Source: Bispira polyomma
Taxonomy: Eukaryota
Assembly: GCA_965649765.1 (NCBI GenBank)
Contig: OZ287756.1
Coordinates: 58,156,001-58,220,000, forward strand
Reading direction: 5' to 3'
DNA length: 64,000 nt
Shown: positions 1-64,000 of the stretch, one piece after another
How the letters are laid out: the number at the start of each line of letters is the position of its first letter
How positions within the stretch are numbered: position 1 is the stretch's first letter
Notes under the pieces: generated by a model
Database searches by the model: none
Told to the model about the DNA's origin: nothing
The model's input: the letters and a program-made list of their open reading frames with translations, nothing else
Made by a program: the position numbers and the translations under genes

Positions 1-630
1 CTGCACTGGACATAGGTGAGGGACAGAGATGGAAGGAAGCTGTATAACATGTGTAGAGGTCCTATCCTGCATATTCTTGACCCACTTAATAATTAAGTGG
101 GCCCCAGGGCAACCAAAGACCACATCCTGTCTAAGAATGTGTCTGGTGGGATCAAACTTAGCCCTAGAGTGGGGAGCGATATTGGAAAATCTTAAAAAGC
201 CACAGAAGGCCACAAGAAAAATGGATCTAAAAGGAATGGGGTCCTGTGATATATGACAGGCCTGAGAAATAAAGGACAAGTGTTTGATGGAGAATAACCC
301 TTTGGGAGAGGGCCTGAAGTGAGAGTTGTGTACCAAACTACGAATAAACAGAGAGATGGAATTGTAATGGAAAATATCTGGGAGGATATTAAACTTCTGG
401 GTCATGAACCTTAAAGCAGCCAGGTAGTTTTTAATAACTTTAGGGGAAAGGCCATTCTGGGCCAAGTACTCCAAAAAGGCCAAAATGGAGTGAATAGAGA
501 TATGGTGCATGTTAACATAATGCAGAAAAGAAAGAAATGTTCTAAACTGCGAAGTATAAGCTGCAGTGGTGGAAGGTCTGAGAGCTGTGTGGATTCTCCT
601 GATGGCAGTATCCCCCAGAGCCAATGATGC
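1..630 (-). pseudogene. Tyrosine recombinase of E1 (N-terminal and central part; continues beyond the window)
   Basis: Manual translation: AIRRIHTALRPSTTAAYTSQFRTFLSF ... FCGFLRFSNIAP ... KFDPTRHILRQDVVFG..GAHLIIKWVKNMQD ... LCPVQ. It includes the first catalytic Arg motif of DIRS/Ngaro YRs. Confidence 0.85.
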
Positions 631-647
631 TTGTGTGGAACCTGTAA

Positions 648-2300
648 TCAGATATTAAAATCTAAATTATGATAGTGTAAGGGGACATCTCTACGTGTGT
701 GTTTACTAAGTGCCAACATGGTTTGTGGATCAGGAGGACGTGTGGAATATACACGCGACAACGCGTCAGCGTATATATTATCCTTGCCTGGAATGTGTTG
801 AACTTTTATAGTAATGTCATGAATAGAGCAAATGAGCCAAATATTGCGTATACACGCAGCTATGAACGGGTCCTTAGTCTTGCTGGTCATAACAACCAGG
901 ACAACTGCCAGGTTGTTGCAATTAAAAGTAACCTTATGGTGAGCCCAGGATTCCCCCCAAACTCTAAGTGAAATGACAACATTGAGCATCTCCAACTGTG
1001 TAATGGCCAATCTTTGACCAAAAATGTTAATAATGGGTGTGAAATAAATTTCCTGGCCCCATAGGGCCCCCATACCTGTGAGACAGACGTCTAGATGAAG
1101 CTCATGTAAAAATTCGATATCCTTAAAATAGGGTTAAAATAGGTAATACCATTGTAAGCATGTAAGAAGTGAATAAACCAATCAAGGTCATATTTCATAT
1201 TATCAGTGACCTTAAACCTCTTGGAGTTAGGGGAAGCTCTAAGAACGGAAAGAAGCCTGTTAATAAAGCACCTAGCAGGTTTAACACACTTGTGTATATA
1301 AAGGAGCTTTCCTAAGAGGGACTGTAATCTAGTACAGCATAACCAGTTCTTACTACGTGCCTCTATGCACTCTAAGTGTATTTGGTCAATTTTTTCTTGT
1401 GTGATACTTATGGTACCTGCGGATATATCCACATCAATGCCCAGGTAAGTAACCTCAGTGGAGGGAGGAGAAATTTTACTGGGGTTCATGGGGAGACCTA
1501 GATCATCTAATAGACTACATAATTTCTCAAAACCTACCTTGGCCTTGACCTTAGTACATATGCAAAGGTAGTCATCAATGTAGCAATAGACTTTAAAACC
1601 TAAATTAAGCATGTGGTCTGCAATAATATCAGAGCATCTCTGAAAGGCTGCATTACCGAAAGCCTACCCAAAGGCAACCGCAGGATCAAGGTAGTATTTT
1701 CCATCCCACTTTATACCAAATTTGAGGCCGTCGACAGGGTCGACACGGAGGTTACGAAAGGCCCTGGAAATGTCCACCTTGGAGGCCACCGGGTCTATGG
1801 TATTATTGATGACATCTGTAACATTGTTAATAGTAGGAAATTTAAGTGAAAATTCGGTACCGTCAAATTGGTCAAGTACATGGTCATTAACTGAGGTGCC
1901 CTGAGGGTGTGAAAGGTTAAGTATTACCTGTCTATCTGTAATATCCTTAGGGTTGGTGAGTAAGGGAGAATAGGGGAGAATAGTGGTAATGTGGGTTTGC
2001 TAAGTTGGAAACAGGGCCTAACATAGCACCCTTACTTTTTTCTTTGTTAAGATACATGTTAACTGCATCAGGATATTGTAACGCAGAGTGATGATTAGTT
2101 ATATCTGTACGATTTAACTCAAAGGATTTACTTAAGGATATGGGAAATCCAAACTTTAAATACTGACAAATAAGTTGGTCAGGATGGTTATGTGTAATAA
2201 GTTCCCAAGCCGGGATATTCAAGCCACAGCTAATGGGAATACGAGCTTGAGCATAATTAGGTAAACCTGTGGATCTTATGGTGTCAGCAATGAGACACAT
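648..2300 (-). pseudogene. RT/RNase H (pol) of E1, frameshifted
   Basis: ORFs 1947-2300 (LKFGFP, GAMLGP), 1091-1612 (YIDD, YLGIDVD, LQSLLGKL, DLDWF) and 648-1073 (RNase H motifs) are successive pol fragments. Confidence 0.9.
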
Positions 2301-3316
2301 ATCATTAATTGAATTAATACAAAATCTTTATCAGGGCCAATGAACTGAAATTTTGTATCAGATTTGCTTAAAAAACCAACAGATTTATGGGAAACAACCA
2401 GGTCTTTAGTGTTATTTTTGGAAGAAGACGAATCAGCCATGACTAAGCTGCCAAGCTCTTCACAGCCATCGGAGACAATATCGGAACGCCGCATGATTCT
2501 AGTCTGAGTAAGTTTATTAACAGAACATTCATTACTGGCAGTACTATCAATCATGACATCATCTGCCTTGATGATGCCATCAATGATTTCCTGCATATAA
2601 ACTGTGTAATCATATCCCCGTACCCACAGGGAATTATCGTCTTTTAAATAGTTTTCATGAGCTAATTTAGAGTTGTTTTGAAATTCATTGAGTTGTTGAA
2701 AATTCAAAAAGTTGTAATCAATCAGTATCTTAGCTTGGAACATATAGGAAACACCAAAAGGAAAGCTAGGTATGTCCCCTAAGGGAACATAACTGACGTT
2801 GTCCCTATAACAATTTTGATAATAGAAACCTGAGGCACTGGTGTAGTCAGGAAAATCCAAAAATACAACAGGGTGATGCCCACAATTATTGACATATAAG
2901 AAATCCAAGACAGAGATACTGCAGGCCATATTCCAATAATCAACATATGAGGGGGCACTGTTAACCAAAACAGAGTGAATATCATTACCAGAATCATGAT
3001 GATCCCAATTTTCGAGTACATTATGAAAACCAAAATTTTTAAGACCACCAGTATTCATAGTCGAGGGCTTCTCACAATGAGGCAAAACATTATACAAATT
3101 ATCATATGTGGCATTACATTGATTGTTAACAGAATGTTTATAAAATGTCTGGCTGCCTGTGCAGCTTTTTTCCCCAACTCATGTCTTAACTAAATTACTA
3201 TCAAAGTCACTGAAACAAGAGTCATTGCAATCTGAACTTACACTATTGATTTTACTTTCACAATTAATTACACAACTTTTACTGGCAGAGTCTGTCCTGA
3301 ATCGTCGACCACCATC

Positions 3317-4407
3317 CTAGGTAGTTTTGGCAGAATTGGCTTTAAGGCACTTGAATTCCGGGTGGTTATTTTCTTTGTTCAAAACCTTGAAAAAATGCGC
3401 ACAATTATGTTTGTACTGGTTGTGATCTCTGTCGTGGCTACAGGAGCCTGAGTTAAAGTACTTGCAAATTACCTTGGGCTTCTGAGAAACCTGTTGTATG
3501 GTATGACCATTCACAAGGGTCAACTGAGAAACACTAAGTCTGTTTAATGACCATTGAGTGGCGTTAGCCCAGTCGAGCCTGCCTTCTTCCAATTCCTGCA
3601 TGCTATGTCCCCATGCAGTTGTGACGGTAGGCCATGGGAGAACGTTGGCGTCTCTAAACACATAGATCATCTGATGTAGCATACATTTCATGGTGGTAAT
3701 CTTAGAAACCTGAGCAATATTAGATAGCTGTCTGGCTGCCCACTGGGGCATGGAGAGTTCATCGAACTGTGGTCGTTTCTGGGCCGTACTCCCCACCCAG
3801 CCTTCATTCGCCCACCTAGCATGTGGTTCAGTAAGGCAAATGTCAGTGGAATTAAATCGACCTGATTTCTGCCTGGGGGGGGCTTACCTTGGGAGAGATC
3901 CTGCTGGTAGCGTTGGTCATAAGATGCAAGATGCAAGTTGACGGCAGCGCTGACTTCTGGGATACTTCTTAACACATCTACCCTCGGGACAATGCCGTCT
4001 TGCGTGTAGTCGTTATTGGCCTGCATCTGACATGTAGCTTGTCCCTGAACGGGGAGAGTGTTGGCAAGTCCAACAGGGGGCTGTGGACGTAGATCCGGAC
4101 ATCGAAGGTCCACCACAGTGTCATTGTGAGGAGGGTTATGGGGCGAACCCAACGGGGTAGAGTTTCTGGACGTCTCGACACGATCCAATCTTCTGTGTAT
4201 GTCGGCGTTGGCGGACTCCAGCCTTTGGAGTATGGCCATCATAGCAGTATTGTCCGGTATCACGTTCTCGGAAGGAACATCAGATTTACTGGCCTCGGAC
4301 ACAGGGACTCTAAGATTTCGGACGACCGGATCAGATACTTTACCCCTTCTAGTTGACTTGGTCTTTGCTGGCGCGCTACCCGGCGTTTTCTTAGCAGTCC
4401 GTCCCAT
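3317..4407 (-). pseudogene. gag-like ORF of E1 with C-terminal Cys/His knuckle
   Basis: ORFs 3688-4449 and 3317-3796 join by a frameshift. The C-terminus CKYFNSGSCSHDRDHNQYKHNCAH...HPEFKC matches the gag ends of E2-E4. Likely start is MGRTAKK at 4407. Confidence 0.8.
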
Positions 4408-4737
4408 AATAATGCAATAGTGGTGTGAATGAGTGTAAACTAAAAACAAATAAACACTGAAATCAATAAAAACGCTAGCATAAGTTCACAATTATAAATT
4501 TTTAAAATGTTTTCTGACTTGATGTTTACCCTTGTACACTTGGGGTGAAAATGGTGCCTGAGCAGGGGCCAAAAACACAAAATCATAAAGCATGTGCAGT
4601 GTGATTGGTTCATAGCTAATGAGGGATGGACAGAATGGGGAACAAGAATAGTCCCCTTAAAAAAGAAAAGTAAGGGGGTTAGGAACTGAGACAGCAGGCC
4701 CCCTAAAGGGGTCTTGCTAGTAACACCTTCTGGAACT

Positions 4738-7700
4738 TTAAAATATCCAAGCCAAACTAGAAGTGAGGGGGGATAGCAGAAGCAAAAGTGAGGGGGACAG
4801 TAGATGTAGCATGAGAGGTCTTATGCAAATAGGTCCATACTGCTGAAGACCTCCAAAGACCATGGGCCATATTATTTTGTAGGGACACATTATTGTTGAA
4901 AGCAAATGTGGCCCCAGACCTACCAAAAGTATAAAAACTGTGTGATTTGGCAGGAATGCCAACATGTGATAATACTGTAATAATATTTTTTGCCTATTTG
5001 ATAATTATATGGGCCCCAGGTGGGCCAAATACAACATCTTGCCTCAACCAGTGACGTGAGGGGTCAAACTTTTTCCTAGAATGTGGTGTGATGTTTGAAA
5101 TCCTTAGAAAACCATAAAACAACAGTTATAAGATTGACATATGGTAGACAGGATTCAAAGATCCCTCTAGGTTGAGGACTAAACTGTGAATTATGGATTA
5201 GGCTTCTTGTAAACATGGATATTGTGTTGTTTTCAACAATATTTATATCCCATCTGTACCTTTTAGCCATAAATCTTATTGCACCTATGTAGTTGTTCAC
5301 AGCGTTAGGTGAATTGCCATTTTGAACCAGATACTCAAATAATGCAATTATTGTATTTTTTATTGATTTCAGTTATTTTTGTAAAATAAAATATGAGGCC
5401 CGCATTTTTGGTCTAAGTACTGTATTCAATCTATTCAATGTTGCTTTCATATTATGCTGTGTGAAGTAAGTGGAACCTCAAATTATATTTTAAAATTCAC
5501 ATTGAAGAACTGTATGGGTACATTATGCCACATATAATTCCTTTTTGTAAATGTTGAGCTTGTTCCATATTAGGTATCTGAAATACATTTCTTTTTACCT
5601 CTAACATGTTTGATCTCAATGGTAATATCAAAAGCAGCCATATATTCCTTAAACAAAGTGATAGAAAATTATCCTTAGTTTTCAATGTTGTCACAATTAA
5701 TAATGATTTTTCTATGTGCCCACTGATCGCCCCAAATCCCAAAATATTTAACATTTCAATGTGAACAATTAAAAAATCCTGTCCATAGAAATTATATAGA
5801 GGTGAAGCATATACCTCATTCTTAAATACTCCTCCCAGTCCTGTTAAAAACGCATCTATGAAATCAGCTTTGCTTTCATCAGTGCTTTCATCAGTGCTTT
5901 TCATCGTTTAGCATTAGCATTTTTCGTGGAAGCCATAAGTAATCTGTTGATAAATATTTGTGCCGGCTTCACGCATTTGTGAATATATAATAGTCGACCT
6001 AATATTGATTGAAATTTTGAATCTGACACCTACTTCTTATTAATAAATTCTAAACAGATATAATGTAATAATTTTCTCTTCTGTTATACTGATAATTCCT
6101 GTTTCTATATCAATATCTACGCCTAAACAAGTGACCTTTGTGTCAGGTAGTGATAGTTTGTCCTGGTTAATAGGTAAGCCTAGCAAAGTAACTAAATTAT
6201 AAAGGTCTTTGAAGGCCTCATCGGATTTGTTTTTTGTCGATACTAATATATAGTTGTCGATATAGCAGAAACGTGCCCTAACTGCTGCATTGTAAATGCT
6301 ATGATGTCAAAATATCTCTGAAATGCCGCCGAGCCGTGAACCAAGCCGAACGAAACCACAAGATCGATGTATTTTTCACCTTTATAACATATCCCTGAAA
6401 CTCAAACTCCGTATGAGAAAGTGCTATAAAACCCTTGGTTTTTCTTGGTAATTAAAATCCGTAATAACCTGTGTCTCATGAGCAGTTTAGAAAATTAGTC
6501 AGAGAAGTCAGGCAACGCCAACATAAGATTACCATTCACATTTGATACATTGTAATTGTTAGTACAGCTAGATTCGACAGACGTAATTTGTTTCATGTTT
6601 GCCCATTAAAACTATCTTTCTCAATAAATTTTCCTGTAATATATGAAATGTACTCTGTATAGTCATGTCCATATCTTTTCATATATTCCTGATCTTTGTT
6701 TCTGTTGTATTTAACACAACTATGGGGCCAGTGGACAATTCCTGGCATAATATATAGTCATATAGCTGACTGCCAGGGTGATATTTCTGGGTATAAAACC
6801 CAGCCATGCTACCTTCAACGGATCTGACATATAAAACAGAAAGAATTTCCTTATCCTCACACAATGGCAGTGACTAGCTTATTCTAAGAATCCACATAAC
6901 TATTAGTATTATCTGACTCCATTGCTTCAACTACTGGGGTATTCTGGAATACATGATAATTACAGGTGTTAGTTACATTATTATTTCCATCACTATTTAC
7001 ATTATTGTGATTGCTGTGAACATAATGCACTCTAGCTTTCTAATTTTCTTGGTTTTCATAATGCCCCCTTCCAGACTTATGTTCCCGATTGGTTAAGTAA
7101 TGTTCACACCATTCACTATAAATGACAGATTTCAATTGCTCACCAGAATGGCTTGCTACTAATATTTTATTATTATTGTGACATGTTTCTACAAAATAAT
7201 TCAGATCTAGACTTATTACTATCATTTATCTTTACTTTTCCAACGTCAATGTCATGTGTTTCACAATTTTGCCCTATAACATTTAAATTCAGGATGTGTG
7301 GCATCCTTCTTTAATACTGTCGCACAATGCAAACAAATGTGCTTATACTGCCCGTGGTCATTTTGATGGGAGCATTTCCCTGAGTTGAATATGGTTCTGC
7401 CCGATTATGACGACTGTGTTGGAAGAGAATGAGCTTGAAAGCTTGAAGAATTTGTAGTGAAAGAATTAGTCATTGCCATCTGTGATGCACTTAGCAGGTT
7501 CAGGGCCCATTGAGTAGTATCATTCTATCCGAGTCGTCCCTCTTCTACCTCGTGCATGCTGAGAGACTATGCCGTTTGAACTACCCCTTAATGTAGTAAA
7601 GCTGCTTCCCGAAGGGGGAGTACAACTTTTTGGATCATACCGCGATAGACTCTGGGGTGTGTAACTTAAAGGCCATTGGCTAACTGACGTGCTACCCATT

Positions 7701-8700
7701 GTGGGAAAGTTAAGTCATTCTACATGGGGCGTTTCCGAGAGGCACCGCCTTCCCATCCTTCGTTGGCCCACCTAAACCTCAGTTCAGCAGGAATGTCCAT
7801 AGTATTGAAATGCCCAGATTTCTGATGCTTACCTTGAGAAAGTCTGCACTGTACATAGGCCTCGTACTGGGCCAGTCTTTGATTCACCATGGCTTGTACG
7901 TCAGGGTTGGCTTTCAACATCTCCAAAGAAGGAACTATCCCGTGCTTTAGATATTGTTGTTGACTCGAACCTGCCATCTGAGCTGTGTTACTGGTCGAGA
8001 ATGCACCCACATTCGCCATCATCGTAGCCATGTCATTACTAACTGGGGTACGAGCCGTCATCTGTTCTGAACTCTGTATGAGTTAGCCGGCTGGATTTGA
8101 TCAGTGTTGCCGAACTGTAATGACAAGAGCTGTCCCTGACTGGAGGAAAACGAGTTATGATATAATTCAGATAGCATTTCCGAGTTTACCTGCTTGACTT
8201 TTTATGTTCTTGTTGCCTTTCCTTTCATCATGCTTTTGCTGGTGGTTATTTAGGAACGGTCGTCCTTGTAGTTTGCCCCATATTATGTACCATTACACAT
8301 ATAAAAGATTACAACAGTTTAAAATATACTCAAAATTATAACAAACAAAAAAATGGAATCCTAAAAAACTAAAATATACACCATTTACACACATAAGCGC
8401 CAATTTTGTGATGCTGCTCTGTCAAAGTGTGCTTCCAATATGAAAGGGTGCCCTGTGGTATTGCCCATGTTTGGGGATTTAATGAATCTGATTGGTTATT
8501 GGCAAAATGAAGTAGTGGTCGAGACTGCCCATAGGGATTAAGGTGGTCATATAACCAAGTGGAGAACTACAATAGCATACCCCTTTGTGGTCATGCTGTC
8601 TAAAGAGCGCCAAATTGATGAGAACATCCTCTTTTGCGCTGATATCCAAAAAGAGTAAGTCCGGGTGCAAGAAAAAAGGTTGTTCCTAAAAAGCATTTAC
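4738..8700 (-). mobile_element. Ngaro/DIRS-type retrotransposon, copy E2 (heavily decayed, internally deleted; same broad family as E1 and E3)
   Basis: gag fragments at 8281-7260 (GIVPSLEMLKANPDVQAMVNQRL, RWANEGW). RT remnant ~6000-6400 (SFGLVHGSAAFQR, CYIDNY). RNase H 5497-5904 (DAFLTGLGG, IEMLN). YR ~5400-4738 (IMAHGLWRSSAVWTYL). The RT N-terminal part is missing. The 5' boundary is approximate. Confidence 0.85.
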
Positions 8701-11700
8701 CAGGGAAGGATTACTAAGGTAATTTTTAGACGACTTTTAGGGACAAGACTAGCCTGATTAGGTGATTTGCTAAGACAACGATCAATTCCAACTTACAAGG
8801 TCTAGCTATGAAAAATCTAAAGAATACAAAAATTGTCATGCCGGTCAATGGTTTTAAAATATCTGTGTTGTGATGACTAAATAATAATATCATTCAAATC
8901 TCCTCATTGCCACCAACGTTGACATAAAGTCACTAACATATTTCTAATTTACTGTTCATCCCGGAAATGTGTCTTTTCTTTGGCGTTTTATGACGAGCTT
9001 TATTTACTATTGTTGGCACACTAGTAATATCATGCAATATTTCACCTGTAATAACTATATGAAGGAGCAAACATTTTAAGGTGTACATATGACTTTTATG
9101 TGTGCAGGTAAATAGGCTTTTGACCCAAAAAGTTAGGTTGTTGTTCCCAGTCTTGGCAATATTAAGAGAATATCCTTAGTTTCATATTAAGTTAGTAGTC
9201 TTAACACTAGGACATCTCAATTCAACATTTGTTTTAAAATGTTTAAATTATAAACACAAATATATTATTTGAATACTGACAATCTAACACAAGATAATTA
9301 TTTTATTTAAATATTTCTTTCGGAGGGGGGAATTTTAAAAACAGAGGTGAAACAAACACAAATGAAACATTCGACATTAATTAACTTTTCAGATGGTTTT
9401 TCTGCCTATTTACTAAGTTATGTTGCATTGTTGCACTAATCCCCCCTTATGTGATATTTATGCTTTGTTTTCTCCATACAGAGCTTATTAAGAGTTGTAA
9501 TCTGGGGTACTGAGACTCTATAAAAATTTATTTTATTGGATACTTAATTGCTGATATATGAAGCCATGAAATGGAATAGACAATCGGACTGGAGAAAATA
9601 TATAACTATGAAAATTTCTGAGAAATCTGGAAATTTTATTGATTTTTGCTCAGAAAACGTACACAAATAGTTTATTTTCCAAAACAAGATAGAATGAAGA
9701 AAAAAAGATTTCTCTATTTTCTTGATGAAGAAAAAAATTCATACAATTTAAAATTAAAATTGCAAAAAGGTTCTACCTTAGATAAGGAGACATAGTCCTT
9801 TCTAGATAAAGCTATTTCTACAGGATTATTTAGTGATTTTTTTTGTGACTTCATTAAGTCACAAAGTCAAATACAATAAAGGCACAATGTGACGGGTAGT
9901 AAAGATACAAATGGCAACCAACAATATCCCATATATTTCTGACAGAGGCTTACTTTGTAATATCTTTACAAAGGACTATCAGTCTCTAGTCTCTCAGTCT
10001 ATAAAGCATTAGATTGCCATCATATTAAAGCCACTTTTGATTAAGTTGAATGAGGCGAGTTTCTGGTTTATGGGGAAGAATTAATTTGTCATTTCTACAT
10101 TCTCATTTTGAGGCACCACTGTTTGAAGAGTTTTTTTCTCGTAGATTTCTGGTCATTTGGTATTTTAGTAGTGTCACAGCCCACTTTCACAATATATATT
10201 TTTAGTGTACATTTTGATTTGCCCTAAAGTGCTAAAAAGCAGAGATGATGCTTGTATACTGACACACTGTATTGTATTTTGTCAGGCATCCTCTGTGGTG
10301 CACAAACAAATCAGTAAGCAAAAAAATAGCCCGATAAGGAGAAAGGTTCATGATCAGAGTTCATTCTTGTCCAGGGGATGGAAATACAGGCGGAAAAGCA
10401 TAGTATGGAGACTATTGAATAATTTTGAACCAGTCAGTTTTTTCAGGTAAGAAACCAGATGTTGAGATTGCTGAGAGACAACATAGATGATAAGTAAACT
10501 GGCTGCTGCATATGGACTTCTTTAACATCCCATACAAATGTTTTAGTTGTATTATTTCAATACTATTATGAAAAAACCTCTTTTTGGTATCATTATTTAT
10601 TAGTCCTAAATGGACGTTATTCTGATGTGTATGTAAAGCTTTAAATCATACAGCTTACACTCTTAAATCTTGATCTGTGGTATTGTCGAATCCACCACAG
10701 TTGTATACTGACTCTGAAGCTTATGTCTAAATAACTAAAACAAAATGCATTATGTGCTGACATTAAAAGATTTATAAATCTTTAAATATATATAAATTTT
10801 TCAAGGTTGAGTAAAATTATGAAATTATGTATATGATCAACTATTTTTGTAGAAAAATTGTTTTATGTGTTCTTAATGTGTTCCTGTTCCAGTTGTCTTT
10901 TGTTTTTTACTTTCTTTTTGGGTTGTATTACTATTTTACTGTGTGTGTACGAATATAAAAGACTTGAATACATTTCCAATTCTGTTTAGAATGATAAAAT
11001 AATGTATCCACAATAATTCATTCGGGAAAATAAAATACCAAAGATCAAAACAAAGATGAACTCAATGAGTCAACTCTACAGTTTCTGATGTGTTTTGTTC
11101 TATTCGAAGGTAATTGATACCACCCTGGTCACATTGCCCATTACACAGGTGATTAGGATTTCACAACACAGTGATAACAATTACTCAAAGTCAGTGGGTT
11201 TTCAGCACCAGTAAATCTCGGGCCATTAGGCCTGTAGCAGACTTACCGAGGGCCAAGTCAACCAAATTCTAGTGTGAAACAACTATCGTCACTTACTTTT
11301 TGATGAAGCCATATGAGCCCCTTTCAAAACTGAGACTCATAAACTGGCACTGCTATTGTTGACCAGAGACCTTTAATGTGAGCGTTATGTGGCAGTCACA
11401 CTGTCCAAGTTCGCGACACGTTTATACCAATTTATTACTTTTAATCATTAGAACTTGGCTGATTGGGAGAGAATGGGGGGGAAAATTTTCAATTGCATAT
11501 ATTTGCGTCCCCACTTTATGCCCCGTTTATGCCCAGTTTTGATCAGATTCTACCAGTTTATGACAAATTTATGCCCAGACCTGACCAGATCTAAGCAGTT
11601 CATTACACGTTCATGTAACGTTTGCTCTTGATTAAACCAAATGACTCCAGTTCTTGCCAGATCACACAAGTTCTTAGCAGTTAAAGCCCTGTTTATGCCC

Positions 11701-11751
11701 TGTGTATGCCCAGATGTCATACGTTTACTCCAGTTCTTTCAAGATGTGCTT

Positions 11752-11922
11752 TGTTACATATAAGGACATTGTTGTATGTCAGTGGAGAACTGGTCTAGTT
11801 AATACTGATGTTTTTTACACTCTGCTCGAGTGATCTATTTATAGATTTGGGGAAAACCCCTAAGCTTCTAGAAGCTGGTTCTATTTTGTTTCTGTTTTCA
11901 TTGAAATTGTGTTAATCTATTT
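11752..11922 (+). repeat. 5' fragment of an LTR (same family as the solo LTR at 28879-29695)
   Basis: Starts TGTTACA and is the close reverse complement of ~29525-29695. Confidence 0.8.
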
Positions 11923-11949
11923 GCATCTTATTCTGGAACCTTGTTGTCA

Positions 11950-12761
11950 GGTGCAGTCACCCCTTGCCACCATGTGACCTTGAAGGAGCAGACACTAGGA
12001 TCAATATTCACTTAAAAGATGCAAATCAAAATGGATTTTTAACCTGTAGACACAGATGTGATTGTCATTTTGGTAAGGAAGTTCCACCAGCAGTCTTACT
12101 GCATACATATGTCGTTTTCGGAACAGGCCAAATTTTTTATAAGGTCCATGTGAATGCTATCGCTCAGGATCTTGGAGTATCAAAATATATAGCACTGCTG
12201 GCCTTCCACAGCTTCTCTGGATGTGGGGGGGGCGCGGTGGCCTAGTGGTTAGCAAGCATTGCGCTTCACAATCACTGGTCTCTCACCTCTGGGCGGCGTG
12301 AGTTTGAATCCCGTCGATGCCTATGTGGGAAAGGTGGTAGTTCCTTACTGTGGGCTGCTGGTTTGAGTGCAGAACCTTGACCGACTGTATGCATTGTTTC
12401 CTCCAGTGTTTCCAACTACCCCTCCCAATATAACCTAAACAGGTACTAGAGTGGACGTTAAATATCCAAATTCAAATTCAAATTCTCTGGGTGTGATGCA
12501 GTGTCTGTTTTGGAAATGGCGAGAATGACATTGAATGCATGGAGTTCCTACCCAGTAGTTACTGAAGCCTTTTGTCAAATGGCAACAAAAGTGTTTTATG
12601 AAATGGATGTTGATGATGCTTGCTTCAAGCTTCTAGAACGGTATACAGTCAACTTCTATGACAAAACAAGTAACCAAAAATCAATCAATGAGGCCAGGAA
12701 GAAGCTGTTTAGCCAAAACAGGCAGACAATGGAATCCATTATTCTGCTCACACTGACATAA
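11950..12761 (+). pseudogene. Academ-like transposase C-terminal fragment, interrupted by a SINE
   Basis: CDLEGADTRINIHL (cf. HEEADTR motif), FGTG, ALLAFHSFSGC|D..S.F (GCD motif split by the SINE), LLERYTVNFYD...SINEARKKLF. Confidence 0.7.
12225..12482 (+). mobile_element. tRNA-derived SINE with ~12-bp TSD
   Basis: A-box-like TGGCCTAGTGG, B-box-like GTTTGAATCC and a (CAAATT)n tail. Flanked by ttctctggatgt (12213-12224) and ttctctgggtgt (12483-12494). Homologous to 63067-63330. Confidence 0.9.
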
Positions 12762-13269
12762 TGTCGATTTTGTGTTGTAATTTTTAAAATAATTTTGGAC
12801 TATATCATGTTTAGACCATCGGCTATTGGGGGTAGTTGGTAATCATTAAAATAAATGCAAGTAGCCGTCAATAATAGGCAAATCGATCTGAAAAAAACAA
12901 TTGTTTACTATTTTAATGTGTAGTAATGCATCCTATGAACTTCAAACTGTGATATTTTGGAAGTTATCCAAGCAAATTGGTTGTCAATGTCACTGTGAAT
13001 GACTTGTTTTAGTGTAAACATGCGATTTTTCGTTTTTGTTTTGGCAATACAAACTAACAACCGGATCAAGTTAAATGCCTCCCACCCCAAATCTATTGCT
13101 TATTGTCTAATAAAATAATCCAACAAAAATGGTGCTTTTGTTCAGTCATTCCCTTAAAAATTCCTAAGCTGCCTGACTAAAAGCCAAAAACCAGGCGATG
13201 CCTCAACCTATCTTTTCAATGGCTATTATTATATATACATATATACATGTAGAAATATAAGACATTTTG

Positions 13270-13765
13270 TTGCAAAATTGTATTGCAAATAAAACTGTTT
13301 AAAAGTTTGCTTTAACAATGTCTTAGCTGAGGATCCGTTTTGTGAATACCATTTAAGTCAATATATTAGCTGAAACAAAAGTCTGACATTAAGGAATTAA
13401 TAAGAAATAAGGTTTTGGTGAAGACTTTAAAAATGACGCTTAAGTTCTTAACCAGAGCATAGGTGTTTATCTGATATCTTTGTGGGAAAAAGAGAAGTAA
13501 ATAAAATGTAATCTAATTTCTGGGTGAGGTTTATTTAGCCTAAATAATTATAAAATATTATATATGCATGTCCAAATGTAAGGATTTTATAATTGCAAAT
13601 AAACAAATATCAGTGTTGAAAACACTTTTCCTTTAACAAAGTGTTAGATCAGAATCCATTTGTTAAAAACCATTTAAGTCAATAACTTAGCTCAAACAAA
13701 AGTCTGAGATTAAGGAATTAACTAGGAATGAAGTTTTGGTGAAAACTTTGAGAATACCGCCCCTA
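13270..13765. repeat. Diverged direct duplication, period ~320 bp
   Basis: ccatttaagtcaata..ttagct.aaacaaaagtctga.attaaggaattaa...gttttggtgaa.acttt occurs at ~13350-13430 and ~13670-13750. Confidence 0.7.
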
Positions 13766-16049
13766 GATGACCTTCAACAATAAAACTGCCCAGATCTAGG
13801 GCAGTTTGTAGGACATGGTGATCAGCTATTGAAAACCTCAAACCATACAATCACATAATATCCTCCTGTCACTATTCATTTAACATGGCTTCATTTTTTG
13901 CAAGAGGATGTAAATATTCAGTTTGAGTATTCTAAAAAGAATTTCTTTAATACCCTTCGTTATTGATGACTTCAGATCCTTTTTCATCATACCCGTGGAT
14001 GTCTTCCTTAACAGGGTGCCACACACCAAACATCATGAGAACACAGGACCGACCTAACAAAGACAGCTATAACAGTAAAATATGGTTGTCTTGGTTGTGG
14101 CCCAGACAACTCCAGTCTAGTGTGCTTACACCAAACAAAGAGAGGCTGGCCAAGACAAACCAAGTGAATGTTTTATTGCAACTTATCACAGTTTAGGGGG
14201 ATAAATGCTGGCATTCAGCTCCTTCATATGGCGGCCTTTACTTTTACTAAACCATTGGCCTAGTTGTATATATGGGGTATTAAGGTATTTAGTATGTCAG
14301 TAAACTGGCACTCTTGCCATGGGTTCAATTTTGTTGATTTGTAAAACAATATAATTTAAAGAAAACAATCAACTGATGTTAACATTACTTTTTTTTTGTT
14401 TTTGTTACATGCCTTGTATTAATGCTTGATTATATACTCTGTTTAAAATAACTGTATGTGTCATGGTTTAAGGCCTGGTCTCATTTAGATGTGCATCTGT
14501 GACAGTTCATTTTGTATTGCGGGAGACTACACCAAGAACGGACTCTTACGCCATGTATATTTCCCCCCCACCCCTCCATCGCCCCCTCCAAAAGTTAACA
14601 TTTGAGTTACAATGAAAATAACTTAGTGAAAAGACGAAAGGTAATGACTTCAAATACAGGTACTTTGTGCCTTGACAGATGTACTTAAAAAAAAGGCCGG
14701 TGGTTTACAATTGCTTAAGCACTGATTTCTTCCGGTATTGAATCTAACCGTTGTGATATAACCTGAGCTGTTGAAAACAAAATAAATCCTAACTAAATTC
14801 AAACAGAGGATACCGGTGTATATCTAAGGTGAAGGTTGTCGGTTAAAGTACCCCTTATTATCTGACTATGTCTGAATATATTTGAATATGCAAGTATATT
14901 TCAAATTGAAATTTACACACTAAACAGAACTGTTATGCTGTTTTCTCTCTGTAACCTGTTATTATTTCCATTGGGAATGATTTGTAATTTACTAAATAAG
15001 GGCAGTTGACAGCAACACGCAAGCTTTACATACCCATAGGAGTTTTGCAAGTGTTTGGTAGACAGCAACAGTTCATCTAAATGACAGAGCTGTCCTTAAG
15101 GGTGTCACATCCCTGAGTGCAATAATTAGTTTAAAGATTTTTAACAGATAGTGCTGGGCCAGTAAAAATTATTCTTCTGCTTTACTTTGATGTTTAACTC
15201 TACTTTGTTCAGTTTTTTATTTTACTGCTGTATATCTTTTCTGAATCTATATTTTCATTGGCATGCTCATAAAAATATTAAATTTGCATTGGCATTGTTT
15301 TCTGATCACATATATTTGATCATGTTACATAATTATAATGATGTATAGAATAAAAGTAAACTTTGAGAGCAAGAAGTAGAAAGCTTATCTCGGGCACAGT
15401 GCCAAAAAAAACAATCCTGAATCCTTCCAGATCGGCTTCACAATTTAACAGATTATTCGTTAACCCCATACCCCATCCCTCAAATCTAAAAGACACATAT
15501 CTCTGGCTTTTATCAACCCAGGTAACGTCTGGCAATATATTTTGTTTCAGTGTTAAAAGCTCTTTTTAAATGAATGCTTATAAGTATGGGTTATGTCTAC
15601 GTGCAGTGAGTAACAAATAGTCTTCATTTGTGTTAAGTCTGAGTGTATTTGAGAAACATAATGTTATTTGATTATATGGTCAATAACATGGACTTTTACT
15701 TTCTCTAAGTTACCAACCCTTAAATTCAGAAGAAACATTACAGTAAACCCATTTTTTTATATATATAAGATATAAATATATAAGATATAGAAATTGTAAT
15801 GAACTCTGAATTTTAGCATTTCTGCAAATAGTTTAGTTTATATGTATCATTGTACACACATTCAATTTATTTATTTTATGTAAACAATCTAATTTATAGT
15901 TCCATGGAGTATTGGAGTGGAGATAAGGAGAAGTTATTAAACCAATAACATAACACCATGATACATGTGAATTCTCTTTAAAGTGTTGCTTTGGACATTC
16001 TGTTTCTGTAATAGAACAAGAGTTGTCTTTTAAAAAAGACACAAGTGAA

Positions 16050-17645
16050 GAAGCTGTGATACACGAACGATATTACCAATTTATACTTCGGCATATCGGA
16101 CATCCATGAGTTTGGACCAGTCGATTGCTTCCAACAAATATATAAAGGCCTTACATTTTATTTATAATTACAGAATAAAAACAACATCAGGCGGTGCCTG
16201 ATGAAATGGATTTTTAGGGAAAAGACAACTACAGATTGTGTATAGAATGAATGGCTGATCTGTATCAAGGATCTCTTATTGCACAGTATGTTATTCCAGG
16301 AATCAGATGGCTAACATTACAAACCATAAATCAGGGAATAATATAGGGATCTTTTGTAAAAAAAGTTGTCGGTGATGTCTGGGCCAGAGATACATAACTG
16401 GTATCAGATGGAGCTTGCACAATAAGGGAAGTTATTGAAATATGTATTCAATCATTCTGCCAAAATTAATTTCATTTGTACTTGAAAGAAAATAAGAAAT
16501 GCTACCGACCAAATCGACTGAAGTCATACTATACTGTTTATTATTTATTACATTTCTATTTGACTTAAAACAAAAATATTTGCTGCAAATTTTTGATACA
16601 ATGTTTGACTGGCTGTGATGTAATCCAAAAATATCAAAAGCAGAGCTTTTTCTACTCGACTGGTTTAATAAAGATAAAATTTTTATTAAGTGATATCCTC
16701 AATGCAAAAGGGGAATGTATATCTCAAAGAGAATGTACTCAGTTTTATAACATTAGAACCAACTTTATGGAAAATCATAGAATTACCATATGCATTAAAG
16801 TCTTTTCTAAATAAGTTTAATATGGAATCTAAGGAACACCGAAAAAAAAACAAGTTTACCCTTCTCAGGTCAAAATTCTGTGTAATTCCACAAAGGTAGC
16901 AAAGATTTCTATGCTACTTTGAATAATCACTCGAATGAGTATTACAATACATCTCAGTCATACTGGGAAGAATCACAAGGTATTATTTTATCAGAAATCA
17001 CTTCGAAACAGATATTTAGAATATGCTTTCAAATAGTAAAAGAATAATGACCTGATATGGATACACAGTAGCGAGTACTGTACAGAGTACTTTGTACCAA
17101 TGACCTCTTATTGAAAATAAAACGTCATGCAAGTGGTAACTACAATCTTTGCAATTATAATATAGAACCGGTCATGCATCTCTTTACAGAGTGTGGTATT
17201 GTAAAACGGTTTTGGTTTAAATTAAAATGAATTCAAGATGGATTTAGCTGTTAATCCCTCTTTTATAATATTAGGAGTTCCACAATTCAACAACCAGACC
17301 ATTCCATTAAATACTATTTATCTTACAGCAAAAAAAAAAATGTAGATCTTTAAAACCTCGAGAATAAAAGGAAAATTAAAGGTAGAAGACTTTTGCAATT
17401 ATTTAGGATCTATACTTCAAGAACAGGAACATGATAATTTTAGAAGAATATGGAGTCATTTTAACTACCTCTTACTCAATCAGTGTATTTAAAATAACAA
17501 AATAATGTTTTAACCCCATAAGGAGCCTGTATTACTTTTGTCAAATATGTATTTTTGTCACCTGCAAGTGTTATTGTTAAAATTAAATTTTTATATTTTT
17601 TTTTCTCGTTCATAGACAATAATAAAGACTTTTATTACAATAAAG
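16050..17645 (+). mobile_element. Very degraded Tx1/L1-like LINE 3' portion
   Basis: Residual C-terminal zinc-knuckle-like peptide NLCNYNIEPVMHLFTECGIVKRFW at ~17145-17215, similar to the LINE end at 47390-47465. AATAAA at ~17620. Many stops and frameshifts. Confidence 0.55.
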
Positions 17646-18049
17646 GAAATCGTTGTAATTTGCATTTAATATTTTTAACAGAGTTTATTGATGTGTGACA
17701 TCTTATAAAGTGCAACAACCGAATCAATTACCCAATCAAGAGCCCTACAACATAGGCTGGCTTGTATCAGTACACAATGGCATGTTCACATCTTTCCCAA
17801 GAATCTTAGCGCACCAAGGAACGTAGCAGAACCCAAGACTTTCTAATCACCAGACCAACTATGACATATTACCTCCCCCCCCCCCCCCCCCCACAGACAC
17901 TTGAAACTGAGCCAGGGGCCTTTCAATCACCAGATACCATTTATATTGCTTGTATTTTCATATAATACAGCAACAGCAAAGAAAATGATTACAAGTACAT
18001 CCACAAGTAGCCATGGTAGAATTAGAATTGCGATAGCCATAGCTAGGCT

Positions 18050-18220
18050 TAAGCGATAGCTTAGGTCCTATTATGGCGGGCAGATTCAATGATGGAAGAA
18101 ACTAGTGCTGAGGCACTATAAACCACTGACCTACGGCAAGCACCGGACAAACTTTCCCATCTAAAGGAAGCTACATAATTCGGACTGATGTTGGTGAGAG
18201 GCCAGTGACTGTGACCAAGG
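18050..18220 (-). mobile_element. Degenerate SINE (related core to the 12225 and 63067 SINEs)
   Basis: Reverse complement contains cactggcctctcacc...atgggaaagtttgtcc...ggtcagtggttt...tttcttcca, the same core as the other copies. Confidence 0.6.
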
Positions 18221-21200
18221 TAGGGCGAATATTTGAACATTTTTTAAAGATATTTCTTTTTCTGAAAGTTCCAATGATGTAAAACAAACTAGAGTAAAAA
18301 CTGTTTTAAGACTTAAAGCTCCTGAAATGCTGTTTATGTAGTTATTTTACAAGCAATCTTAAATTGGTCTACAGATGCGAATTCTGTGTTGAAAGCTCAA
18401 CAGCATCAATGAATACAAGTGTAGTGCATTTTCATACATAGGACTCTCCACATAGATTTCCTATTGGCTGGAGTATTAACTTGAACTTGACTTGAGATGG
18501 GGTTAATGCCTGCCTAGATATTGCAGTTTCCAATGTCAGATGACCTTGTAAATCTATTATGAACTATATGTGCCACTGAAGAATAAGGTATGGCTACAAA
18601 GCCTGTGTTCTCTAAAGAAAGTCAAACTAAACTCAGATGTAGGCTATCAGAAAGTCCTTGCTGTTGTATAAACCTGTGTGTGTGACTATTGATTTTAATA
18701 GTAACTTCAGTGCTGATGTCATATATGCAGTCAGATTTTCCATTGAATCAGAATATAGGATTTTATATTTGAGTTTGAGTCTCGGTTGAGATGTTCGGAG
18801 AATACAGCCATTAAACTACATACTGACACTGCATGGTAGGTACTTGCTGCAGTGTCTTACATAAGTCTGGCTAGAGACACATGTTTTATAGTCTACAACT
18901 CCACTTCATATAGTTCAAATGAGCATTTTAAAGTTCTACATCCAAGATATCAAGAAATATGTTTGTGTTATGACATGTGCAATGGTTTGAAGATGCTAAT
19001 ATAGATAGACAGATATAGATCAAATACATTTACGGTTGTATAATTTACAAAAATAATATATCAAATTAACAAAATCTATATTTCAGTATCCAAGTACGTT
19101 TATTGGCTCTTTAGAATAAACATCAACCACATCGCACATAGAGTTACAAAAAAAGAATTTAGAAATCACAAGGAGACAGTACTGGACATATAATAATAAC
19201 TTTTTTTACTATAAATCAGCATTTTTGTTCCCATAGATGGTATAATAATTTTACTACATATTTTATACAATTATTTAATATTTTTTTTCTTTTGTATTAG
19301 GATCTGTCATATATCTGCACCATCTTGAGCATACTCTGCTGTTTTCAAATCACAATATTATAACAGGCAACCTGCAACTGACTTGTTAGTGGACAGTATT
19401 TATGGTGAAGAATATTTGCATATGTTTTTGTCAGCTACCTTGACTACTACCAAATTACACTCTTGGCTCATGACAATTTTACTAACAAGTGATTTTAGGG
19501 TTTTTCCATGAGGTGAAATTGAAAACAAACTCTAGGATTAGGTGTAACAAAAAAGTTCACCATGTTTGATATTAAGCAAAAATCCATTGAACAATTTTCT
19601 GAAGTTTTGGTGTGGGTAGAAGACGCCATTGTTTTTATGCACCTGACAGAAATTCTAACTGGGATGGAATTGTTTAGATTGACAGAAGTTAATGGAGGGA
19701 AAACAGTTGGACCAGTTAGTTTCCTGTACCAGTGGTGGTACTGTACAAACATACTGAGAAAAATAGCTCCTATATAATAACTTTCCAAGGAAGGAAGGAG
19801 CTGTAGGAGCTCTTAATAGCTACCCATGTTAAGAGCACAAACAAAAGGAATATTTAGGAATGAAAATTCAATGAAAATGATATAGCAATTTAAATTAGCA
19901 TCCTTTGGCAACCTCTTCATGTTTTAACTTCAGGGTTAAGAGTAGATGTCTGGTCATGTATAACCTATATCCGTGATGGAATGACAGTATATATATAACA
20001 TACAAGGGTCCAGGATTTACAAAATTAACTGAAAATATTTAATTGAAAAATCATTTTACCATTGATGACAGACTTGTGATCAATCATTTAACACAAGTAT
20101 TATAAACACTAACATTAAATGCACAGGTCATGTATAACAAATCTTGAATTTACTTTTGGCCTTGCTATAGATGCTGCAAGTGTGACTTAAAATATTGAGC
20201 TACTTGTGGATAATAAAGGTTTCTGGTTGATATAATCCTGACTAACAAAAGAACATCAACAGAAGGATATTTGGAGAGAAAACTGTTCTTTGACACAGCA
20301 ACCTGTCTTTACATCAAACAAAAAATACCACATCTGAGAACTCTGTAAATAGAGACTTATAGATGGGGGGTGCGGAGAGGAGGGGGGGGGGGGCATGTGG
20401 GCCATAGAGTCAGAGTATCACTTCTCAGGAAGAACACACAAAGACTAATGTAGCTCATGGGATTAGGTGGGTGGAACTGAACTATTCTAAGTCCATTATG
20501 AAAAATTATCAACATTAAAGCCCAATCTCATTCAGAGATCTTACATCCATAAGTATACGTTGCAGCAGGTTTGTGACTTTTCTCCCATTGCTACCCTCGT
20601 CCCCAAAATATCCCATAGCCCCACTGCCACAAAGTTGTGGCGTATTCATAATGAAACTGTGATGAACATGCCACAAAAGTAACAGGCATCTTCTCTAACA
20701 TCCAATAATGAGTAATGAACAATAACGAATGCCAACTAACTCATCACAAATCGCATTAAAAGGTCACTAACTGCTAGTAATTAACACTGATACAAAACGA
20801 GCCAACACAACCTGCTACTGACGAGAAACGTTCTAAAACCCATAAAGACATAAACCTTTCACTCCCCAACAAAAACACCCATGTTCCAAGCATGCATCCA
20901 CGAAAGTTTGGAACATTCAAAATTTTTCACATGATGCAACTTATGCTCACGGATATCTTTGAAGAGTTCATTAGCACTCCAAATGTAGGCGAGTCTGAAA
21001 CGAAGTTGAAAACTACAGTCAATGACTGACATGAAGACGTTCGTGGTGTGTTCGTAACGGCCATCCATATTAACGAGACCTAGGTATTAGGTTGACGAAA
21101 TAAAGCCTCACATATATTCTCTTGCAACGGGAATGGAACGCAAAAACTCTAATATAGTGTTCACTTACCCAAGGCAAGAGGTTAAATATGTTAAAGCAGT

Positions 21201-22995
21201 AAAAATGTAAATATTTAATTAAATCAGTTGATAACGAGGCACTATTTTTTGTGTACATTGAAAAATAAACACTGGGGATATTAGCTAAGATATAGTTTGA
21301 AGTAGCTCTCATCAATTTTTTTATGCAGAATTTGTTAATTGTGTGTTGACGTTATGATTTAAATTTAAATAACAGTGCTTGCAACTAGCATCAACAGAAA
21401 CAGCAAAGTATAGTAAGATTACCATGTATACATGGTGAGGTAATGAGAGGTAATACTTTGTTTGCAATTAGACTTAAGGATGGCCTTACGGCGAAATATT
21501 ATTCCAGAAAAGCTGTCCTGAAGTTCAATCGTCAATAAAGTATGCGCTTGTGGGCATTATTTCTACTACAAAGACCGGTAATAGTGTATTTCAAAGTAAT
21601 TATTTTTAAACATTATTTTTGCAACAGCTTAACTTTCTGATGATAGTTTGGTTCATGAAATTATACTACTGTATACATGAAAGTTTCAGTGTGTGTTGTA
21701 ATTTCTACTTTTCATTGTGGTAATCCCTTTGTTTATTGTATAATGTTTGTTCAAAATTGTTAAAAAAAATGTGTTCACCAAAAAATGACTGAAAGCTTTA
21801 CAGGGTAATTAATATTAAGTTAAATTACTAGTAGAAAATACAATTTGTAGTAATCATTTAGTTGAAACATAATCAATGGTAAAAAATGAATTCCAGAGAA
21901 TTATGAATAAGTGTAATTTTCTTGTCATACAGTTAAATGGACTTCTGGTAATTTATGCAAATTCTTTAAAATCAGTTTTGAAACAAAAAGTGGACCTCCC
22001 TACCAACAGGCTATAACTACATTTGACACCTGCTGTTCTGATTAATTCTACAGTAGCTTTAGGGATACACAAAAAGAAGGCATTACCCTGAAGTAGAATG
22101 TCAGTCGCCTTTTCTGCTGAAAAGAGTAATTTCTGCAATAACTGTAAATGCTGCACTGGTAGCAATTCCATTATTTCCCAATGGTCAATGGCTTCTTGGT
22201 TAACGGAAGTCCTATGTTAAACAATCTAATTATGAATAACTGGAATGGTTTTATTTTACACTTATTGTAGCTGTTATACCTACATCAGATTATTTTTGTA
22301 TCGGTTTTCTTACAAATATTTACAGGGAATTTTCCAAATTTCAATGGTATTTTGTATATTCTCCAAAACATGGTAATTAAAAAAAGGTGCTAAATGGGTA
22401 AATTAAGTATTTTATCAATTTTAATTTAAAATTACCTTTACTAATGTTTTTTTTGTACACCGCCGAAACATGCACCTGTTTGAATTAATATTAGCTGCAA
22501 TGCTTTTATTGGCCAGCCTTGACTCGTTTCAACAACAATATCTATAATCACAGACACAACACTTGACACATAAATAAATATTTTTCGGTGAAATATGTTT
22601 TTTTTTAACATTTAAATACATGCTCCTTTTAGTAACGGCATAATTCTGTTTGCAACAAATCTAAAAGAAATTATATAAATGTATATAAGTAATTCCCACT
22701 TACTGTACTTATTTGACCAATGTATTCTTAACATAAATCCTGTAGCACTTATCAGGCCATAGGCCCATGTATTTTGTTACCATGTCCCTTGGCGGATCCA
22801 GGGGTTGGGGTGGGGTATGGGTGGAGTCTAGGTGGTCAGGACCCCTCCCCCCTTTTAAATTACCTTTACATCTACAACCAACAAGCAACACTCTCCACCC
22901 CAAAACCTCCTTTACAGCATCCAATATATGCCTATGATTATATGTTACAGTTATTTTCTAGGAAGGACCAAATCTATGAAATATCCTCACACCTG

Positions 22996-23333
22996 AGAGG
23001 TGAATATACCTGTCAGATTTTTCTTCTAAATCGGTCATCCGACGTCTGTTTTAGTCATCCGACGTCCAAATTTTCAGATACACTACATCCGAAACATGGT
23101 CAATTTTTTTAGTATTCATGTTTTGAAAATAAAAATATCACAAAATCAATTAAATTACTTCACCTTTCTGTCCGTCATCCAAAAAAAATTGGTTTGGGAT
23201 CGATTTTGAACATTCGACTCCCTATTAAAAGGTAACGTTAGCCAGGTGTATTCAACTTCTGTTTTTTTTTTATGTTTTTAATTTTTTTCGATGACAGACT
23301 TTGAAGCAAAATTAGACAGGTATATTCGCCCCG
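22996..23333. mobile_element. MITE-like element with ~45-bp imperfect terminal inverted repeats
   Basis: Left ggtgaatatacctgtcagatttttcttctaaatcggtcatc versus reverse complement of the right end ggcgaatatacctgtctaattttgcttcaaagtctgtcatc. No coding capacity. Confidence 0.7.
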
Positions 23334-25299
23334 TAACAACAAAGAGAGAACATTCACGCAGGGGCCTAGATCCAATAACACAACGGCATAGTTAATAGGC
23401 ATATGTTACCACAACACAGTCAAGGCCCCCCATTTGTAAGTGTCAGGAGTTTAATTGTCTGCAGTTAGTTAATGTGCCAGTGTCAACAATTGCCACAGAG
23501 CAATGTGTCTGACTTTGAGCCAGATAATCACACCATCTTTGCCAGATGAAATATTTATACACCAAATTCAATTTAACTTCTACAGTTGGCAGCTAAACAA
23601 GCCTGTAATTGATGTGGACACCGAACCACCCAGATGGTGTATATTTTGTGAGACTATATTACTTGTTTAGCTTTCATTATATTTTGTAGACAAAAAAATG
23701 TACACCCTTGATAACTGAAGAATTTTAAGTTTTGAGAAAATATTTGGAAAAACGAAAACAGCAGATGAGAATAAGTTGTTATACAGGGAACTATACTGAA
23801 GGATAATGTGGTATTAAGTGAAGAAGAAAAACAACTGGCATATGGAATTAAAGTAAAAATTACCTAATGATATCTAAGATTATCTTCGTCGTTTGATATC
23901 TACACTGTAACTGTTTTGCAACCTGTCACATAGAAGCAACACCATACAGTGAAATAGGGAAGAATAGGGTATCAAACTACAAGTATGTATATTATTATTG
24001 AACTTCAAGGGAAAAGTTTCTCAAATCAGACCATCTTTTATCATCTTCATTAGAAAGAGTATTCAGTTTTATCATTTTTTGTTATATGTTTGACTGCACT
24101 TCATTGGCAAACGTAAATATATATTCTTCAAGAGTCTATTTGCATTAAAAAGCTAAGCAACAGATGCCAATACTTATGTACAATATCATCTTGCATTGAG
24201 TATTTACAGGAAAAACCACTACTCTGTTTACCAAATGTATTTGATCCCGTTTTATTACATATGCCCCTATTACAACAGGCCATTAGATTGAAATGAACTA
24301 GGGCAGGTCTTGTTAGGCTTAAAGGTCCCATCTTTTTGTGGCTCTGTAATGAAGTACAGGGCATAAACAGTGTTGGAAAAGCTCAGTAGGATCTGCAAAT
24401 AAATTCCTTTAGACAAAGGAGAATTCTGAGGAGGGGTTATCTGGCTCTGTACAGCATTGCTTATTGACTTAATACAATGAGAAAACCCCTAGCAGTTTAT
24501 TGTACACTGTTACTTAAGTAACAACTCATTCCGAATGAGGCATAGATTGGGAATTATTTACCTCAAGAGTGGTAACATTCTTCGCATATTCTTGCTTTGG
24601 AATGGGTCATTACATGATCTAACATGACAAATTAATATTGCTATCTAAATGTTACTGCACATTAAATTTCATTGCTTTATTGCCTTTATACACTTCCATT
24701 TCGATTATTCACCAAAAATAGCAAACCAAAGATAAAAAATAAAAATGAATTTGAAACAAATTTTGCGTATTGAATTCTATTCTTGCATAAGTGAAACATA
24801 AAAAAATATCTGTCATTGCGAACAGGAAAAAAATATTCTTTGTTTGGCTATGTTTTTTTCAATATCCACTGATATGTTTTCAACAAAAGATAAAATGTAA
24901 TAAAAACAAATTTGAAACAAATTTTAATTCAATGCATATTACATAAGTGAAGCGATGTAATGTAAGGTTTTCTTGCTCGATTCGAGATGGTAAATGAGAA
25001 AATGATGTTTCATTAGCCTGTCTAATTTGGGCAAGGTGGTCAGAGGTGGCAGGTGATAACCAAAACGTGACTTTTTATCTACTCATGAAAATGCATGGTC
25101 ATATTAAAAGTAAACTGTTTCCACATGTTGCTTTCATTAACACTGCGGTAATGCTAATCATCATTTACTCCCATAATGTAAACACTGCTAAAACAGTTTA
25201 TTCCGTTTCTACGCTTACGGTTCCTTTCAGCACATTACGACATTGGTCAATTTGAAGGTGTCCTTTCCGATCCGACGTCAGGCAATTTTGTACTTTTTT

Positions 25300-25665
25300 C
25301 ATCAGATATATACTAAAAAGTTAAATTAATGTTTATAATGGCATTAAAAAGCTTATTTTATTGTGATTACAATGCTTTTTTCCCCTAAAATTCGTTGAGA
25401 TTTATACAGTTAAGTAAGGCTACCCATTTTTACTTCCTGGTGTGTAATCTCTGACCTAGCTACAAAACTGACGTTATGTGACGTATTATTTACACTATAA
25501 GGATGAAGTTAAGTGGGGTACCTATCTATAAAGTTAAACATCTGAGCTGTTTCTTGACGATTTTTCTGGGAAAAAAGCACAGTAACCGCCATAAAATGAA
25601 CTTTCTCATGCCATTTTTAAAGTCAATATCCGACAAAAATTGAGTATATATCGGAAGAAAACTAT
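25300..25665. repeat. Degenerate long inverted repeat (probable MITE)
   Basis: gatatatact...atggcatt.aaaagct.attttat...tgctttttt.ccc.aaaatt.gt.gaga (25305-25400) pairs with the reverse complement of 25552-25660. Confidence 0.55.
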
Positions 25666-28600
25666 ACCTATGACAGTGTTTTTCTAGCCATTTTTGTTTT
25701 AAAATTGGTCAGTCCACCCGATTTTTCCCCTCCCTGACAGATAAAATATGTTGACCCAACAGACGTCGGTCGATGTCTGATCGGATCTGATGCAAATCTG
25801 GTGAAAATAAGCACTTGGTAGTATTGTATAATGAGGGAAAAAATTGACCGACGTTGGCCGATAAATATATGCTGAAAGGAAGCGCAGGCTACCAGTTTGT
25901 ATGTTTTCTCCACTGCTTTGACTTTGGGTAGTAAAGAATCTTGTATGCATAAACATAATCTGAAGTGTCACTGGTCAGTGCAGTGATACATATATAGATA
26001 TATCACTGGTATTGATGTTAATAGTGTATGCAACACAACACATAAATCCAATGACACACATGACTGTATATTGCATGTTTACCTAACTCGTGGGTCTGTT
26101 TTAGCACATTTTATGATGACAGTAAATCTTGCTATTGTTAATAAACACCAGCATTAGCACCAGCACTAAAACAAACAAAAACCAGATGCTTTTAATGATG
26201 CATATAGGTTGAATGTAAGAAATTTAAGTGTGTGTTTTTTTTTACAGCACAGTGCAATTCTACTGTTCTTACAATAGCACGGGAAAGTATTAGTGATACC
26301 TGTAGTTTAGAATACAACAATAAGCAGTACAAAATAAGCAGTACAAATGTGTGTAGTAATGAAATAAGTTAGATATGTGAATCCCATACAACAAACACTA
26401 GCTTGTATTCCTACAGTTATGAGCAACACAAAACCATTGGAAATACCATCCAGATACCAAAATAAGAATATAAGAGCACAATATTATTTTACAGCTACAA
26501 TTATCAATTCACTGTTTTCCACTATATTATAATATGACTGGCATGGTTTTCAAAAAATAATTACATGGCCCGGCACTCTATGTATCTTTTGTCTAATTAA
26601 ACAGTTCCCCACAGTAGTATAACATACTTTAAAATGACACTAGAATTAGCTAAAAGTTAAGTTTCTTATATTGGAATAGCAATAACCTATTTAAACCAAA
26701 CTAGGGGAATATGGGAACTATACCACTCTTTGAGTTCTGTCTACTATCAATCATGGTAAGATTTCCATGTATTCTTTGTCATGTTATCCCAGAGCCAGCA
26801 CACTTTTATTTACCCTGAAATGGACAAATCTGCCCTTGGTTGTTTTTTAAAGTAAATTTAATGGTGAATTCCCCAAAAATAAAGTTTGAACTTCCTCGAC
26901 AATTTTAACTTAAAAGAGGGTACCATCTCTTAGACAATATTGATTGTTCTATAATTTTGTAACTACATTTCAGCTTAAATCTTACTACTTGTAGATTTGA
27001 TTTGTCATTTGTTATATTCATAAAAAAAATTACTTGATTCTATAACATTTTCTTACTTTTCATCTGTTTTTGATATGTATTAAAATCGCCCAAAATTGAA
27101 AAAAAAAAATATATAAAGAATAGTTACAAATCCTTCAGACAACGCTCATGTAATGGTTAAAATTGGTTTGCATGATAAGTTTTAAACAAGGACAGATCAC
27201 AGTTCCACGTATTCCTTTTGTATCTTAGATGTTGGAGTTATCAAAGTGCTAATTGAGCAAAGCAAAACTATATATTATGATGTAAATACTACCAACAATG
27301 GAGATGGACTGTATGGTCAATACTATATGCAAGTTAAATGTTGCATACTTTGGCCTATTTACTGCAAAGAACGTGGGATCATTTTATACAGCTCCTGCAA
27401 GACTGGCTAAAACAACGGTTAATAAATCATTCAATATCTAACTGTAACACCATGTTGACCGACTATTGTTTTATACATAAATGCAATGACGCAGATGACA
27501 TTAATGTTTTGGTACTTCTGCTTTATCACGGCAGGTATTTTAATCATATGTCAAATGTTTGGATAGAAGAGTTAAAAATAAGAGATAATGAATCTAATGC
27601 CATGGTCACACTGGCTGTATGTTTCAATTATGGACAAAAAATGGCAAACGTTAACTCGTGCTATATATAATATACATATGTGAACGTATGCTTGCGTATG
27701 ACCAAAATTGGAAAAATTTTGAAATTTTTTAAAAACGTCCAAATTTTTGGACTGCTCAAAATTTCTTGCGTTATATGAAATATGGACCTTTGCGTAATGA
27801 TCGGGCTTAAAACGTAATTCAAACAAACTAAAAGAGTATTTTGCATAATTGGATGGGGTCAAAGCGGCCCTGAATGTGTCATACCTATGTCAGATTTACA
27901 AGACGTTTCATTTAGGTATGTGTCGTTAATTGTACATTGCACCCATTTTTACAGCCATTTCTGGTCAAAAATATATGGTTACATTTAATTTATTTTGATT
28001 AGGTACAGTGCGCATATCTCATTGGATCTTCCGTTTAATTTGCATGCTATTTTGTTCAACCCATTTACCAAACCGATCACCTCGTTCAGTATGCTTCCAT
28101 TTCGTCCACCACGCTCTTACTTCATTTAATTCGCTTGTGATGTCACAATTTTGTTTATTTATTCTGTTGTGATCTATGCAAATGCTTTTGTCATTCGCTC
28201 ATGTCGTCATTCAACGCATCATATGGTACCACGAGGTCGCATCATTTGAAGTTATATTTTGTTGTGGACACATGGATTTTTAATTTTTGGGAAACTTTGG
28301 TTTAATAGATCAATAATGGGTCAAGTTAGTAAAAAGACGATAGCACAAGCTCCACCTTCACCTGTGCTAGAGCCAGAGGCAGAAATTTTTTAAAGAGCAG
28401 TTGGAAGAGACAGAGGAGACAGCAAAGTTCAACCCACAAGAAGAAAAACTTCCAGAGCCAGACTAAGAAAGCTCCCAAGAAGAGGAGCCAGCTAGAGAAC
28501 CAAAAATCTTCCCCCTACGTGCCTTAATTGCCAGAATATACATACATCTCCATCTTTGAAAATAATTATTATCACCACATCATGTAGTTAAATTTTATTC

Positions 28601-28878
28601 ATTTTCTTATTATTCAATTATGTTGTTTACTAACTGTTTTTTAAATGCCAATTGAAATCCATGTAGTAGAGTCTTTAATTGCCATTTAATAATTGTTACA
28701 TTTTTTTTTGATAATGCACTCTTCTGATGCAAATTAAATTGTGGCACAAGTAGCGCCATTGTTGACTCAGATGAATGGGTCCTTGATAAAGGTATTACGG
28801 TCACTGTGACAATCTTTTACTGACCTTTCATGGTCAATAGTAATTGTCGGTATATCACTAGACTTTTTCACTGAGTCT

Positions 28879-29695
28879 TGTTACGGTCATAGGAGCAAGC
28901 GCCACAGCAATTACTGATTGCTTTCAAGTTGTAATAGGAAAAGACAAAAAGTTTCACCTAACAAATTTATTTAACAATTTAAATAACAATTACAGTGAAC
29001 TGAGATACTCTTAATAGTTCATACAATAATGCAATAATACAATAATAAAACCAATTTGACCTGACCACAGTCCTGTCCATATAATTAACAGCTAAACAAG
29101 TTTGTCCACTGTTTCCAGCAATCTGTTTTGAAATCCGTTTGGTGTCTACTAACACACAATTCCTGTATCCTGTTATCCGTTTGGTGTCCACGAAGACAAA
29201 ATGTATATATCCAGAGAGTCTGCACAACTAATCTATCCAGTCCAGGATGCAAACAATATCCAATATGTAGCAGTTCCACTTTCCGGTAAATCCTTAACTT
29301 TATATCTAGTTCACTCCAATGAGTTCACCACAAAATGTATATAATAATCAGTTTGTATCAACTTGACAGAGAAATAAAGTGTTTAGCAGTATAGCAGTTC
29401 GTATACACACCAACTCAATAAACTCTAGTCTGTGGTCAGGCTTTCAACTCTTATATATACTACAGCTATAGAAGGCTCTAGAGTATGTAAACAACAATTG
29501 CGAGAAGGTTCCGAAATGAATTGTAAACAGATCAACACAACTCCAATAAAAACAGAAACAAAATATAACCAGCTTCTAGAAGCTTTGGGGTTTTTCCCAA
29601 ATCTATAAATAGATCACTCTAGCAGAGTGTAAGAAACATCAGTACTAACTAGACCAGTTCTCCACTGACCTACAACAATGTCCTTACATGTAACA
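28879..29695 (-). mobile_element. Solo LTR (817 bp, probably Ty3/Gypsy-type)
   Basis: TGTTAC...GTAACA termini and a 4-bp TSD gtct/gtca (one mismatch). The equivalent empty site is visible in the sister repeat unit near 35295-35310. TATA-like (29449-29459) and AATAAA (28966-28971) on the minus strand. A second partial copy is at 11752. Confidence 0.8.
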
Positions 29696-30234
29696 GTCAG
29701 AATTGACATCTTCCATATTTGAGGTGTCTGTTCTTTCTACTTGGTATAAAAAGAAACCCAATGGGCATAGCGCACTAGTTATGAAATGAAAAGAATATTT
29801 TCAAAAGAAAGACGTTCACTTGTCATCATCTTCTCCTGATCTTTCATGAGGTATAAAAAGAAACCCTATGGACATAGCGCACTACAAGGGAGTGGGGGGG
29901 GGACAGCGATTCGTGGGGGACAGCGTTTAGCGGTAAATGACGTTTTTACACCAAATCACTGTAAAACATTCAATTCCAAAGACAATAAATACCAAATTAT
30001 ATATATAAAGCATAAACTTACCTACAATACAAATATATCCTTTAATTAAGATGAAATTGCTGAACAGAAGTTCCAGAAAACAATGTGCTTGATGTATGAT
30101 GTCTACTGTGGTCACATGACACATCCAGTCAAAACAATTCAAAACACTTTCGTTTTGAAACTGTCAAAAGTGCAGAAAATTATTATAAATTAGACAAAAG
30201 TTGTTCAATATTATAATAACAGAGTTTCTAAAGA

Positions 30235-33200
30235 ATGGCAAAGACATCGAAGGTACAACTTTATTTTTAGATTGTTTTTGTTTTAATAAAATTCTCAAAT
30301 ATCTATTTTATATTTTTTAATTTACTTTTTTTAAGTTCCAAGAAAAACATCTGCTTGTTTGCCCTCCATAATTTTGATTTAGCCTGGTAACTGATTTTTT
30401 TTATACAAAATAACCCGGTGTTTAAATGATCTGCAATTGTTTTATAGCTTAGAATAATAATTTTAAACAACTAAATGTGATCAAACAGAAACTTAAAACT
30501 AATTTTGTGCTTGACTGTGTTCCTGTAGTATGAAATATTGTCATAAGATTTAGAACAAACCTCTTTCAAAATTTCAGAAAGCGAAAGGGAAATATAAAAA
30601 GTACCCTAGAGGTGACCTGGTTAATGCAGTCAAAAAAGTTGCTTCAGGGCAACAACTGAGTAAAGTTTCCAAAACCTATAACCTGCCAAGCTCCACACTT
30701 GATTACAGAAAGAAACCATCAAAATTAGACAGTACACCTCCTAAATAAATTTCTAACTGTTGAAGAAGAACAGTCACTCTGTAGTTACATAGGGGGGATG
30801 GCTGAGCATAACTTTGCTATTACCAGAATTTTGTTGAAATCAATGGTCAATAAAATTTTAGAGCGTAAGGGAATCAAAGTGACACCATCAAAGAAATGGT
30901 ATCAACGATTTATTAAAAAGAATGGTCTTTTGTTCAAAGTTCCAAAACAAGTAGATCCTGGACGTTTAAGAGCAGCTAATGGGAAAAACATAGGTCCATA
31001 CTTTGATATGTTACAGTCAACCATTGATCAGTTCAATCTAAATGACCATCCAGAACTGATCTTCAATGTCGACGAGACAGGGTTTAGTAAAGAATTGAAC
31101 ACACAAACCAAAGTAATTGTGCCAGTTGGTCAAAGACCAGTAACTACCCAAATTTTCACAAATGATCACACAACATCAGTGCATACAATTTAAGGATCAG
31201 GTTTAGTTATATCTCCCATGGTTATTTTCAAAAAATCTATTCCATTGTCTCTTAGAAATCAGGAACAAAACAACTGGCTCTATCGAAATACCAAAACTGG
31301 TTTCTTTAATACAAAGCTTTTCATGGAATGGTTTAGTGCTATTTTTGTGAAAGAAGCCCCAGCACAAAGACCTCTGTTGGTAATTCTTGATGCACATAGT
31401 ACTCATGTTGGTTTTGAATTTGTTGAGTGTACCAAAAGAGAGAACATTTAAGTCTTATCCCTGCCAAGCAAAACAAGTGACAAATTGCAACCTCTGGACC
31501 AGATTTTTTATGTTCTTAAGGGACAATTTTCAAATCTTGCGCTTTACTTAATGTTGGTGAGTGGTGACATTTTGGTGAATCAAGCAAAATTTCCATGCAT
31601 ACTATAGCTAGCCATGGATCAGGCGTGGACAAAGCATGCCATCAAATTGTCATTCAAAATAACAGGTATTAATTCTTTTGTGTATGTTATGCCAGTTATA
31701 AACAAATTTTAATACAAGACATAATTGTACTAATTTGGTAAATTGAGACACATGCATTGATATATATACAACATATAACTATTCAAAACTAATTATTATA
31801 TTGGTACTAACATGATACATTTTATTTTGAAATTTGAGCCCTCGATAATTATTTTTAATACTCAACTTCTATCTTAATTTGCTAGGCATTATTCCATACG
31901 ACAGAAAAGTCATAAAGATACCTCAACCAACATCTGCTACTGTGCAGGATAGGCAAATACCAAGGAAAGAGAGCGAAGGACGTTGTCTCATATGCAAACA
32001 ATTGAGCCCTTGTCCTTTTTGTTTTCAGGTCTGGGTTGTCATGAAGTAACAGTATCCCAATAGAATAGTTTGATTTAAGAATACATTTTCAATTACAATT
32101 CATGTTTTAGTTTAAATGTAGTGATAGAAAAATAAAACCAATCTAAACACTAAACCGAACAATTCCAGATATATAACTTTATATAACATATGGTGTATAT
32201 ATACATTAATTCTGATTTCTCACATATCGGATGAGATGTTGATGTTGTCAACAATCAATATTTACCAGCATATTTGCTCTTAAGTTAATTTAGTGAAATA
32301 TATTTTGTATAGGAATATGCTGCTAACTTAAATCGTTTGGTAAGGCAAGGTGTTTATTCTGCTACTTTGTTTGATGTCTGTGTTCCACCCATGAATAGTT
32401 CTGGTCACACTTCTCAGCAGTCCACCTCTGTCAGTTCAACATCAACTCGTCATTTATGGAGAAAAGCTAGAATGCTGACAGGTGTCTGTTACAATTATCA
32501 TTTCAATTTCTTATAAATTGTACTACATATCAGTTATATTATGTGGTTATCCATACTAAAATCATATGTTCATGTCTCTTACTGCAATTTTCTGGGCACT
32601 ATGATGGCCTAGTGGTTAGAACACTTCACTTCTCAATGATAGGCGTCTCACCAAAATGGGTTCTAATATTCATTCATGTGGGAAAGTTTGTCACGTACTT
32701 GATGTAGGTTGGTTGTTAAGTGCTTCAAAATATTGGTTTCCTCCACTCCTCCAAATATGATTTTAGTGACATTGTCTTAGCTGTTAAAAATACCTTCAAA
32801 CCAATCTAAATTAATGTTTACTATTTGACTACTGATACTGTATCTTCGGAAATTAATTTGCCATACTAAAAAATTTCAAATAGAATTGTTTTGTACAAAT
32901 ATTCTGTGCATTTCCCCAGATGACATATTTATTCAGGACAGACAAAACCCAGGCCAGGGAACTGTGGAACAAGGTAAAATTTATGTCATGATCATACAAA
33001 GGTGTTAACAGTATGTAGTTTTCTGTGAAAAAATAAAATCAGTCATTTTGTACCAACTTCTAATAGGGTAGAAATTGCTTGAGAAACCACCCATTAAAAA
33101 TTAACAAATTATTTTGATCACATCCATACATCTAAGTTTATTATGAACATTGTTTCTATTTTTCAGATACCGTCTTTTTATACAGCTTCATATGTATGCA

Positions 33201-34450
33201 AGTTCATTATGAATTATGTTTCTTTTTCCAGATATTGTCATTTCATATGACCTTACACTTATGGAAGTGAATCTTCAACAATATGAAATCATATATTGTA
33301 ATTTATAGGAGCATGCGGCGTGTTAAAGTAAATTTACTTTCAGAACCTTATCGTACTTCAATTTTGGTACTTTAATTCTGACAAAGGTACTTTTTACATT
33401 ATATTTCATGTTTTCTACAGCAGATTGTCAAGGAGTGTCTGTTGACACTGTCGTTGAACAAGAAACAGATTTACAGCTGAAATTACACCTGAAATTACGT
33501 ACCCTAAACACAGAAGAAGAAAGTTTAGGAAAGGTATAACAATATAAACTATGTAAAATTTTGCTCTATGTCTAATAAATTTGGATAGAATTTTTTTAAT
33601 ATGAATGAGATATGTTTTTTTTTTCTTTGTTTCAGTTCCTGCAGGATCTCATCAAACTACTAACACTGCTGAAAGATGTGAACCTAATACAAAAGGCAAA
33701 GGAAAAAAAATTAAAAAGGGTATACACTTTACATCCAGACTATTATTTTTACATGATATAATTATGTAGTTTTTCATTTTGGGGATAAACAAAAAACTAT
33801 CATATGTACCATTTTAGATTCACACAAGATAATACAAGACAGTGTCTGCAGAACTTCTAACAGAATTGACTCAGGATTGACTACTCTGCGCTTAATGAAG
33901 GGCAGACATTGGAAGAGTCTAGGTACTTCTTTTGTATTACAATATTATTGATTGTCTACATTTTATGGTGATATATTGGTAAATATTGTTTGCATTTCAC
34001 AATTTCAAAAACTGTAATTGTCTAATGTAAATACTAACCTAAACTGATATTTTCTCTTGTAAATATCTTGATGTTTATATTTCTTTACACAGGATTGAAA
34101 TCTGTGCCAGGTGTAAAATTCCTAGAAACCACACTGAAGATGAAGTATTTCATATCCAGTGGTATCAATGCTCCCTATGTCTGAGATGGTGGCACCGCCA
34201 TTGTCTGCCAGACATACCGATAGCTGACTTATCTGTCATTGAGAACAACAACTTCAGATGCCCAGCATGCCCTGATATGCCCATTTGCTGTGTCTGTCTC
34301 GGACATGTTTCTAATTTAGAGGCAGCACAGTGCCACATTTGTTTGGGACAATATCATCCGCAATGTCTGAGAATGCAAGACCAGATCGAACTCAGCATTA
34401 ACATAGAAAATAGAAGAAACTGGTATTGCTTCAGATGCCAAGAAGAATAG
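30235..34450 (+). pseudogene. Spliced pogo-family transposase (HTH/CENP-B, DDE_1) with C-terminal double PHD finger; several premature stops
   Basis: Exon 30235-30252 (MAKTSK) splices to 30578-31665 (KYKKYPRGDLVNAV...FNVDETG...LLVILDAHSTH...LQPLDQ...FKITG). Then 31886-32028 (GIIPYD), 32313-32481 (KARMLT), several small exons, and final exon 34093-34450 with two C4HC3 fingers. Stops at e.g. 31191 and 31449. The small middle exons are tentative. Confidence 0.8.
32595..32805 (+). mobile_element. Degenerate tRNA-derived SINE inside a transposase intron
   Basis: tggcctagtggttag head, gtctcacc, atgtgggaaagtttgtc and ggtttcctccac, shared with the other SINE copies. Confidence 0.7.
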
Positions 34451-35414
34451 ACTAAAATTATTAAGGCCAAAATCCCCTTGCCTATGACCATCTAATGATA
34501 TTTATTGTGTTAATACCTCTTACATTTTCTATGATAATTTTTTTAACATTCTTCAATATTTCAAATAAACAAATTATAAAATACCTTCACAATATCAAAT
34601 AAGGTAATCTGTACAACAGTGTATTGGGTAAAGTTTTCTATTGCTAGTTCTTAATTTCTGTGTGCTTTCACGATTTTATTGAGGTCTATATAATCCATTA
34701 CCTGGAAAACAAATATGAACTTTTTGAGATTCATGTACTATCTTGCAAACATTAACATAGCAGTTTTATGTGAAGGTCAAAAATAGTATTGACTTCTGTA
34801 AATAATTTATTATTAATAAGATAACAAAATGAACCAGTGAAGTACAGAGAACTATACAAACACTGAATATTTGAACGAAACCTTCGTTTAATGTTTATAA
34901 ATGAAGTAGATAATATGAATAAAAAATATTTAAATATTTAAATGCCTTTTATCATTAAATATTCAAGTCATTTTAGTATAAGTCATAATTTGCTTAAAAA
35001 TGGCGAAATGCTGTCCACTTATTATAAAATTTTTCCCAGTGATTAATTTTTTTGGGTACCAGTCTAATGTGCTTGCAGTGGGAACGACCTGCACAAATTA
35101 CCGGTGAGTAGCCTCGATATCATTTCCTTTTGTTTACATAAGTCGAATATCCGTTATTTTTGCGCGAATCGCTGTCCCCCCCTGTAGTTATGAAGAGAAA
35201 AGAATATTTTTGAAAGAAAGATGCTCACTTGTCATCACCTTCTCCTGACCTTTCATGGTCAATAGTAATTGTCGGTATAGCACTAGACTTTTTCATTGAG
35301 TTAAAATTGACATCCTCCATATTTCGGCTTGAGGTGTCTTTTTTGACTTGGTATAAAAAGAGACTGTATTGACATAGCGCATTAAGTTAAGTTATGGAGA
35401 GAACAGAATATTAT

Positions 35415-35735
35415 AAAAATAATGACGTTATCATTGATGAGGTGTCTCTTGTAGGACAGGTAGTGACATTGTAACATATTTTTAAAATAATGACATGTTT
35501 CAATTGATGAGGGACAAGTAGTAATATTGTAACATATTTTAAAACTAATGACATCTTTACATTTATGAGGTGTCACTTCTGGGACAAGTAGTTAGATTGT
35601 AACATATTTTGAAAATAATGACATTTTTTCATTAATGAGGTGTCATTTGTGAGACAGGTAGTAACAAAGTAACAAATTTTAAAAATAATGACATGTTTCC
35701 ATTAGTGAGGTGTCAGTTGTGGGATAAGTAGTTAT
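35415..35735. repeat. ~70-bp tandem repeat, about 4-5 copies
   Basis: Recurring aaataatgacat....att.atgaggtgtca.ttgt.ggaca.gtagt...attgtaacatatttt. Confidence 0.8.
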
Positions 35736-36478
35736 CTTTGCAATACCTTCTCATTTTTAATGGAACCTAATGGATGGGTTTGATTTTCATTACCTTCATT
35801 GATGCCCATTTCAAGGCCTCCTCCCTCCTACTTTCCTCAAAGGTCAAAATGTACATACATACGGCAAACAAAAAGTTGAAGTATTGGTGATGTACTTGTG
35901 ATGTACTTTCTTAAAGTATCCAGAGTAGCACTTGTAATGCATTGGTGATGTACAGTATCCAGAGTAGTTTTGTTACAAATTAAAATATAAGAATTATGGA
36001 TTTCAGTAACTTTTGTTATTTCATCTTATCTTTTTATTAAAATTTTACCTTTGTAAACCAAAGGGCCAGTTATTTGGTTTGGGGTTTGAACCCAGTAGTA
36101 TCAGTTGGTGGTGGTGCTTTACACAAATGGACAAATGAACCCAGTTGATGGTGGTTAAGACAAATGTCCCTTTGAAAGTTCTGAAAGGCAAATGACTATA
36201 TTTTTGCTCTTGGGTTTGAACCCAGTTGATTGTGGTTAAGACAAATGGCCCTTTGAATGTTAGCTAGAAAATAAAACATCAACAAGAACACGTCTTTATT
36301 CACAAAATGACATATTAATTGAAACATTTAATCCAAAATATACAGAACATAGCATGGGAAATTATATCATTCTATCTTGGTTTGTTGTAATATCCCTTCA
36401 GTAAGGCAGGTTGAGTCTTGGTTTGTTTGTTTGCGATTAAAAAGACCAATTTATGAATACTACCTGAGACACTCCCAT

Positions 36479-36728
36479 TTACAGCAGTCCAATCAGTGTT
36501 CCAGTGAAAGTAGCGGTCCAGTTGTCAACAAAATATCCAATCAGTCCTGTCCCTGTTCTTTTAGATTTCACCCACACATTCTGCCCCTGGTAACATGTGG
36601 CAATGACTGTGGTAGACACCATACTACCAGAGCCATCATGTGTACCCGTGTGATAACCGGATAGCTCGATGTCGTCAATAACTATACAGGCATCGGACAA
36701 TGTCCCCCCAAGAGACAATGCAGTGGTA
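36479..36728 (-). CDS. C1q-domain gene terminal exon (C-terminal half of gC1q)
   Basis: Pyrimidine tract + AG acceptor at 36729-36730. Motifs STTVIATCYQGQNVWVK and TFTGTLI are typical of the last gC1q strands. Frame is open to the stop at 36479. Confidence 0.85.
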
Positions 36729-37329
36729 CTAAAATAGTGAGAAGAGTTATGAAATGTAGTAGAATAACACATGAGTGCCGTGTACAATTAAATTATATAA
36801 TTAAAGAAGACAAGGTAAATACAAAACAAGTCCTTTGTGTCATAATAAGTAGTTTGGCTTTGCTCTATAATTTCATCATACATGTCACAAATGTCATGTT
36901 ACCCTTTATCAAACACTTTTCAAATGGACATTATCTGTCTGCTATAAAGATATGAAACAACCAAAACCTATGAAAGATAGTTATATTTTCAAAGACGCAT
37001 ACAAAGTAACAGTCATAATGTAAATCACAGAATTGGTACCAAAATATAATTAATTTTAATTACATATATTTTAAAAGCACTAAAAATTGTGGTTTATATA
37101 CTATGACATTGTTTACAAATTAATATTTATATATTTTGTGGACATTTCCGTAAATAATACAGCTCTGACATACACATTTGATCTTAAAGTTATTTGCCTA
37201 TGATTACAACTTTTTAGTCTGAGGATTCACTCAGCTCATATATTTAAAATTCATAGAAGTTAATTATATAACTTGCTGTTTTCAGTATTTTCTTGATCTA
37301 TATAGTATTTCTAGGCAGACTTGATATGA

Positions 37330-38960
37330 CATGAGCGATTTTTAAACTGTTAATTGATGCCAGGCATCTTCTAAAGTGCAACATAATTGACAAAGTTATT
37401 AAAATCGTAGTCCATTTCCAATGCAAATTTGTGATTGGGGAAGGTGCTGTGGAGGTGATAGATGTTTATAGAGGCTAAGTGCGGGTGAAGAGCCGGTTTC
37501 TTGTGATCTTAGATTGGCAGGTAAAGAGAAGGCATATGATTCAATCTACTGGTTCTGGTATCAGAGACTAAAATTCTGTTTCCCCGGGAAAGCTTGCTGC
37601 AAGATATGGAGGCTTGCAAAGGTTTACGGCTCTGTATGTAGTTACATCGGTCCTAAAAATGATGCAGTACTTGATAGGTAGCCAGTAGAGCCTCTTGAGA
37701 AAAGGAGTCTTATTGACACAAGATCTCACATGGCATACAACTCTGCACAAGTGATCGTTGAATTACTGTAACCTTTGCAGCTGGTCCTTCTTTAGTCCAA
37801 AAAGTTGATAATCGCATCATACTGCTGATGAGTGCATTTGCTATGAGTGTTTTCTGATTCTATTCAGGTTGCAAATATTAACATAGCAAGAAGGACGTAT
37901 ATTAGAAATATGATAGTCGATGGAAAAGAGGTTAATTGAAAACAGTGATTTCTGTTAATCCCTGTCTTTTTAGTGCTGATTAATATAAATTTAGTTTTGT
38001 TTGAAATGAGTTTTAGTGTGGTAAAATTCATTCAATCTTGGATGAAGTCGAGACATCTGGCGAGGATACTGAGCTGATTATGTGCATTGTTTGCCGCCAA
38101 TGAATATGTAGATTTGCGTGTCATCGGCATACATGTGATGTCTGATATTGAGTTTGTAAATAACATGACTCAGAGGGGAAGGGCAAAGAATATATAGGAG
38201 GGGCCCCAAGACGGATCACTGGGAAACTCCATCAGGTAAATCAAAAGGAATAGACAGATGGTCATCAATTTTGATTCTTTGGCTCTGTGGCAAGGTATGA
38301 ACTGATCTACTTTAAGGCAAGGGCTTTAATGCCAAACCAAGTTATTAAAGTGTCTTTTAAGATGAGACCAGTAACTGCACCTTTGTCAAGGGCAAGTACG
38401 ACCTTATTATTTATATACATGTATATATAAGAGCACACTTTTAATTGAGTGATGTTTTATGTAGGCAGACTAGTGTAGGTTGGCTGCTTGTTGTTTTTGA
38501 ACATGTTCATTCATCTGGTTAGGAACGGCCTTTTTAATAATTTTGCAAATAAAACTAGGGCTAGAAACAGGCCTAAACATTTTTAGCATGTTTTTATCAT
38601 GGTTGGATTTCTTGAGTAGAAGGGTAACCAAAGCAATTTTAAAAGAGGCAGGAAAATCGCCTTCGAGAATTGATAATGTTGGTGATGGGTGCAATAAGAA
38701 TTTTAAGATATTTTGAAAGAACAGTAGCAGGAATGGGATCTAAGTTATATGATTTGACGGGTAGGAGGTACTAAGTTTAAGGACATCACTTTTAGACGTT
38801 GGAAGGGTGTGGTTGAAAAAGTCAGTTGCAGATCCGAAAGCTAATCTGATTTTTGGAATTTAATCAATAAAAAAAATTTTGAAAAAATTGGCAAGAAAAT
38901 TGCTACAGTTGTGATCTGGGATTGAGTTTTCTGATTTTCTATGGAGAATGGAGTTGACCG
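37330..38960 (-). mobile_element. Degraded L2/CR1-group LINE fragment (intronic)
   Basis: [40 protein letters not shown] (38108-38137), LYWLPIKY. Confidence 0.8.
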
Positions 38961-39827
38961 AAACGGTTGACCATTCATGTAGAGCTTTTTTATTTGATGC
39001 CTGGTGCATCAGTGTTTAGTAATTTGGTTTCAAGTGTTATGGTATTGTTTGCCTAAACATTCGGCTTGTTTACATGGATATTGAAGAAGGTTGTAGGCCA
39101 ATACTATATAGGTCACGGGTGAGATAGGGTCCACACGCACCCACCCCCACATCTTCTTAATAAAGTTAGGTTTTTCTGAAGCCTAAGCATCTCTAGAATA
39201 TGAAATGGAATTGTAACATTGAAAATATTGGGATGCATTAACAATTTGAGACATAAATGTGAAAGTACCCAAAAAAGGTAAATCTACCGCTTTTTGGTCA
39301 ATGCAAAATAAGAAAATGCTCAATGTTTGTTGTTATTTATTCATTTAGTAAAACCAAAAGGGGCTATGGTATATATTATATAAAAGCACACTTGATAGGC
39401 TATCTGAAGATGTATAGGTATAGCGTATTATAAAATTAGTATGTGATATTTTGCACCTCATACATAAATGAAGATGTTAAAAATTAACAATTTTGCAAAG
39501 TAGACCTTATGTTTTCAAAATATCAGATGAACTTTTCTCCAGTCAATTTAACTGGGAGTTTTCTGCGACTTAGAGGGATGTCAGGCGATTCAATAATAAT
39601 AATAATATCAATATTGCTGACAAACATAAAAAATAACCAGAAGGTGCACTGTGAGAAGATACCGCCGCCAATATTGATGTATTCTGATCAGCAGTCATCC
39701 CCATTTCACCAGTCTTTGTTGATCAGAAACCATAATAATTACAAAAGTATTTTCGAAAACTGTATTTGTTCTAATGTGCCATAGTCTGAGCTACAAACAG
39801 TGTGTAGTTAAAAGTTTTAGCCTAATT

Positions 39828-39893
<66 letters not shown>
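39828..39893. repeat. (CA)n(TA)n microsatellite
   Basis: Directly visible dinucleotide runs. Confidence 0.95.
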
Positions 39894-39894
<1 letters not shown>

Positions 39895-41574
39895 GATGAC
39901 CAATTATAAATAACCACCTCAAATTAGCTAAATTCATCTTGATTTGTAACTTGTGTATCTATACTTTGTATTACATATGCCTGATTTTTGTTATGTACTT
40001 TCAAAAATTTATAATTAGTAAGAAATATTAATTAAAACAACAGAAATCCCAGCTGATACTCCTACTGTAGCAAGGAGTAGTCATTGTTATCTGTATCTTG
40101 ACCCTATAACCAGACTCCCAGAATGTTATGTAACCTTAAGAAAGAGCACTCAACTTCAGGTCCAACAACTTTTTTGTGCAGGTTAAGTTGCTTTTTTCCT
40201 CTCAATAAAATGCTACATGATTTGGGTATTAACCAGAATATAATACAATAATCATCATATCATTCCCAGTTGGTAAGGCCTAATCTCCCAAACCAGATGT
40301 AAGCAAAAGAAGCTTGGTCTCTGTGGCCTAGGGGTTAGAGTGTCAGACTTTGGATCTGAGGGATCTGAGGGGCCATTTTTTATTCTTGTTGCAGGCCTGC
40401 ATATTTCTTGAAGCAGGATTGATCTCCTCTAGTTCCATAGAGGGTGTTATCAAAGGGAAACACTACATCAGGGCTCTCAGCTGTCACGAAGTGTTGCTGG
40501 ATGCTCTAGAACAACATCTATTTGAGAAATACCTTGATCATGGATCATAATGGACAGGATATGCCTTTTGAAATCATCTCTGCATAGGCACAGTCAAAAC
40601 TAAATCAACTTGCATATTCTTTAAGTGCTGAAATGTTGGCTGTAACCTTTGAAAATGAGGAAGTCACATGATATCTACATGAATATTCCAAATTATGTGA
40701 TGAGGTTTCTAAGGGCCTCCTTAAAAAAACAGCCCAGCTATGGATTTTTTACATTAGGACACATACAAGCAGTGTAAATATCTCTGTTGAAAGCTGTGGA
40801 AAACAACCACTTTTTTCTGTTTGCCCAGACACTGTATCAGATGACTGATCTTTTCAGCTTTAATGACCCAAGATACATCATCTATTTTGCTGTTGTTTTG
40901 GCTAACATTGAAATAAGTCATGCAGGTTCATTGGATCTGATAAAGTCTGAAGCCATAGTGTGGCAAGATCATTTATAACCAGAAATAGATGTAATGTAAA
41001 TAAGACCATGGAAGAAACTTTGATGTGCCATGCCATGCTAAATGCAAAAGTGGAACATGCACTGCATTGATTGTATTGCTCACAAACTTTAATGTTTCTC
41101 AGCACTGGATATGTTCCACGCATGCTTGATCTTCAAGACGGTTGATTAAGTGACGGAAATAATAAATGACATACACAGAATTGCATCGAACTGTAATCAC
41201 AAAAAGTTAAGATGATGTTAAGGAAACCAAAAATGTGACTAGAGGCTAAATTAATCCAGAGGTTGCTGCAGCAAAACTAGTGGCTCTATTTTCTGGGGTG
41301 TTTGTACTGAGGGATGTATTAGGTCAGAAAGTGCTGGAAAAGCAGTAAAATATGAGTTTATCAAGAACAATCTCCAAATTGGATAATATTTCTTTCAGCC
41401 AATAAAACTTTTAAAACCCAAAACCTGTGAGGTAATGAAAAAGTGACTCAAAGTCACAACCACAAAGAATAAGCTTTCCAGTACAAACAACCGATAAATG
41501 TTGTTATTGACACACTCCCCAGTCCACACCAAAGGAGACAGATACTCATGTTCTGTATTGCAATTACTTAAAAA

Positions 41575-51736: not shown

Positions 51737-54700
51737 TTACTCATAATTCAAATTCATTGCAGTCGGCCCCATGGGCCTAGGACACCTACTGCCTGGCAAG
51801 GGGAGACCCAGCCTCTCAGAGCCCATATTCAACCCTGGCTACCTAAACATGATGCTCAGGGGTGGGTTAAAGCAGACTTTATTAACCCCCGACTCGGCCC
51901 AGTGGGCGGACTGCAAATAGTTCGAATTATCAGTAAGTTGAAAGAACCTTAACTTGCTGTGGTAAGGGGAGGAGGTGGGCAAGTTTTCCTGTGTGTGTGC
52001 TTCAATGTCGAAAAGCTTAATGGCAAATTTAAGGAGGGAAAATGCATTGTCGAATTAAACAAAGAACTGGTTGCATGTATGTGTGGATAGAGAGAGCAAA
52101 AAAAAGTCAGTTCAGTCGCCATGGGTGAAGGTAGTTTATAAGATTTAAAGCACTTGGGCAACTGAAGTCCCAGACCCCTCTATGGTCATGATATCTACAG
52201 TTTGCCCAAGTTGGTGAGATAAGTTAAGGGTAAGTATGTGAGGTAATGTGTTCAGGGGTCTATATAATGCTTCTGGTTTGAGATATTTATATCTGTACAT
52301 GTTAAAAAATTATTTACAAGTAAAAGTGGTTTAAAAGAGTTTAAGAGTTATAAGAAAATTTTTTAAAAGACCCAAGCCAAGCTATAAAAATTTAGGAATA
52401 GGGGCAGCATAGGTGAGGGGGACTGTGGAGGCCGCCTGTGAGGTTTTTTGAAGATATGTCAAGACAGCTGAGGATCTCCACAGTCCGTGTGACATTATGT
52501 TTTGTAATGATACATTATTGTTGAATGCAAATGAAGGCCCTGAATGTCTAAATGTATGAAACGTGTGAGATTTTTGAGGAATTCCTGAAAATGTGAGGAC
52601 AGATGCCAAAGCAGAACGTATGTGTGTATCTACTTTTGGTTCATATGGAGGTATGCAGCCAACAAATAATGGGTAAGTATCTGGAAGAGGTCTGGACATT
52701 AGAAGCTGCTGTAAAGCCTTAACTGGGCAAAGGTTTCTGTTGTCTAATAATGGAATTTGTATGATATCTAGTTTGTAGGGTCTTTGCCCATTTAAGTATC
52801 ACATGGGCCCCTGGTGGGCCAAATATCAGGTATTTTCTTAACAAGTGACGTGTGTTATCAAATTGGACTCTAGAGTGGGGAGCAATATTTGACATTTTAA
52901 GAAACCAAAGAATGAAAGATGGAAAATTGCTCTATATAGTATGAGATCACTTAATGTATTGCAGGCTTTGTAAGTCAATGCTAGGTGGTGTATTTCAAAA
53001 ATTCCTTTTGGTTGAGATTTAAAAAGTGAGTTGTGGGTCAAGCTTCCTAAAAACATGGCCACAGTGTTGTTCTCAAATATATGTATATTTCAGGAGCACC
53101 TTCTTGCCATAAACTTGATGGCTCCCGTGGAGGTGCCATTCTGTGCCAAATACTCTAAAAAAGCTATAACCACCTGTGTGGTTATAATATGAATGCCAGC
53201 AAAAACATTAAAGGCAATGTAATAATCTAAAACTAATTATTATAAGTTGCAAAAGTTTTTGGTCTTAAGGCTGTGTTGAGTCTGCACCAGACTGACCCCA
53301 TGAGTGCTTGTGTGACCTGTGTTGACCCTGAAATTACATAATAAGTTAAAAAAGTGAAGTGGGATATGGTGCCACATAAACTCTTGTTTTAACAGTATAT
53401 TTCTTTCCCTATCTGAATAGTGGTCAGAGTATACACTGGACAATGAGTCCGTTATACAGTTCTTTTTATCCTTAATGTGGTCAATTTGTAAGCTAATATC
53501 ATATTGTCCTGATATCAGCCATACGTTTCTAAGACACAGGGCTAGGAATTCATCCTTAGTCCTGTTGGAACCAACGACTAGTACCACAGCCATGTTGTCA
53601 CAGAATATCTTGATTGTACTACGTGCCCACTGTTTCTCCCAGAGTTTAAGTGCTTTTGAAATATTGAGCATCTCTATGTATAAAATAGAAAGTTGATGAT
53701 CATATACGTTGTAGAGGTGGGAGGCATAGACCTACCTGTTGAACATACCCCCTACACCTGTTAGGCACACGTCTATATAGACAACATTAGTTTCGACGTC
53801 AAGCTTTTCAATGTAAGTGATTCTGTTGTACAGCTTAAGGAAAACGACAAATCATGCAATGTTTGCCTTCATGGCCTCTGTGATTTTAAATTGTTTCGCC
53901 TGCGCATTACCTCGAAAGGCCATGAGAAGTCTATTTATAAAACCCTTGCAGGTTTAATGCACTTGTGTATGTACAAGAGTTTGCCTAATAGAGACTGAAA
54001 TTTTGCACGAGATATCCATTGCTTATTAACAATTTCCACACACAGCTTGTGAGTGTCCTCAATTTTATCTTGGGTTATGCTGATGGTGCCTTTAGCAATG
54101 TCTATATCTATGCCTAAACAAGTTACTCTAATATCATGAGTTGAAAGTTTGTCTACATTGATAGGAAGACCTAGAGAATCGACTAATTGGTTTAAATCCT
54201 GAAACACTTTCTCAGCTGTATCGCTACTTGATATACTGACGTAATTGTCCATTTTACAAAAGACCTGATAGTTTAATTTTTTTTCTAGGCATAAGCTATC
54301 ATATTGGAGCATTGCTGGAAAGCGGCAAAGCTGTGGACCCAGCCGAACGTGACCGCTGGATACATGTATTTTTCTCCTTCAAAACATATGCCTAATTTGA
54401 GTCTATGGGGTCAACCTGCAAATTTCGAAACGCCCGAAAAACGTCCAACTTAAATATCTTGGTGTCCTTGGTTTGACGTATTTGTTTGACTATGTCATCA
54501 ATAGTAGGAAACTTGAGCACAAATTGAATGTTGTCAAATAATTGCTTGTTGACATTATCGTTGACCGATTTCCCTTGTGGGTATGACAAGTTAAGTATGA
54601 CACAACATTTGTTTAGGTCTTTTGGTCGAGTGAGGAGGGGCGCACAGTGATATAAATTGCTATGTACTTCTTTAACTGGGGCCAACATGGCACCATTGGC

Positions 54701-56440
54701 TTTTTCTTTCTCAAGATGTTATCTAATTGCAACTTTAAATTGTAAGGTTGAATGATGATTGGTGGCCTCCCCTGTATTTAGTGAAGTGGGGTCATCCAAA
54801 GACAGGGGGAAGCCAAATTTCAAGTACTGGAGTAATAATTTATCTGGGTGGTCAATTAACATTTTTTCCCATTAATCAATGTTCAAACCAGATTTAAGGG
54901 GAATGCGTGCCCCTCTGTAATTTGGGCACCCCGAGTCCTTAATAATGTTTGCTATTTTGAACATCTGGTCAATTGATGAAATTAAGAAAGGAGCCCTGTC
55001 TGGGCCTGTAAAAGTAAAATTAGAAACACCAGAAACCCATTATTTTTGTCAGGTAGGTCAGTGACATTCTTGTTTTTGCAATGGTAAGACATGTACATTT
55101 CTGAGCAGTCGGTAGGCGGCGTCAAGACATTACCCTGTGTGCTATCCACACTTGGTACATTTGATTTAATTATTAGCACCCAAAATTTGATCAATTAAAT
55201 CTGTCACATGATCAGTATAATTTCACTCATATTTGTAAAGTGACAAGATGTCTTTTTGCTGATCTGCCAATACTTCCTTCGGTGACATGTCACCTGCAGT
55301 ACCTGCCTCAGCAGTAGCCTTAACAGATTCCAGGTCACCAGAAGTGTATGTGACATGAACATATGTTTCAATGGTTTGTATTTTTGAAGTGGGGCCTGGT
55401 ATCTGGTAAAGAGTCAAATTTTAAATAGTCATATCTCTGACGAAGAGCATTTGATTTTTGAATAAAGAAACCTGTTATTTCCACATTAGTAGATCTAATA
55501 TGAATAACGGGCAAAATTTCCTCAGAATCTGGAAACCAATTTGTCACCTGAATTGTCACATCACACTTATTAGTGATATAACCTGAATCTGATCTGATGT
55601 CTGTTTTAGCCTTTCTTGGAAGGCCATTATATTGTTATATAACTTAAAAATGTGTCCAGCTGATTTGGGGCACAGTTATGGTTCACCCACATATTATTAA
55701 CACAATTAGTTTCTAATTTTTCAGTCACATTTAAGTCATTCATTATGGCTGTGCTGCCATTAAATTTTGTTTTCTTTACAATACTGTCCTTTCCACTACT
55801 AATAATATCTGAAAATGATATACTATTAATGTCATTATTACTGTCATTACTTAAAACGCTCATGTCCTTACAATGGTTACTGGCCTAGTTACTGGTTGTT
55901 TTACCTTCTTGTTGTTTCAAAGAATTGGCCCTATAGCACTTGAATTCCGGGTGGAGTGATTCCTTGTGCAGTGGAGCAGTGCCAACATATGTGTCTATAT
56001 TGACCGTGATCGGACTTGTTGGTGTATTTGCCTGCGTTAAATAATTTGCAGATAGTTCTGGCCGATTGTGGTGGCCATTGTCATCTGCGCAGCGTTCATC
56101 CGGTTGAGAGCACACTGTGTTTTGTCGCCCCACTGCAACTGCCTTCTTTGACTTCATGCATGTTATGCAACCATGATGTTCTTGCTACGTCCCATGAGAA
56201 AGAAGCGGCGTCCCTTAACAACAGAATAACTTGTTGAACCATTTCACATGATGTTTCCGAATCAGTAAGCTGCATGGCGTTCCACAGCTGGCCGGCTGCC
56301 CATTGCGGAAGTGACAATTCATCAAATATGGGACGCTTTTGAGCTGTCCCGTTCAACCAGCCTTCCTTGGGCCATCTAAGTTTTTGGTTCACGAGCGCCT
56401 GGACTTCAGTGATGGATTTTAGAACTTCTACCTTTGGAAG
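51737..56440 (-). mobile_element. Ngaro/DIRS-type retrotransposon, copy E3 (5' end lost; same broad family as E1 and E2)
   Basis: gag C-half 56440-55885 (RWPKEGWLNGTAQKRPIFDELSLPQWAAGQL). RT ~54950-53800 (KFPTIDDI, KLDVFRAFRNL). RNase H (FCDNMAVV). YR ~53330-52365 (HTFHTFRHSG, HGLWRSSAVLTYL). About 600 bp of 3' non-coding sequence with an approximate boundary. Confidence 0.88.
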
Positions 56441-59400
56441 TCAGAATACATCAGACCTGAGGGGAGAAAAGTGAGAAGCTGCATAAGGAACAAGATTGGA
56501 CAAACGAAGAAATGAGAAGAAGCTAATTAAGTACAGAGCTTTAAACACGAGTCCCATGTAGGTAGAATGGCACATGAACACAATATTTTTGAGAGTGTCA
56601 ATGTCAAAAACCTTTTTGAGTTTTACATTCAGGGGTGCAGACAATTTAACAGCCTTTTGGTAGTAAGCTATACGAGGGTCACTGAAGGCATTTATATCAA
56701 TGTCGTGTATTATGGACTGGGCCCTGATTGCAGACAAATAATTTGCTATATAAGCAGGTTTGACTGAATTAAAATGTAACGTTTCTAAGAAACATAATAA
56801 ATGGAGCGCAGTCACCTGATGTACATACTGTGAAAGCCAGGTACACACGGTACATGGCCTTGTAGGACCTGGCAATGGATCTGCAGAAGGCCAAATGTAG
56901 TTTTTTGGTGGCATTACAATACAGTTGCTTTTGTAAGGGAGTCTTGTCTGAAATACAGAAAAATGACAGGAAGACTGATGCAAACACATTTATATAGCAT
57001 TATTTAGTATTAGATGTTCATGAAAAACTGGACACCACTGAGCTGCACCTACAAATTTTTGCTACTGAACATAGTCCTGGGGCGAACCCTTCCACCTGGA
57101 GAGCAAATCAGCAGTGGTGTTGTGTTCGTCCAAGATGTGTATAACCTGTAATTCGACATCATACTGACTAGCTAACATGAATATGTTTCTTGAATATAAA
57201 ACCAAAGTACTGTCTATGGTTCTACCATGTGTAAGCACACTCACCACAGCTTGGTTGTCACATCTGATTAGAACTTTTTGACCATGCCACAAGGGTCCCC
57301 ACAATTTTAAGGCGACAGATATGTTGAGCATTTCTAATGAAGCAATATTCAAAGTTTGTAGTTCAACAGGAGTGTCTAGTGTGTATACTTTTTGGCCAAA
57401 CCGCCCCCCTTCCCCCATGCCTGTGAGGCATGCATCTAGCTCAACTGTGACAGTGACGGGGTTATGGTGAAAAAAGGAGACACCATTGAATTTTTTGAGA
57501 AAAGTACGAAACCAGTTTAAGTCTTTCAGAAATTCTGTGCTCACTTTAGAGGTTTTGGCTTTGTAATTGCTCCTAAGCAGATGCAACATATGATTCAAGA
57601 AGAATCTTGAGTACTTGACACATTTGGGAACGTAAAGAAGGGAGCCCAGTAGACACTGGAGTTCCCTTCTGGTACAGTATCTTTTCCCTGACCACTTATC
57701 ACACATGTTCTGAATACTAGACAATTTATCCTCTGGAATAAAATCGACTGTATTTAGAACAATACCCAGACCTGTAACTTTAGTGTTAGGAGGGACTAGT
57801 TTCTTGTCACTGAGTGTCAAACCTAGCTCGGCCAATAAGTCTATAAGTCGTTGGTACCATAGATTTTAGAGGGTATCGAGCAACAAAGGAGATCGTCGAT
57901 ATAGTTGACCTTTACCTGTCATTATATATCTGACCCCATCATGCTTGTAGCCAAAAGGCAAAGAACCGTCCATGTAGTACCCCTCCCAGTACAGGCCTTA
58001 TAAGTTTAGTTCTCTCGGGTTTATAGGCAGGTGTCTGAAGGCACGGCTGATGTCTGCTTTAAAGATTAAAGAGCCTCTACCCCTAGCAAGTACCTGAGAA
58101 ATTATCGTGTCAATGGAAGGATAAGTTAACATGAACTGTCTGCCCAAGTATGACTCAGGACACACGGCAGTATTTACTGAGTGACCTTCAGGCCAACTCA
58201 AGTCGATTATGACACGACGGTTGGTAGAACTTGACTTGTCACGTATCATGAACGGTGAAGTGTGTAATTCAGGAAGTGGTGTCACATCGAAGGGACCATA
58301 CATAGCCCCAAAGTCACATTCCTCTTTTAACTAATGTTCGATGTGTTCCAGGTACTGATCAGCAGAAGCGTGATTTTTGAGTTCAGACTTAAACTCATGT
58401 TGGTCTACAAAATCGAGGGGAAAACCAAACTTCTTAAGCAACGGGAGTTCCCAATCCCAGTAGCCTTTCAAGTAGCTAAACCAAACTGTGGCATTCAGCT
58501 GGGAAGCAACTAGGATCTGTAGACCCTTATAGTTTGGACGCCCATCCCGCTTAATACATTGGTGTAGCTTTAACCCATTCACAAGATGCTGGTTTTGAGA
58601 ATTGTCAGAGATATTATGACCCCCAAGATGATAGGGGAATGAAGCCAAACTTGCCACCACTTTGGACATCCCATAACTTGAAGGTATCACAATGTTTTGC
58701 ATCATTTAATTTTTTCCTTTTATCAGTAGCCCGGCACATGTATAAAGCATACTTGTCATCGGACAAGTTAGTTTTGGCATCGACCTTTTCATCAGTCACC
58801 GAGGACACCACATTATTGTTTTTATTCACAGGCGACTTGGTCACACAAAGGGGGGCCTCAACACAATCACCCAATTTGGCATTTTCTTCCAGAGAATGGG
58901 TGTGAAGCACGCCAAACCTATTAAAGAGTGTTATGCAAAATTCATTGTTGGCACCTCCCTCTTTTTGGGCAATGTCCTTTTCTCGCCCAGGTCTTTTGTA
59001 GGGTAATTAAGCCCCTTGGACACTGTTAATGAATTAGTTTTGACACCCCTTTTGTTTTGAGGCTTTACAACAAGGCTATGGCCCTCTGGCCACCTGGCTC
59101 AATTTGTTTCACACACAGTCTTATGCACACTTTTGTTCACATGCTTTCTCAGCACATTACCCTTTTGGTTTAAATTACAGACTTTATTTTCAACAAAATC
59201 TTTTTGAGGGACACCTCTCCCAATTTCGCCCACAACAGAAACTCCCCTTGGGTGTTTAATATTTGCGTGTCCCCTTACAAGTGCATCTTTGTAAGACTTA
59301 CACACATTTGTTTTGAAACAAGCATAGTTTTTTAAAAAACTGTCTGATAATAATCCAAAATCTTTAAACTTTGAGTGATACACAACTCGGCTAAATACTG

Positions 59401-60620
59401 GTTTCCCCACTGCATTTCTGTAGTGGGCCCTTAGTTTTTGGACTTTTTTGGACATAATTTTGTTTGATGGCTGCCATCACAAGTTTCACAACAATGTTTA
59501 AAGAGTTGACCAGAAGTTCTATGGGTAGCATTGAACTTACAGGTCCCCTCCTGAAAAAATCTACATATCACGCCCTGACTCTTGCATAGTAACTTTGTTT
59601 TACTACCAACGGATTTAAAACCAGTACCACTACTGAAACTGCCCGATACGTGACGTTGGGCATGTGCCCGACGGATTCGATCGACCTTGTCCACATCTGT
59701 CCACTTAAGGCGGTCCAATTCCATGTTGGTTAAAAGTCGTGTGCGTCATCCATAAGATTGGCAAAATATTCCAACATGGCTTCCTTAATTTCTGGGGATT
59801 TTTGTTTTTGTACACACTTTATGAATCCTGAAGTAAACTGAACCAAGGTTAAGTCGTCGTAGGTGGGTCTAACCTTCTTAGCACCTGAGAGCACGAAATT
59901 TTGAGACCAATCGACTGCATTTTTAATAGGACCATCAGTACCCCCATGTTGGGACTTGAGTTTACCTGCTCCAGTCAGTTGGTGGAGCTGCTGGAGCTGG
60001 AGTAACCGTTGGTCTACCTGGGTTTGCAAATTTTCGTTTGACCGCAGAAAATCTAGAAACGGAACTACAGCCTCCACCACTGGTTCAATTATTCTTGGGG
60101 TAACAACATTGGAGACTACATTAGCACTGGTAGTAGGTAAGATACTAGCCTTATTGGCGCTGGGTGTGCACAGCGCCGCCTCCGTCACCTTAATGCGTTG
60201 ATCCATGCTGTCCATTTTACTATTGAGAGACTGCAATTGTTGTAAAATTAACTCAGATACCAAATCCGACTGACAAGCAGTGGATTCAACCATAGGCACA
60301 TCCTCGGCGACGCTGGCATCAATAAACCGACATTTTTTGCCCACAGAGCGTTCGTGTCTCCCCATACATGCATTACACTGGTATTCTCGTTTTGGAGCCA
60401 TGACAATAATTAAAAGCTTTAAAACATTAAAAAGGGTAATAAACACCCAATTGTAAAAGCACTGTCACTTTGACCAGTTAAAGTTTTAATGATGGCGCTG
60501 GTTGGCGCCAAACCCTTATATATGTGCCCTCGTGACCCCAGGTGGCCTAATTAGCCCCCCAGTAGCCTGGTACCAGAACTGAGGGGGCTGACACTGAGGC
60601 GTCACCAAAAACATGGATAA
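56441..60620 (-). mobile_element. Ngaro/DIRS-type retrotransposon, copy E4 (different family; YR C-terminus and 3' end lost)
   Basis: gag 60401-59431 (N-terminal CNACMGRH...C; C-terminal CRFFQEGTC...HCCETCDGSHQTKLC). RT (RRVIIDLSWP, KADISRAFRHL, YIDD). RNase H (LDACLTGMG, CDNQAVV, ADLLSR). YR truncated after FSFLRLSNLVP. The 5' boundary is approximate. Confidence 0.88.
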
Positions 60621-60936
60621 CTTTTGGGGATGTTGCAAGAGTGTACATATCTTTAGGGAAGGGTTTGATTTGGATGTTTGCTGTTATTTTTTTTGCCCAT
60701 CCATATACGCCTGGCCTTTAAGACAAGTGATTGACTCGAATGGCTTTTGAATCATTCTAGTCCATGTACTTTGTATTGGCGCTCGAAGGTCAGCCACAGT
60801 GAAATCTCCTTTTACAGAAGTTAGTAAGTTAGTTGAGATAAAATGGTCATATTGTCAGTTTTACTTCAATTTGGTTTTCTTTTCATATTGTTGAGAAAGT
60901 CATGAATTGTAAAACTATAATATTTATTTGGCTTAC

Positions 60937-61036
60937 CGTTTTCAGCTCTATCTGTTCTTTTCTAGCCTATTGACAGATTCCTGCTGCTAAATAATCATAC
61001 TATTCTGATCAAATTAAGTTCATTTGTGGCATTGAA
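60937..61036 (-). pseudogene. Degenerate duplicate of the C1q-gene coiled-coil exon
   Basis: tatttag|TTCAAT...CAGCAGGAATCTGTCAATAGGCTAGAAAAG...AAAACG|gtaagc aligns with 50908-50807. It is 100 bp, frameshifted and contains stops. Flanking intron similarity (attatttgatagatt, gaattac, tcggc.aaaaat) extends a further ~200 bp. Confidence 0.7.
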
Positions 61037-62139
61037 CTAAATATATAATGCAGTAATTATTTGATAGATTGCTTCTGTAGATGTTTCTGGATTGTTTTAA
61101 TTTGCTATTCCTGGGAATTACTTTGTGTAGTCAGATGGGCTGATTCTTTTCATTTGTATACCGGACCCAGATTTATAAAATGATAAGTAGGAAGCTTAAT
61201 GTTAACATTTAATGAATTAGAGTAAATCTGAACAGGGTAGTCGGCCAAAAATTTATATAATTTGTATTTACTTCATTTTTTATTTAGATTTCATTCATTG
61301 TTGATGAGCAGCATTTTTTATTGGGAATAGTTAGCTATTTCATTAAATGTTAAACCAATTTGTTCATATAGCAATCATTTAAACATTAATCATATGAACG
61401 AATTTTGCATAAATTTGTTATATTACAATGTTTAATACATTAATGAGCTTGTAAAATTCTTATGTTAAAAAAAATATAACTATTCTCAATTAACAACTAG
61501 ACTTGCTGAAGGCATGTGGTTTGGACAACAGAAAACCATGACCAAACAGTTTTTGGTAATACACTTCTCCAATGTCCTCCAGCAGTGAACTGCACATCAT
61601 CATATGACACACGACAACATAATCCCAAACAAAACTCACTTCATGCAAGTTAGCAAGGGCTGCAGAAAACCAACTAACTACCGAAGCTGATTGCTTGGAC
61701 ATTAATGATTCTTTATTTCTCACAATAAACACCAGACTGATGGGATATGTAACATGCATTATATTCATCATTGTATCAGGACTTTAGTAAAAATAGTATT
61801 TTTAAAAATAAAATTGCAAATTTTAATTGCAAATAAAATAGTTAATCGATACCAAAAAAAACTCAAAAATTTTCTGTCATCGTTTTGTGGCTTCTGTAGG
61901 CAACAGCGACAGAGCAGTTGCTATTCACAAAAAGTTAACAAATCTGACACAGCACTATGTTCTATACAAACAGCAAAATAAGCATTCTATAGGTTGGCCA
62001 TAAGTTATAATAGTGTGTACTGCTATTAAACATGAATTGACTAAGATTGTATACATATACTACTCTGTTTTAGTTCAGTTAGATTCCAAGAGTTGAATTC
62101 GTCTAGTTTTGGATTTAATATAATTTTAAACTCATTTTG

Positions 62140-62990
62140 TACCATACTGTGATGGGCGGTTCACTGGTGGAGGAAATCAGAGTAGGGTAGTTTGTCAAGG
62201 TTTTCTGCATTGCAAAGTACCAACCTTCAGCAAGTTTACAGTCAATTTTCTCACATAAATGCCAAGGCAGAGATTGCACCAATGTCACTTGGTCAGAATG
62301 ATTAAATTTAATTATTTAAAATATTTTTCTCTCAGCTTGCATTTCAAATTCTTATCACTTCAAAAATATGCTTAACTATAAAACTAACATATAAATGGTT
62401 TACCCTTTATGTTGGTTCACCGTTATTTGTAGTTAGATTCTGTGTATATACATGTTTTATTTTCATTGCGTAAACAATAGTTGGACATCAATTTATTTAT
62501 TTGTAGACATTGGAAAGCTGTGGATTCGAAGATCGCCCGAAATGTTGTTTACAGTAGATTCCCGAAAATTTCAGATTGATGTATCTAAACCAATACTAAA
62601 GTTAATTGTTTTCATTTGGCATCACTTCAAAAAGTTATTTTTATGTATATATTGGTAGTACAAAACTGCAACTTATATATTCTTGAAGCCTGATAAATAT
62701 GCTTTGTGTTAGTGTTACAAAATATATGTCATATATGTCATACATCCGATAGCCAAGAGTAAAAAACCATGATGACTGAGGTGGAAATTTGGATCTATTT
62801 GGGTTCCATGTCGGTTTGCGACAGCTTAAGTCATACCGCAACAGCCAGATTTAACAGTGCAATATACCTTTTCTGGGGCACTTTAAACCACCGATTTACA
62901 GCCAGTACCTGACAAAATTTCCCACATGGAGAAAAGAACAAAATTTCAACCCGCATTGGTGATAGACAGTTGATTGTGAAGCAGGTACAA
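62140..62990 (-). mobile_element. Two degenerate SINE remnants (~62140-62260 and ~62850-62990)
   Basis: Reverse-complement matches to the SINE core (gcttcacaatca, atgtgggaaa.tttgtcagg, ggtggtttaa, tttcctccacc). Confidence 0.5.
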
Positions 62991-63066
62991 ACTTATGAAT
63001 ATAGTAAATAAGCACCCGCACAGAATCAACAAAAAGCAACAGACGTTAAACTTTTTTTACTGTGAA

Positions 63067-63330
63067 TTAAAATTTTTAATTTGGATATTTAACGTCCACT
63101 CTAGTACCTTTTAGTAGGTTATATTGGGATGGGTAGTTGGAACACTGGAGGAAACACTGTATACAGTTGATCAAGGTTCTACACTGAAACCAGCGGCCAC
63201 AGTAAGGAACTACCACCTTTCGCACAAAGGCATCGACGGGAGTTGAACCCACACCAGCTGTTCCAAGAGGTGAGAGACCAGTGATTGTGAAGCACAATGC
63301 TTGCTAACCACTTGGCCACCGCTGCCCCCC
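63067..63330 (-). mobile_element. tRNA-derived SINE with 15-16-bp TSD
   Basis: Full-length homologue of 12225-12482. tttttttactgtgaa is duplicated at 63052-63066 and 63331-63345. Confidence 0.92.
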
Positions 63331-64000
63331 TTTTTTTACTGTGAAAAGTCATATGTTTTACTGTTGATGTAAATTAGACATACAGTGGAACTTCTGTATA
63401 TCCAGTTATATAAACTCATTTTGAATCACAGTTGATGTTTTACTATTAATTTCCATTAAATTGCAGTGCCCTTGGGTGACCTTGGATTAATATTAAGACA
63501 AAATAACAAGAATTCTACTTGGGAAAGTTAGTTTATTCTAGTTGTTAGCTCTACAGTATTTACAAACTTTAATAAGACTAAGGCCACCTTAACATGAGGG
63601 TGAACTTAATTTAAGTGTCAATATAAATTTAGTTTAAGTTTTGCGGTAAGGTTACCAGAGTTGAGTGTGCGAAACTCAAGTTTAAAGGTCATCTTAACTT
63701 GAGAGATGCCTTGGAGTAAAGGGGAACCTTAAAGCCATTTTTACTTTAATTTAAGGTTGCCTTAAACCGAATATAGAAATTAAGTTAAAGGTCATCTTAA
63801 TTTAAATGCCTTATGTATATATGGTAACCTTATAAACCAGTAGAAATTTGAAAAAGCGTGAAATTTAGTAAGAACAAGGTTTTTTGGCAGAAATCAAATC
63901 TTTAGAGGGTCTAGATCAATAATCAGATGGGTGCCACTCTGGCATTGTTGAACAATTTTTTTTATTCAGCGAAATTCAAAATGGCCGCCATACAGACCCT

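Follow-up and report, generated by a model that had tools for sequence, protein, structure and literature searches.

One clade of tyrosine recombinase (YR) retrotransposons carries an accessory domain of 125-134 residues in the N-terminal extension of pol. Its existence as a selected unit is close to certain. A first-pass annotation of the window (the 64,000-nucleotide stretch of Bispira polyomma DNA analysed here) had described a motif shared by three elements, E1, E2 and E3, in the spacer between gag and RT. The motif is the middle of a larger domain, read in the pol frame of one Ngaro-type clade. The elements and domain copies are as follows, all on the minus strand.

About 4725-1 (-): E1, YR retrotransposon, decayed
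About 8300-4740 (-): E2, YR retrotransposon, decayed
About 56440-52380 (-): E3, YR retrotransposon, decayed
60464-56441 (-): E4, related YR element of the sister clade without the domain (control), decayed
4504..4725 (-): left terminal repeat of E1 (A1 in the split direct repeats), matching the two A copies of L067 at 95%
3317..4407 (-): E1 gag-like ORF, two broken frames, Cys/His zinc-finger-like end (sequence)
2558..2932 (-): E1 copy of the domain, 125 aa, one open frame (HMM of natural copies, iE 3e-30, and alignment)
6614..6858 (-): decayed domain copy of E2, in two frames and lacking its middle (HMM, iE 2.6e-8 and 1.4e-4)
55172..55568 (-): E3 copy of the domain, two frames (HMM, iE 4.4e-9 and 1.4e-10)
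648..2327 (-): E1 pol core, RT and RNase H, several broken frames (Pfam RVT_1 E 6e-6, RVT_3 E 3.5e-4)
1..654 (-): E1 tyrosine recombinase ORF, continuing past the window edge (Pfam Phage_int_SAM)

The start of E1 directly adjoins the end of the E2 YR (window 1-8300), and the broken YR of E4 adjoins the gag remnant of E3 (52380-60464). In both regions, elements of different families lie head to tail or nested. Elsewhere the window contains a non-LTR retrotransposon ORF with endonuclease, RT and zf-RVT and one in-frame stop (43941-47798, +), adjacent to repeats of ~110 and 590 bp (39234-39819, 42977-43554, 48007-48119), as well as a double PHD-finger ORF fragment (34043-34450, +), a Tc5/pogo-type HTH fragment (30729-31193, +) and a tandem array of ~14 copies with a 67-bp period (49260-50178).

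The three motif peptides all lie on the minus strand, at 2878-2780 (E1), 6849-6748 (E2) and 55520-55419 (E3). E2 and E3 align without gaps, as reported, with 14 of 36 residues identical and a tblastn E of 7.5e-6. Each spacer was compared in full, in the three frames of the minus strand, with 300 codon shuffles as control. The shared motif withstands this test for E2 and E3, whose best score of 75 was reached in 0/300 shuffles (maximum 50), but not for the E1 pairs, which are not significant within the window (score reached in 20/300 shuffles for E1-E2 and 40/300 for E1-E3). Judged from the window's own letters, the membership of E1 is a guess, and its homology is shown only with further copies. 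All E4 spacer pairs are likewise not significant (218-225 of 300 shuffles), and the domain HMM has no match in the E4 spacer, which confirms the absence of the motif noted for that element.

Further copies were sought in the genome of the window (1.035 Gb, 75 contigs). With the E3 peptide as query, 150 of 186 candidates were scored and 148 of these matched at E <=10; with the E1 peptide, 150 of 168 were scored and 148 matched at E <=1. Forty genomic stretches were fetched, picked mainly by long open frames across the match. In these copies the motif sits in the pol frame, 0-280 codons past the frame start. It is part of a 125-134-residue block that can be aligned over its full length between widely differing families and occupies about 40% of the gag-RT spacer, so that the ~45 residues originally assigned to it understate the unit about threefold. 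Separate profiles of E1-type and E3-type copies (11 each) match over 124 columns at 20% identity, with a probability of 99.4 and an E of 8e-22. At C7:24.3-25.0 Mb of the same genome, six decayed copies with equal scores, spaced ~125-148 kb, point to a large tandem segmental repeat.

Selection was assessed by Nei-Gojobori dN/dS, pooled over 10 non-overlapping pairs, with 95% codon bootstrap intervals; four of 30 copies had no anchor and were left out. The domain has a dN/dS of 0.29 (0.24-0.36), and its beta and helical parts taken singly give 0.27 and 0.25. Values are higher upstream, at 0.73 (0.63-0.87), and in the linker downstream, at 0.52 (0.41-0.72), and lower over the opening 170 codons of the pol core, at 0.18 (0.14-0.22). 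Mutations after insertion raise every one of these values, and synonymous sites are saturated between families. All five other frames contain stops in the 12/12 copies checked. The domain is under purifying selection, which bears out the earlier proposal of a selected accessory domain in the pol N-terminal extension. The linker of 57-87 aa that joins it to the pol core is under weaker selection.

A search with the pol of locus L031 returned 116 proteins, all from ENA and without names. The domain is present in 95 of them at E <=1e-5, and 19 of the 21 proteins without it are gene calls that start downstream of its position. P0083 and P0114 have long N-termini and lack the domain. In a midpoint-rooted FastTree of pol cores (107 of 135 sequences, 28 being dropped by the anchor or length filter; no references), these two proteins cluster with six E4-clade pols, away from every domain bearer, with a support of 0.994. 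Nine bearers from the window's genome sit apart from the ENA bearers, which thus come from at least one other genome. When 1.84 billion representatives were scanned with the HMM, 119 matched; of these, 36 continue into a pol core, another 76 stop within 75 aa, and the remaining 7 carry tails without a match. One of the last group, a repeat protein of 5,168 aa, was rejected as a chance match. The best identity of the matches to copies from the window's genome is 54%, and the ten clusters examined are all from ENA, without names.

The domain is restricted to one clade. In 20/20 fetched loci of the E4 clade (window 56441-60464 (-), L086-L105) it was not found in the pol N-terminus; one partial match in L104 falls elsewhere in the locus. 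These 20 loci have basic, low-complexity extensions before the core, with a net charge of +15 to +30 and short motifs of their own, and their gag and pol overlap in different frames. At least 14 copies have 878-codon frames with equal scores, which suggests a recent burst. A pol-core query gave 5,821 first-look candidates in the genome for both clades together. The distribution may reflect a gain in one clade or a loss in the other, the tree being midpoint-rooted.

Structure prediction divides the domain into two parts, a small beta barrel and a helix pair, with a predicted flexible joint between them.

2720..2935 (-): predicted five-stranded beta module, the motif forming strands 2-4 (2878-2780) (AlphaFold model, strands 2-73)
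2558..2683 (-): predicted two-helix hairpin, the best-conserved part (models and conservation)

A deeper model of the L031 copy has a pLDDT of 89-95 per block over residues 1-70. The expectation of a beta-rich domain is met by the first part only: the domain is not solely beta-rich, because its best-conserved part is the C-terminal hairpin, with D, Y, I and D at 90-99% weighted frequency. The AlphaFold models leave the helix pair unpacked, and the hairpin carries a conserved hydrophobic face. The domain is acidic in composition; aromatic residues are conserved and basic ones are not. The first-pass annotation recognised no described domain at this position, and none matches by sequence: searches of named families gave none, Pfam had no match to any of the 43 members searched, and no fold match is confident. 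The predicted ~75-aa beta module aligns along its full length with OB-fold proteins (eS28, uS12, Pf3 SSB, baculovirus LEF-3, HIN, TOBE), a possible likeness. The predicted ~40-aa hairpin, with a G-x-S/T-like turn, may resemble ribbon-helix-helix proteins (PutA52, DinJ, CopASO, TacA2) and the RAG1 nonamer-binding domain.

The gag stop and the putative splice sites suggest how the domain is expressed.

3317..3319 (-): E1 gag stop, TAG then G, candidate readthrough site in the frame of the domain (sequence)
55885..55887 (-): E3 gag stop, TAG then G (sequence)
3887-3886 and 643-642 (-): candidate splice donor and acceptor of E1, with others in the 7832, 59965 and 53329 regions

The E1 gag-like ORF is homologous to the intact ORF1 of L031 and L046. 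Among 35 matches to the zinc-finger end of gag, 30 are true ends of domain-clade loci, and 30/30 of these have TAG followed by G (L031:2637-2660 included). The other five are off-target matches, three with TAA and one with TGA, and the decayed E2, which has TGA. The same frame is open from the gag stop through the domain in 17/30 copies, a share biased upward because loci were picked for long frames. Downstream of the stop, A at +12 and C at +13 are present in 15/15 copies, each picked to represent a family or subfamily; C at +10, A at +15, C at +16 and A at +18 are kept in 12-14 of the 15. First methionines upstream of the domain occur at no shared position.

A single in-frame stop likewise separates gag and pol in MuLV (gag-UAG-pol) and Candida Tca2 (gag-UGA-pol). 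MuLV is described as reading through its comparable UAG (PMC8310308), and the account of Tca2 indicates that the flanks alone need not cause readthrough (PMC2194720). From the conserved TAG-G context and the MuLV precedent, tempered by Tca2, readthrough of the gag UAG into pol is likely. Unlike in these two systems as described there, we found no conserved pseudoknot or stem near the gag stop. Instead there is a short primary motif, and TAG-G plus positions +10 to +18 is a candidate readthrough signal without RNA structure. In 37/37 pattern matches, drawn from both clades, gag contains a phase-1 splice donor, AG/GTAA. In the domain clade, 30/32 have a phase-1 YAG where the YR frame, which lacks an ATG, begins. 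The likely YR product is a Gag-YR fusion formed by splicing, which bypasses pol and the domain.

We propose that the domain is a non-catalytic docking or dimerisation module within the Gag-Pol particle, with a probability of about 0.42. Ribosomes would pass the gag UAG at a low rate, yielding a Gag-Pol readthrough protein with the domain held between two fast-evolving tethers, in the slot where LTR elements have their protease. The domain probably binds something, because it has no catalytic set. The helix pair may pack on a second copy or on a partner, the simplest role for an unpacked hairpin that has a conserved hydrophobic face. The beta face could bind a basic protein (Gag, RT or recombinase), because the surface is acidic and aromatic. 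Such docking would hold unprocessed Gag-Pol in the element's particle.

Another possibility, which we consider somewhat unlikely, is that the beta module is OB-like and binds single strands: it would retain the element's RNA or single-stranded cDNA for RT and then pass it to the recombinase, with the helices serving for dimerisation. The production of single-stranded cDNA by DIRS-1, as reported in PMC7192593, fits such a role. A fuller version, which we regard as doubtful, is that the domain is a new family with a new or divergent OB-like fold that defines an entire animal Ngaro clade and acts as a single-strand-binding or assembly factor in the protease slot. If true, no earlier factor of this kind would be known for tyrosine-recombinase retrotransposons, and the domain would offer a way into the route of single-stranded cDNA to the recombinase. 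Little is known of how YR elements, without a protease or an integrase, package RNA, complete single-stranded cDNA and transfer it to the recombinase.

A host-facing module that recognises a chromatin protein or mark and so directs integration is improbable. The domain is small, acidic, aromatic-rich and beta, and chromodomains (PMC6338049) and an MBD in Copia (PMC6673714) are described as precedents; against this, it is fused to RT, and the predicted Gag-YR splice strips it from the recombinase message. Tudor, chromo, PWWP and MBD chains are absent among the best 50 matches of each of three fold lists, though such folds may fall outside that range. Similarly improbable is a structural appendage of RT rather than an independent interaction module. 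The domain is seen solely in this pol context and its unpacked helices could pack on RT, but the weakly selected linker parts it from the core and the sister clade does without it.

An enzyme, for example a protease processing Gag-Pol, is very unlikely. The slot between the gag UAG and RT matches the position of the gammaretroviral protease (MuLV, PMC8310308), and one cysteine, Cys56, is 68% conserved. However, no column is invariant in 106 alignment rows, the conserved Asp residues lie in helices and His30 is conserved at only 41%. A D[ST]G of the retropepsin type occurs anywhere in the domain span in only 8/106 rows, with no conserved such column, and no protease rises above noise in the fold lists. 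Chance likeness or neutral descent of non-coding spacer DNA, which the weak pairwise scores of E1 against E2 or E3 might suggest, is refuted by the profile-profile match, the domain HMM matches in divergent families of another genome, and the low dN/dS at saturated synonymous sites.

The docking module we favour is a proposal as to function; the analysis itself yields a new domain family and a lead that can be tested. At 125 aa the domain is a small, expressible target, and the sister clade provides a natural control without it. It also serves as a classification marker in a very abundant lineage.

The carriers combine a gag-like ORF, RT/RNase H and a tyrosine recombinase in one element, as in the DIRS order. 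Intact ORFs are present, and Pfam RVT_1, RVT_3, Phage_int_SAM and Phage_integrase matched. Split direct repeats (A1...B1-A2-B2) occur in 2/6 loci tested, L070 and L067; the latter, 95% identical to E1, has A at 1170-1389 / 6380-6599 and B at 6226-6380 / 7103-7257. They were not found in L031, L046, L037 or L088. The pol ORFs end ~35-40 aa past RNase H, and no methylase family was found after RNase H in 5 full pols. No SGNH hydrolase ORF was seen after the YR among ORFs >=200 aa. Ngaro-like and PAT-like elements are separated by RT/RH phylogeny, with Ngaro1_DR and Lv_Ngaro2 against PAT. The carriers fit the Ngaro-like type as defined in PMC9210276, on the repeats and the missing methyltransferase; PAT-like elements share the repeats, and our tree is built from the sequences gathered here alone.

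Clade-restricted, dispensable extra pol domains are described elsewhere: chromodomain, DnaQ and DAM/DCM methylases (PMC6338049) and MBD (PMC6673714). Those captured families are recognisable, whereas the present domain has no sequence match or confident fold match. In the openly accessible retrotransposon papers searched, we found no comparable domain. With Ngaro-like elements as described in PMC9210276, the carriers share the order of gag-like ORF, RT/RNase H and YR, the split direct repeats and the lack of a methyltransferase. They differ in that gag and pol do not overlap but lie in a single frame interrupted by TAG, and in the 125-134-aa domain added to the pol N-terminus. This accessory domain apparently has no name as yet, whereas its carriers are elements of a known kind.
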